Of a DNA stretch of 53,607 nt, positions 1-53,607 are shown piece by piece. The stretch is from Burkholderiales bacterium. Lineage in GTDB: Bacteria; Pseudomonadota; Gammaproteobacteria; Burkholderiales; SG8-39. The stretch is from the NCBI GenBank assembly GCA_050741015.1, contig JBOIFE010000024.1, positions 1-53,607 on the forward strand, given 5' to 3'. Within the stretch, counting starts at the first letter, position 1. The number at the start of each line of letters is the position of its first letter. The notes below the pieces were generated by a model. The model was not told where the DNA came from, did no database searches, and worked only from the letters and a program-made list of their open reading frames with translations. The position numbers were made by a program, and so were the translations under genes.

Positions 1-519
1 ATCGCCATGGCGCTGATCGAGAACATCCAGCGCGAGAACCTCAATCCGATGGAGGAGGCCGCTGGCCTGCAGCGCCTGGTCGACGAATTCCGCATGACGC
101 ACGAGCAGGCAGCCGACGCGGTGGGGCGCTCGCGGAGCGCGACGACGAACCTTCTGCGGCTTCTGCGTCTGGCCAAACCTGTGCAAGGCATGGTCATGGA
201 AGGAGTGCTCGAAATGGGCCATGCCCGCGCGCTGCTCGCCTTTGAAGGCGCACGGCAAATTGAAGCGGCCAACCGGATCGCGGCGCGCGGGCTGTCCGTG
301 CGAGAGGCGGAGGCGCTGGTTGCCAAGGGGTTGCGTGGCCAGGCAAGGCGTGGAGCGCAACGCAAGACCGACCGCGATCTGGCCAGGCTCGAGGAGGAAG
401 CATCGACACGCCTTGGGACCACCGTCGAGATCCGGCCGTTGCGCAAGGGAAGGGGAAAGATCGTCGTCCAGTATTCGAGCCTCGATCATCTCGATCAGCT
501 GCTCAAGAAGCTGCGATGA
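1..519 (+). CDS. parB: chromosome partitioning protein ParB, C-terminal part (5' end outside window)
   Basis: The frame is open to the window edge. It carries ParB box/HTH motifs ENIQRENLNPMEEA and GRSRSATTNLLRLLRL. It lies directly upstream of the atp operon, as in origin-proximal regions of many proteobacteria. Confidence 0.9.
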   Translation: MAMALIENIQRENLNPMEEAAGLQRLVDEFRMTHEQAADAVGRSRSATTNLLRLLRLAKPVQGMVMEGVLEMGHARALLAFEGARQIEAANRIAARGLSVREAEALVAKGLRGQARRGAQRKTDRDLARLEEEASTRLGTTVEIRPLRKGRGKIVVQYSSLDHLDQLLKKLR

Positions 520-547
520 CTTGGTGCAAGTGGTGCGGCGCAACACG

Positions 548-577
548 TTGACCTTCGTTGGTGCAAAACGCTAGAAT
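548..577 (+). promoter_or_regulatory. candidate sigma70 promoter of the atp operon
   Basis: TTGACC (548-553), an 18 nt spacer, then TAGAAT (572-577), in the parB-atpI spacer. Called by eye only. Confidence 0.45.
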
Positions 578-586
578 CTCGCGGCT

Positions 587-985
587 TTGCAGGGCTCGGG
601 GCGTATGAACGCCAGGCTCGGGGCGCTGCGCAGGCCGATCCGCACCGTCCTCCGGTGGCAGGTCGTCGTGACTGCAGCGTTTGCAGTGCTGGGCGCGGTG
701 CTGGCCGGGGTTGATGGGGCGCTGTCCGGGGCGCTGGGCGGCGCGATCAGCATCTGCGCCGGCGGGGTGTCCGCCGTGGTGGCGTCGATGGGGAGTACGC
801 GGTCCGCAGGGGGAGTTCTGATTCGCGCGTTGGCGGCCGAAAGCGTCAAGATCGGCCTCGTCGTGCTCCTGCTGTGGGGGGTAATGGAGACGTACAACGG
901 GATCGTCGCGCCCGTGTTTTTCGGGGCATTCTGCGTGACGATCCTGATCTTCGGAATGGCGTTTTTTGTGCGCGAGTACGACTGA
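587..985 (+). CDS. atpI: ATP synthase protein I
   Basis: Small, very hydrophobic protein immediately 5' of atpB. The start is uncertain (ATG 587 or ATG 605). Confidence 0.75.
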
Positions 986-989
986 ACCT

Positions 990-1799
990 ATGGCAGCCGG
1001 ACAAGAACTCAACGCCACGGAGTACATCCAGCATCACCTCACGTTCTTCCGCTCGCCACACGACGCGAGCGGGTTCTGGACGCTGAACATCGACACCGTC
1101 GTGACCTCGATCTTGCTGGGGGTAGTCGGTCTCGGGCTGATCTGGTGGGTTGTACGCGGCGCGACCTCCGGCGTGCCGAACCGCAGGCAGGCATTCGTGG
1201 AGCTCCTGATCGATTTCGTCGACGAGCAGACGAAGGGCCTGTTCCAGCACGGCGACCGCAACCAGTTCATCGCGCCCGCGGCGCTGACGGTATTCATCTG
1301 GGTAACGCTGATGAACGCGATGGACTGGCTCCCCGTGGACTGGGTCACGGGCGCGCTCGGCCTGGTCGGCCTGCACTCGTGGCGCCCGGTTCCGACCGCC
1401 GACATCAACGCCACCTTCGCGCTGTCGATTTCAGTACTGCTGCTGTCGATCTACTTCGCGATCTCCGCCAAAGGCCTGGGCGGCTGGATCAAAGAGTTGT
1501 TCTGCGCGCCGTTCGGCAAGCACGTGCTGCTGTGGCCCTTCAATTTCCTGTTCAACATGGTCGAATACGTGTCGAAGACGCTGTCGCATTCGCTGCGGCT
1601 TTTCGGCAACATCTACGCCGGCGAGATCCTGTTTTTCCTGCTGTGGTTGTGGGCGGCCACCGGCCTGGCGGGCACAATCTTCGGCGTCGTGCTCGGCCTG
1701 GGCTGGGCGATTTTCCACATCCTCATCGTCCTGCTGCAGGCGTACATCTTCATGATGCTGACGGTCGTCTACATCGCAATGGCGCACGAGCACCACTGA
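990..1799 (+). CDS. atpB: F0F1 ATP synthase subunit a
   Basis: Multi-TM protein with the conserved [13 protein letters not shown] arginine motif. ATG 990 follows the atpI stop at 983-985; the ORF-track start at 966 would overlap atpI. Confidence 0.95.
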
Positions 1800-1825
1800 A
1801 CCCGCAATCCCTATTTCGCCCGTGA

Positions 1826-2110
<285 letters not shown>

Positions 2111-2147
2111 GCCGCGGCGCGCCACCTTTCCCGCAACGGGGTAACGC

Positions 2148-2618
2148 ATGGAATTCAATCTCACGCTGCTCGCGCAGATGCTCGCGTTCGCGGCCTTCAT
2201 CCTGTTCACGGTGAAGTTCGTCTGGCCGCACCTTTTGCGCGCCATTGAAGCGAGACAGAAGACGATCGCGGATGGCCTGGCCGCCGCCGAGCAGGGCCAC
2301 CAGGCGCTTGATTCGTCCAAGCGCCAGGCGCAGGAGGCGATCGAGCAGGCCCGCGGCCGCTCGAGCGACATCCTGGCGACAGCGGACAAGCGCGCGGCGC
2401 AGATCGTCGAGGACGCCAAGCAGGCGGCCCGCGCCGAGGGCGATCGTGAAAAGGCGGCGGCGAAGGCCGAGATCCAGCAGGAAGTCGCCCGCGCGCGCGA
2501 GCAGTTGCGCGACCAGGTCGCGGCGCTCGCGGTGGCGGGCGCGGAGAAGATCCTGCGCCGCGAAGTGGACGCCAAGGCGCACGCGGACCTGCTCGACGGG
2601 ATCAAGAAGCAGCTGTAA
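2148..2618 (+). CDS. atpF: F0F1 ATP synthase subunit b
   Basis: N-terminal TM helix followed by a long Ala/Glu/Lys/Arg-rich coiled coil. Operon position fits. Confidence 0.93.
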
Positions 2619-3154
2619 TGGCCGAGCCAAGCACGATTGCACGACCCTACGCCGACGCGGTTTTCAGTCTCGCCGCCGGCGCCGGAAGGCTTGCCGAGTG
2701 GTCGGCCGCGCTGGCCGATCTCTCGAGCGTGGCCGCCGACGCCCGTGTGCGCGCATCGGTGAGCAATCCCAACCTGTCGGCCGCACAGGTCGCCGGCCTG
2801 TTCATCTCCGTCCTGGCCGGCAGGCTCCCGGCCGACGGCGAGAACTTCGTGCGCGTGCTGGCCGAGAACGACCGGCTCGGCGTCCTCGACGAGATCCGCG
2901 ACCAATACGAGGCGCTCAAGAACGATCGTGAAGGCGTGATCGAGGCCGACGTCATATCGGCGTTCGACATCGACAAGGGCCAGCTCGCCGACCTGGTGGC
3001 GCGGCTGGAAAAGCACACCGGGCGCAAGGTCAGGGCCAGGGTCAGCGTCGACACTGCGCTGATCGGCGGCGTGAAGATCGTGCTCGGCGACAAGGTCATC
3101 GACGGTTCCGCGCGCGCGCAGCTCGGTGCGCTCGAAACCGCACTCAAGGCATAG
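2618..3154 (+). CDS. atpH: F0F1 ATP synthase subunit delta
   Basis: OSCP-like N-terminus TIARPYADAVFSLA. TAATG overlap with atpF. Confidence 0.93.
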   Translation: MAEPSTIARPYADAVFSLAAGAGRLAEWSAALADLSSVAADARVRASVSNPNLSAAQVAGLFISVLAGRLPADGENFVRVLAENDRLGVLDEIRDQYEALKNDREGVIEADVISAFDIDKGQLADLVARLEKHTGRKVRARVSVDTALIGGVKIVLGDKVIDGSARAQLGALETALKA

Positions 3155-3178
3155 AAGCAGCACGCTCAAGGAGCTGTC

Positions 3179-4726
<1,548 letters not shown>

Positions 4727-4743
4727 GCTAGCGAAAGCGCCAC

Positions 4744-7049
<2,306 letters not shown>

Positions 7050-7061
7050 CGCGGAGCGCCC

Positions 7062-7484
7062 ATGGCTGCCAGCACCATTCACGTCGATGTCGTCAGCGCC
7101 GAGGAGTCGATCTTCTCCGGCGAGGCGGAATTCGTCGTCCTGCCCGGCGAAGCGGGCGAGCTCGGCATCTATCCGCGGCATACGCCGCTGATCACGCGCA
7201 TCAAGCCGGGCGCCGTGCGGATCATCCCGGCCGGGGGCGGCGAGGAGCAGCTGATTTTCGTGGCCGGCGGCATCCTCGAAGTGCAGCCTGAGGTCGTCAC
7301 GGTGCTCGCCGACACGGCCATCCGCGGCGTCGATCTCGACGAAGCGAAGGCGACCGAAGCGCTGAAGCGCGCCGAGGAAGCACGGGCCAAGGCGCAGGAC
7401 CGGCAAGAGATTGCGGCCGTTGAAGGCGAGTTGTCGACGCTTGCGGCGCAGCTTGCCGCGATACGCAAGATGCGCAAGCGTTAG
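7062..7484 (+). CDS. atpC: F0F1 ATP synthase subunit epsilon
   Basis: 140 aa. The N-terminal beta-sandwich sequence [29 protein letters not shown] is typical of epsilon. It is the last gene of the operon. Confidence 0.95.
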
Positions 7485-7584
7485 CGCTTGACGCCGCGCC
7501 GCGCTCGGCCCCGGTCGAGCGGCGTATTCGCAATTACCACTAGAATGGTGCATCGGGGAGCGAGCCTCCGCTCGCGAGGTCCGC

Positions 7585-8751
7585 GTGATCTACATCGATT
7601 TCCCGCTCGGTTCGGTGTTTGGCTGGGGTGTGTGCGGCAAGTATTGCGCGCGCGAACTCGCGCGCCGGACCGAAACGAGACTGCTGGCCGAGGAGTTCAG
7701 CCCGGAAATCGTGGGTGACGCCTTCGACTGGCTCGAACTCTCCCGCATCCACTATCCCAGAGAGCGCCTTGCAGGGCTTGCAGCGCACGCGGGAATCACG
7801 CGGCTCGACGCGCCCCTGCTCGAATGCATCGCTGGAAACGAGATGCTGCCCCAGAGCGCGAACCTGCGCGGGACGCGGACCGTCGGCTACGCTTTCTTCG
7901 AGGACAACGCTCTCAAGCCCGCCTGGATTGACAATGCACGCCGGCACTTCGACTGGATCGCGACGGGGTCCTCCTGGTGCACGCAGGTGCTCAGGGATCA
8001 CGGGCTGCAAAACGTGTCGACGGTGGTGCAGGGCGTTGACCACCGGGTGTTTTCATCCCGCCCGGATGGCCGCGAGTTCCTGCGCGACCGCTTCGTGGTG
8101 TTCTCGGGCGGCAAGCTCGAGTACCGCAAGGGCCAGGACATCGCGATCCGCGCCTACAAGGTGCTGCAGGACCGCCACAAGGATGTGTTGCTGGTGAACG
8201 CCTGGTTCAACCCATTTCCCTACAGCGTGCACACGATGCACGCGAGCCGGCTCATCCGCTTCAATCCGCCCGATTCGGCGCCCTCTTACGTGGATACCGT
8301 GAACGCGATCCTGGCGGACAACGGCATCGACGTTTCGCGCGTGCTGACGCTACCACCGCAGCCCAGCGCATCGATGGCGCGCGTGTATGCGAACGCCGAC
8401 GTCGGACTGTTTCCGAATCGCTGCGAGGGCGGGACCAACCTCGTGCTCATGGAGTTCATGGCCTGCGGTGGACCCGTCATCGCCTCCAGCGTCACGGGAC
8501 ACACCGACGTCGTGACCCGGGACAACGCGCTGCTCATCGACGCGAGCGGCACGACGGATGTTCGCGGGGCGGACGGCGAACTCGTCGCCACGTGGCCGGA
8601 ACCCGACCTCGACCAGGCCATCGAGCAGCTCGAGCGCGCCTATCGGGATCGGGACGCGCTCGCCGCCCTCGGCGCGCGCGCGGCCCGGGACCTCGGCGCG
8701 TGGACGTGGGCGCGCACCGCGGACGAATTCCTGAAGCTTCTGTCGTCCTAG
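7585..8751 (+). CDS. glycosyltransferase, GT-B fold (family 4-like)
   Basis: The C-terminal half carries FPNRCEGGTNLVLMEFMACGGPVIAS (E-x7-E region). There is no signal peptide. GTG start preceded by GAGG. Confidence 0.75.
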   Translation: MIYIDFPLGSVFGWGVCGKYCARELARRTETRLLAEEFSPEIVGDAFDWLELSRIHYPRERLAGLAAHAGITRLDAPLLECIAGNEMLPQSANLRGTRTVGYAFFEDNALKPAWIDNARRHFDWIATGSSWCTQVLRDHGLQNVSTVVQGVDHRVFSSRPDGREFLRDRFVVFSGGKLEYRKGQDIAIRAYKVLQDRHKDVLLVNAWFNPFPYSVHTMHASRLIRFNPPDSAPSYVDTVNAILADNGIDVSRVLTLPPQPSASMARVYANADVGLFPNRCEGGTNLVLMEFMACGGPVIASSVTGHTDVVTRDNALLIDASGTTDVRGADGELVATWPEPDLDQAIEQLERAYRDRDALAALGARAARDLGAWTWARTADEFLKLLSS

Positions 8752-8771
8752 GCCTGTCCGCCCGGGAGCGA

Positions 8772-10412
8772 ATGACGCCCTCGAAACTTGTGCGGCGCTG
8801 GGTCGGGGCCGTTCTGTGCTGCGCGGGCCTTCAGGCTGCTGCTGACGAGTCGAAACCGGCGCCGGTCCCGGACTTCGCGACGCTCGAGGCCGTCGGCGCG
8901 GTGATCGGCGAAATCCGGATTACGACCGACGACATCTTCGACGAGAACGATCCCAAGGAGAACAACTGGCTCTTCCGCCTCGCGAACACGCTGCACATCA
9001 AGACGCGGCCCGGCGTAATCCGGCGCGCGCTCGTATTCCACAGCGGAGAACGAGTCTCCGTGGATCGCATCGAGGAGTCGGAGCGGCTGCTGCGGCAGAA
9101 CAGCTTCCTCTACGACGTGCGCATCCGGCCGATTGCCGTTCACGACGGTGTCGTGGACATCGAGGTGAAGACCCGCGATACCTGGTCCTTGGAGCCCGGC
9201 ATCAGCTTCAGCCGCAGCGGCGGCAGCAACTCGGGCGGCGTCACACTGCGCGACAAAAACCTGCTCGGGACGGGCGTGACGCTCGGTTACTCGGAGGTGT
9301 CCGATCCCGACCGCAGCGGAACCGAGGTCGAGTTCTCGCATCACCAGCTGTTCGGCAACCAGACGTCGATCGACTACCTGCGGGCGGACTATTCCGATGG
9401 GTCCAAGCACGCTATTTCGCTCGCGCAACCCTTCTACGCGCTGGAGACGCCCTGGGCCGCAGGAATCTCGAGAAGCAGCTTCGATCAATTGGATGCGCTC
9501 TATAGCGGCGGCGAGGCCGTCGCCAAGTACCGGCACGACAACCAGTCCGCCGAGGTGTTCGGCGGCTTGTCGAGCGGGGTGCGCGAGGGATGGGTGCAGC
9601 GCTATTCGGCCGGGGTCGGCTACGCCGAGGATCACTACCGGCTCGAACCGGGTCAGGCCGCGCCGCCCGAGCTGCCGGCCGACCAGACGCTTGCCTACCC
9701 GTTCGTGCGATACGAATTGATCGAGGACAAGTACGTCAAGACCCAGAACCGGAATGTCATCGGTCGTCCCGAGTTCTTCCAGCTGGGCCTGCACGTGCAG
9801 ACCCAGCTCGGGCGCAGCAGCACAGGCCTCGGCGCGACGCGCAGTCCATGGCTCTACTCGGGGTCGGTGGGCAAGGGGCTCGAGCTCCGCGACGGCGGGC
9901 AGGTGCTGGGGTCGTTCTCGCTATCCGGAGAATACGAGGACGGACTCGCCACCCGGCAGTTCTACTACAGCGCAGTGCGGTTCTACCGCCCGCAGACAGC
10001 CGAAAGCCTGTTCTACGCGTCCGCGGCGCTCGACGCGATCGTTCGCCCTGGACCGCAGGATCAGCTGCTGCTCGGCGGAGACAACGGGCTGCGCGGCTTT
10101 CCGATGCGATACCAGAGCGGCACGCGGCGGGCGCTGATCACCCTCGAGGAGCGCTTCTACACCGATCTCTACGTCCTTAGACTGGTTCGCGTTGGCGCCG
10201 CCGCATTCCTCGACGGCGGACGCGCCTGGGGCGGCCAGTTCGAAAGCACCGTCGATGCCGGCTGGCTCTGGGACGTCGGATTCGGGCTGCGCCTGGTGAG
10301 CGACCGCTCGTCGAAGGGGAACGTCCTGCACCTCGACGTCGCGTTTCCGATCGACCCTGATGGCAATGTGAAAAGCGTGCAGTTCCTCGTCAAGACCTAC
10401 GCGTCGTTCTGA
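8772..10412 (+). CDS. Omp85/BamA-TamA family outer-membrane protein (single POTRA + beta-barrel)
   Basis: Signal peptide MTPSKLVRRWVGAVLCCAGLQA, a POTRA-like segment (IGEIRITTDDIF...VDIEVKTRD), then a long amphipathic Gly/Ser/Tyr-rich region ending ...VKTYASF. ATG 8772 is chosen because the ORF-track start at 8592 overlaps the GT gene. Confidence 0.8.
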   Translation: MTPSKLVRRWVGAVLCCAGLQAAADESKPAPVPDFATLEAVGAVIGEIRITTDDIFDENDPKENNWLFRLANTLHIKTRPGVIRRALVFHSGERVSVDRIEESERLLRQNSFLYDVRIRPIAVHDGVVDIEVKTRDTWSLEPGISFSRSGGSNSGGVTLRDKNLLGTGVTLGYSEVSDPDRSGTEVEFSHHQLFGNQTSIDYLRADYSDGSKHAISLAQPFYALETPWAAGISRSSFDQLDALYSGGEAVAKYRHDNQSAEVFGGLSSGVREGWVQRYSAGVGYAEDHYRLEPGQAAPPELPADQTLAYPFVRYELIEDKYVKTQNRNVIGRPEFFQLGLHVQTQLGRSSTGLGATRSPWLYSGSVGKGLELRDGGQVLGSFSLSGEYEDGLATRQFYYSAVRFYRPQTAESLFYASAALDAIVRPGPQDQLLLGGDNGLRGFPMRYQSGTRRALITLEERFYTDLYVLRLVRVGAAAFLDGGRAWGGQFESTVDAGWLWDVGFGLRLVSDRSSKGNVLHLDVAFPIDPDGNVKSVQFLVKTYASF

Positions 10413-10452
10413 GCCGAAGCGGGCGAGCGGGGAGGGCGGCCAGAGGAGGAGG

Positions 10453-11151
10453 CTAGCCCCGCGTCCCGCGCTTGCCGCCGCGGTTCAATCGTTCAAAGGC
10501 GAAGACGACGTAGCGCTGGCGACCGCCGGCGCAAAGCGCGTCGAATGGATAGCAGGTCACCAGCGTGAGCCGGGTCGGACCCTCTTGCTTGGTCACCCAG
10601 ACATCGCCCTGGTCGAGCACGTCGGCCTCGAACACGCGAAAGGCGATGCGCACACCGTCGGCGCGCTCGATCATGATCGGATCGCCGGGACGAAGCCGTC
10701 GCAGGAACGCGAGCTGCGTGTCGCGGTGGCCGCCGATCACGCTGTTGCCCGGGCTCCCCGGAAGCGGCGTTCCGTCGGGATGGCCCGGCCCGACGGCGAG
10801 CGCACTGCCGGCGTCGCCGGCAAGCACGTACTGCTCGATGCCGAGCGTGGGGGCCAAGAGCTTCGCCACGGGCCACGTATCGGCCCACGGCCAAGGCCTC
10901 ACCTCGCGCTCGCCCGCGAGTGTGCGCTCCCAGGCGCGGGCGATCAGGTCCTGCGCCAGCCAGCGCATGCCCGTGCCGGGCTCGTCTGCGCGAGCGGGCA
11001 GCGCAAGCAGCAGCGTCGCCGCGGCGAGCCCGACGGCGCACACGACCGCGATGGCGACGGCGCGAGCGATGAAGCCGAGAAGATCGGCGGCGACGTGACG
11101 GGCGGTGACGGCCGGAAGCGGCTCGGGCATGGGGTTCTCCTGAGCCTGCAT
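10453..11151 (-). CDS. class GN (proteobacterial dedicated) sortase
   Basis: N-terminal TM anchor, WPWADTWP, the catalytic His context GGHRDTQLAFL and the Cys motif LTLVTCYPF. An alternative start lies at 11130. Confidence 0.85.
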   Translation of the reverse strand: MQAQENPMPEPLPAVTARHVAADLLGFIARAVAIAVVCAVGLAAATLLLALPARADEPGTGMRWLAQDLIARAWERTLAGEREVRPWPWADTWPVAKLLAPTLGIEQYVLAGDAGSALAVGPGHPDGTPLPGSPGNSVIGGHRDTQLAFLRRLRPGDPIMIERADGVRIAFRVFEADVLDQGDVWVTKQEGPTRLTLVTCYPFDALCAGGRQRYVVFAFERLNRGGKRGTRG

Positions 11152-11263
11152 TCAAACGCCCCGGTCGGGCCGAGCGCGGCCGCGCTTCGGGAAAGGCGGC
11201 GAACAATTCTGGCATTCCGGGGGCAGCGCGTCCGGCGCGGGAGCGATCCGCTATATTGGCCGC

Positions 11264-11953
11264 GTGCCACGCCGCATCGCGCTCGTCGAGGACGAACCCG
11301 CCATCCGCGCCAACTACGCGGACGCACTGCGCAAGCACGGCTTCGAAGTTAGCGCCTACGGCACGCGGCCGGAAGCGCTCGCGGCGATGCGCGTGCGCCT
11401 GCCCGATCTGGCCGTCATCGACATCGGCCTGGCCGGCGATGCCGATGCGGGATTCGACTTGTGCCGCGAGCTGCGCGCGCTTTCGTCGTCGCTGCCGATC
11501 ATCTTCCTTACGGCGCGCGACAGCGACTTCGACGTCGTGTCGGGGCTGCGCCTGGGCGCCGACGACTACCTCACCAAGGACATCAGCCTGCCGCACCTGC
11601 TGGCCCGCATTGCCGCGCTGTTTCGTCGCGCCGAGCTCGCGCGCGAGCCTGGGGCGACCGAGGAGACGATTCAGCGCGGCGACCTCACGCTCGACCTCAA
11701 GCGTTTCAGCGTCGCCTGGCGCGGCAGCCCCGTGGCGCTGACGCTGACCGAGTTCTGGATGGTGCACGCGCTCGCCCGGCATGCGGGTCACGTCAAGAAT
11801 CGCGAGCAGTTAATGCGCGAGGCGAAGCTGGTGGTCGACGATGGCACCGTGACCTCGCACGTCAAGCGCATCCGGCGCAAATTCCAGGTCGCCGATCCCG
11901 GCTTCGAGCACATCGAGACCGCGTACGGCATGGGCTACCGTTGGAAGGAGTGA
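11264..11953 (+). CDS. OmpR-family response regulator (candidate sortase-system regulator)
   Basis: Receiver domain (IALVEDEP, phospho-Asp context LAVIDIGL) plus a winged-helix C-terminus (YGMGYRW). GTG start. Divergent from the sortase. Confidence 0.9.
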   Translation: MPRRIALVEDEPAIRANYADALRKHGFEVSAYGTRPEALAAMRVRLPDLAVIDIGLAGDADAGFDLCRELRALSSSLPIIFLTARDSDFDVVSGLRLGADDYLTKDISLPHLLARIAALFRRAELAREPGATEETIQRGDLTLDLKRFSVAWRGSPVALTLTEFWMVHALARHAGHVKNREQLMREAKLVVDDGTVTSHVKRIRRKFQVADPGFEHIETAYGMGYRWKE

Positions 11954-13602
11954 AGCGGCGCTTCTCGCCCAGCCTGCGCACGAAGCTCGCGCTCGTCTCG
12001 CTCGTGCTCCTCGCACTGCCTTGGGCGGGCCTGAAGTTCGTCGATGAGATGGAGCGCGTGCTGCTCGAGGGCCAGGAGCGGGCGCTGCTCGCGACCGCGC
12101 GCGCAGTCGCGACCGCGCTTCACGACCGGCCGCAGCTGCTGGTCGCCGTACCGGCCCGCGACAGCGCCATGCGACAGGAGGCCGAGCTCGAGCTGCAGCG
12201 CCTCGCGCAGAGCGACGGCCAGCTCGCGCCCGGTTCCACGCCGCAGATTCCGCTCGCGCGCGAGGACGAGCTGCGCGCGCGCCAGGCGCAGGCGGAAATC
12301 GCCGCCATTCTGCGCGGCGTGCAGCACACGCAGTCGCGCCTGTGGGTAGTGAATCGCCGCTACCAGGTGCTCGCGCTCGAGGGCAGCCTGCGCCGGCCGC
12401 AGGCCGAGCCCGAGCCCGGGTTCTGGCCGGCGCTTTGGCGCCGCGCCGTCGGCTGGTTGATCGAGCGCCCGAGCGAGGACTTCGCCGAGGCCGTACCCGA
12501 CGATGTGCTGGCGACGGGCCGCGACATCACGTCTGCGCTGCAGGGGACGCCCGGTACTCGAATGCGGCGCACGCCTGATGGGCGCGCGATTGTCATGTCC
12601 GCAGCCTCACCGGTGTGGGACGGCGACGAAGTGGTGGGCGCGGTCGTCGTCGAGGAGACGACCAACCCGATCGCCGCGCTGCGCAGCGACGCGCTCGAGC
12701 GGCTGCTCGTGATCACGCTTGCCGTGTTCGCGGGCACTGCGGCGGTCCTGATCGGCTTCGCCACCCGCTTGTCGCATCGCATCCGCCAGCTGCGCGACGA
12801 AGCCGAGAGCGCCATCGATCCGGGCGGGCGGCTGACGCGGCTCAGTGCGGGCTCCGGGGCGGGCGACGAGATTGGCGACCTTTCGCGCAGCTTCTCGGCG
12901 ATGCTTGCTCGACTCGCCCAGCACCACGCCTACCTCGAAAGCATGGCCGGGCGCCTGTCGCATGAGCTGAGGACCCCGATCGCGGTGGTGCGCTCCTCGC
13001 TGGAGAACCTCAAGCTCGCGCCCAGCGCCGAGGAGGCGCGGACCTACGTCGCGCGAGCCGAGCAGGGCCTGGCGCGGCTGAACACCATCCTGCAACGCAT
13101 GAGCGAGGCGAGCCGGCTCGAGCAAAGTTTGCTCGTGGCCGAGCGCGAGCGCTACGATCTTGCGGCGCTCGTGCGTGGCTGTGTCGAAGGCTACCGGACA
13201 GCCTACGCAGGGACATCGATCGCGCTCGAGCTGCCTGGGCGCGCGCTCGAGGTCACGGGTGCGCCGGACCTCGCCGCCCAGATGCTCGACAAGCTGGTGG
13301 AGAACGCAGTGGACTTCTCCCAGCCCGGCGCGACGATCACGATCCGCCTCGAAGCGCTCGGCCGCCACGTCCAGATCTCGATCGAGAATCTCGGCCCACT
13401 GCTTCCGGCGCAGATGCGAGGGCGCCTGTTCGACTCGATGGTCTCGGTGCGCGACTCGGGCGCCGCGGCGGGTCCGCACCTCGGGCTCGGGCTCTACGTT
13501 GCGCGCCTCATCGCCGAGTTCCACGGCGGCGCGATCGAGGCCGCCGATCTCGCGGCGCGCGACGGCGTGGTGGTGCGGGTCAACCTGCCGCTCGCGCGCT
13601 AA
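11950..13602 (+). CDS. sensor histidine kinase (candidate sortase-system kinase)
   Basis: GTG 11950 overlaps the regulator stop (GTGA). Two TM segments flank a periplasmic region. H-box SHELRTPIAV, N-box VENAVDFS, G-box GLGLGLY. The ORF-track start at 11461 lies inside the regulator gene. Confidence 0.9.
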   Translation: MKRRFSPSLRTKLALVSLVLLALPWAGLKFVDEMERVLLEGQERALLATARAVATALHDRPQLLVAVPARDSAMRQEAELELQRLAQSDGQLAPGSTPQIPLAREDELRARQAQAEIAAILRGVQHTQSRLWVVNRRYQVLALEGSLRRPQAEPEPGFWPALWRRAVGWLIERPSEDFAEAVPDDVLATGRDITSALQGTPGTRMRRTPDGRAIVMSAASPVWDGDEVVGAVVVEETTNPIAALRSDALERLLVITLAVFAGTAAVLIGFATRLSHRIRQLRDEAESAIDPGGRLTRLSAGSGAGDEIGDLSRSFSAMLARLAQHHAYLESMAGRLSHELRTPIAVVRSSLENLKLAPSAEEARTYVARAEQGLARLNTILQRMSEASRLEQSLLVAERERYDLAALVRGCVEGYRTAYAGTSIALELPGRALEVTGAPDLAAQMLDKLVENAVDFSQPGATITIRLEALGRHVQISIENLGPLLPAQMRGRLFDSMVSVRDSGAAAGPHLGLGLYVARLIAEFHGGAIEAADLAARDGVVVRVNLPLAR

Positions 13603-13629
13603 AATCGCGCCTTCCCCGGCAACCGTCCC

Positions 13630-14412
13630 ATGAAACCGCTCACCGAGCTGCGCGGCGCGAGCCGCCTGCGCGGCCTGCTCTTCGACCTCGACGACACGCT
13701 GACGACGCACGGCCGTCTTACCGGGCAGGCCTACGCGGCCCTCGAGCGCCTGCACGCGGCCGGCCGCCTCGCGGTCGCGGTCACCGGCCGGCCCGCGGGC
13801 TGGTGCGACCACATCGCGCGCATGTGGCCGGTCGACGCCGTCGTGGGGGAGAACGGCGCGTTCTACTTCCGGTTTCGGGACGGGCGGCTCGACAAGCGCT
13901 ATCACGAGGGCGAAGGCGTGCGCCGCGCCAAGCGAGCGCGGCTGGAGGCGATCATCGCGCGTATCGTCGCCGCGGTGCCCGGCACCGCGGTCTCGGCGGA
14001 CCAGGCCTATCGCGAGACGGACCTCGCGATCGATTATTGCGAGGACGTTCCGCCGCTGCCACTCGAGGCCGCCGAGCGCGTCGCCGTGCTGATGCGCGAG
14101 GCCGGTTTGACCGCCAAGATCAGCTCGATCCACGTCAACGGCTGGTTCGGCGACTACGACAAGCTCGCCATGACGCGCACGCTGTTCTCGGAGGCGTTCG
14201 GGCTCGACCTGGAGGCGGTGCGCGACGAGATCGCATTCGCGGGCGATTCGCCCAATGACGCGCCCATGTTCGGGTTCTTCCCGAACTCGGTCGGCATGGC
14301 GAACATCGCGCGCTTCGCGGGACGGATCTCGCCCGAGCCGGCCTACGTCGCGCGCGCGGAGGCGGGCACCGGGTTCGCCGAGCTCGTGGGCCACATGCTC
14401 GGGGAGTGCTGA
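13630..14412 (+). CDS. HAD-superfamily (IIB-like) phosphatase
   Basis: Motif I LFDLDDTLT and motif IV GDSPNDAPMF. Confidence 0.8.
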   Translation: MKPLTELRGASRLRGLLFDLDDTLTTHGRLTGQAYAALERLHAAGRLAVAVTGRPAGWCDHIARMWPVDAVVGENGAFYFRFRDGRLDKRYHEGEGVRRAKRARLEAIIARIVAAVPGTAVSADQAYRETDLAIDYCEDVPPLPLEAAERVAVLMREAGLTAKISSIHVNGWFGDYDKLAMTRTLFSEAFGLDLEAVRDEIAFAGDSPNDAPMFGFFPNSVGMANIARFAGRISPEPAYVARAEAGTGFAELVGHMLGEC

Positions 14413-15206
14413 TGGCTTACTGGTGGGCGTACCCCGCGATCGGCGCGGTGGTCGGATTTCTCGCGGGACTGCTCGGCATCGGCGGCGGCATGGTCATGGT
14501 GCCGATGCTCGTATACGTATTCACCGTAAGCAGGTTCCCTGCCGAGCACCTGATGCACTTCTCGCTCGCCACGGCGTTGGCGACCATCGTCTTCACGTCG
14601 CTCTCGAGCGTGCGCGCGCACCATCGCCACGGCGGCGTGGACTGGCATGCGGCGCGCTCGATGGCGCCGGGCATCGTCGTCGGCTCGCTCGGCGCGGCGC
14701 TGGTCGTGGGCTTCATTCCGACGCGGCCGCTCGCGCTGTGCTTTACCGTGTTCATGTTCTATGCGGCGCTGCACATGTACCGGGGCTCGCAGCCGACACA
14801 AACGCGCAGCCTGCCGGGACCGGCGGGGCTTTTTGCCGTGGGCGCCGGCATCGGCGCAGTCTCGAGCGTGCTCGCCGCGGGCGGGGCCTTTCTCTCGATT
14901 CCCTTCCTCGTGCGCCACAATGTCCCGATCCGGCGGGCGATCGGAACGGCCGCGGCCAATGGCTTTCCCATCGCCGTGGCCGGAACGATCGGCTACGTGC
15001 TCAACGGCCTTCGAGTCAACGGGCTGCCCTCGGGCAGCCTGGGGTTCGTCTACCTGCCAGGGCTCACCCTCGTCGTGGCGGCGAGCGTGCCACTCGCGCC
15101 GCTGGGCGCGCGCCTCGCGCACCGGCTGCCGGTGCGCCAACTGCGCATCGTGTTTTCTCTCACACTGCTCGCGCTCGCCCTGCGCATGCTGGCAAACTTC
15201 TGGTGA
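14412..15206 (+). CDS. TauE/SafE family sulfite/anion exporter (DUF81)
   Basis: Polytopic membrane protein with LLGIGGG repeat motifs. ATG 14412 forms a TGATG overlap with the HAD stop; an alternative GTG lies at 14406. Confidence 0.8.
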   Translation: MAYWWAYPAIGAVVGFLAGLLGIGGGMVMVPMLVYVFTVSRFPAEHLMHFSLATALATIVFTSLSSVRAHHRHGGVDWHAARSMAPGIVVGSLGAALVVGFIPTRPLALCFTVFMFYAALHMYRGSQPTQTRSLPGPAGLFAVGAGIGAVSSVLAAGGAFLSIPFLVRHNVPIRRAIGTAAANGFPIAVAGTIGYVLNGLRVNGLPSGSLGFVYLPGLTLVVAASVPLAPLGARLAHRLPVRQLRIVFSLTLLALALRMLANFW

Positions 15207-15221
15207 GGAGGAAGCGCTGAC

Positions 15222-16433
15222 ATGGCTGGACCGCTCGCGGGCATCCGCGTACTCGATCTTTCCCGTGTGCTCGCCGCACCCTGGGCCGGGCAGAACCTTG
15301 CCGATCTCGGGGCCGAGGTCATCAAGGTCGAGCGCCCCGGGGTGGGCGACGACTCGCGCGCATTCGGCCCGCCCTGGATCAAGGATGTGCAGGGCCGCGA
15401 CACGAAAGACTCGGCCTACTTCACTTCGGCCAATCGCGGCAAGAAGTCGATCACGGTCGATCTGTCGAAGCCGGCCGGCCAGTCGATCGTGCGGCGCCTG
15501 GCCGAAAAGAGCGACGTGTTGCTCGAGAACTACAAGTTCGGCGACCTCGATCGCTACGGGCTGGGATTCGCGCAGCTGAAGGAGGCCAACCCGCGCCTCG
15601 TCTACTGCTCGGTCACGGGTTTTGGCCACACCGGCCCCGATCGGGAGCGGCCGGGCTACGACTTCATGATCCAGGGCATGGGCGGCATGATGAGCGTCAC
15701 CGGGGACCCGGACGCCGGGCCGCAGCGCGCCGGCGTGCCTGTGGCCGACATCATTACCGGCATGTACGCGTCGATCGCGGTCTGCGCCGCCCTCGTGCAT
15801 CGCGCGCAGTCGGGGAAGGGGCAGCACTTGGACCTCGCGCTGCTGGACTCCCAGATCGCGCTGCTGGCCTACCAGAATACCAACTACTTCGCGACCGGCA
15901 AGCCGCCGCGCCGGATCGGAAACCTGCACCCCAATATCGTTCCTTACCAGCCCTTCCGGGCGTCGGACGGTGACGTGATCCTCGCCTGCGGCAACGACAG
16001 CCTGTTCCGGAAGTTCTGCGATGCGGCCGGGTGCAGAGAGCTCACCGCCGATCCGCGCTTCGCGACCAACGGCAAGCGGGTCGAGAACCGCGACGAATTG
16101 ACGCGCATGCTCGACGCGATCTTCGCGAAGCGCACGAAGAAGGAATGGGTGGCGCTGCTCGAGGGCGCGGGCGTGCCCAACGGCCCGATCAACGACATCG
16201 CCCAGGTCTTCGAGGAGCCCCAGGTCAAGGCGCGCGGCGTGAAGATCGAGGTGCCGCATCCGGTCGCCGGGACCCTGCCCATGGTCGCGAGCCCGATGCG
16301 TTTCTCCGCGACCCCGCTCGAGCACACCGTCCCACCGCCGACGCTGGGCGAACACACCGAGGAGGTCCTGCGGGGACTGCTCGGCGCGAGCGCCGAGGAA
16401 ATCGCGCGGCTGCGCGAGGTGGGCGCGATCTAG
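15222..16433 (+). CDS. CaiB/BaiF family (class III) CoA-transferase
   Basis: N-terminus GIRVLDLSRVLAAPWAGQNLADLGAEVIKVE and the central GYDFMIQGMGG region. Confidence 0.9.
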   Translation: MAGPLAGIRVLDLSRVLAAPWAGQNLADLGAEVIKVERPGVGDDSRAFGPPWIKDVQGRDTKDSAYFTSANRGKKSITVDLSKPAGQSIVRRLAEKSDVLLENYKFGDLDRYGLGFAQLKEANPRLVYCSVTGFGHTGPDRERPGYDFMIQGMGGMMSVTGDPDAGPQRAGVPVADIITGMYASIAVCAALVHRAQSGKGQHLDLALLDSQIALLAYQNTNYFATGKPPRRIGNLHPNIVPYQPFRASDGDVILACGNDSLFRKFCDAAGCRELTADPRFATNGKRVENRDELTRMLDAIFAKRTKKEWVALLEGAGVPNGPINDIAQVFEEPQVKARGVKIEVPHPVAGTLPMVASPMRFSATPLEHTVPPPTLGEHTEEVLRGLLGASAEEIARLREVGAI

Positions 16434-16434
16434 G

Positions 16435-17334
16435 CTACTGCGTGCGCAGGCGCGGGTCGAGCGCGTCGCGCAGCGAATCGCCGAGCAGGTTGAAGCCGAA
16501 AACCGCCAGGCTGATCGCAAATCCCGGGAAGAAAGCCATCCAGGGCGCGGTCTCCGCAAAGTCGATGGCCGCGCCGCGCAGCATCAGACCCCAGGCCGCC
16601 ACCGGCTCCTGCACGCCGAGCCCGAGGAACGACAGCGACGCCTCGAGCAGGATCGCCTGCCCGAGGAACGAGGTAAGCATGATCAGGTAGGGCGCCATCA
16701 CATTGGGCAGCATGTGGCGGAGGACGATTCGCGCATTGCTGAACCCCGCCGCCCGCGCAGCGTCGACATAAGGCATCTCGCGAATCGCGAGCGCGCTCGC
16801 GCGGACCACGCGCGCGCAGCGCGGGATCATGGGAATCGCGATCGCGAAGATCACGTTCTGGACCCCCGTTCCCAGGATCGCCACCACCGCGAGCGCAAGG
16901 ATGATCAGTGGGAACGAGATCAGGACGTCCATCACCCGCTGCACCACGAGGTCGATCCGGCCACCGAAGTAGGCGCTCGCTACGCCGATCAGGGCACCCA
17001 CGGTCGCGCCGATGAACGAGGCGCCGAGGCCGACGATCAGCGCCGTGCGCGAGCCGAAGATGATGCGCGAGAGCACGTCGCGTCCGTAGGCGTCGGTGCC
17101 CAGCCAGTGCAGCGCGCCCGGGGGCGAGAGCATCGCGGCGTAGTCGGTCATCAACGCGTCGTACGGTGCGATCCACTGCGCGGTGAGCGCCACGACCGTC
17201 ATCACCAAGATGATCACTCCGCCCAGCGTGCCTAGCGGACGTCGCCGCGCGAACCTGAGCGCGGCCCCGAGCCAGCGCGGGAGCGGCTTGCGCGGGCGCG
17301 ACAGCTGGTCGAGGGTTTCCTTGGTGACGGCCAT
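16435..17334 (-). CDS. ABC transporter permease (DppC/OppC-like)
   Basis: The start ATG (MAVTKETL) is at 17334. The ORF-track 554-aa version reads through the upstream gene. The EAA-type loop region ARAAGFSNARIVLRHMLPN is present. Confidence 0.9.
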   Translation of the reverse strand: MAVTKETLDQLSRPRKPLPRWLGAALRFARRRPLGTLGGVIILVMTVVALTAQWIAPYDALMTDYAAMLSPPGALHWLGTDAYGRDVLSRIIFGSRTALIVGLGASFIGATVGALIGVASAYFGGRIDLVVQRVMDVLISFPLIILALAVVAILGTGVQNVIFAIAIPMIPRCARVVRASALAIREMPYVDAARAAGFSNARIVLRHMLPNVMAPYLIMLTSFLGQAILLEASLSFLGLGVQEPVAAWGLMLRGAAIDFAETAPWMAFFPGFAISLAVFGFNLLGDSLRDALDPRLRTQ

Positions 17335-17336
17335 GG

Positions 17337-18293
17337 CTAGCGGTAGCGAATGCGCGGATCGAGCCACGCGTATGCGATATCGGTCGCGAAGTTCACGAAG
17401 ATGAAGACCGACGCGACGATCAGCACCAGCGCCTGCGTGAGCGTGTAGTCTCGATGGGAGATTGCTTCTACGAACAGCAGCCCCAGCCCGTTCAGGTTGA
17501 ACACCTGCTCGGTCACGACGAGGCCGCCGAGCAGGAAGGCGAACTCGAGCCCGACGACCGTGATCACGGGCAGCATTGCGTTCTTGAGCGCGTGGCGCGA
17601 GAGGATGAGCTTCAGCCAGAGTCCCTTGGCGCGCGCGGTGCGGATGTAATCCTCGCGCAAGACCTCGAGCATCGCCGAGCGCATCATGCGCGTGGCGACG
17701 GCCGAGTAGCGGTAGCCGACCGCGAGCGCCGGCCAGATCAGCTGGGCGAGGTTGTCCCAGGGGTTGACCCAGAAGGGCGTGAACACCATCGGCGGCAGCC
17801 AGTGGAAGATGATGAGCATCCCGAGGATCATCAGGATGCCGAGCCAGAACGAGGGCATCGCGAGGCCCGCGATCGAGAACACGCGTACCGCGTAGTCGAC
17901 CCAGGTGTCCTGCTTGACCGCGGCCAGGATGCCGAGCGGAATCGCGAGCAGCGTTGCCACCACCGTGGCCATGAGCGCGAGCTGCAGCGAGAGCGCGAAG
18001 CGCAGCTTGATCTCTTCGGTGATCGGGGAGCCGGTCCACATCGACTGGCCGAAGTCCAGGCGCAGCACGCCGCCCATCCAGGACGTGAACTGCTTCCACA
18101 GCGGCTGGTCCAGGCCGAGCTTGTGCCGCTCCTGGTCCATCAGGTCCTGCGACTGGAACTGGCTGCCCTGTGTGAGGTAGCGCGCCTCGACGACGTCGCC
18201 GGGCACCACGCGCAGCAGCAAGAAAATGAGTACCGCGACCCCGAACAGGGTCGGGACCATCAGCAGCAACCGCTTGAGGATGTAATGCAGCAT
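17337..18293 (-). CDS. ABC transporter permease (DppB/OppB-like)
   Basis: N-terminus MLHYILKRLLLMVPTLFGV and the loop region YIRTARAKGL. Confidence 0.92.
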   Translation of the reverse strand: MLHYILKRLLLMVPTLFGVAVLIFLLLRVVPGDVVEARYLTQGSQFQSQDLMDQERHKLGLDQPLWKQFTSWMGGVLRLDFGQSMWTGSPITEEIKLRFALSLQLALMATVVATLLAIPLGILAAVKQDTWVDYAVRVFSIAGLAMPSFWLGILMILGMLIIFHWLPPMVFTPFWVNPWDNLAQLIWPALAVGYRYSAVATRMMRSAMLEVLREDYIRTARAKGLWLKLILSRHALKNAMLPVITVVGLEFAFLLGGLVVTEQVFNLNGLGLLFVEAISHRDYTLTQALVLIVASVFIFVNFATDIAYAWLDPRIRYR

Positions 18294-18340
18294 CGGGGCT
18301 CAGCCCGGCGGCGCGTGGCGCGCCGCCGGGACCGCCCGCG

Positions 18341-19933
18341 TCACTCGGACAGCCAGACCGTGTCCAGCGTGTTGTTGAGGTAGTGGCTGGGCGTGATCTG
18401 CCAGCCGTGCAGCTTGGACGAGTACGGGATGATGCGGTGCCACTGCAGCGTCATGATGTAGTGCGCCTCCTCGTCGAGCACGCGCTTCTCGAAGGCGCGG
18501 ATGTATTTCTTGCGCTCCTCGGGGTTGGTCGCCTGGCTCTGCTTGTCGTACAGGTCGTCCAGCACGCGGTCGGTGTAGCGGCCGTAATTGGCCGGGTTAC
18601 GGTCGCTCGACAGGAACTTGTACATGTCGAGGTCCGGCTCGACGATGTAGCCGCACTGGAAGTCCATCGCGGTTTCGAAGTCGCCCTTGCGGAGCACGCC
18701 GAAATAGGCCGCCGGCTCGATCACCTCCTGCTTGACGTTGAGGCCGATCTGGCGCCACTGGTCGATGAGCCAGACGCCAAGCGGCTCGTAGGGCATCGGG
18801 ACGCCGCGGTTCTTGAAGGTGAAGGAGAACCCTTCGGGCACGCCCGCCTCTTTCAGCAGGCGCCGCGCCTCCGCGCGTGACTTGTTGATGTCGGTCCAGT
18901 ACCCGGCGATCTGGTCCAGTTCCGCGGGCGGGGTCGCCCACGGCGTGCCCGGCACTTGCACGCCGGCCACCTCCTTCACGATCGCGATCTTCGACAGCGC
19001 CTGCGAGGCCTGGTGGCGGTCGAGCGCGAGCGTCAGCGCCCGGCGCACGCGCTTGTCGTCGAAGGGTTTCTTGTCATGGTTGAAGGCGACCATCAGGATG
19101 CAGTCCCAGGGCGACTCCTGCACCGTGATCTTGTCGCCCAGCGCCGCCTTCAGGCTGTCGCGGTCGGCGGGCGTGAAGCCGCGGAACTGGATTTGCGCTC
19201 GCCCGCCGCGGATCGCGGCGACCTGCGCCGCCGAGCTTCGGATGAAGATCGCGCGGAAGCCGTCCAGGTACGGCTTGCCCTTGTCCCAGTAGTTCGGGTT
19301 CCGCTTGCCGACGATGTGCGAGCCCTTGACGTGTTCCACAAAGATGAATGGGCCCGTGCCCATGATGTGGTGCTCGTACCAGTGCATGTCCTTCGCCAGG
19401 ATCGCCGCGCTGTAGATGAAGTTGTACGGCGACAACAGCGAGGCGATGAACGAGCCCGACGGGTGCTTCAAATGGAACACCACGGTCGTAGCGTCCGGTG
19501 CTTCTACCGACTCGACCACCGCATACTGTCCCTTGCGGCTCGAGCCCACGCCCTCGGGCGGGAAAATGATCTTGTCGTAGGACGCCTTTATGTCCTTCGA
19601 GGTCATCTCGGAGCCGTCGTGGAACTTCACGCCCGAGCGGATCTTGAAGGTGTAGGTCTTGCCGTCGCTCGAGACCGTCCAGCTCTCGGCGAGCGACGGG
19701 TAGGGCTTGGTGCCGCTCGGGTCGGTCGGGTCGACGCGCAGCAACGTGTTGTAGAACGGCGCGATCGGATGGATCAGGCCGAACGTCTCCTCGCGATGCC
19801 CGTCGTACGAGGGCGGCTCCGAGGGAACGGGAAAGATCAGCTCGCCGCCGTAGCGCGGCGTTTGTGCCTGCAGGGGTAGCGCGAGAAACGCACTGGCCGC
19901 GAGGGCCAGCAAGCCCACGAGTCGCTTCAGCAT
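18341..19933 (-). CDS. ABC transporter substrate-binding protein, family 5 (peptide/nickel type)
   Basis: Signal peptide MLKRLVGLLALAASAFLALPLQAQ from ATG 19933, with a family-5 SBP architecture. Confidence 0.88.
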   Translation of the reverse strand: MLKRLVGLLALAASAFLALPLQAQTPRYGGELIFPVPSEPPSYDGHREETFGLIHPIAPFYNTLLRVDPTDPSGTKPYPSLAESWTVSSDGKTYTFKIRSGVKFHDGSEMTSKDIKASYDKIIFPPEGVGSSRKGQYAVVESVEAPDATTVVFHLKHPSGSFIASLLSPYNFIYSAAILAKDMHWYEHHIMGTGPFIFVEHVKGSHIVGKRNPNYWDKGKPYLDGFRAIFIRSSAAQVAAIRGGRAQIQFRGFTPADRDSLKAALGDKITVQESPWDCILMVAFNHDKKPFDDKRVRRALTLALDRHQASQALSKIAIVKEVAGVQVPGTPWATPPAELDQIAGYWTDINKSRAEARRLLKEAGVPEGFSFTFKNRGVPMPYEPLGVWLIDQWRQIGLNVKQEVIEPAAYFGVLRKGDFETAMDFQCGYIVEPDLDMYKFLSSDRNPANYGRYTDRVLDDLYDKQSQATNPEERKKYIRAFEKRVLDEEAHYIMTLQWHRIIPYSSKLHGWQITPSHYLNNTLDTVWLSE

Positions 19934-20035
19934 GACGAACCTCCTCCTCGGATGTGGCGGGGACCCCTGCGCTGGGGGTTGTCCGGATTCTTCATTTCCG
20001 GCCAACGGCTAGTAAAGGGGGATCATTCCCGTCTG

Positions 20036-21010
20036 TCAAGCAAGATGACACGCGCCCCAGTGCGCATCGCGGATCTCGCGCAGTGCCGGGACTTCCGCAC
20101 TGCAGCGATCCACCGCGATCGGGCAGCGGGGATGGAACACGCATCCGGACGGCGGATTGAGCGGGCTCGGCACCTCGCCGCGCAGCACGATCCGCTCGCG
20201 CTTTTGCTCCAGCGCCGGGTCGGGAATGGGTACGGCGGACAGCAGGGCCCGGGTGTAGGGGTGCAGCGGTTCATCGTAGAGCGCCTGCCGGTCGGCCATC
20301 TCGACGATCTTGCCCAGGTACATCACCGCAACGCGGTCCGAGATGTGCCGGACCACCGACAGGTCGTGCGCGATGAATAGATAAGTGAGGCCCAGGCGAG
20401 CCTGCAGCTCCTCCAGCAGGTTGATGATCTGTGCCTGGATCGAGACGTCGAGCGCGGACACCGGCTCGTCGCAGATGATGAGCGAGGGCTCCATGGCCAA
20501 TGCGCGGGCGATGCCCACGCGCTGGCGCTGGCCGCCGGATAGCTGGTGCGGATAGCGACCGGCTTGCTGCGGCAGCAGGCCGACCTGCTCCAGCAACTCC
20601 CGCACGCGCAATTCGCGGCCGCCTGGATCGGGGACGATGCCATGCACCTTGAGTGGCTCGGCAAGGATCTGCCCGATCGTCATGCGGGGATTGAGCGAGG
20701 AGTAGGGATCCTGGAAGATCACCTGGATCCGGCGCCGGACCGCGCGCAGCGCAGCGTCATCCAGGGTTACGAGGTCGACGCCCTCGAACAGGACGCTTCC
20801 GCTCGTCGGCCGCTCGAGTTGCAGGATGCACCGTCCGGTGGTGGTCTTGCCACACCCCGACTCGCCCACGAGCCCCAGGGTCTCGCCCTTGTGCAGCGTG
20901 AAGCTCACGCCGTCGATCGCGCGCACGACGCCGAGGGGCTTGGCGAACATTCCCCCGCCGACCGGGAAGTGCTTGACGAGGTCGCGTACCTCGAGCAGCG
21001 GGGCGCTCAT
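20036..21010 (-). CDS. ABC transporter ATP-binding protein (DppF/OppF-like)
   Basis: Walker [10 protein letters not shown], signature LSGGQRQR, Walker B LIICDEP, and a C-terminal oligopeptide-type extension. ATGA overlap with the upstream ATPase gene. Confidence 0.92.
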
Positions 21011-21999
21011 GCGGCGGCCTTGCGGACCAGGCGCGCGGCCTCCCAGCACGCCGACAGGTGCCCCGCGCCCGCGCGCGGCTCGAGTGCCGGGACCTCGATG
21101 CAGCGATCGACCCGATAGGCGCAGCGCGGCGCGAACGCGCAGCCCGGCGGCAGCCGCGTGAGGTCCGGCGGCTGGCCTTCGATCGGATCGAGCTTCGCGC
21201 GCATCGGCTCGTCGAGCCGCGGCACCGAGCGCAGCAGCCCGAGCGTATAGGGGTGGCGCGGGTCGGCATAGAGGTCGGCGGCGCGCCCGCGCTCGATGAC
21301 GCGCCCCGCGTACATGACGTTGACGCGGTCGGCGTAGCGCGCGACCACGCCCAGGTTGTGCGTGATGATCAGCATCGCCACGCCGAGCCGCCGCGAGAGG
21401 TCGCGCATCAGCTCGAGGATCTGCGCCTGGATCGTGACATCGAGCGCGGTCGTCGGCTCGTCGGCGAGGATCAGCTTCGGATTACAGGCGAGCGCCATGG
21501 CGATCATCATGCGCTGGCGCATGCCGCCGCTGAACTGGTGCGGGTACTGGGTGAGGCGCCGAGCCGGATCCGGGATGCCGACCATGCCGAGCAGCTCGAT
21601 TGCGCGCGCTTTCGCCGCCGTTTCGTCCATGCGCAGGTGGATTTCGAGGCCCTCGGTGAGCTGCCGGCCGATCGTGAGGACCGGATTGAGCGAGGTCATC
21701 GGCTCCTGGAACACCATCGCGATGTCCTGGCCGCGTATGTCGCGCATCTGCTCCTCGGTCAGCTCGAGCAGGTTGCGCCCCTGGAACAGGATCTCGCCGC
21801 CGACGATGCGCCCGGCCGGCTCGGAGACGAGCCGCATGACGCTGAGCGCCGAGACCGACTTGCCGCAGCCGGACTCGCCCACCAGCGCGACGGTCTCGCC
21901 TTCCTCGATGTCGTAGCTGACGCCGTCGACTGCGCGCACGACGCCCGCGGACGTGAGGAACTGCGTCTGCAGGTCCTTGACCTCAAGCAGCTTCGCCAC
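21007..21999 (-). CDS. ABC transporter ATP-binding protein (DppD/OppD-like)
   Basis: Walker A GESGCGKS, signature FSGGMRQR, Walker [15 protein letters not shown] 21999 is preceded by a GGAGGAGGAGG run. The ORF-track start is at 22056. Confidence 0.88.
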
Positions 22000-22101
22000 C
22001 AGCCTCCTCCTCCTCCATGCGCCGCAGGGTGGGCCACGGCCGGGCCAGTCTAGCACGGGGAATTCGGCGCTCGCGGCGCCTGCTACGATTCGACGGCACG
22101 C

Positions 22102-23280
22102 ATGACGAACGACAAGCGCACGCTCTCAATCTGCAGCGCCGCCCACACGCTGCACGACGGCCTCGCCGACGCGACCTACGTGCTGCTGCCGCTGCTCGCC
22201 AATGCTTTCGGCCTTACGCTCGCGCAGGTCGGCATGATCCGAGGCGCCCATCGCGCGGCGATGGCCGCGTTCCAGATCCCCGCGGGCATCGTTGCCGAGC
22301 GCACGAGCGAGCGCGGCCTTCTCGCCATCGGGACCTTTCTCGCGGGCGCGGCCTACGTCGCGCTCGGATTCGCGCAGGGCTTCTGGGCCATCCTCGCCGT
22401 GCTCTTTCTCGCGGGCACGGGCTCTTCGGTTCAGCATCCGCTTTCCTCCGCGCTGATCTCGCGCGCCTATCCCGGCGCGGGTCGGCGCGCCGCGCTCGGC
22501 ACCTACAACTTCTTCGGCGACGTCGGAAAGTTCGCCTTCGGCGGCCTGGTGTCGCTGCTGCTCGTCGCCGGTATTTCCTGGCAGGCGCCGGTGATCGGCT
22601 ACGGCGCCGCGGCAATCGCCGTGGCGATCGCGCTGCTGGCGGGACTCGCGTCGCGACACGATCGGCATGCGAGCGCGCCGGCGTCGGGGAAGGCGCAAGC
22701 GAGCACCGGTTGGGGCATCGCCGACCGCCCGCGATTCGCCGCGCTGTGCATGATCGAGGTGCTCGACTCCAGCACGCGCACGTCGTTCCTCACCTTCGTC
22801 GCGTTCCTGCTCATCGCGAAAGGCCTGCCCGTGGGCTGGGCGGCCGCGGCGGTGCCGCTCGTCCTCGTGGGCGGGATGGCAGGCAAGCTTGCCTGCGGGA
22901 TGCTGGCCGAGCGCCTCGGCATCGCGCGGATGATCGTTGCGACCGAGATCGCCACCGCGCTTGGCATCTTCGCCGTGCTCTTGCTTCCCGCGGTTCCAGC
23001 GCTGCTGGTGCTGCCGCTGCTAGGCGTTGTACTGCAGGGGACGTCGTCGGTGCTCTACGCGACGATCGGTGAGTACGTGGAGCCCGACCGCCTGTCGCGC
23101 GGCTTTGGCCTGTTCTACACGGTGGGCTCGGTCTGCGGCATCGTGGCGCCGCTCGCCGTCGGGCTGCTCGGCGACCGCCTTGGCGTCAGCGCGGCGATCG
23201 CCGGGCTGTGCGCGACGATCCTGCTTACCCTGCCACTCGTGCCGCTGCTGCGGCCGGCGCAGGCAGTTCCGCAATCCTGA
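22102..23280 (+). CDS. MFS transporter
   Basis: 392-aa protein with about 12 TM segments and MFS-like loop motifs. Confidence 0.8.
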   Translation: MTNDKRTLSICSAAHTLHDGLADATYVLLPLLANAFGLTLAQVGMIRGAHRAAMAAFQIPAGIVAERTSERGLLAIGTFLAGAAYVALGFAQGFWAILAVLFLAGTGSSVQHPLSSALISRAYPGAGRRAALGTYNFFGDVGKFAFGGLVSLLLVAGISWQAPVIGYGAAAIAVAIALLAGLASRHDRHASAPASGKAQASTGWGIADRPRFAALCMIEVLDSSTRTSFLTFVAFLLIAKGLPVGWAAAAVPLVLVGGMAGKLACGMLAERLGIARMIVATEIATALGIFAVLLLPAVPALLVLPLLGVVLQGTSSVLYATIGEYVEPDRLSRGFGLFYTVGSVCGIVAPLAVGLLGDRLGVSAAIAGLCATILLTLPLVPLLRPAQAVPQS

Positions 23281-24598
23281 TCGCGGGCTCGGACTCCAGC
23301 CGCCACAGCCGGCCGAGCAGCTCGCGCGCCGCCGCCTCGCCGATGACCGGGGCCGCCAGCTCCCGGTATTTCGCTTCGAGCTCGGTGTCGCTGAGCGGTG
23401 CGTCCGGGTCGCCCTTGCGCGTCGGCTGAAAGTGCTCGTGGCAACGACCATCTCGCACTTCCAGCGTTACGCGCGCCGCGCGTTGCGCCGGGAAAGCCGC
23501 ATCGAGCCCGGGATCGAGCTCGACCTCCACGCGACGCATGAGCGCGCGCGTCGTCGCGTCTTCGAGCCGCGCACGGCTGAAGGCTGCCAGGCGGACGTTG
23601 CCGTGCGCGAGCGCGGTGGCGACCACGTACTTCAGCGAGAAGCGCGCATCCCGCTCGCTTGCCGGGTCTTCGACGCCCGCCACCTCCAGCGCCGCGCGGT
23701 ACGTGCCGACGCGCACGCGCGCGACGTCGCCGGCCGCGACGCCGAGCGCCGCCTGCGCAGCGAGCGCGCCGTCGATGGCGGCGAAGGCGTGGCCGCAGCA
23801 GGCGTGGTTCTTGAAGGTCATGCGCGTGATATGGAAATCCTCGCCCAGCGTGGCGAAGGCGCGCGTCCAGTCCGGGCCGTCGCTCATGGCCCGGCCCAGC
23901 CCCGCCTCGCCGTCGATCGCGTCGAGCGCCCCGGTCACTCCTTCGCGCGCCGCGTACGCCGCGGTGAGGCCGGAATCGGCCGCGCGTCCCACGTGAACGG
24001 GCTTGGACATCGAGTCGCCGCGGATCGCCTGCTGCAAGCCGGCCGCGAAAGTGGCGGCTGTCGCCAAAGCGTGCGCGGCGCGCGTGCGATCCAGGCCTAG
24101 CAGGCTCGCGGCGGCGGCGCAGGCACCGAATGCGCCGATCGTCGCAGTGTTGTGCCAGTAGCGGTAATGAGCCCGGCCCATCGCCACCGCGATGCGTGTC
24201 GAAACCTCATAACCAGCGACGACGGCGCGCAGCAGAGCCTCGCCGCCTGCGTGGACGTCCTGTGCGGCGGCGAGCGCCGCCGAGAGGGTCGGTGCGCCCG
24301 GATGGTAAATGCCGTCGCGGAAGATGTCGTCGACTTCGACCGTGTGCGCCGCGCAGGCATTGATGAGCGCAGCGGCGCGTGGCGACGCGGCGCGCCCAAG
24401 CGCGAGTCGCGCGCGACCGCGGCCGAGCTCGCCCTCGAGCGCGCGTTCGAGCAGCGTGGCCGGCGGCACTCCCGCGCCCGGAAGGAGCGCCGCCGTCCAG
24501 TCGATGAAGGCGCGCTTCGCGTGGTGCAGCACCTCGGGTGGCAGCGGCACGGCGCGCGAGCGCTCGATGTATTCGCCGCAGCGCTCGGCGGCGTGCAT
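23225..24598 (-). CDS. MmgE/PrpD family protein
   Basis: 457 aa. The N-terminal region AKRAFIDWTAALLPG and overall similarity fit the 2-methylcitrate dehydratase-like family. Substrate not assignable. Confidence 0.8.
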   Translation of the reverse strand: MHAAERCGEYIERSRAVPLPPEVLHHAKRAFIDWTAALLPGAGVPPATLLERALEGELGRGRARLALGRAASPRAAALINACAAHTVEVDDIFRDGIYHPGAPTLSAALAAAQDVHAGGEALLRAVVAGYEVSTRIAVAMGRAHYRYWHNTATIGAFGACAAAASLLGLDRTRAAHALATAATFAAGLQQAIRGDSMSKPVHVGRAADSGLTAAYAAREGVTGALDAIDGEAGLGRAMSDGPDWTRAFATLGEDFHITRMTFKNHACCGHAFAAIDGALAAQAALGVAAGDVARVRVGTYRAALEVAGVEDPASERDARFSLKYVVATALAHGNVRLAAFSRARLEDATTRALMRRVEVELDPGLDAAFPAQRAARVTLEVRDGRCHEHFQPTRKGDPDAPLSDTELEAKYRELAAPVIGEAAARELLGRLWRLESEPAIRIAELPAPAAAAARVAG

Positions 24599-25453
24599 CT
24601 AGCGGCCCCCGCGGATCTCGTCGAGGACCGGGCGCAGGTACTGCAGGAACAGCGCCGGGTTCTCACTCATCGGGAAATGCCCGAGCCGGGGCATCACCGA
24701 GAATTTCGCGCCGGGAATGCGCGCGGCGGCCGCCTGCGTGTCCTGCGGTGAGACCGAATAGTCGTATTCGCCGGTCAGCAGGTAGAGCGGGCACACGCGC
24801 GTGTCGATTTCGCCCAGCCGGTCGCGGATGTCGCCGTCGGCGCCGCGGTAGAAGTACAGGTCGCCCTTGAACACGCCGGGGCCGCCTTGCATGTAGTGCC
24901 AGAGCGTCTCCCAGCGATCGGCGGGCGGCGAGGTCGGCGCCATGAGCCCGCTCACGTAGGCGGCGCAGGCCTCGCCGCCGTTCACCTGCGGGTGGTGAAA
25001 CCAGTCGAGCTCGTAGTAAGGCTCGATCGTTGCGCCCGACTGCAGGCCGATGATGGCGCGAAAGCGTCGCGCGTGCGCCATTGCGAGCACGAGCGCGATT
25101 CGTCCGCCGATCGAGCAGCCCAGGGCCACCGGCCGATCGAGCGCGAGCGCGTCGCAGACTTCCAGCACCATGCGGGTGTAGTCGGCGCTCGTCAGCCGGT
25201 AGGACTCGACCTGCCAGCCCTCGGGCGGCGAGGACTTGCCGTGCCACGGCATGTCGAAGGCGATGACGCGGAAGTGGCGCGTGACGTCGGCATCGTTCAT
25301 CAGGCCGCGATACTGCCGCGTGTCGGATCCGGCGGTATGAAGGCAAAGCAGCGGGATTCCGGCGCCGGCTTCCTCGACGTAGAGCCGGTGCGGCCGGCCC
25401 AGCAGCTCCAGTCGCAGGTAGCCCCCGGTGATCGGCTCGACGTCGGGCGTCAC
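24599..25453 (-). CDS. alpha/beta hydrolase
   Basis: HTAGSD oxyanion region, nucleophile elbow GCSIGG, and a C-terminal GHFPMSENP His loop. GTGA overlap with the upstream gene. Confidence 0.85.
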   Translation of the reverse strand: MTPDVEPITGGYLRLELLGRPHRLYVEEAGAGIPLLCLHTAGSDTRQYRGLMNDADVTRHFRVIAFDMPWHGKSSPPEGWQVESYRLTSADYTRMVLEVCDALALDRPVALGCSIGGRIALVLAMAHARRFRAIIGLQSGATIEPYYELDWFHHPQVNGGEACAAYVSGLMAPTSPPADRWETLWHYMQGGPGVFKGDLYFYRGADGDIRDRLGEIDTRVCPLYLLTGEYDYSVSPQDTQAAAARIPGAKFSVMPRLGHFPMSENPALFLQYLRPVLDEIRGGR

Positions 25454-25830
25454 GCTGCGCGCAGCAGCTCGAAGAGCCGCTTGAAGTAGAACAGGTAGGC
25501 CGAGAAGAGGCGAATGTCGCCCTCGATCTGCAGGCGTTTATATCGGCGCAGCGCGAACAGGTCATGGAAGCCCGGCGGCGGCACCCGCTCGAGGAAACGC
25601 GACCAACTCTCGCTTGCGGCGCGAAGGCGCAGGTCGGTGCGCGGCATGATCAGCGGGCCCTTCTGCACCCGTGTCACCACGCCGCGCTCGACGCGAACAA
25701 GCCAGTCCGTCTCGCCGTCGCCGACCAGGAGCGCGCAGTCCAGGTCGAGGCCGAAGCGCGCGAGCAGCGCGTCGCCCGCGGCGCGCGCCTGGAGCGTGTC
25801 AAGCGGCAGGGCCATGTGCGCGCGCACCAT
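25450..25830 (-). CDS. small hypothetical protein (possibly SCP2-like fold)
   Basis: The ORF is tightly embedded in the operon. The start is ambiguous (ATG 25830, ATG 25815 or TTG 25854), and all three overlap the upstream stop at 25799-25801. The fold assignment is only an impression. Confidence 0.45.
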   Translation of the reverse strand: MVRAHMALPLDTLQARAAGDALLARFGLDLDCALLVGDGETDWLVRVERGVVTRVQKGPLIMPRTDLRLRAASESWSRFLERVPPPGFHDLFALRRYKRLQIEGDIRLFSAYLFYFKRLFELLRAA

Positions 25831-27838
25831 CGCGCAGAACGACGAGCGAGTCAACGCCGACCACGCCGTCGGCCCGGACGATGAGTGGATTGATCTCGGC
25901 TTCGAGCACGTCGGTCCTCGCGGCGAGCTGCGAATGCGACACGACGGCGCGCGCGAGCGCCTCGAGGTCCCCGCACGGGGCGTTGCGGTAGCCGCGCAGC
26001 GCCTCGAAGCCGCGCACCTCGGCGATCATTTCGCGCGCCTCGTCGAGCGTCACCGGGGCGAGCCGCAGTGCGAAGTCGCGGTAGAGCTCCGCGAGCGTGC
26101 CGCCGGCGCCGACGAGGACGAGCGGGCCGACCTGGGGATCGAGCCGGTAGCCGAGGATCGCTTCGCCCAGGCCCGCCTGCATCGTGGAGGCGACGACGCC
26201 CTGGATTCGGGCGCGGGGGTGTGCCGCATGCACGCGCTCGAGGACGCGACGCGCGGCGGCGGCGGCTTCGGCCGCGTTGCGCAGGCCGAGCTCGACGCCA
26301 CCCGCATCGGTCTTGTGCTCGATGTCGGGAGAGTCGATCTTGATCGCGACCGGAAACGGGATCGTGATCGGTTCTTCCGGCGTGCGCAGTCGCTGCGTCG
26401 GCGCCTGCGGAATTTCAAATATCCCCGTCTCGGTCGACGCGGCGGGCCGCGGCGCGCGCCACGCCAGGAACGCGGCGAGCGCGTCGGCGCAGGCCTCGGG
26501 CGTGCGGAAAGCGGCGACGCCCTGCCGCGAGAGCAGCTCGAGCGAAGCGCGCGCCTCGGGCGCGAGGAAGACGGCGAGCGCCTTTTGCGGATGCTTGCGC
26601 GCCGCCGAAAGAATCGGCTCGACCGCGACCTGCGGCTGGAATTGCGCCGACGAGCCCACGGCGGCCAGTACGGCGTCGCAATGGTCCGACGCGAGCAGCG
26701 CCTCTAGCACCGGGCCGTATACGCTTGCTCGCGCGCCGGCCAGAGTCAGGTCGATGAGGGGCGATTCGGCCACGCGAACGCCGAACGCGCGGATCGCGTC
26801 TGCGAGCCCGGGCGGAGGCAACACGAGTTCGGCACCCAGGGCGCCCAGGGGATCGGCGACCACCGCCGCCCCGCCGCCCGTGGTCGTCATCGCCGCGACG
26901 CGCCGTCCTTTCGGCGGACGTCGACCCTTCGCCAGCGCGGCGGTCTCAAGCAAGGCTTCGAAGTTCCGCACGCGGAGGATGCCGCAGGCATGAAAGAACG
27001 CGTCGGCCGCTTGGTCGTCCCCGGCGAGTGCTCCCGTGTGCGACCGTGCGAGTGCCTCGCCCGCGCTCGAGCGCCCGAGCTTGTAGGCGACGACGGGCTT
27101 GCCGGCGGCGAAGGCGCGCCGGGCAGCCGCGGCGATCCGCCCGGCGTCGCGCAGCGTTTCCAGGAAAAGCAGGATTGCGCCCGTCTGCGGATCGTCGACG
27201 AGCAGCTCCATCAGCTCGCCGACGGAGAGGTCCGCCTCGTTGCCGACCGAGACCAGCCGCGAGAATCCCAACCCGCGCGCCGCGCCCCGCGACAGCAGCG
27301 AGCCGATCAGGCTGCCCGACTGCGAAATCACGGCGAGCGGCCCGACCGGCAGTGGCTCGATGTCGAGCGATGCGTTGACCGTCAGCACGGTGGCGGGCGA
27401 CGTGCTGACCAGCCCGATGCTGTTCGGGCCGAGCAGTCGCGCGCCCGCCGCGCGCGCGCGGCGCACCAGCTGCGCCTCGGCCTCGCGTCCGGCGTCGCCG
27501 GTTTCGCCGAAACCGTCGGTGAAGACGGTGACCAGGGGAACGCCGCGCGAAAAACATTCGTCGCAGGCCGCGGGCACGTCCTCGGCCGGCACCATGATGA
27601 AGGCCTGGTCGATCTCGCCGGGGGCGTCAGCGAGGCGCGCGTAGGCGCGCTCGCCCAGCACCTCGGCGCGCGTGCGATTGATGGGTGCGATCGTCCCGGC
27701 AAAGCCGTGCTTGCGAAGCAGGCGCTGCGGCCGCGCCGTGTTTTTCGCCGGGTCGCCGGAGGCGCCGTAGAGCGCCACGCCGCGCGGGGCAAAGAGCGCC
27801 CGGAACAGACGCCCCTCGTCGCCCGGCGGAGGAGCCAT
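25799..27838 (-). CDS. NDP-forming acyl-CoA synthetase (CoA-binding + succinyl-CoA-synthetase-like + ATP-grasp domains)
   Basis: ATG 27838 (MAPPPGDEG). Motifs FAPRGVALYGAS, GPNSIGLVS and VAIKIDSPDIEHKTDAGGV. The ORF-track 911-aa version runs through the upstream hydratase gene. Confidence 0.85.
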   Translation of the reverse strand: MAPPPGDEGRLFRALFAPRGVALYGASGDPAKNTARPQRLLRKHGFAGTIAPINRTRAEVLGERAYARLADAPGEIDQAFIMVPAEDVPAACDECFSRGVPLVTVFTDGFGETGDAGREAEAQLVRRARAAGARLLGPNSIGLVSTSPATVLTVNASLDIEPLPVGPLAVISQSGSLIGSLLSRGAARGLGFSRLVSVGNEADLSVGELMELLVDDPQTGAILLFLETLRDAGRIAAAARRAFAAGKPVVAYKLGRSSAGEALARSHTGALAGDDQAADAFFHACGILRVRNFEALLETAALAKGRRPPKGRRVAAMTTTGGGAAVVADPLGALGAELVLPPPGLADAIRAFGVRVAESPLIDLTLAGARASVYGPVLEALLASDHCDAVLAAVGSSAQFQPQVAVEPILSAARKHPQKALAVFLAPEARASLELLSRQGVAAFRTPEACADALAAFLAWRAPRPAASTETGIFEIPQAPTQRLRTPEEPITIPFPVAIKIDSPDIEHKTDAGGVELGLRNAAEAAAAARRVLERVHAAHPRARIQGVVASTMQAGLGEAILGYRLDPQVGPLVLVGAGGTLAELYRDFALRLAPVTLDEAREMIAEVRGFEALRGYRNAPCGDLEALARAVVSHSQLAARTDVLEAEINPLIVRADGVVGVDSLVVLRDGARAHGPAA

Positions 27839-27846
27839 GCGGGTCG

Positions 27847-28623
27847 CTAGCGGCCGGCGAACTGCGGCTTGCGCTTGGCGAGGAACGCGGCCACGCCCTC
27901 GCGGAAGTCCGCGGTATCGAAGCAGGCGTAGGACTCGTCGACTTCCTGCGGCGAAAGCGGTCGCGGGTCGGCGAGGCGCCGCGCAAACCTCTTGTGCCAG
28001 CGCGCGACGAGCGGCGCACCTTCCGCGATGCGCTGCGCGGTGGCGAGCGCCTCGCGCTCGAGCTCGGCATCGGGAACGACCCGGTTCACCAGGCCCTTCT
28101 CGTACGCTTCGCGCGCGCTCCAGATGCGACCTTCGAGCAGGATTTCCATCGCCACGGGTCGGCCGACCACGTCGATCAGCCCCTGCATCTCGGCATAGGC
28201 AACGACGAGTCCGAGATTCTTGATCGGCACGCCGAAACGCGCCGATTCGCTGCAGATGCGCAGGTCGCACTGGCTCGCGACCTCCAACCCGCCTCCGACG
28301 CAGGCGCCGTAGATCAGGGCGAGCGTGGGATGGCGGCACGCGGCGATCGAGTGCATCGTGCCCGCGATGTCCTCGCCGTAGCGCTTCGCCTGCGCCGAGT
28401 TGGCGCGCTCGTTGTCGAACTCGCTGATGTCGGCGCCCGCGCCGAACGCCTTCTCGCCGGCGCCGCGCAGGACGATGCAGCGCACCGAGTCGTCGGCGTC
28501 GAGCATGCGCATCGCCTCGCCGAGCGCCATCCACATGGGCTTGGAGAGCGCGTTCAGCTTCTCCGGGTTGTTGAGGATCACGGTGGCGACCGCGCCGTCG
28601 CGGCGCGTGAGGACCGAGTTCAT
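27847..28623 (-). CDS. enoyl-CoA hydratase/isomerase family protein
   Basis: Crotonase fold: VATVILNNPEKLNAL, GAGEKAFGAGADI, ACVGGGLEVA. The ATG at 28623 forms an ATGA overlap with the upstream stop. Confidence 0.92.
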   Translation of the reverse strand: MNSVLTRRDGAVATVILNNPEKLNALSKPMWMALGEAMRMLDADDSVRCIVLRGAGEKAFGAGADISEFDNERANSAQAKRYGEDIAGTMHSIAACRHPTLALIYGACVGGGLEVASQCDLRICSESARFGVPIKNLGLVVAYAEMQGLIDVVGRPVAMEILLEGRIWSAREAYEKGLVNRVVPDAELEREALATAQRIAEGAPLVARWHKRFARRLADPRPLSPQEVDESYACFDTADFREGVAAFLAKRKPQFAGR

Positions 28624-29813
28624 GCCGCGGCGCGCGCGGGTTTCGCGCGGCAATCGGCGAGGTAAGACATCGCCGCGGTTACGCCACCGCGCTTTGCCGG
28701 CACGCCGGCGAGCGTAAGGCCCATCTCCACCCCGGCGAGCGTGCCCATCAGCGCGAGGTCGTTGAAGTCGCCCAGGTGCCCGATGCGGAACACCTTGCCC
28801 GCGAGCTTGCCCAGGCCCGTGCCGAGCGACATGTCGAAGGCTTCGAGGATCGCCTTGCGCACGCGGTCGGCGTCGTGTCCCGGAGGCATCAGCACCGCTG
28901 TAAGCGCGCCCGAGTACTCGGCGGGATTGGTCGCCAGCACCTCCAGCCCCCAGGCACGTACGGCGCGGCGCGTTGCCTCGGCGTGGCGCTGGTGCCGCGC
29001 GAAGACGTTATCTAGGCCTTCCTCCTCCAACATCGCGAGTGCTTCGCGCAGGCCGTACAGCAGGTTCGTTGCCGGCGTATAGGGAAAGTAGCCGTTCCTG
29101 CCGTTGGCGAGCATTTCGTCCCAGCCCCAATAGGCGCGCGGCAGGCCGGCCGACTTCGACGCGGCGAGCGCCTTGTCGGAGATCGCGTTGAACGACAGGC
29201 CCGGCGGCAGCATCAGGCCCTTCTGCGAGCCGCCCACGGTGACGTCGACGCCCCATTCGTCGTGCCGATAGTCGATCGAGGCAAGCGAGCTGATCGTGTC
29301 GACCAGGTAGAGCGCCGGGTGCTTCGCCGCGTCGATCGCCTTTCGAACTTCTCCGATCCGCGAAGTAACGCCGGTCGAGGTCTCGTTGTGAACGACGCAC
29401 ACCGCCTTGATTCGTTGCCCGCTGTCCTCGCGCAGGCGCTTCTCGATCGCCGCCGGGTCGGCGCCCGTGCGCCAGTCGCCGGGCAGGAATTCGGGCTTCA
29501 GTCCGAGCTTGGTCGCCATCTTTTGCCAGAGCGAGGCAAATTGACCGGTCTCGTACATGAGCACCGTATCGCCCGGCGAAAGCGTGTTGACGAGCGCTGC
29601 CTCCCACGCGCCGGTGCCCGAGGCCGGATAGATGACCACGTGGCCGCGCGTCTTGAACACGCGCTTCATGCCTTCGAGAACCGCCTTGCCGAGCTCGGCG
29701 AACTCGGGACCTCGGTGGTCCATCGTCGGAAAGTCGATCGCACGCAGGACCCGGTCGGGAACGTTGGTCGGTCCGGGAATCTGCAGGAAATGCCGTCCGG
29801 CGGAACGCGGCAT
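28620..29813 (-). CDS. class V aminotransferase (serine/alanine-glyoxylate aminotransferase-like)
   Basis: ATG 29813 (MPRSAGRHFLQIPGPTNVPDRV). The PLP-lysine region GGSQKGLMLPPG is present. Confidence 0.88.
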   Translation of the reverse strand: MPRSAGRHFLQIPGPTNVPDRVLRAIDFPTMDHRGPEFAELGKAVLEGMKRVFKTRGHVVIYPASGTGAWEAALVNTLSPGDTVLMYETGQFASLWQKMATKLGLKPEFLPGDWRTGADPAAIEKRLREDSGQRIKAVCVVHNETSTGVTSRIGEVRKAIDAAKHPALYLVDTISSLASIDYRHDEWGVDVTVGGSQKGLMLPPGLSFNAISDKALAASKSAGLPRAYWGWDEMLANGRNGYFPYTPATNLLYGLREALAMLEEEGLDNVFARHQRHAEATRRAVRAWGLEVLATNPAEYSGALTAVLMPPGHDADRVRKAILEAFDMSLGTGLGKLAGKVFRIGHLGDFNDLALMGTLAGVEMGLTLAGVPAKRGGVTAAMSYLADCRAKPARAAA

Positions 29814-29865
29814 GAAACCCCCCAAAAGGTGGCGCGGAGCGCGGTGTATTCTACGCCGCAGCATC

Positions 29866-32718
29866 ATGGGAGGCCCGGCAACCCCGATCCGGTTCGTCAC
29901 CCGCCGCGCCGGCGATGCGGCGCTCGCCGCGAGGCTGCGGCGCAGCATCGATGGCGACGTGCTCTTCGATCGGGCTTCGCGCGGACGTTATTCCACCGAC
30001 GCCTCGATCTACCAGGTCGAGCCCATTGGCGTAGTCGTGCCGCGCACCGAGGAAGCGGTGCGCGCGACGCTCGCCATCGCGGCCGAACAGGGCGTGCCGG
30101 TGCTGCCGCGAGGGGCGGGATCTTCGCAATGCGGGCAGACGGTGGGGGCGGCGCTCGTCATCGACGGCTCCAAGTATCTGAACGCGATCGTCGAGCTCGA
30201 CGCGGCTGCGCGCCGGGCCGTCGTGCAGCCAGGACTCGTGCTCGACACGCTGAACGCGAAGCTGCGGCCGCTCGGCCTGTGGTTCCCGGTGGACGTATCC
30301 ACCAGCGCACAGGCGACGCTCGGCGGCATGGCCGGCAACAACTCCTGCGGCTCGCGCTCGATCGCCTACGGCAACATGGTCCACAACGTGCTCTCGATCG
30401 ACGCGCTGACGAGCGACGGCCGCGCGCGGCGCTTCGGCCCGCTGGGCGAGGACGAGCTCGACCAGTGGCTGCGCGTGCTATATCTGCGGGACCAGGACGA
30501 GATCGCGGCGCGCTTTCCGAAGGTGCTGCGGCGCGTCGCGGGCTACAACCTCGATCATCTCGGCCCCCCGTACGAAAACGCCGCGCACCTGCTCGTGGGC
30601 TCGGAAGGCACGCTCGCGTGGTTCGAGCGCTTGCATCTCAGGCTCTCGCCGCTCCCCGCGCATCGCGTCCTCGGCGTTTGCCACTTCCCGAAGTTCCACA
30701 CGGCGATGGCGCTCACGCAGCACATCGTGAAGCTCGGTCCGACGGCGGTCGAGCTCGTGGACCGCACCATGATCGGCCTCGCGCGCGGGAACGCGGCGTT
30801 TCGCGCGACGGTCGACGCGGCCATCCGCGGCGATCCGGATGCCGTGCTGCTCGTCGAATTCTCGGGCGAGGACAAGGCGGCGCTGGAGACGAAGCTCGGG
30901 CAGCTCTCGCAGCTCCTCGCCGACCTCGGGCAGCCGGACAGCGTGGTCGAGGTGACCGATGCCCGGCGCCAGAGGGACATCTGGGAAGTGAGGAAGGCGG
31001 GCCTCAACATCATGATGTCCATGAAGGGCGACGGCAAGCCAGTGTCCTTCATCGAGGATTGCGCCGTGCCGCTCGAGCACTTGGCCGAGTACACCGAGCG
31101 CCTCACGCGTGTGTTCGAGAAGCACGGCACGCGCGGCACCTGGTACGCCCATGCCTCGGTGGGTACGCTGCACGTGCGCCCCATCCTCGACATGCGCACC
31201 GACGGCGCGGCGAAGATGCGCGCGATCGCCGAAGAAGCCTGCGCGATGGTGAAGCAGTACAAGGGCGCCTATTCGGGTGAGCACGGCGACGGGCTGGTGC
31301 GCTCGGAGTGGATCGCGCCGTTCTTCGGGCCGCGCCTCACCGCGACGCTTGGCGAGATCAAGGCGAAGCTCGACCCGAAGGGGCTGATGAACCCCGGCAA
31401 GATCGTGGAACCGTCGAAAATGGACGACGCGCGGCTGTTCCGCTTTCCACCGGGCTACGCGGCGCCGGTCCCGGCGCCGGCGCTGGACTGGAGCGAGTGG
31501 GGTGGCTTCGACAAGGCCGTGGAAATGTGCAACAACAACGGTCATTGCCGCAAGTTCGACGCCGGCACGATGTGCCCGTCGTTTCGCGCGACGGGCGACG
31601 AGGCGCACCTGACGCGCGGGCGCGCGAACACGCTTCGGCTCGCGCTGTCGGGCCAGCTGGGCGAGACGGCGCACGCAGACGTCCGGGCGGCGCTCGACCT
31701 GTGCGTGTCCTGCAAGGGCTGCAAGCGCGAATGTCCGACGGGCGTGGACATGGCGCGCATGAAGATCGAATTCCTCGCCCAGGAACGGCGGCGACGCGCG
31801 CCGAGCCTGCGGGAACGCGCGATCGCGTACCTGCCGCGCTACGCGCCCTGGGCGGCGCGCATGGCGCCGCTTGCCAACGCGGCCTCGCGCGTCCTGCGCA
31901 CGCCGCTCGGGTTCACGCTGCGGCGCGAGCTGCCGCCGTGGAAATCGAACTATTTTGTCGATCGCGTCTGGCCCAAGCGCGGCGAGCGAGAAGTGGTGCT
32001 GCTCGTGGACACGTTCAACCGCTACTTCGAGCCCGAGAACGCGCGCGCCGCGGTGCGCGTGCTCGAAGCGGCGAACTACCGCGTGCACGTCGCGCAGCCG
32101 GAGTTCGGCGAGCGGCCCTTGTGCTGCGGACGGACCTTCCTCGCGGCCGGCCTGGTCGAGGAGGCACGGCACGAGGCGCGCCGGACGCTGAAGGCGCTGC
32201 GGCCCTGGATCGAGTACGGCGTGACGGTGATCGGGCTGGAACCGTCGTGCCTTTACACGCTACGCGACGAATACGCCGTGCTCCTGCCGAGTACGGAGAC
32301 CGCGGGCGTGGATGCGCTGGCGTTCGAGGAGTTCCTCGCCCGTGAATCCGACGCCGGCCGCGTGAAGTTGCCCCTCAAGACGCTCGGACAGACGGCGTTG
32401 CTGCACGGGCACTGCCACCAGAAAGCCTTCGACGCGATGGGCGCGGTGGAGAAGGTCCTCAAGCTCGTGCCTGGACTGAAGGTCGCGACGGTCGAATCGA
32501 GCTGTTGCGGCATGGCGGGGAGCTTCGGCTACGAGGCCGAGCACTACGAGGTCTCGATGAAGATGGGCGAGCTCTCGTTATTGCCCTCGGTACGCGCGGC
32601 GGCGCCAGACACACTGGTGGTCGCCGATGGCACGAGCTGCCGCCACCAGATCGCGGATGGCACCGGCCGGCGCGCGATGCACGTGGCCCGCGTGCTGGCC
32701 GAGGCGCTGGCGGACTGA
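29866..32718 (+). CDS. FAD-binding and (Fe-S)-binding oxidoreductase (YdiJ / GlcD-GlcF fusion-like)
   Basis: ATG 29866. FAD PCMH domain (PRGAGSSQCGQ), ferredoxin-type CVSCKGCKRECP, and C-terminal cysteine-rich CCG-type region (CCG..., HGHCHQKA). Confidence 0.88.
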   Translation: MGGPATPIRFVTRRAGDAALAARLRRSIDGDVLFDRASRGRYSTDASIYQVEPIGVVVPRTEEAVRATLAIAAEQGVPVLPRGAGSSQCGQTVGAALVIDGSKYLNAIVELDAAARRAVVQPGLVLDTLNAKLRPLGLWFPVDVSTSAQATLGGMAGNNSCGSRSIAYGNMVHNVLSIDALTSDGRARRFGPLGEDELDQWLRVLYLRDQDEIAARFPKVLRRVAGYNLDHLGPPYENAAHLLVGSEGTLAWFERLHLRLSPLPAHRVLGVCHFPKFHTAMALTQHIVKLGPTAVELVDRTMIGLARGNAAFRATVDAAIRGDPDAVLLVEFSGEDKAALETKLGQLSQLLADLGQPDSVVEVTDARRQRDIWEVRKAGLNIMMSMKGDGKPVSFIEDCAVPLEHLAEYTERLTRVFEKHGTRGTWYAHASVGTLHVRPILDMRTDGAAKMRAIAEEACAMVKQYKGAYSGEHGDGLVRSEWIAPFFGPRLTATLGEIKAKLDPKGLMNPGKIVEPSKMDDARLFRFPPGYAAPVPAPALDWSEWGGFDKAVEMCNNNGHCRKFDAGTMCPSFRATGDEAHLTRGRANTLRLALSGQLGETAHADVRAALDLCVSCKGCKRECPTGVDMARMKIEFLAQERRRRAPSLRERAIAYLPRYAPWAARMAPLANAASRVLRTPLGFTLRRELPPWKSNYFVDRVWPKRGEREVVLLVDTFNRYFEPENARAAVRVLEAANYRVHVAQPEFGERPLCCGRTFLAAGLVEEARHEARRTLKALRPWIEYGVTVIGLEPSCLYTLRDEYAVLLPSTETAGVDALAFEEFLARESDAGRVKLPLKTLGQTALLHGHCHQKAFDAMGAVEKVLKLVPGLKVATVESSCCGMAGSFGYEAEHYEVSMKMGELSLLPSVRAAAPDTLVVADGTSCRHQIADGTGRRAMHVARVLAEALAD

Positions 32719-32719
32719 G

Positions 32720-33178
32720 TTAACGAGACCGCGCTTGCTCGAGCGCGGCGCCGAACTTGTCCACCGAGAGGTAGCCCACCGTCCGCAGGACGGGATTGCC
32801 CTTCTCGTCGAGGAAAATGATCGTCGGGGTCGCGCGCACGTCGAGCGCGCGTGCGAGGGCCTTTTCGGGCAGGCGCCGTCCGTCGAACCACTGCACTTCG
32901 CGATCGCCGAAGATGTCGAGCGCGACGGCGACGAAACTCTTCCGGGTCCGGGTGATGAGCGCCGGGTCGGCGAACGTGGTCTGCGTCATCTGGCGGCAGT
33001 AGGGGCAGCCGTCCTGCCAGAAGTAGAGCATCAGGCGCTTGCCGTCCTGCGCGGCTTCGTTCGCGTCCTGCGGGAATTCGAGGAACGATTCGGCGAACCA
33101 GGCCGGGACTTCGTTCGACTGCGCCTGCGCGCCCAGCGCGGCGCCGGCAAGCGCGAGTGCGGCGAGGATTCGCGTCAT
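32720..33178 (-). CDS. periplasmic thioredoxin-fold protein (CPYC active site)
   Basis: Signal peptide [19 protein letters not shown] and the motif [12 protein letters not shown] 33178 overlaps the lgt stop. Confidence 0.8.
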
Positions 33179-33951
33179 TGCTGCTTGCGGCTCCAGGCGT
33201 AAAGCGCGACGCCCGCCGCGATCATCGGCAGGCTCAGCCATTGCCCCATCGACAGGCCGAGCGCGAGCAGCCCGAGGAAATTGTCGGGCTCACGCGCGAA
33301 TTCGACGATGAAGCGGAACGCGCCGTAGCCCATCAGGAAGACCGCCGACACGGCGCCGCGCGGCCGCGGACGCGATCCATACCACCAGAGCAGCGCGAAG
33401 AGCACGATCCCTTCCAGCGCGAACTCGTAGAGCTGCGAGGGATGGCGCGGCAGCTTGCCCGCGCCCTGGAACACCATGCCCCAGGGCAGGTCGGTCGGAC
33501 GGCCCCAGAGCTCGCCGTTGATGAAGTTGCCCAGGCGCCCCGCCGCGAGTCCGGTGGGCACGCAGGGCGCAACGAAGTCCATCAGGCGCCACCAGTCCAC
33601 GCGATGACGCCAGGCGTAGATTGCCGCCGCCGTCAGCACGCCGAGGAAGCCGCCGTGAAACGACATGCCACCGTGCCACACGGCGAAGATCTCGAATGGG
33701 TGGGCGGCGTAGAAGGCGGGCTTGTAGAACAGCACGTAGCCCAGCCGCCCGCCGAGGATGGTGCCGAGCACGCCGTAGAAGATCAAGTCGTCAAACTGCT
33801 CGCGCGTGACGGGCGCGAGCCCGCGCGCGATGCGGATGCGTCCCAGCCACAACAGGAAGCCAAAGGCGACCAGGTACATCAGGCCGTACCAGCGCACGGC
33901 GAGCGGACCGATCCGGAGGGCGATCGGGTCGAACTGTGGATGGACGAGCAC
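33175..33951 (-). CDS. lgt: prolipoprotein diacylglyceryl transferase
   Basis: Motifs [12 protein letters not shown] and [19 protein letters not shown] start. Confidence 0.95.
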
Positions 33952-33953
33952 GG

Positions 33954-33969
33954 TAGAATTTGAATTCTA
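33954..33969. promoter_or_regulatory. 16-bp AT-rich palindrome TAGAATT-TG-AATTCTA in the lgt/ilvD divergent spacer
   Basis: Read directly: 7-bp arms with a 2-bp centre. It presents TAGAAT on both strands. Confidence 0.5.
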
Positions 33970-33988
33970 CGTCGAGAGGACTCGTGCC

Positions 33989-35668
33989 ATGGCCTACAAC
34001 CGCCGCTCGCGCCTGATCACGGCAGGCGTCGCGCGCTCGCCCAACCGGGCGATGCTGCGCGCCGTCGGCTTCGGAGACGGCGACTTCGACAAGCCGATCG
34101 TCGGCGTGGCCAACGGCCACTCGACCATGAATCCGTGCAATGCCGGCATCCAGCCGCTCGTGGACAGCGCGATGGCGGCGCTGGAAGCCGCCGGCGCGAA
34201 GCCGCAGGTGTTCGGTGTGCCGACCGTCACCGACGGCATCGGCATGGGCACCGAGGCGATGAAGTATTCGCTCGTGTCGCGCGAAGTGATCGCCGACGCG
34301 ATCGAGACTTCGGTCAACGGCCAGGCGATGGACGGCGCGCTCGTCGTCGGCGGCTGCGACAAGAACATGCCCGGCGGCATGATGGCGCTCGCACGCATGA
34401 ACGTGCCGGGCATCTACGTCTACGCGGGCACCATCAAGCCCGGCAAGTGGAAGGGGCAGGACCTCACGATCGTATCGGCGTTCGAGGCGGTCGGCGCCTT
34501 TGCCGCGGGCAGGATGAGCCAGGACGACTTCATCGGCATCGAGAAGAACGCCTGTCCTTCCGTCGGCGCCTGCGGCGGCATGTACACCGCGAACACGATG
34601 AGCTCGTCGTTCGAGGCGCTCGGCATGAGCCTGCTCGGCTCCTCGCAGATGGCCTCGCCCGACGCGGAGAAGGCCGATAGCGCCGCCGAGTCCGCGCGCG
34701 CGGTGGTCGAAGCGGTGAAGCAGAACCTCAGGCCGCGGGACATCATCACGCGCAAGTCGATCGAGAACGCGATTGCGCTCGTGATGGCCACGGGCGGCTC
34801 GACCAACGCAGTGCTGCACTACCTCGCCATCGCGTCCGCCGCGGGCGTGAAATGGACGCTCGACGACTTCGAACGCGTGCGACGCAAGGTGCCGGTGCTG
34901 TGCGACCTCAAGCCCTCGGGCCGCTACGTCGCGGTGGACTTCCACCGCGCGGGCGGGGTGCCCCAGGTGCTGAAGATCCTGCTCGAGAACGGCGTGCTGC
35001 ACGGCGAATGCATGACGATCCACGGCAAGACGATGGCCGAGATGCTGAAGGACGTGCCCGCGCAGCCGAGGCGCGACCAGGACGTGATCCGCGCTTGGTC
35101 GAATCCGGTGTACAAGCAGGGCCACCTCGCGATCCTGCGCGGCAACCTCTCCCCCGAGGGCTGCGTGGCCAAGATCACGGTGAAGAACCCGGTGATCACC
35201 GGGCCGGCGCGCGTGTTCGACTCGGAGCCCGCGTGCATGAAGGCCATCCTCGCCAAGCGCATCAAGCCGGGCGACGTGATCGTGATCCGCTACGAAGGAC
35301 CGAAGGGCGGGCCGGGCATGCAGGAAATGCTCGCGCCGACCTCCGCGCTGATCGGCCAGGGCCTGGGCGAATCGGTCGGCCTGCTCACCGACGGGCGTTT
35401 CTCGGGAGGTACCTGGGGCATGGTGGTCGGGCACGTGGCGCCGGAAGCCTACGTCGGCGGCACGATCGCGCTGGTGGAAGAGGGCGACTCGATCACCATC
35501 GACGCGAAGAAGCGCCTGATCCAGCTCAACGTCCCGGTAAGGGAGCTCGCCGCACGCCGGCGGAAGTGGAAGCAGCCCAAGCCGCGCTATACGAAGGGCC
35601 TGATGTCCAAGTACATGCGCCTGGTGTCGACCGCCTCGAAGGGCGCGATCACGGATTCAGAATCCTGA
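33989..35668 (+). CDS. ilvD: dihydroxy-acid dehydratase
   Basis: ATG 33989 ([22 protein letters not shown]). Fe-S ligand regions GGCDKNMPG and [16 protein letters not shown]. Confidence 0.97.
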
Positions 35669-36205
35669 CCCCGGCAGCTTGAGAAATTCGATCTCGGCCG
35701 GCGTACTTTGCCGGCCGAGAATGTCGTTCCGGTGCGGGAACCGGCCAAAGCGCTCGATGAGCTCGCGATGACGCTCCGCGTAGCGGTACTGTTCCGGGTC
35801 GAATCCCTTCATCAGACGGCATGAGAGATCTTGGTCGGCAGGCGACTCGCTATGCTCAAACGGCAGGTAGGCGAAGAGCTGCTCCGGCTGTGCCATCTGC
35901 TGGTCCCAGCCGCGCTGCAGGATGATCCTGGCCGTCGCCCGCGCCTGCGCATCTGTGGCAAAGGCGCGCGCCTCGCCCCTGAACATGTTGCGCGGAAACT
36001 GGTCCAGGGCGATCGCGAGCGCCAGGGCGCCGCGCGGCGCTTCCGACCAGCTGACGAGCTGGCCCGCGGCGGCGGCCTCGTGCACGGCCAGGAAGTGAGA
36101 CCGGATCTCGGCGTCGAACGCCGGGTTCTTCACGAACCAGTCCTTGGCGTGGTCGTCGAACCAGAAGCGCAGCAGCGCCTCGGGGTTGGTCTCCGGTGTC
36201 GCCAT
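35657..36205 (-). CDS. DUF924 family protein
   Basis: ATG 36205. Motifs LLRFWF..., [11 protein letters not shown] and PFEHSE. Confidence 0.8.
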
Positions 36206-36306
36206 TGGCCGGCATTGTAGGGGTACGGGTACGGGCCGGCGCGCCCTCCCTTCGCAAGGCGACGGCGTTGCGGTAGCATGGCGGCCCGATTTCCAAGGTG
36301 GGCCCG

Positions 36307-36618
36307 ATGAAATTCGTTGCACTGTCCGCCGCCGCGCTGGCGCTCGCCGCCGCGGCGCCGGCTCAGTCGAGCGAGGCGCTCGCGAAGCAGTACGGGTGCC
36401 TCGTCTGTCACGTCGTCAAGGGCTCGAAGACCGTCGGCCCTGCCTACGCGGATGTGGCAAAAAAATACGCGGGCCAGAAGGGCATCGAAGCAAAGCTGGT
36501 CCAGAAGGTCAAGCAGGGCGGCACGGGCGTGTGGGGCCAGATGCCGATGCCGCCGAATCCGTCCGTGCCGGATGCCGATCTGCACATGCTGGTTAAGTGG
36601 ATTTTATCGATCAAGTAG
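36307..36618 (+). CDS. cytochrome c551/c552
   Basis: Signal peptide, haem site CLVCH, then VGPAY.DVAKKYAG and GVWGQMPMPPN. Close to Pseudomonas c551 along its whole length. Confidence 0.93.
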   Translation: MKFVALSAAALALAAAAPAQSSEALAKQYGCLVCHVVKGSKTVGPAYADVAKKYAGQKGIEAKLVQKVKQGGTGVWGQMPMPPNPSVPDADLHMLVKWILSIK

Positions 36619-36634
36619 TTTCCCGGGAGAACAC

Positions 36635-37807
36635 ATGAGAAAGACCAAATTCGTACTGGCGTTGTTCGCCGCCGCCGCGTTGGCGGGTTGCGGCAAGGAA
36701 GATTCCTCTGAAATCAAGATCGGCCACGCGGGCCCGCTGACGGGCGGCATTGCGCACCTCGGCAAGGACAACGAGAACGGCGCGCGCCTCGCGATCGAGC
36801 AGGCGAACGAGGCGAAGATCAAGATCGGCGGCAAGGAAGTGAAGTTCGTGCTCGTCGCCGAGGACGACCAGGCCGACCCGAAGGTCGGCACCACGGTCGC
36901 GCAGAAGTTCGTCGACGCCAAGGTCGCGGGCGTGGTCGGGCACCTGAACTCGGGCGTCACGATTCCCGCCTCGGCGATATACCACCAGGCGGGCATCCCG
37001 ATGATCACGGGATCGGCCACCAACCCCAAGCTCACCGAGCAGGGCTTCAACAACGTGTTCCGCGTGGTGGGTCGCGACGACCAGCAGGGCCCGGCGATCG
37101 CGAGCTATCTCGCCAGCGTGAATAAGCCGAAGGTCGTCGCGGTGATCGACGACGCCACGGCCTACGGCGAGGGCATCGCGAACGAGGTCGAGAAGACTCT
37201 GAAGGCGGCCGGCGTGACGGTGCTGCCGCGCGAGAAGGGCACCGACAAGACCACCGACTGGATGGCGGTGCTCACCAAGATCAAGGGCAGCAACCCCGAC
37301 GCCATCTTCTACGGCGGCATGGACGCGACCGGCGGGCCGCTGATCAAGCAGGGGCGCGAGCTCGGCATCAAGGCGCTGTTCACCTTCGGCGACGGTGCCT
37401 GCACCGACAAGATGAAGGAGCTGGCGGGCGACGCGGCCGAAGGAATGCTGTGCTCGCAGGCGGGCATCCCGCCGCAAGCAGCCTCGAAAGCCTTCACCGA
37501 CGCGTACAAGAAACGCTTCAACGCGGATCCGATCCTGTACGCGCCATTCACGTACGACGCGGCGAACCTGCTGATCACGGCGATGCAGAACGCCGGCTCG
37601 GCTGACCCCGCCAAGTACCTGCCCGAGCTCGCCAAGATCCAGTACAAGGGCGCGACGGGCCCGATCTCCTTCGATTCGAAGGGCGATCGCAAGGACGCGG
37701 AAATCACGATCTTTACGATGAAGGGCGGCAAGATCGAGCCGATCGCCGTCGTGAAGAGCGGCAAGACCCTGTCCTACGAGGAGTTCCTGAAGTCGATGGG
37801 CGGCTAG
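36635..37807 (+). CDS. branched-chain amino acid ABC transporter substrate-binding lipoprotein (Leu/Ile/Val-binding family)
   Basis: Lipobox LAGC with the preceding signal peptide. Type I periplasmic binding fold motifs (IKIGHAGPLTG, VGHLNSG). Confidence 0.9.
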   Translation: MRKTKFVLALFAAAALAGCGKEDSSEIKIGHAGPLTGGIAHLGKDNENGARLAIEQANEAKIKIGGKEVKFVLVAEDDQADPKVGTTVAQKFVDAKVAGVVGHLNSGVTIPASAIYHQAGIPMITGSATNPKLTEQGFNNVFRVVGRDDQQGPAIASYLASVNKPKVVAVIDDATAYGEGIANEVEKTLKAAGVTVLPREKGTDKTTDWMAVLTKIKGSNPDAIFYGGMDATGGPLIKQGRELGIKALFTFGDGACTDKMKELAGDAAEGMLCSQAGIPPQAASKAFTDAYKKRFNADPILYAPFTYDAANLLITAMQNAGSADPAKYLPELAKIQYKGATGPISFDSKGDRKDAEITIFTMKGGKIEPIAVVKSGKTLSYEEFLKSMGG

Positions 37808-37825
37808 CGCCTCGGCGCCCCGGCG

Positions 37826-37856
37826 AAAACGGCACCTGCGGGTGCCGTTTTCGTTT
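37826..37856 (+). terminator. intrinsic terminator/attenuator between the SBP gene and livH
   Basis: Perfect 11-bp stem AAAACGGCACC / GGTGCCGTTTT with a TGCG loop, followed by CGTTT. Confidence 0.75.
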
Positions 37857-37874
37857 CTGCTAGTCTTTCCGGCG

Positions 37875-38861
37875 ATGGACATCTTCCTGCAGCAGGTCGT
37901 CAACGGCCTGACGCTGGGCAGCGTGTACGCCGTGGTCGCGCTCGGCTACACCATGGTGTACGGCATCATCCAGCTCATCAACTTCGCGCACGGCGAGGTG
38001 GTGATGATCGGCGCGATGGTCGCGTTCTCCGTGATCACGGCGCTTGCCGGCACGGGACTGCCGCCGCTGGTCATCGTGCTGGCGGGCACCGCCTGCGCCG
38101 TTCCGGTGTGCATGGGGGTCGGCTACGCGATGGAGCGGCTCGCCTACCGGCCGCTGCGGCGCGCGCCGCGCCTCGCGCCGCTGATCACCGCGATCGGGGT
38201 CTCGATCATCCTGCAGCACCTCGCGCTGCTGGTGTGGAGCCGCAACGTAATTGCCTTTCCGCAGATCATCCGCATCAAGACCTACGTCGTCGCCGGGGCG
38301 GTGATCACCAACGTGCAGATCGCGATCGTCGCGCTGTGCATCGCCGTCATGGCGGCGCTCGCGTTTCTCGTGTACCGCACGCGGCTTGGCACGGCGATGC
38401 GCGCGACCGCGCAGAATGCGCAGGTGGCGGGACTGATGGGCATCGACGCGAACCGGGTGATCGCCTTGACCTTCGCGATCGGCGCCGCGCTCGCCGCGGT
38501 CGCCGGCGTGATGGTCGGCACCTACTATGGCATCGCGCAGTACACGATGGGATCGATCCTAGGCATGAAGGCGTTCTCGGCGGCTGTGCTCGGCGGCATC
38601 GGCAACATTCCGGGCGCGATGCTGGGCGGCGTGCTGCTGGGCGTGGTCGAGGCGCTCGGCGCGGGCTACATCGGCAACCTCACGGACCTGTGCAGCTACG
38701 GCTGGATCGCCAGCCTGATGCCGCAGCGCTGCGCGGGCGGCGGCCACTTCATCCTGTTCGGCTCGAACTACCAGGACGTGTTCGCTTTCGTCGTGCTGAT
38801 CCTCGTGCTCGTCATCCGGCCTTCGGGGCTGCTCGGCGAGCGCGTCGGAGACCGCGCGTAG
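37875..38861 (+). CDS. livH: branched-chain amino acid ABC transporter permease
   Basis: MDIFLQQVVNGLTLGSVYAVVALGYTMVYG is typical of LivH. There is an extra loop segment near the C-terminus (see findings). Confidence 0.93.
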   Translation: MDIFLQQVVNGLTLGSVYAVVALGYTMVYGIIQLINFAHGEVVMIGAMVAFSVITALAGTGLPPLVIVLAGTACAVPVCMGVGYAMERLAYRPLRRAPRLAPLITAIGVSIILQHLALLVWSRNVIAFPQIIRIKTYVVAGAVITNVQIAIVALCIAVMAALAFLVYRTRLGTAMRATAQNAQVAGLMGIDANRVIALTFAIGAALAAVAGVMVGTYYGIAQYTMGSILGMKAFSAAVLGGIGNIPGAMLGGVLLGVVEALGAGYIGNLTDLCSYGWIASLMPQRCAGGGHFILFGSNYQDVFAFVVLILVLVIRPSGLLGERVGDRA

Positions 38862-38864
38862 CCG

Positions 38865-39947
38865 ATGCGGCTCGTCAACTGGCTCCGGGCCCATCCGCGG
38901 CGCGTGCCGATCGGCATCGCGATCGTCGCGCTGGTGCTGCTCGCGCTGCCGTTCGCGCTCACGCTGGTCGGCACTTCCTGGGTGCGCATCACGAATTACG
39001 CGATCCTGTACGCCCTGCTCGCGCTCGGCCTGAATATCGTCGTCGGCTTCGCCGGGCTGCTCGACCTGGGCTACATCGCGTTCTACGGGGTGGGCGCCTA
39101 TACCTACGCGCTGCTCGCGAGCCCGCAGTTCGGGCTGCACCTTCCGTTCTGGGCGATCCTGCCCGTCGGCGCCATGGTGGCGGCATTCTTCGGCGTGCTG
39201 CTGGGCGCGCCCACGCTCAAGCTCCGCGGCGACTACCTGGCCATCGTGACGCTCGGTTTCGGTGAAATCGTGCGTATCTTTCTGAATAACCTGTCGCGCC
39301 CGATCAACATCACCAACGGCCCGCAGGGCATCGCCGGGATCGATCCGTTCCGGCTCGGGGGCCTGGATTTCTCCACCAACCAGGCGCTGTTCGGCCTGCC
39401 GTTCACCGGGCCGGTGAAGTACTACTTCTTCCTGCTGCTGGTGCTGATAACGATCCTCGCGCTCAACACGCGGCTGCAGAATTCGCGCATCGGCCGCGCC
39501 TGGGAGGCGGTGCGCGAGGACGAGATTGCGGCGCGCGCGATGGGCATCAATACCACGCGCATGAAGCTGCTCGCGTTCGCCATGGGCGCGTCCTTCGGCG
39601 GCGTCGCGGGCGGCATGTTCTCGGCGATCCAGGAATTCATTTCGCCCGAAAGCTTCATCCTGGTGGAGTCGATCCTGGTCGTGTCGATGGTGGTGCTGGG
39701 TGGCATGGGCAACATCTGGGGCGTGGTGCTCGGCGCGATGCTGCTGTCGTTCGTCCCCGAGATCCTGCGCTGGACCGTCGCGCCGCTGCAGCAGGCGCTG
39801 TTCGGCCGGATGTTGATCGAGCCCGAGATCATCCGCATGCTGATCCTCGGCTTCGCGATGGTCCTCATCATGTTGTACCGGCCCGCGGGGCTGCTGCCCT
39901 CGGCGGTGCGCCGGCGCGAACTCGCCCGTGACGACGACGCTGCTTGA
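38865..39947 (+). CDS. livM: branched-chain amino acid ABC transporter permease
   Basis: Polytopic protein with GLLDLGYIAFYGVGAY and the LivM-type core. Confidence 0.92.
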   Translation: MRLVNWLRAHPRRVPIGIAIVALVLLALPFALTLVGTSWVRITNYAILYALLALGLNIVVGFAGLLDLGYIAFYGVGAYTYALLASPQFGLHLPFWAILPVGAMVAAFFGVLLGAPTLKLRGDYLAIVTLGFGEIVRIFLNNLSRPINITNGPQGIAGIDPFRLGGLDFSTNQALFGLPFTGPVKYYFFLLLVLITILALNTRLQNSRIGRAWEAVREDEIAARAMGINTTRMKLLAFAMGASFGGVAGGMFSAIQEFISPESFILVESILVVSMVVLGGMGNIWGVVLGAMLLSFVPEILRWTVAPLQQALFGRMLIEPEIIRMLILGFAMVLIMLYRPAGLLPSAVRRRELARDDDAA

Positions 39948-40690
39948 GGCCGCCGGGGTCGCCAAGCGCTTCGGCGGCGTGCAGGCGCTGACCGACGTTT
40001 CGTTCTCGATCCGGCGTGGCGAGATCTACGGCCTGATCGGACCCAACGGCGCAGGCAAGACGACGCTGTTCAACGTCCTGACGGGCATCTATCCGGCCGA
40101 CGACGGGTGCTTCATGTTCGACGGCGTGCCGCTCGCGGGCCTCGGGCCGCACCAGGTCGCCGCGCGCGGCATCGCGCGCACGTTCCAGAACATCCGCCTG
40201 TTCGCCAATCTGTCCGTGCTCGAGAACGTCATGATCGGTCGGCACGTGCGCACGCGCGCGGGCGTGCTGGGCGCGGTGCTGCGCGACGCCGGCACGCGGG
40301 CGGAGGAGGCGGCGATCGAGCGCCGCGCGGCGGAGCTGCTGGACTACGTCGGTATCCGCGAGCGCGCCAACGACCGTGCCGGCAGCCTGCCCTACGGCGA
40401 CCAGCGGCGCCTGGAGATCGCGCGCGCACTGGCGACCGACCCGAAGCTGCTCGCGCTCGACGAGCCGGCCGCCGGCATGAATCCCTCCGAGCGGCAGTCG
40501 CTCGGGCGCCTGATCGAGCAGGTGCGCGCCTCGGGCGTGACGATCCTGCTCATCGAGCACGACGTGCGGCTCGTGATGAACCTCTGCGACCGCGTGCTGG
40601 TGCTCGACTACGGCGAGCGCATCGCCGAAGGGCTGCCCGCCGACGTGCAGAAAGATCCAAAGGTAATCGAGGCCTACCTTGGCGCTCCGC

Positions 40691-40701
<11 letters not shown>
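39928..40701 (+). CDS. livG: branched-chain amino acid ABC transporter ATP-binding protein
   Basis: GTG start. Walker A GPNGAGKTT, signature LPYGDQRRLEIARAL, Walker B LLALDEPAAG. Confidence 0.93.
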
Positions 40702-41376
<675 letters not shown>

Positions 41377-41404
<28 letters not shown>

Positions 41405-42417
41405 GGCAGGTCGGCCTGCGTGGTGAAGCTGTCGGCGTAGAACTCGTCTTCCGGCAGCCGGCACTGCGCAACGAAGTCGCGCCGCGCCGCGTCCACCATG
41501 ACGGGCACGCCGCACGCGTACACCTGATGGCCGGAGAGATCGGGGAAGTCCTCCATGACCGCGCGGTGCACGAAACCCGTGCGGCCGCGCCAGTCGTCCT
41601 CGGGCAGCGCATCCGAAACCACCGGCACATAGCGCAGCTGGTGCGCGTCGGTCCAGCCTTGCGCGAGCGCGTTCATATAGAGGTCCTTCGGACGTCGCCC
41701 GCCCCAGTACAGCGTCATGGGCCGGGCCACGCCCTTGTGCAGTGCCTCCTCGATGATCGCCCGGATCGGCGCGAATCCGGTGCCCGAGGCGACGAGGACG
41801 ACGGGCTTGTCCGAGTCCTCGCGCAGGAAGAACGTGCCGAGCGGCCCCTCGAAGCGCAGGATGTCGCGCTCCTTCATCTTGCCGAAGACATGGTCCGTGA
41901 ACTGGCCGCCCGACACGTGGCGTACGTGCAGCTCGAGCAGTTCGGCGGCGTGCGGCGCCGTGGCCATGGAGAAGCTTCGCCGCGAGCCGTCCTTCAGCAC
42001 GAATTCCAGGTACTGGCCCGCGAGGTAGACCAGCTTCTCGTTCGCCGGGAGCTTGAGCTGGATCGTCATGACGTCGTCGGCGAGCCGCTCGAGTTTCTGC
42101 ACGCGGCAGGGCAGCGTCCTGATCTCGATGCCGCGCGTCGCGCTGATCGTGCGCGCCTCGATGACGAGGTCGGACAGGGGCTTGGCCTGGCAGAACAGCG
42201 CCTTGCCGCGCGCCTTGTCCTCCTCGGAGAGCGCCTTGACCTGGTAAACGCCGTAGTCGACGTCGCCGGAAACGATCGTGCCCTTGCAACTGCCACACGC
42301 GCCGTTCTTGCATCCGTAGGGCAGGATGAGGCCCTGGCGCAAGGCCGCCACGAGCACCGCCTCGCCGTCCTCGACGTCGAAGCGCTGTCCACTGGGCTGG
42401 ATCGTGACGCTGTGCAT
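41377..42417 (-). CDS. 2Fe-2S ferredoxin / FAD / NAD(P)-binding oxidoreductase (FNR-family; AscD or Fre-fusion like)
   Basis: ATG 42417 (MHSVTIQPSG). Plant-type cluster CKNGACGSCKG...C, FAD motif RSFS, NAD motif GTGFAP. Confidence 0.88.
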
Positions 42418-42426
42418 GCCGCTAGA

Positions 42427-43266
42427 ATGCCATTCGTGAAGACGCTGTTGATCGCGGGCTTCGGCGACATCGCGCGCAGGGCCGCTCCGCGGCTGGAGGC
42501 GCGCTACGTCCTGAAGCCGCTCCGGCGAAGCGACGGAGTCGACCTCGACCGGCCCGAAACCCTCGCCGCGCTCCCCGACGCCGACGCGGTGCTGCATTGT
42601 GTGCCGCCGCCGCCGCGCGGTACTTCGGATCCGCGCACCGCAAACCTGCTCGCCGCGCTTTCGAAGGGGCGGATTCTACCGGCGCGCGTCGTCTACGTCA
42701 GCACGAGCGGCGTGTACGGGGACTGCGGGGGCGCGCGCGTTGACGAGTCGCGTGCGGTGCGACCGGGCACCGACCGAGCGCGCCGCCGCGTGGACGCCGA
42801 GCGCCGCCTTGCACTATGGTGCAGCGAGCGAGGCGTGTCCCTGGTGATCCTGCGCGCACCCGGAATCTATGCGGCCGACCGGCTGCCGCTGGAGCGCTTG
42901 CGTGCGGGCACGCCCGCGCTGCGCGAGGAGGACGACGTCTTCACCAACCATATCCACGCCGAGGATCTCGCCGCCATCGCGGTGCGGGCCCTTCGCGATG
43001 CCACACCGGCTGGCACCTACAACGCCTGCGACGACAGCGAGATCCGCATGGGCGATTGGCTGGACCTGGTGGCCGCGCGCGCGGGCCTGCCGCGCCCGCC
43101 GCGCATCGCGCGCAGCGACGCGCCGGGCCGAATCGCGCCGGAGATGCTGTCGTTCATGAGCGAATCCCGGCGGCTTGCCAATCGGCGCATGAAGGAGGCC
43201 TTGGGCGTACGTTTGCGCTACCGCACGGTTTTCGAAGGCGTGCCGCAAGCGGAATCCCGGTCGTGA
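42427..43266 (+). CDS. NAD-dependent epimerase/dehydratase-like SDR family protein
   Basis: ATG 42427. Rossmann-like N-terminus LLIAGFGDIA, with VYVSTSGVYGD and HIHAEDLA regions. Confidence 0.7.
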   Translation: MPFVKTLLIAGFGDIARRAAPRLEARYVLKPLRRSDGVDLDRPETLAALPDADAVLHCVPPPPRGTSDPRTANLLAALSKGRILPARVVYVSTSGVYGDCGGARVDESRAVRPGTDRARRRVDAERRLALWCSERGVSLVILRAPGIYAADRLPLERLRAGTPALREEDDVFTNHIHAEDLAAIAVRALRDATPAGTYNACDDSEIRMGDWLDLVAARAGLPRPPRIARSDAPGRIAPEMLSFMSESRRLANRRMKEALGVRLRYRTVFEGVPQAESRS

Positions 43267-43582
43267 CCGCGCTTGTCGTCGTCACCAATCTGCCGGACCG
43301 CGGCGCCGCCGAGAAACTGGCCGACGCTCTGATCGAGGGCCACTTCGCGGCCTGCGTCAATATTCTCGCGCCCTGCCGCTCGGTCTACCGGTGGCAAGGG
43401 GCCCTGCAGCACGACGAAGAGCACCCGATGCTGATCAAGACGACGCTCGAGCGCTATCGGGCGCTCGAAGCCGAGATCCGCCGGCATCATCCCTACGAGT
43501 TGCCCGAGATCATCGCGCTGCCGGTGACCGCGGGGCTTGCCGCGTACCTCGACTGGGTCGGCGCGGAAACCTCGGTTGCGCC

Positions 43583-43586
<4 letters not shown>
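43263..43586 (+). CDS. cutA: divalent-cation tolerance protein CutA
   Basis: GTGA overlap with the upstream stop. CutA1 motifs ACVNI, YRWQG and HPYELPEI. Confidence 0.9.
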
Positions 43587-45048
<1,462 letters not shown>

Positions 45049-45100
45049 TTACTCGCAGACGGTGTGAATCGTCTCCCGCTTCTCCTCCCTGAGCGGGTTG

Positions 45101-45118
45101 CCTTAATCCTAATTAAGG
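45101..45118. repeat. AT-rich inverted repeat CCTTAAT-CCTA-ATTAAGG
   Basis: Read directly in the engB-hemB spacer: 7-bp arms with a 4-nt centre. Confidence 0.5.
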
Positions 45119-45124
45119 CGTTTT

Positions 45125-45163
45125 GCCCCCGGTTCATATCCCCTTTGCCGGGGGTCTTTTATT
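45125..45163 (+). terminator. plus-strand oriented intrinsic-terminator-like hairpin
   Basis: Stem CCCCCGG (45126-45132) / CCGGGGG (45148-45154) with a 15-nt loop, followed by TCTTTTATT on the plus strand only. Both flanking genes are on the minus strand. Confidence 0.4.
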
Positions 45164-45776
45164 CCGCGCGCGCTGCCCGAAGCCAGCTTTCCAGCAGCGC
45201 GCGCGCATCCTCGACGCCTTCGCCGCTCGTACTGGAGAACAGCAGGATCCGCGCCTCGGGGTCGTGTGACGCGAGCTTCGTCTGTGATTCGCGCAGCTGC
45301 GCAGCGCGGTCCTGCCGCGACAGCTTGTCCGCCTTGGACAACAGCACGAGCAACCGCCGTTCCGCGGGCCGCAGCCACTCGAGCAGCAGCTCGTCCAGCG
45401 GCATGAACGGGCGGCGCGCATCCATCAGCACCACCACCCCCGCCAGCACGCGCCGGTCAGCGAGGTAGCCGCCCACGAGCTGGTCCCATTCCGCGCGCTG
45501 GGCGCGCGGCGCGCGCGCATAGCCATACCCCGGCAGGTCGACCAGCCGGCCGCGTCCGCCCAGCTCGAAGAAATTGATCGTCTGGGTCCGCCCCGGGGTG
45601 CGGGAGAAGAACGCGAGCCGGCGCCGGCGCGCGAGCGCGTTGAGGGCACTGGACTTGCCCACATTCGACCGGCCCGCGAAGGCGAGCTCGGGCAGCGACT
45701 CGGGCGGCAGCTGCTCGAGTCGGCCGACCGAAGTGAGGAATTGCAGCGAGGCGAACGCGCTTTCGGATTCCGGCAT
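45159..45776 (-). CDS. engB: ribosome biogenesis GTP-binding protein YihA/YsxC
   Basis: G1 GRSNVGKSS, G3 DLPGYGYA, G4 SKADK. Confidence 0.94.
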   Translation of the reverse strand: MPESESAFASLQFLTSVGRLEQLPPESLPELAFAGRSNVGKSSALNALARRRRLAFFSRTPGRTQTINFFELGGRGRLVDLPGYGYARAPRAQRAEWDQLVGGYLADRRVLAGVVVLMDARRPFMPLDELLLEWLRPAERRLLVLLSKADKLSRQDRAAQLRESQTKLASHDPEARILLFSSTSGEGVEDARALLESWLRAARAE

Positions 45777-45829
45777 GGGCGAAATTCTAATAAAATGAGG
45801 CGTTTCGACGGTACCCCGGGGGCAGCAGT

Positions 45830-46480
45830 ATGAATCGTGTATGGGCGGTGCTCGCCGCCGCGAGTGCGTTTTCGGCCGCGCAGGCGCTGGCGCAGGGCGA
45901 TGCGAAGCCCGATCTCGCCAAGGGTGGGCAGATCGCCAAGCAGGTCTGCAGCGCCTGCCATGCCGCCGACGGCAACAGCGTCGCGCCCGCCAATCCGAAG
46001 CTCGCCGGCCAGTTTGCCGACTATCTTCGCAAGCAGCTCGGTGATTTCAAGGCACAAGGCAGCAAGAAGGCAGCTCGCGACAACGCGATCATGGCCGGGA
46101 TGGTGGCCAGCCTTTCGACCGCGGACGAGGGCGCGGTTGCGGCGTATTTCGCGTCGCAGAAGCTGCGCCCGGCGGCTGCCAGCGAAAAGGACGTCGCAGC
46201 CGCTGGCCGGACGCTCTGGCGCGGCGGGGTCGCCGCGCGCGGCGTGCCTGCCTGCGCCGGGTGCCACGGGCCGGCGGGCGTCGGCATCCCGGGCGTCTAT
46301 CCGCGGCTCTCGGGGCAATTCCCCGAGTACATCGAGGCGCAATTGAAGCTGTTCCGCTCCGGCGGGCGAGCCAACGACCCCAACGGCATGATGCGGGGGG
46401 TAGCCGCAAGCATGACCGACGATGAAATCAAGGCGGTGTCGCAGTACGCGGCGGGCTTGCGCCAGGGTCCGGCGAAATAA
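45830..46480 (+). CDS. cytochrome c4 (dihaem)
   Basis: Signal peptide and two class I domains with CSACH and CAGCH. Divergent from engB, as is commonly seen. Confidence 0.92.
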   Translation: MNRVWAVLAAASAFSAAQALAQGDAKPDLAKGGQIAKQVCSACHAADGNSVAPANPKLAGQFADYLRKQLGDFKAQGSKKAARDNAIMAGMVASLSTADEGAVAAYFASQKLRPAAASEKDVAAAGRTLWRGGVAARGVPACAGCHGPAGVGIPGVYPRLSGQFPEYIEAQLKLFRSGGRANDPNGMMRGVAASMTDDEIKAVSQYAAGLRQGPAK

Positions 46481-46484
46481 ACGG

Positions 46485-46507
46485 CCGGGGCGGGCTGTTT
46501 GCCCCGG
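46485..46507 (+). terminator. weak hairpin after the cytochrome c4 gene
   Basis: Stem CCGGGGC / GCCCCGG with a 9-nt loop and a poor U-tract (GTTGG). Confidence 0.3.
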
Positions 46508-46532
46508 GTTGGTCCAACTTCAGGAGATCCCG

Positions 46533-46991
46533 ATGAGCAAGAGGCAGCTGGTGGTCGCCGCAGCGGCGGTGGTGGGTTTGGCGCTGGCGCAGGGCGCACT
46601 TGCGCAGGCCAAGCCCGAGGTCCTCGTCAAGCAGCGGCAAGCGGTGATGATCCTCCAGGGCAAGTATTTCGGGCCGATGTATGGCATGGTTCAGGGCAAG
46701 GTTCCGTTCAACGCGGACGTGGTCAAGCGCAACGCCGGATTCATCGACAACTTGAGCCGCATGCCTTGGGACGGCTTCGATCCCAGCACGCGCGGCGCGG
46801 AGCACACCAAGGCGCTGCCGGCGGTGTTCGATGACTCGGCAAAATTCAAGGAACGGGCGAGCCACCTCGAGAACATGGCGTCCAAGCTCGTGCAGGTCAG
46901 CGCGGGCGGCGACGAGGCCGCGATGAAGGCGCAGATCGGCGAACTCGGCAAGGCTTGCGGCGGCTGCCACAACGATTTCCGGCAGAAATAG
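46533..46991 (+). CDS. class II cytochrome c (cytochrome c' / c556 type)
   Basis: ATG 46533 with a signal peptide. Four-helix-bundle-like sequence with a single C-terminal haem site CGGCH. Confidence 0.88.
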   Translation: MSKRQLVVAAAAVVGLALAQGALAQAKPEVLVKQRQAVMILQGKYFGPMYGMVQGKVPFNADVVKRNAGFIDNLSRMPWDGFDPSTRGAEHTKALPAVFDDSAKFKERASHLENMASKLVQVSAGGDEAAMKAQIGELGKACGGCHNDFRQK

Positions 46992-47012
46992 ACTGCGCGC
47001 CTGGGCGACCCG

Positions 47013-47042
47013 AAGCCCCGCCTGGGCGGGGCTTTTTGTTTT
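47013..47042 (+). terminator. intrinsic terminator-like hairpin after the cytochrome c' gene
   Basis: 10-bp arms AAGCCCCGCC / GGCGGGGCTT, followed by TTTGTTTT. The U-tract contains the first canonical start codon of the next ORF. Confidence 0.65.
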
Positions 47043-47874
47043 GGTGCTCGCCCTTTTCGCCCACCTGTCCTCGGCCCTCGCCCTGGGTGATGCAAGGCGC
47101 GGCGCCTATCTCGCCAAGGCGGCCGGGTGCGTCGGTTGCCACACCGAAGACCACAAGGGCGCCGTGCCGTTTGCTGGCGGTCGTGCGCTGAAAACGCCCT
47201 TCGGCACCTTCTACGGTCCGAACATCACGCCGCACCCGGATGCCGGCATCGGGCGCTGGGACAGCGACGATTTCGCCCGCGCGCTCCGCCTCGGGGTTGG
47301 GCACGGCGACGCGCACTTATTTCCGGCATTTCCCTATCCGTCGTTCACGCGCATCACGGATTCGGATGCGCGCGACCTCTGGGCCTACGTGAGCTCGCTC
47401 GCGCCCGATCCAAAGCCGAGCCGCAAGCACGATCTCGTGTTTCCTTCGACCTGGCGATTTCTGGCGGCGGCCTGGCAGTGGCTTTTCTTCGAGCCCGGGG
47501 CTTTCGTTCCCGACCCGGCGCGGAGCGCTGCTGAAAACCGAGGCCGCTACCTGGTGGACGCGCTGGGACATTGCGGCGAATGCCACACGCCGCGAAACAT
47601 CTTCGGCGCGGTCGATCGCGATCGCTACCTTGCGGGCGCCAAGCTCGCGGAGGGCCCGCGCGTGCCCAACTTGACGCCAACGCGGCTCAAGAAGTGGAGC
47701 GACGCCGAGCTGAATGACTTTCTCTCGAGCGGCATGACGCCCGATGGGGACGTCGTCGGCGACACCATGGGCGAGGTGATCCGAAATACGACCAGCCAGT
47801 GGACGCCCGAGGATCTGGCGGCGGTGGTCGCGTACCTGCGCACGATTTCGCCGCAGCCGGAAGCGCCGCGATGA
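47041..47874 (+). CDS. dihaem c-type cytochrome (dehydrogenase cytochrome-subunit-like)
   Basis: Two haem sites, CVGCH and CGECH. The start is uncertain: TTG 47041 or GTG 47044 are the only canonical options in the open frame, and the frame is open back to 46927. Confidence 0.8.
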   Translation: MVLALFAHLSSALALGDARRGAYLAKAAGCVGCHTEDHKGAVPFAGGRALKTPFGTFYGPNITPHPDAGIGRWDSDDFARALRLGVGHGDAHLFPAFPYPSFTRITDSDARDLWAYVSSLAPDPKPSRKHDLVFPSTWRFLAAAWQWLFFEPGAFVPDPARSAAENRGRYLVDALGHCGECHTPRNIFGAVDRDRYLAGAKLAEGPRVPNLTPTRLKKWSDAELNDFLSSGMTPDGDVVGDTMGEVIRNTTSQWTPEDLAAVVAYLRTISPQPEAPR

Positions 47875-47923
47875 CGCCACGTTTGTTGACGGAATAGCGC
47901 GCCGCAGCGCACTGTTCAACCCG

Positions 47924-48421
47924 ATGAGCGATGCGCAAAGCCTGATCGCCCTGATTCCGCGCCTGCGCCGGTATGCGCGCGCGCTGGTCGGGGACCGGGC
48001 GTCGGCCGATGACCTGGTTCAGGACACGCTGGAGCGCGCGTGGTCGAAGCTGCATCTATTCCAGCGCGGGACTGACCTGCGCGCGTGGCTGTTCACGGTG
48101 ATGCACAACGTCCACGTCAACCAGGTGCGTTCGGCGCGCCCGACCGACGAGCTGGACGAAGAGATGCCGGAGCTCGCGCAGCGTGCGGCGCAGGGCGATG
48201 CGCTGCTGATACGCGATCTTGAGCGCGGCATCGCGGCGCTGCCGGTGGCGCAGCGCCAGGTGCTGTTGCTCGTGGCGCTGGAGGACCTGAGCTACGAGCA
48301 GACGGCGAGCGTGCTCGAGATCCCGATCGGTACGGTGATGTCGCGCCTCGCGCGCGCGAGGGAAAAGCTGCGGACCTCGATGTACGGAAAGGGCGAAACG
48401 AAGCTGCAAGTGGTGAAATGA
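47924..48421 (+). CDS. ECF-type RNA polymerase sigma factor
   Basis: Region 2 DDLVQDTLERAW and region 4 SYEQTASVLEIPIGTVMSRLARAR. Confidence 0.92.
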   Translation: MSDAQSLIALIPRLRRYARALVGDRASADDLVQDTLERAWSKLHLFQRGTDLRAWLFTVMHNVHVNQVRSARPTDELDEEMPELAQRAAQGDALLIRDLERGIAALPVAQRQVLLLVALEDLSYEQTASVLEIPIGTVMSRLARAREKLRTSMYGKGETKLQVVK

Positions 48422-49203
48422 GCGAAAAATCCTCCAGCGTCGGCGAAGCGGAGCTGCAGGCCTGGGTCGACGGGCGCCTCGATGACGCGCGCCGCGCGCA
48501 TGTCGACGCCTGGCTCGACGTGCGCCCTGAGGAGGCCGATCGGCTGGCGGCGTACCGGGCGGCGCGCGAGCAGCTACGCGCCCAGTTCGACCCGATCCTC
48601 GACGAGGATGTGCCTGCCGCTCTGCTGCAGCGCGCGGCCCACGGTCCGCGCCGCTGGCGCGCCGCGGCGGCGATCGCGGGCTGGATTGCGCTCGGCGCCG
48701 TCGCGGGCGGCGCGGCCGGCTGGGAGCTGCGCGCCGAGCGTGCATCCGCGCCCGTGACGCAGTCCGACATGCCGATCCTCGCGCATCGCGCGGCGCTCGC
48801 GCACGCGACCTATGCCCCGGAAATCCGCCATCCGGTGGAAGTCGGCGCCGACCAGGAGAAGCACCTGATCGCGTGGCTGTCCAAGCGCCTGGGCGGCGAG
48901 CTCAAGGCGCCACAGCTCGATGCCGAGGGCTTTGCACTGGTCGGCGGGCGGCTCTTGCCCCGCGATCCGGGTCCGGTGGCCCAGTTCATGTACCAGAACG
49001 CGCAAGGACGGCGCCTGACGCTCTATGTGCGCACGGAGGCGCCGGATCAGCGCGAGACCGCCTTTCGCTACGCGCGCGATAGCAACGTGCGCGTGTTCTA
49101 CTGGATCGACCGCAAGTTCGGCTACGCGCTGTCGTCGTCCGACGTCGAGCGCGATCAACTGCTCACGATCGCCAACGTAGTCTACCGGCAGCTCAATCCG
49201 TAG
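48418..49203 (+). CDS. anti-sigma factor (single-pass membrane protein)
   Basis: ATGA overlap with the sigma gene. N-terminal anti-sigma helix region (LQAWVDGRL), a TM segment (AAAAIAGWIALGAVAGGAAGW), and a periplasmic C-domain. Confidence 0.8.
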   Translation: MSEKSSSVGEAELQAWVDGRLDDARRAHVDAWLDVRPEEADRLAAYRAAREQLRAQFDPILDEDVPAALLQRAAHGPRRWRAAAAIAGWIALGAVAGGAAGWELRAERASAPVTQSDMPILAHRAALAHATYAPEIRHPVEVGADQEKHLIAWLSKRLGGELKAPQLDAEGFALVGGRLLPRDPGPVAQFMYQNAQGRRLTLYVRTEAPDQRETAFRYARDSNVRVFYWIDRKFGYALSSSDVERDQLLTIANVVYRQLNP

Positions 49204-50005
49204 CGGCGCCGGCCGGCCGGATCAGGTAGCCGCCGGACTTTTCGTCGAGCTCGAGCGCGAGCAGCTTGCGCTCGCGCAGCTCCTCCAGCAGGTCGGAAAA
49301 GGCCTTGAAGCCGTAGTAGGACTCGTTGAATCCGGGCTTGCGGCGCTTGAGTGCCTGCTTGACCATCGAACCCCAGATGCGCTCGCCCTCTCCGCGCTCG
49401 GCGACCAGCGCCTGCACGGTCTCGAGGACGAGGTCGAAGGCCTCCTGCTTCTTGTCGTCGCCGGCGGCCGCCTCCTTGGGCACGCCGGCCGGGCGCGACT
49501 CCCGGCGCTTGCGCGCGGCGCGGCGCTTGGCCTCGTCCTCGCGCACGAGGTCGTCGTAGTAGATGAACTCGTCGCAGTTGGAGATCAGCAGGTCCGACGA
49601 CGAGTTCTTCACGCCAACGCCGATCACGGTCTTCGCGTTCTCGCGCAGCTTGGAGACGAGGGGCGAGAAGTCCGAGTCGCCGCTGACGATGACGAAGGTG
49701 TCGACGTGCTCCTTGGTGTAGCACAGGTCGAGCGCGTCCACGACCATGCGGATGTCGGCCGAGTTCTTGCCGGACTGGTTGCGGTGCGGAATCTCGATCA
49801 GCTCGAACGCCGCCGCGTGCATCGCCGACTTGAACTCCTTGTAGCGATCCCAGTCGCAATAGGCTTTCTTGACCACGATCGAGCCTTTGAGCAACAGCTT
49901 CTCCAGCGCGCGGCTGATGTCGAATTTCTCGTACTTCGCGTCGCGCACTCCGAGCGCGACGTTCTCGAAGTCGCAGAACACGGCGAGATTGCGGGTTTCG
50001 TTCAT
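49193..50005 (-). CDS. NYN (LabA-like PIN) domain protein with C-terminal OST-HTH/LOTUS-like domain
   Basis: ATG 50005. NYN acidic motifs AVFCDFENV and VIVSGDSDFSPL. C-terminal WGSMVKQALKRRKPGFNESYYGFKAFSDLLEEL. Confidence 0.8.
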   Translation of the reverse strand: MNETRNLAVFCDFENVALGVRDAKYEKFDISRALEKLLLKGSIVVKKAYCDWDRYKEFKSAMHAAAFELIEIPHRNQSGKNSADIRMVVDALDLCYTKEHVDTFVIVSGDSDFSPLVSKLRENAKTVIGVGVKNSSSDLLISNCDEFIYYDDLVREDEAKRRAARKRRESRPAGVPKEAAAGDDKKQEAFDLVLETVQALVAERGEGERIWGSMVKQALKRRKPGFNESYYGFKAFSDLLEELRERKLLALELDEKSGGYLIRPAGAATD

Positions 50006-53000
50006 TAGCCTTCCCTGACAGGATGCGGTGGCCGCGCCAGGGCGTCGGGCGCGCGGCGGCGCTGCAGCGATTCCTGCAGGCGCTCGAAGTATAGATAGAT
50101 CACCGGCGTGATGTAGAGCGTCAGCACCTGCGACAGCAGCAGCCCGCCGCACACGGCGAGGCCGAGCGGCTGGCGGGCGTCGCCGCCCACGCCGAAGGCG
50201 AGCGCGATCGGCAGGCTGCCCATCAGCGCCGCCATCGTGGTCATCATGATCGGCCGGAAGCGGATCAGGCAGGCTTCGCGGATCGCGTCGTGCGGCGCCC
50301 GGCCGCCGTGGCGCTGCGCCTCGATGGCGAAGTCGATCATCATGATCGCGTTCTTCTTCACGATGCCGATCAGCATGATCATGCCGACGAACGCATACAT
50401 GTTGAGCTCGATGCCGAACAGGCGCAGCGTCAGCAGCGCGCCGAGCGCCGCGGTCGGCAGGCCCGACAGGATCGTCAGCGGATGGATGAAGCTTTCGTAC
50501 AGGATGCCGAGCACGAGGTAGATGACGAGTATCGCGAGCGCGAGCAGGATGCCCATGCCCTGCAGCGAGTCCTGGAAGGCTTGCGCCGTGCCCGAGAAGC
50601 TGGTGCTCAGCGTCGCGGGCACCTGCAGATCGCGCATCGACGAATCGATGGTGTCGATCGCCTGCGACAGGGCGACGCCGTGGCGCAGATCGAAGGATAT
50701 CGTCACCGAGGGCAGCTGGCCCTGGTGGCTGACCGTGAGCGGTCCCACGCCGAAGGATAGCTTCGCCACGGCGTCGAGCGGCACCAGCGCGCCGCTCGAG
50801 GCGCGCAGGTAGAGCATCGGCAGCACCGAAGGCCCGGTCTGGAAGCGCGGCTCGACCTCGAGGATGACCCAGTACTGGTCAGAGGAGGTGTAGATCGTCG
50901 ACACCTGCTGCGACCCGTAGGCGGCGCCGAGCGCCGATTCGATCTGCAGCGCCGAGATGCCGAGCGCCGCGGCGCGCGCGCGGTCGATGTCGACACGCAC
51001 CTGGGGCTGGTGGATCTGCAGGTCGCTCGCGACGTCCACCAGCGACGGGATCTTCTTCAGCCGTTCCTCGATGCGGGGCACCCACCGGTAGAGCTCTTCC
51101 GAATCGGCGCTGCGCAGCAGGAACTGGTAGGGGCTCTTGGTCAGCAGCCCGATGCGGATCGTCGGGATGTTCTGGATGAACGCCTTCAGGCCGACGAGCT
51201 GCGCGAGCTTCGGACGCAACTGGCGTACGACGTCGTCGGCCGAGACGCGCTGCCGCCGCGGCTTGAGCGTGATGAAGAGCCGCCCGCGATTGAGCGACGG
51301 GTTGTTGCCACCGGCACCGATGAACGACATCACCCCCTCGACGTTCGGATTCTGGCGCACGATGTCGGCCGCCTGCCGCTGCAGATCGGCCATGGCCGTG
51401 TAGGAAATGTCCTGCGCCGCCTCGGTGAAGCAGAACAGCTGCCCGGTGTCCTCCGGCGGCAGGAAGCCCTTGGGCGTGCGGGAGAACAGCACGCCGGTCG
51501 CGACCGTGATCGCGAGGAAGACGACGAGCACCGTGCGCGTGTGGGCGAGCGACCAGTCGAGCGACACGCGGTAGCCCTCGCGCAGCGCGTCGAAGCCGCG
51601 CTCGATCACCCGGTACAGCGGACCGTGCGCGGCCTGGTGCTGCGGCCGCAGGATGCGCGCGCACATCATTGGCGTCAGCGTCAGCGACACGAAGCCGGAA
51701 ATGAGCACGGCGACGATGATTACGACCGCGAACTCGTGCAGCAGCCGGCCGATGATCCCGCCCATGAAGAACACGGGGATGAACACCGCGGCGAGCGAGA
51801 TCGTCATCGACAGGATCGTGAAGGAGACCTCGCGCGAGCCGTCGAGCGTGGCCTGCAGGCGCGACTTGCCCGCCTCCATGTGGCGCGAGATGTTCTCGAG
51901 CATCACGATCGCGTCGTCGACGACGAAGCCGACGCACAGCGTGAGCGCCATCAGCGAAATGTTGTCCAGGCTGTAGCCGAGCGCGTACATGACCGCGAAG
52001 GTGCCCACGATCGACATCGGCAGCGCCACGCTCGGGATCACGGTCGCCGGAATGTTGCGCAGGAACAGGAAGATCACCATCACCACCAGCGCGAGCGCGA
52101 GCAGCAGCGCGAACTGCACCTCCTCGACCGACTGCCGGATCACGACGCTGCGATCGAACAGCACCTCCATCTCGATGCCGGCGGGCACTTCCGCGCGAAA
52201 AGTCGGCAGCAGCTGGCGTACGGCGTCCACGACCTTGACGGTGTTGGTCCCGGGCTGCCGGTAGATGCCGAGGACGATGCCGCGCTTGTCCTTGAACCAG
52301 GCGGCCATCTTGTCGTTCTGCACCCCGTCGATGACCTGGCCGAGCTGCTCCAGGCGCACGGGGGCGCCGTCCCGGTAGGCGACGATCAGCGGGCGGAACG
52401 CCTGGGCGTCGAATAGCTGACCGTTCGCTTGCACGGCGTAGAGGCGGTCCTTGCCGTACAGCGTGCCGGTCGGCAGGTTGACGTTGGCCTGCGCCACCGC
52501 CTGCTGCACTTCGTTGATGCCGATGCCGCGCGCGGCGAGCCTGTTGGGATCGACCTGGACGCGAACCGCGTACTTCTGTTGGCCGTAGACCTGTACCTGC
52601 GCCACGCCGGTGATGGTCGAGATGCGCTGCGCGAGGAATGTCTCGGCATATTCGTCCACGGTCGACAGCGGCATCGTTTCGGAAGTGAGCGCGAGGTAGA
52701 ACACCGCGAAATCGCCGGGATTGATCTTGCGAAACGACGGCGGCGCCGGCATCGAGGCCGGCAACTGGCGCGCGGTCGCGGCGATCGCGGAATTGACGTC
52801 CTGCGCGGCCGCGTCGATGTCGCGATCCAGCGCGAACTGCAGCGTGATCTGGCTGATACCGAAAGACGATGACGACGTCATGGACGTCAGCGCCGAAATC
52901 TGCCCGAGTTGGCGCTCCAGCGGCGCTGTGACCAGATTGCCCATGGTTTCGGGGTTCGCCCCCGGCAGTTGGGTCGTCACCTGAATGGTCGGGAAATCAA

Positions 53001-53118
53001 CCTGCGGCAGCGAGGAGACCGGCAGCCACCAATAGCCGAGCCAGCCGCCGAGCATCACGGCCAGCGCCAACAGGGTGGTCGCAATCGGGCGCTTGATAAA
53101 GGGGCCGGAGACGCTCAT
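50005..53118 (-). CDS. RND (HAE1) efflux transporter permease, AcrB/MdtB/MdtC-like
   Basis: 1037 aa. N-terminus FIKRPIATTLLALAVML, twelve TM segments and two large periplasmic loops. Confidence 0.95.
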   Translation of the reverse strand: MSVSGPFIKRPIATTLLALAVMLGGWLGYWWLPVSSLPQVDFPTIQVTTQLPGANPETMGNLVTAPLERQLGQISALTSMTSSSSFGISQITLQFALDRDIDAAAQDVNSAIAATARQLPASMPAPPSFRKINPGDFAVFYLALTSETMPLSTVDEYAETFLAQRISTITGVAQVQVYGQQKYAVRVQVDPNRLAARGIGINEVQQAVAQANVNLPTGTLYGKDRLYAVQANGQLFDAQAFRPLIVAYRDGAPVRLEQLGQVIDGVQNDKMAAWFKDKRGIVLGIYRQPGTNTVKVVDAVRQLLPTFRAEVPAGIEMEVLFDRSVVIRQSVEEVQFALLLALALVVMVIFLFLRNIPATVIPSVALPMSIVGTFAVMYALGYSLDNISLMALTLCVGFVVDDAIVMLENISRHMEAGKSRLQATLDGSREVSFTILSMTISLAAVFIPVFFMGGIIGRLLHEFAVVIIVAVLISGFVSLTLTPMMCARILRPQHQAAHGPLYRVIERGFDALREGYRVSLDWSLAHTRTVLVVFLAITVATGVLFSRTPKGFLPPEDTGQLFCFTEAAQDISYTAMADLQRQAADIVRQNPNVEGVMSFIGAGGNNPSLNRGRLFITLKPRRQRVSADDVVRQLRPKLAQLVGLKAFIQNIPTIRIGLLTKSPYQFLLRSADSEELYRWVPRIEERLKKIPSLVDVASDLQIHQPQVRVDIDRARAAALGISALQIESALGAAYGSQQVSTIYTSSDQYWVILEVEPRFQTGPSVLPMLYLRASSGALVPLDAVAKLSFGVGPLTVSHQGQLPSVTISFDLRHGVALSQAIDTIDSSMRDLQVPATLSTSFSGTAQAFQDSLQGMGILLALAILVIYLVLGILYESFIHPLTILSGLPTAALGALLTLRLFGIELNMYAFVGMIMLIGIVKKNAIMMIDFAIEAQRHGGRAPHDAIREACLIRFRPIMMTTMAALMGSLPIALAFGVGGDARQPLGLAVCGGLLLSQVLTLYITPVIYLYFERLQESLQRRRAPDALARPPHPVREG

Positions 53119-53127
53119 TCAGTGGAG

Positions 53128-53607
53128 CTACCCTCCGCCTTGCGCGGACCCCTTGCGGGACCTGCTTGTGGCGGCAGCCTTGCATCCTTCGGAAAGTGCG
53201 GCGGCGTTGTCTTGCAGACAGGTGCGCATGCCTTTGCCGCGTTCGACGTTGGGACAGAGCTTTTGGATATCCGCGGCGCAAGCAGCGCGGAAGCTTGCGC
53301 GCGCTTCTTCCTTCGCCGCTGCCGTGGCGGCTTGCCTTTCCGCTGTAGCGGCTTGTCTTTCTGTTGCGGCGGTTTCCTGCTCTTCGGGCGTTGCGACGGT
53401 GACTTCCGCGCCGTCCTTCAGGCGGCCGAAGCCGGTGGTGACCACGCGCTCGGAACTATCGAGACCCTTGGCGATGATCGCGGTCGTTTCGGTCTGATGC
53501 GTGACGGTGACCGGTCGCAGGCTGACACGGTCTTCCTCGGCCTTCTGCAGGACATAGACGAAGGTGCCGTTGGGGCCGCGTTGCACCGCGCCGGTCGGGA
53601 TCGTCAC
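53128..53607 (-). CDS. RND efflux periplasmic adaptor (MFP), C-terminal part with unusual extension (5' end outside window)
   Basis: The frame is open to the window edge. It carries the membrane-proximal MFP segment IPTGAVQRGPNGTFVYVL...VVTTGFGRLKDGAEV, then about 90 extra residues. Confidence 0.85.
   Translation of the reverse strand: MTIPTGAVQRGPNGTFVYVLQKAEEDRVSLRPVTVTHQTETTAIIAKGLDSSERVVTTGFGRLKDGAEVTVATPEEQETAATERQAATAERQAATAAAKEEARASFRAACAADIQKLCPNVERGKGMRTCLQDNAAALSEGCKAAATSRSRKGSAQGGG
53324..53365 (-). repeat. two tandem 21-nt coding repeats (heptad ERQAATA x2)
   Basis: GTGGCGGCTTGCCTTTCCGCT and GTAGCGGCTTGTCTTTCTGTT are 17/21 identical, and all four differences are transitions. Confidence 0.85.

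Follow-up and report, generated by a model that had tools for sequence, protein, structure and literature searches.

A dedicated sortase locus of a Burkholderiales bacterium in which the 5' end of a VIT-vWA target gene is fused to the class GN sortase gene

The stretch of DNA analysed here (the window, 53,607 nt from a Burkholderiales bacterium) contains a gene for a class GN sortase, which is divergently paired with a gene for an OmpR-family response regulator; the latter is followed by a sensor histidine kinase gene whose GTG start overlaps the regulator stop as GTGA, and on the 3' side of the sortase, 40 nt from its stop, ends a convergent gene of the Omp85 superfamily (Table 1). This arrangement had been described in the same way by an initial annotation of the sequence. 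To our knowledge, the role of sortases in diderm bacteria is almost unstudied, and the only model is that of one enzyme attaching one adjacent VIT-vWA protein. In its complete form the proteobacterial dedicated sortase system consists of pdsS, pdsR, pdsO, the target and the sortase, which correspond to TIGR03785, TIGR03787, TIGR03789, TIGR03788 and TIGR03784, respectively (Haft 2011, PMC3237569; PMC11580497), and in Shewanella algae regulation of the operon by PdsS/PdsR is documented, with pdsO, target and sortase all expressed under the control of PdsS (PMC11580497). As in that system, the two-component genes of the window are divergent to the sortase operon; they are no peculiarity of this locus but a standard part of the system (TIGR03785/03787).

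Table 1. Positions of the features of the sortase locus in the window
Feature	Position	Strand	Remarks
Convergent Omp85-superfamily gene, 546 aa	8772..10412	+	weak BamA, CdiB, ShlB similarity only
Chimeric class GN sortase ORF as called	10453-11151	-	232 aa
Sortase catalytic part of the chimeric gene	10453..10962	-	TIGR03784 match; alignments to relatives and PDB 2LN7
His135 / Cys193 / Arg206 (225-aa numbering)	10728-10726 / 10554-10552 / 10515-10513	-	sequence and 2LN7 alignment
Deletion/fusion junction	10963..10969	-	…GGC ACG GGC / ATG CGC / TGG CTG…
Remnant 5' end of the former VIT-vWA target gene	10970..11130	-	start codon, signal peptide (…ALPARA/DE), first ~6 mature residues
Divergent regulatory region, regulator / chimeric sortase	11131..11263	.	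holds AGGAG 11141-11137 (-) and invariant blocks
PdsR-type OmpR-family response regulator	11264..11953	+	TIGR03787 377.4 bits (cutoff 335.7)
PdsS-like sensor histidine kinase, 550 aa, short sensor domain	11950..13602	+	best model TIGR03785

The proposed membership of the three genes in this system is borne out by the TIGR03784 and TIGR03787 matches, since both the sortase and the regulator score above the cutoffs of these curated models, while the kinase has TIGR03785 as by far its best model at a score (535.9 bits) below the cutoff of 612.2. The best stretch of the kinase covers model positions 259-703, and the protein falls ~150 aa short of the model, its sensor region being reduced; the kinases of intact systems likewise fall below this cutoff, including the one at locus L004 (538 bits), which has the same length as that of the window, and that of the Halioglobus locus L079 (586 bits). 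The sortase reaches 169.8 bits against TIGR03784 (cutoff 158.25), compared with 207.7 bits for the intact relative P0002, and the E-value of its ORF against Pfam Sortase is 1.2e-25. Furthermore, the WPWADTWP, GGHRDT, LTLVTCYPF and RQRYVV motifs are all present, and its His, Cys and Arg align with the catalytic residues of 2LN7 and with 125 relatives, so that both the class GN assignment and the catalytic triad hold. The fold family and the triad are common to the class D/E sortases of Gram-positive bacteria (2LN7), whose models are the next-best in NCBIfam with scores far below their cutoffs, although the organism of the window, unlike those bacteria, is a diderm.

The match to TIGR03784 (residues 64-218 against model positions 20-174) leaves out model positions 1-19, a segment which in this clade comprises a WGAECAWP motif and a transmembrane anchor, and which is absent from the window sortase. 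Instead, the catalytic part, equivalent to residues ~48-219 of intact relatives, is preceded in frame by ~54 residues that represent the signal peptide region of a target: in alignments these residues find their homologues in target signal peptides and in no sortase N-terminus. The remnant, MPEPLPAVTARHVAADLLGF…ALPARADEPGTG, aligns with the N-termini of the targets at loci L004, L009 and L012, and also with remnant ORFs at L003, L007, L008 and L010. Judged from these alignments, the window sortase is a chimera of a target signal peptide and a sortase catalytic domain. It had been annotated as a 232-aa membrane-anchored sortase, of which the enzyme class stands, but the anchor is not the sortase's own, and the start codon is almost certainly the ATG at 11130, giving 225 aa, rather than that at 11151. 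An AGGAG ribosome binding site (11141-11137, minus strand) lies 5' of this ATG, and at L004 the upstream ATG falls in another frame. An exact look-up of the 232-aa ORF returned no match, and the recorded length of the gene product, 225 aa, agrees with a start at 11130.

What has been lost becomes apparent from the closest relative, represented by loci L004, L005 and L006 (ENA ERZ27256499; JGI 3300032782 and 3300032770), whose sortase is 88% identical to that of the window. These loci have the same synteny, i.e. TauE-HAD-HK-RR followed by the divergent sortase and the convergent Omp85-like gene, with protein identities of 86-88% and the same intergenic motifs, but unlike the window they carry between regulator and sortase a 679-aa VIT-vWA target that matches TIGR03788 (741 bits at L004); the L004 protein has an ELPRGATDSRF…RRRVA signal, and its sortase keeps its own WGAECAWP/transmembrane N-terminus. 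Of L004, ~2.02 kb (L004 positions 8127-10150) are missing from the window, and local alignments end at the junction from both sides. As the window is a metagenome contig, the deletion and fusion might have been produced by mis-assembly, and strain heterogeneity could explain why both L001 (NCBI MAG) and L002 (Logan assembly) end ~200 nt upstream of the sortase start. We consider such an artefact highly improbable, as L001 and L002 share exactly this junction, so that three contigs from different assembly pipelines carry the same allele, as the junction yields a clean in-frame ORF, and as six further loci, whose samples are unrelated and include long-read MAGs, show comparable in-frame deletions. 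The three contigs with the fusion allele may derive from one sequencing run.

The initial annotation had noted that no credible ORF of the window ends in an LPXTG-type sorting signal, and this was confirmed by a scan in which no ORF end in any frame of the whole window showed an LPXTG-like motif with a hydrophobic segment and basic tail after it; six-frame motif searches for LPXTG-like, LPxGA-like and still looser C-terminal signals met only with chance hits that were off-frame or not terminal. Nor did closer gene calling reveal a canonical target within the locus, the 54-codon remnant being all that is left. The earlier suggestion was that an intact cognate LPXTG/VIT-vWA substrate has its gene in another part of the genome. 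In descriptions of the TIGR03784 family the target 'usually' lies beside the sortase, a wording that leaves room for exceptions, some constraint still acts on the sortase, and the sequence read is a 53.6-kb window of the genome. However, this reading is not supported by the locus itself, since the 5' end of the target gene still lies there at the ancestral position, fused to the sortase. Moreover, the target lies directly upstream of the sortase in 64 of 68 loci of species-representative genomes, in 75 of 75 metagenome loci and in 2 further loci, that is, in every other locus with a target, and no unlinked target was found among more than 140 target-bearing loci. A collection of 5.8 billion proteins, which includes the MAG of the window organism, contains no target ortholog of 76-97% identity: the hits fall from 98% for the species of L004 to at most 75%; between the window and L004, the genes next to the locus share 86-88% identity. 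An intact cognate target elsewhere in the genome is therefore very improbable; a divergent or unrelated substrate could lie beyond the 53.6 kb searched. It is very probable that the target was not relocated but deleted in place, leaving a dedicated sortase system without its single cognate cargo.

This group of uncultured soil Burkholderiales has lost the target on at least two occasions, through three to four deletion events, all in frame. In the target-less clade B' (L007, L167, L008, L010 and L171) and in L003, as in the window, the VIT-vWA body has been deleted in frame while the two-component system, the promoter blocks and the Omp85-like neighbour have been kept. Unlike the window, these loci have an unaltered sortase and, ahead of it, a separate remnant ORF of 64-73 codons with its stop overlapping the sortase start; fusion of remnant and sortase is confined to the window. 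A conserved peptide was considered as the product of the remnant ORFs and rejected, because they show little conservation beyond the signal peptide, which favours translational coupling: as every loss kept the frame, translation continues up to the start of the sortase. In a neighbour-joining tree the window and L003 group as sisters (bootstrap 100%), and in both an ATG directly follows the same GTG/DTD codon. The ancestral order would have been pdsS-pdsR, the divergent promoter, the VIT-vWA target with an LPQ(T/G)(G/A)T-type sorting signal, and the sortase, with the target stop overlapping the sortase start, an order preserved in the closest relative. From the comparison with L003, the fusion probably arose in two steps, namely a 1.8-kb in-frame deletion inside the target that is shared with L003, and a further deletion of ~170 nt that would have joined the remnant ORF to the sortase; a single deletion plus a 2-nt insertion is a possible alternative.

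The question then arises of whether the chimeric enzyme still has a function. It may be a pure relic, an intact-looking pseudogene-in-waiting left functionless by the loss of its cargo, with only the two-component system in use. The sortase has accumulated 11 nonsynonymous to 15 synonymous changes on the window branch, against 2:23 in L004 (Fisher p=0.009) and against 15:89 in its own regulator and kinase (p=0.004; 4:24 and 11:65, respectively), all of these branch counts being small. It also carries four substitutions (R100Q, A106D, F113V and H139Q) among the 75 columns with a conservation of 93% or more, where the median is 1 and L004 has 0. On these counts, constraint on the sortase looks weaker in the window lineage than in the target-bearing sister, while strong selection clearly continues to act on the two-component system. 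The loss of the family's conserved N-terminal motif and anchor points in the same direction, as does the replacement of the catalytic Cys by Arg in the sister L003. The latter change may be an error, since L003 comes from a frameshift-rich assembly. Finally, at 69% G+C long frames stay open by chance. On the other hand, the omega of the sortase on the window branch is ~0.27, with a deficit of nonsynonymous changes that is significant against the neutral expectation (p=0.0014), that of the signal-peptide part is 0.26 between the window and L003, and the window does not differ significantly from the terminal branches of clade B (p=0.096). No relaxation is seen in the other target-less clade over a dS of 0.4-0.8, the omega among its five species being 0.11-0.18, against 0.15-0.21 in target-bearing relatives. 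Furthermore, the fusion supplies an export signal in frame, and all three to four deletions have preserved the coupling to the sortase. Weighing both sides, we regard loss of function as a serious contender, somewhat short of an even chance, and lean towards an enzyme that still has a selected role, either on an unlinked substrate of another kind or in a cargo-independent envelope function. The purifying selection on target-less sortases gives indirect support to a substrate of another kind, which the initial annotation had raised and which may exist. That class GN sortases in general have a selected function independent of the adjacent VIT-vWA cargo is a more tentative and rather doubtful proposition. 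In its favour are the repeated in-frame losses of the cargo, the retention of sortase and PdsS/PdsR at undiminished constraint over divergence at the level of species, and the presence of an Omp85/TpsB-like gene beside each target-less locus that has a remnant ORF.

In the most likely present mode of action, PdsS/PdsR would still drive the conserved divergent promoter. The regulatory region contains three invariant blocks, (A/C)TATAGC, GGA(T/A)TGCCAGAATT(C/G)TTC and CAATGC, whose conservation extends to loci with and without a target, and has no match to the sigma-70 consensus. The chimera would be exported by its borrowed signal peptide, and cleavage after ALPARA, probable from the conserved AxA site, would release into the periplasm an enzyme without a membrane anchor, with a complete His-Cys-Arg active site and without cognate cargo. 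If class GN sortases do have a function that is independent of their cargo, the window would be a second, independent case of cargo-free sortase retention, in which the anchor is predicted to have been swapped for a cleavable signal peptide, and such a swap would suggest that the enzyme acts in the periplasm or on another kind of substrate. As natural knock-outs, the target-less loci show that some lineages can do without the cargo but have not discarded the enzyme and the two-component system, which is a concrete and testable hint of a second role or substrate. The locus is also a warning for annotation: a protein that scores as class GN may be chimeric, and a missing target can mean deletion, not relocation.

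The window locus is a degenerate form of the known system: unlike the complete system, it has no target beyond the first ~54 codons and no pdsO, its kinase is shorter by ~150 aa of sensor, and its sortase begins with the signal peptide of the target. Comparable dedicated pairs, rhombosortase/GlyGly-CTERM and exosortase/PEP-CTERM, carry homologous VIT-vWA cargo (PMC3237569) and likewise couple one sorting enzyme with one adjacent VIT-vWA cargo, but their enzymes and signals are unrelated, and none is found in the window. The Omp85-like gene, for which Pfam, PDB and NCBIfam gave marginal matches (BamA, CdiB and ShlB), accompanies each of the seven target-less loci that have remnant ORFs; among target-bearing relatives it occurs in L004 and is absent from the others. 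Since L004 carries both this gene and the target, the one does not simply replace the other, and we treat the Omp85-like gene as a neighbour rather than an established component. A promoter and terminator scan and folding of the 40-nt spacer between it and the sortase gave nothing above shuffled controls.

As for the OmpA-like partner that had been expected beside the sortase, pdsO does exist, in part of the family only (PMC11580497), and is absent from the whole Burkholderiales clade: TIGR03789 was matched against seven proteins of the window, and tblastn with the OmpA C-terminal domain found no match in the window or in the Burkholderiales loci. ORFs downstream of the sortase in Halioglobus and Pseudothauera were considered as such a partner and turned out to be a wax-ester synthase and a U32 peptidase. 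Where pdsO is present, in some lineages only, it lies upstream of the target, and tblastn located an OmpA-like gene in this position in seven distant loci.

The sortase gene of the window encodes a genuine class GN enzyme, as the initial annotation had claimed: it exceeds the cutoff of TIGR03784, an NCBIfam equivalog model, it carries the hallmark motifs WPWADTWP, GGHRDT and LTLVTCYPF, and its His/Cys/Arg triad aligns with those of solved sortases. The window is itself a contig assembled from a metagenome, and two further contigs, one from an NCBI MAG (GCA_050741155.1) and one from a Logan assembly, carry an identical copy of the gene, which gene callers give as 225 aa starting at ATG 11130 with AGGAG ahead. 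Model searches with the other two proteins placed the regulator above its cutoff as well and the kinase below the strict TIGR03785 cutoff of 612.2 bits, with ~150 sensor-region residues unmatched. The overlap of the kinase start with the regulator stop (GTGA) and the 40-nt gap between the sortase and the convergent Omp85-like gene are also real, and so is the reported lack of a target: none of the ORFs in any frame of the 53.6 kb has an LPXTG-like C-terminal signal, and tblastn with the OmpA C-terminal domain gave no match in the window.

Features of the dedicated sortase locus in the window
Feature	Position	Strand	Evidence
Class GN sortase ORF	10453-11151	-	TIGR03784, 169.8 bits (cutoff 158.25); Pfam Sortase, E=1.2e-25
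Dedicated response regulator (PdsR-type)	11264-11953	+	TIGR03787, 377.4 bits (cutoff 335.7)
PdsS-like histidine kinase, 550 aa	GTG 11950 to 13602	+	best model by far TIGR03785, 535.9 bits
Omp85-superfamily gene	8772-10412	+	convergent to sortase; marginal matches only (BamA, CdiB, ShlB)
HAD-IIB hydrolase, TauE/SafE permease and CoA-transferase genes	13630-16433	same as kinase	3' of kinase, short gaps/overlaps
Regulator-sortase intergenic region	11131-11263		conserved blocks

The proteobacterial dedicated sortase system was defined through comparative genomics (Haft 2011, PMC3237569). The sortase and regulator of the window pass the membership tests for this system, but the window fails the defining target test and also lacks pdsO, the OmpA-like partner. 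Nowhere in the Burkholderiales clade is there a pdsO or a long kinase sensor, not even where the target is intact; these two differences are traits of the lineage and have nothing to do with the deletion described below. The PdsS-like kinase of this clade (e.g. L004:5494-7146, in a closely related locus) has 550 aa throughout, with a sensor ~150 residues short of TIGR03785; the cutoff of this model is missed even where the target is intact, and also by the full-length Halioglobus kinase (586 bits). An OmpA-like gene in the pdsO position, directly upstream of the target, was seen only in L048, L056, L057, L069, L071, L076 and L080, which are more distant loci of gammaproteobacterial, Nitrospira-type and a few other origins; not every system of this type includes a pdsO-type gene.

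The closest relative of the window sortase is P0002 (catalytic domain 88% identical), which is encoded in loci L004-L006. These loci have the gene order of the window: TauE, HAD, kinase and regulator share a strand, the sortase is encoded on the opposite one, and the Omp85-like gene is convergent to it. In addition, a gene for a 679-aa VIT and vWA protein separates the regulator from the sortase in L004-L006, and its stop overlaps the sortase start. With 741 bits against TIGR03788 (cutoff 551.65), this protein fully qualifies as a 'marine proteobacterial sortase target'. Its C-terminus consists of ELPRGATDSRF, a hydrophobic stretch and RRRVA, and the signal reads ELPQGATDSRF or ELPQTGTDSRF in relatives. 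The N-terminal ~54 residues of the window protein, MPEPLPAVTARHVAADLLGFIARAVAIAVVCAVGLAAATLLLALPARADEPGTG, align to no sortase N-terminus, the form common to 25 of 25 aligned relative sortases being MKPD-WGAECAWP-…-SLALALLLIGALQFGHGAWIQAKAW; instead, the alignment pairs them with MTEPAPVVTARHVALDLIGVAARAVAVALVSALGLGAAVLLLAQPARASETGTG, the N-terminal sequence of the target in L004. The 'membrane anchor' of the initial annotation is thus the signal peptide of the former target, and the sortase has lost the conserved N-terminal motif and the anchor that were its own, which explains why the TIGR03784 match begins at model position 20 and lies 38 bits below that of P0002. Aligned as DNA, the window and L004 correspond from the regulator as far as target codon 54, and again from WLAQ of the sortase onwards; ATGCGC alone stands between the two matches (window 10963-10969), and L004 positions 8127-10150 are missing. 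The fusion is in frame, although the target and the sortase of L004 occupy different frames. The sequence comparison thus shows an in-place deletion of the target and a chimeric window sortase, a reading simpler than the earlier inference of a substrate encoded elsewhere, and one that replaces it.

The fusion junction is identical in three contigs, which speaks against an artefact. Two of these, L001 and L002, which share the fusion allele of the window, both end at their position 1 in the 5' part of the regulator (window ~11330-11360), ~200 nt upstream of the sortase start, which may reflect strain variation at that point in the source samples. As for relocation, the target lies directly upstream of the sortase in 64 of the 68 loci from GTDB species representatives that had sufficient DNA on that side, in all 75 metagenome loci that were found with the target as query and had room downstream, and in both of two further long contigs. 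When the L004 target was searched against 5.8 billion proteins, MAG proteins of the window organism included, it gave one 98% match, from the species of L004 itself, and otherwise nothing above 75%; as the neighbouring proteins of the window are 86-88% identical to their L004 counterparts, a relocated ortholog appears unlikely. With a target remnant at the ancestral place, the idea of a substrate 'encoded elsewhere' was not borne out for the known cargo; a divergent or unrelated substrate may be encoded outside the window, elsewhere in the genome.

Seven related loci besides the window lack the VIT-vWA target. Six of them (L003, L007, L008, L010, L167 and L171) each contain a 64-73-codon ORF in which the target signal peptide and a few mature residues are joined to the extreme C-terminus of the target, and the stop of this ORF overlaps the start of an unaltered sortase. 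The seventh, L063 (DATFUO010000029.1, a Burkholderiales MAG), has in the target position (3411-3866) a 151-aa 'mini-target' ORF without cargo domains, in which a signal peptide, a low-complexity linker, LPKTG, a TM segment and RRRKS follow one another, so that the sorting signal is kept; its sortase retains the triad but has diverged strongly, with departures at 17 of the 75 conserved columns. In a neighbour-joining tree of regulator plus kinase, the window and L003 group with 100% bootstrap, with target-bearing L004 as their sister; (L007, L167) and (L008, L010, L171) form a separate, fully supported, entirely target-less clade B', and target-bearing L009, L172, L169 and L012 fall outside both groups. 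The window and L003 junctions have an ATG right after the same GTG/DTD codon, which in L003 opens the retained C-terminal 'MLV…MLCRKVA', and clade B' has two junction types, each common to several species. These junctions support at least two independent losses through three to four deletions, each of which preserved the reading frame, an outcome with a chance probability of about (1/3)^3 to (1/3)^4; the pattern suggests selection for translation running on into the sortase start. Given the common ATG junction, the most economical history for the window would be a two-step deletion, in which 1836 nt were lost in frame in the common ancestor with L003, and ~170 nt were then lost in the window lineage, joining the remnant to the sortase; one event with a 2-nt insertion is a possible alternative.

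The loss is an old one; all divergence within clade B' post-dates it. Its full-length sortases show dN/dS of 0.11-0.18 over dS of 0.40-0.83 (0.15-0.21 in target-bearing relatives), and all five members retain intact catalytic motifs. For the signal-peptide part, omega in target-less loci is 0.26-0.42.

Branch-specific codon changes (nonsynonymous:synonymous)
Branch	Sortase	Regulator	Kinase
Window	11:15	4:24	11:65
L003	7:18	4:21	18:40
L004 (target present)	2:23	12:19	28:71

The two-component system of the window is under strong constraint. Constraint on its sortase is less clear-cut than in clade B': the branch omega of about 0.27 is below neutrality (p=0.0014), the branch counts differ from those of L004 (Fisher p=0.009), and among the 75 columns with >=93% conservation the protein departs from the consensus at 4 (median 1, L004 0). 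The active site is intact in sequence, and we lean slightly towards a role still under selection; that the enzyme is a relic is a substantial possibility. The L003 sortase also deviates at four conserved columns, catalytic Cys to Arg among these, in a frameshift-rich assembly and at a locus with several fragmented atp genes, where assembly error is not separable from real decay; it reads LTLVTRYPF and GPRYLDG (L003:10001-10657, ENA ERZ25039558 contig_75742).

A study of Shewanella algae found that transcripts of pdsO, target and sortase rose 126- to 799-fold through a point mutation in pdsS, which places the operon under PdsS/PdsR control and links the system to beta-lactam tolerance (PMC11580497). 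In the window, PdsS/PdsR would still drive the same promoter, and the chimeric sortase would be exported via the borrowed signal peptide. As the AxA site is conserved in all homologues, the protein is probably cleaved after ALPARA, which would yield a periplasmic enzyme without its usual anchor or cognate cargo. The regulator-sortase intergenic region has blocks conserved in all loci compared, (A/C)TATAGC, GGA(T/A)TGCCAGAATT(C/G)TTC and CAATGC, invariant across clades, which are candidate PdsR boxes or promoter elements; no sigma-70 consensus was matched there.

The target-less locus reported by the initial annotation is real, and an in-place deletion taken alone would be ordinary gene decay. 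What remains of interest is that the target was lost repeatedly, and in frame each time, with the enzyme kept under full constraint in a sister clade, which argues that class GN sortases may do something beyond handling their known cargo; as all organisms concerned are uncultured, this wider role is a computational lead.

Several minor features of these loci were also observed. The class GN sortases of the group have a strongly conserved N-terminal K-P-D-x-A-W-G-A-E-C-A-W-P before the TM anchor (e.g. L004:10001-10150) and a C-terminal tail NRGGERGTRG. The convergent gene, a divergent member of the Omp85 superfamily, accompanies all seven target-less loci with a remnant ORF (the window, L003, L007, L008, L010, L167 and L171) and L004, and is absent from target-bearing L009, L011, L012, L169 and L172 and about 130 other loci. 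Both target-less clades, and the loci through L012, share the order kinase-HAD-TauE-CoA-transferase, the CoA-transferase being confirmed only for loci with gene calls (L004, L005, L171), and these genes may be co-transcribed with pdsRS; in L013 and L014, HAD and TauE lie at a greater distance from the kinase.
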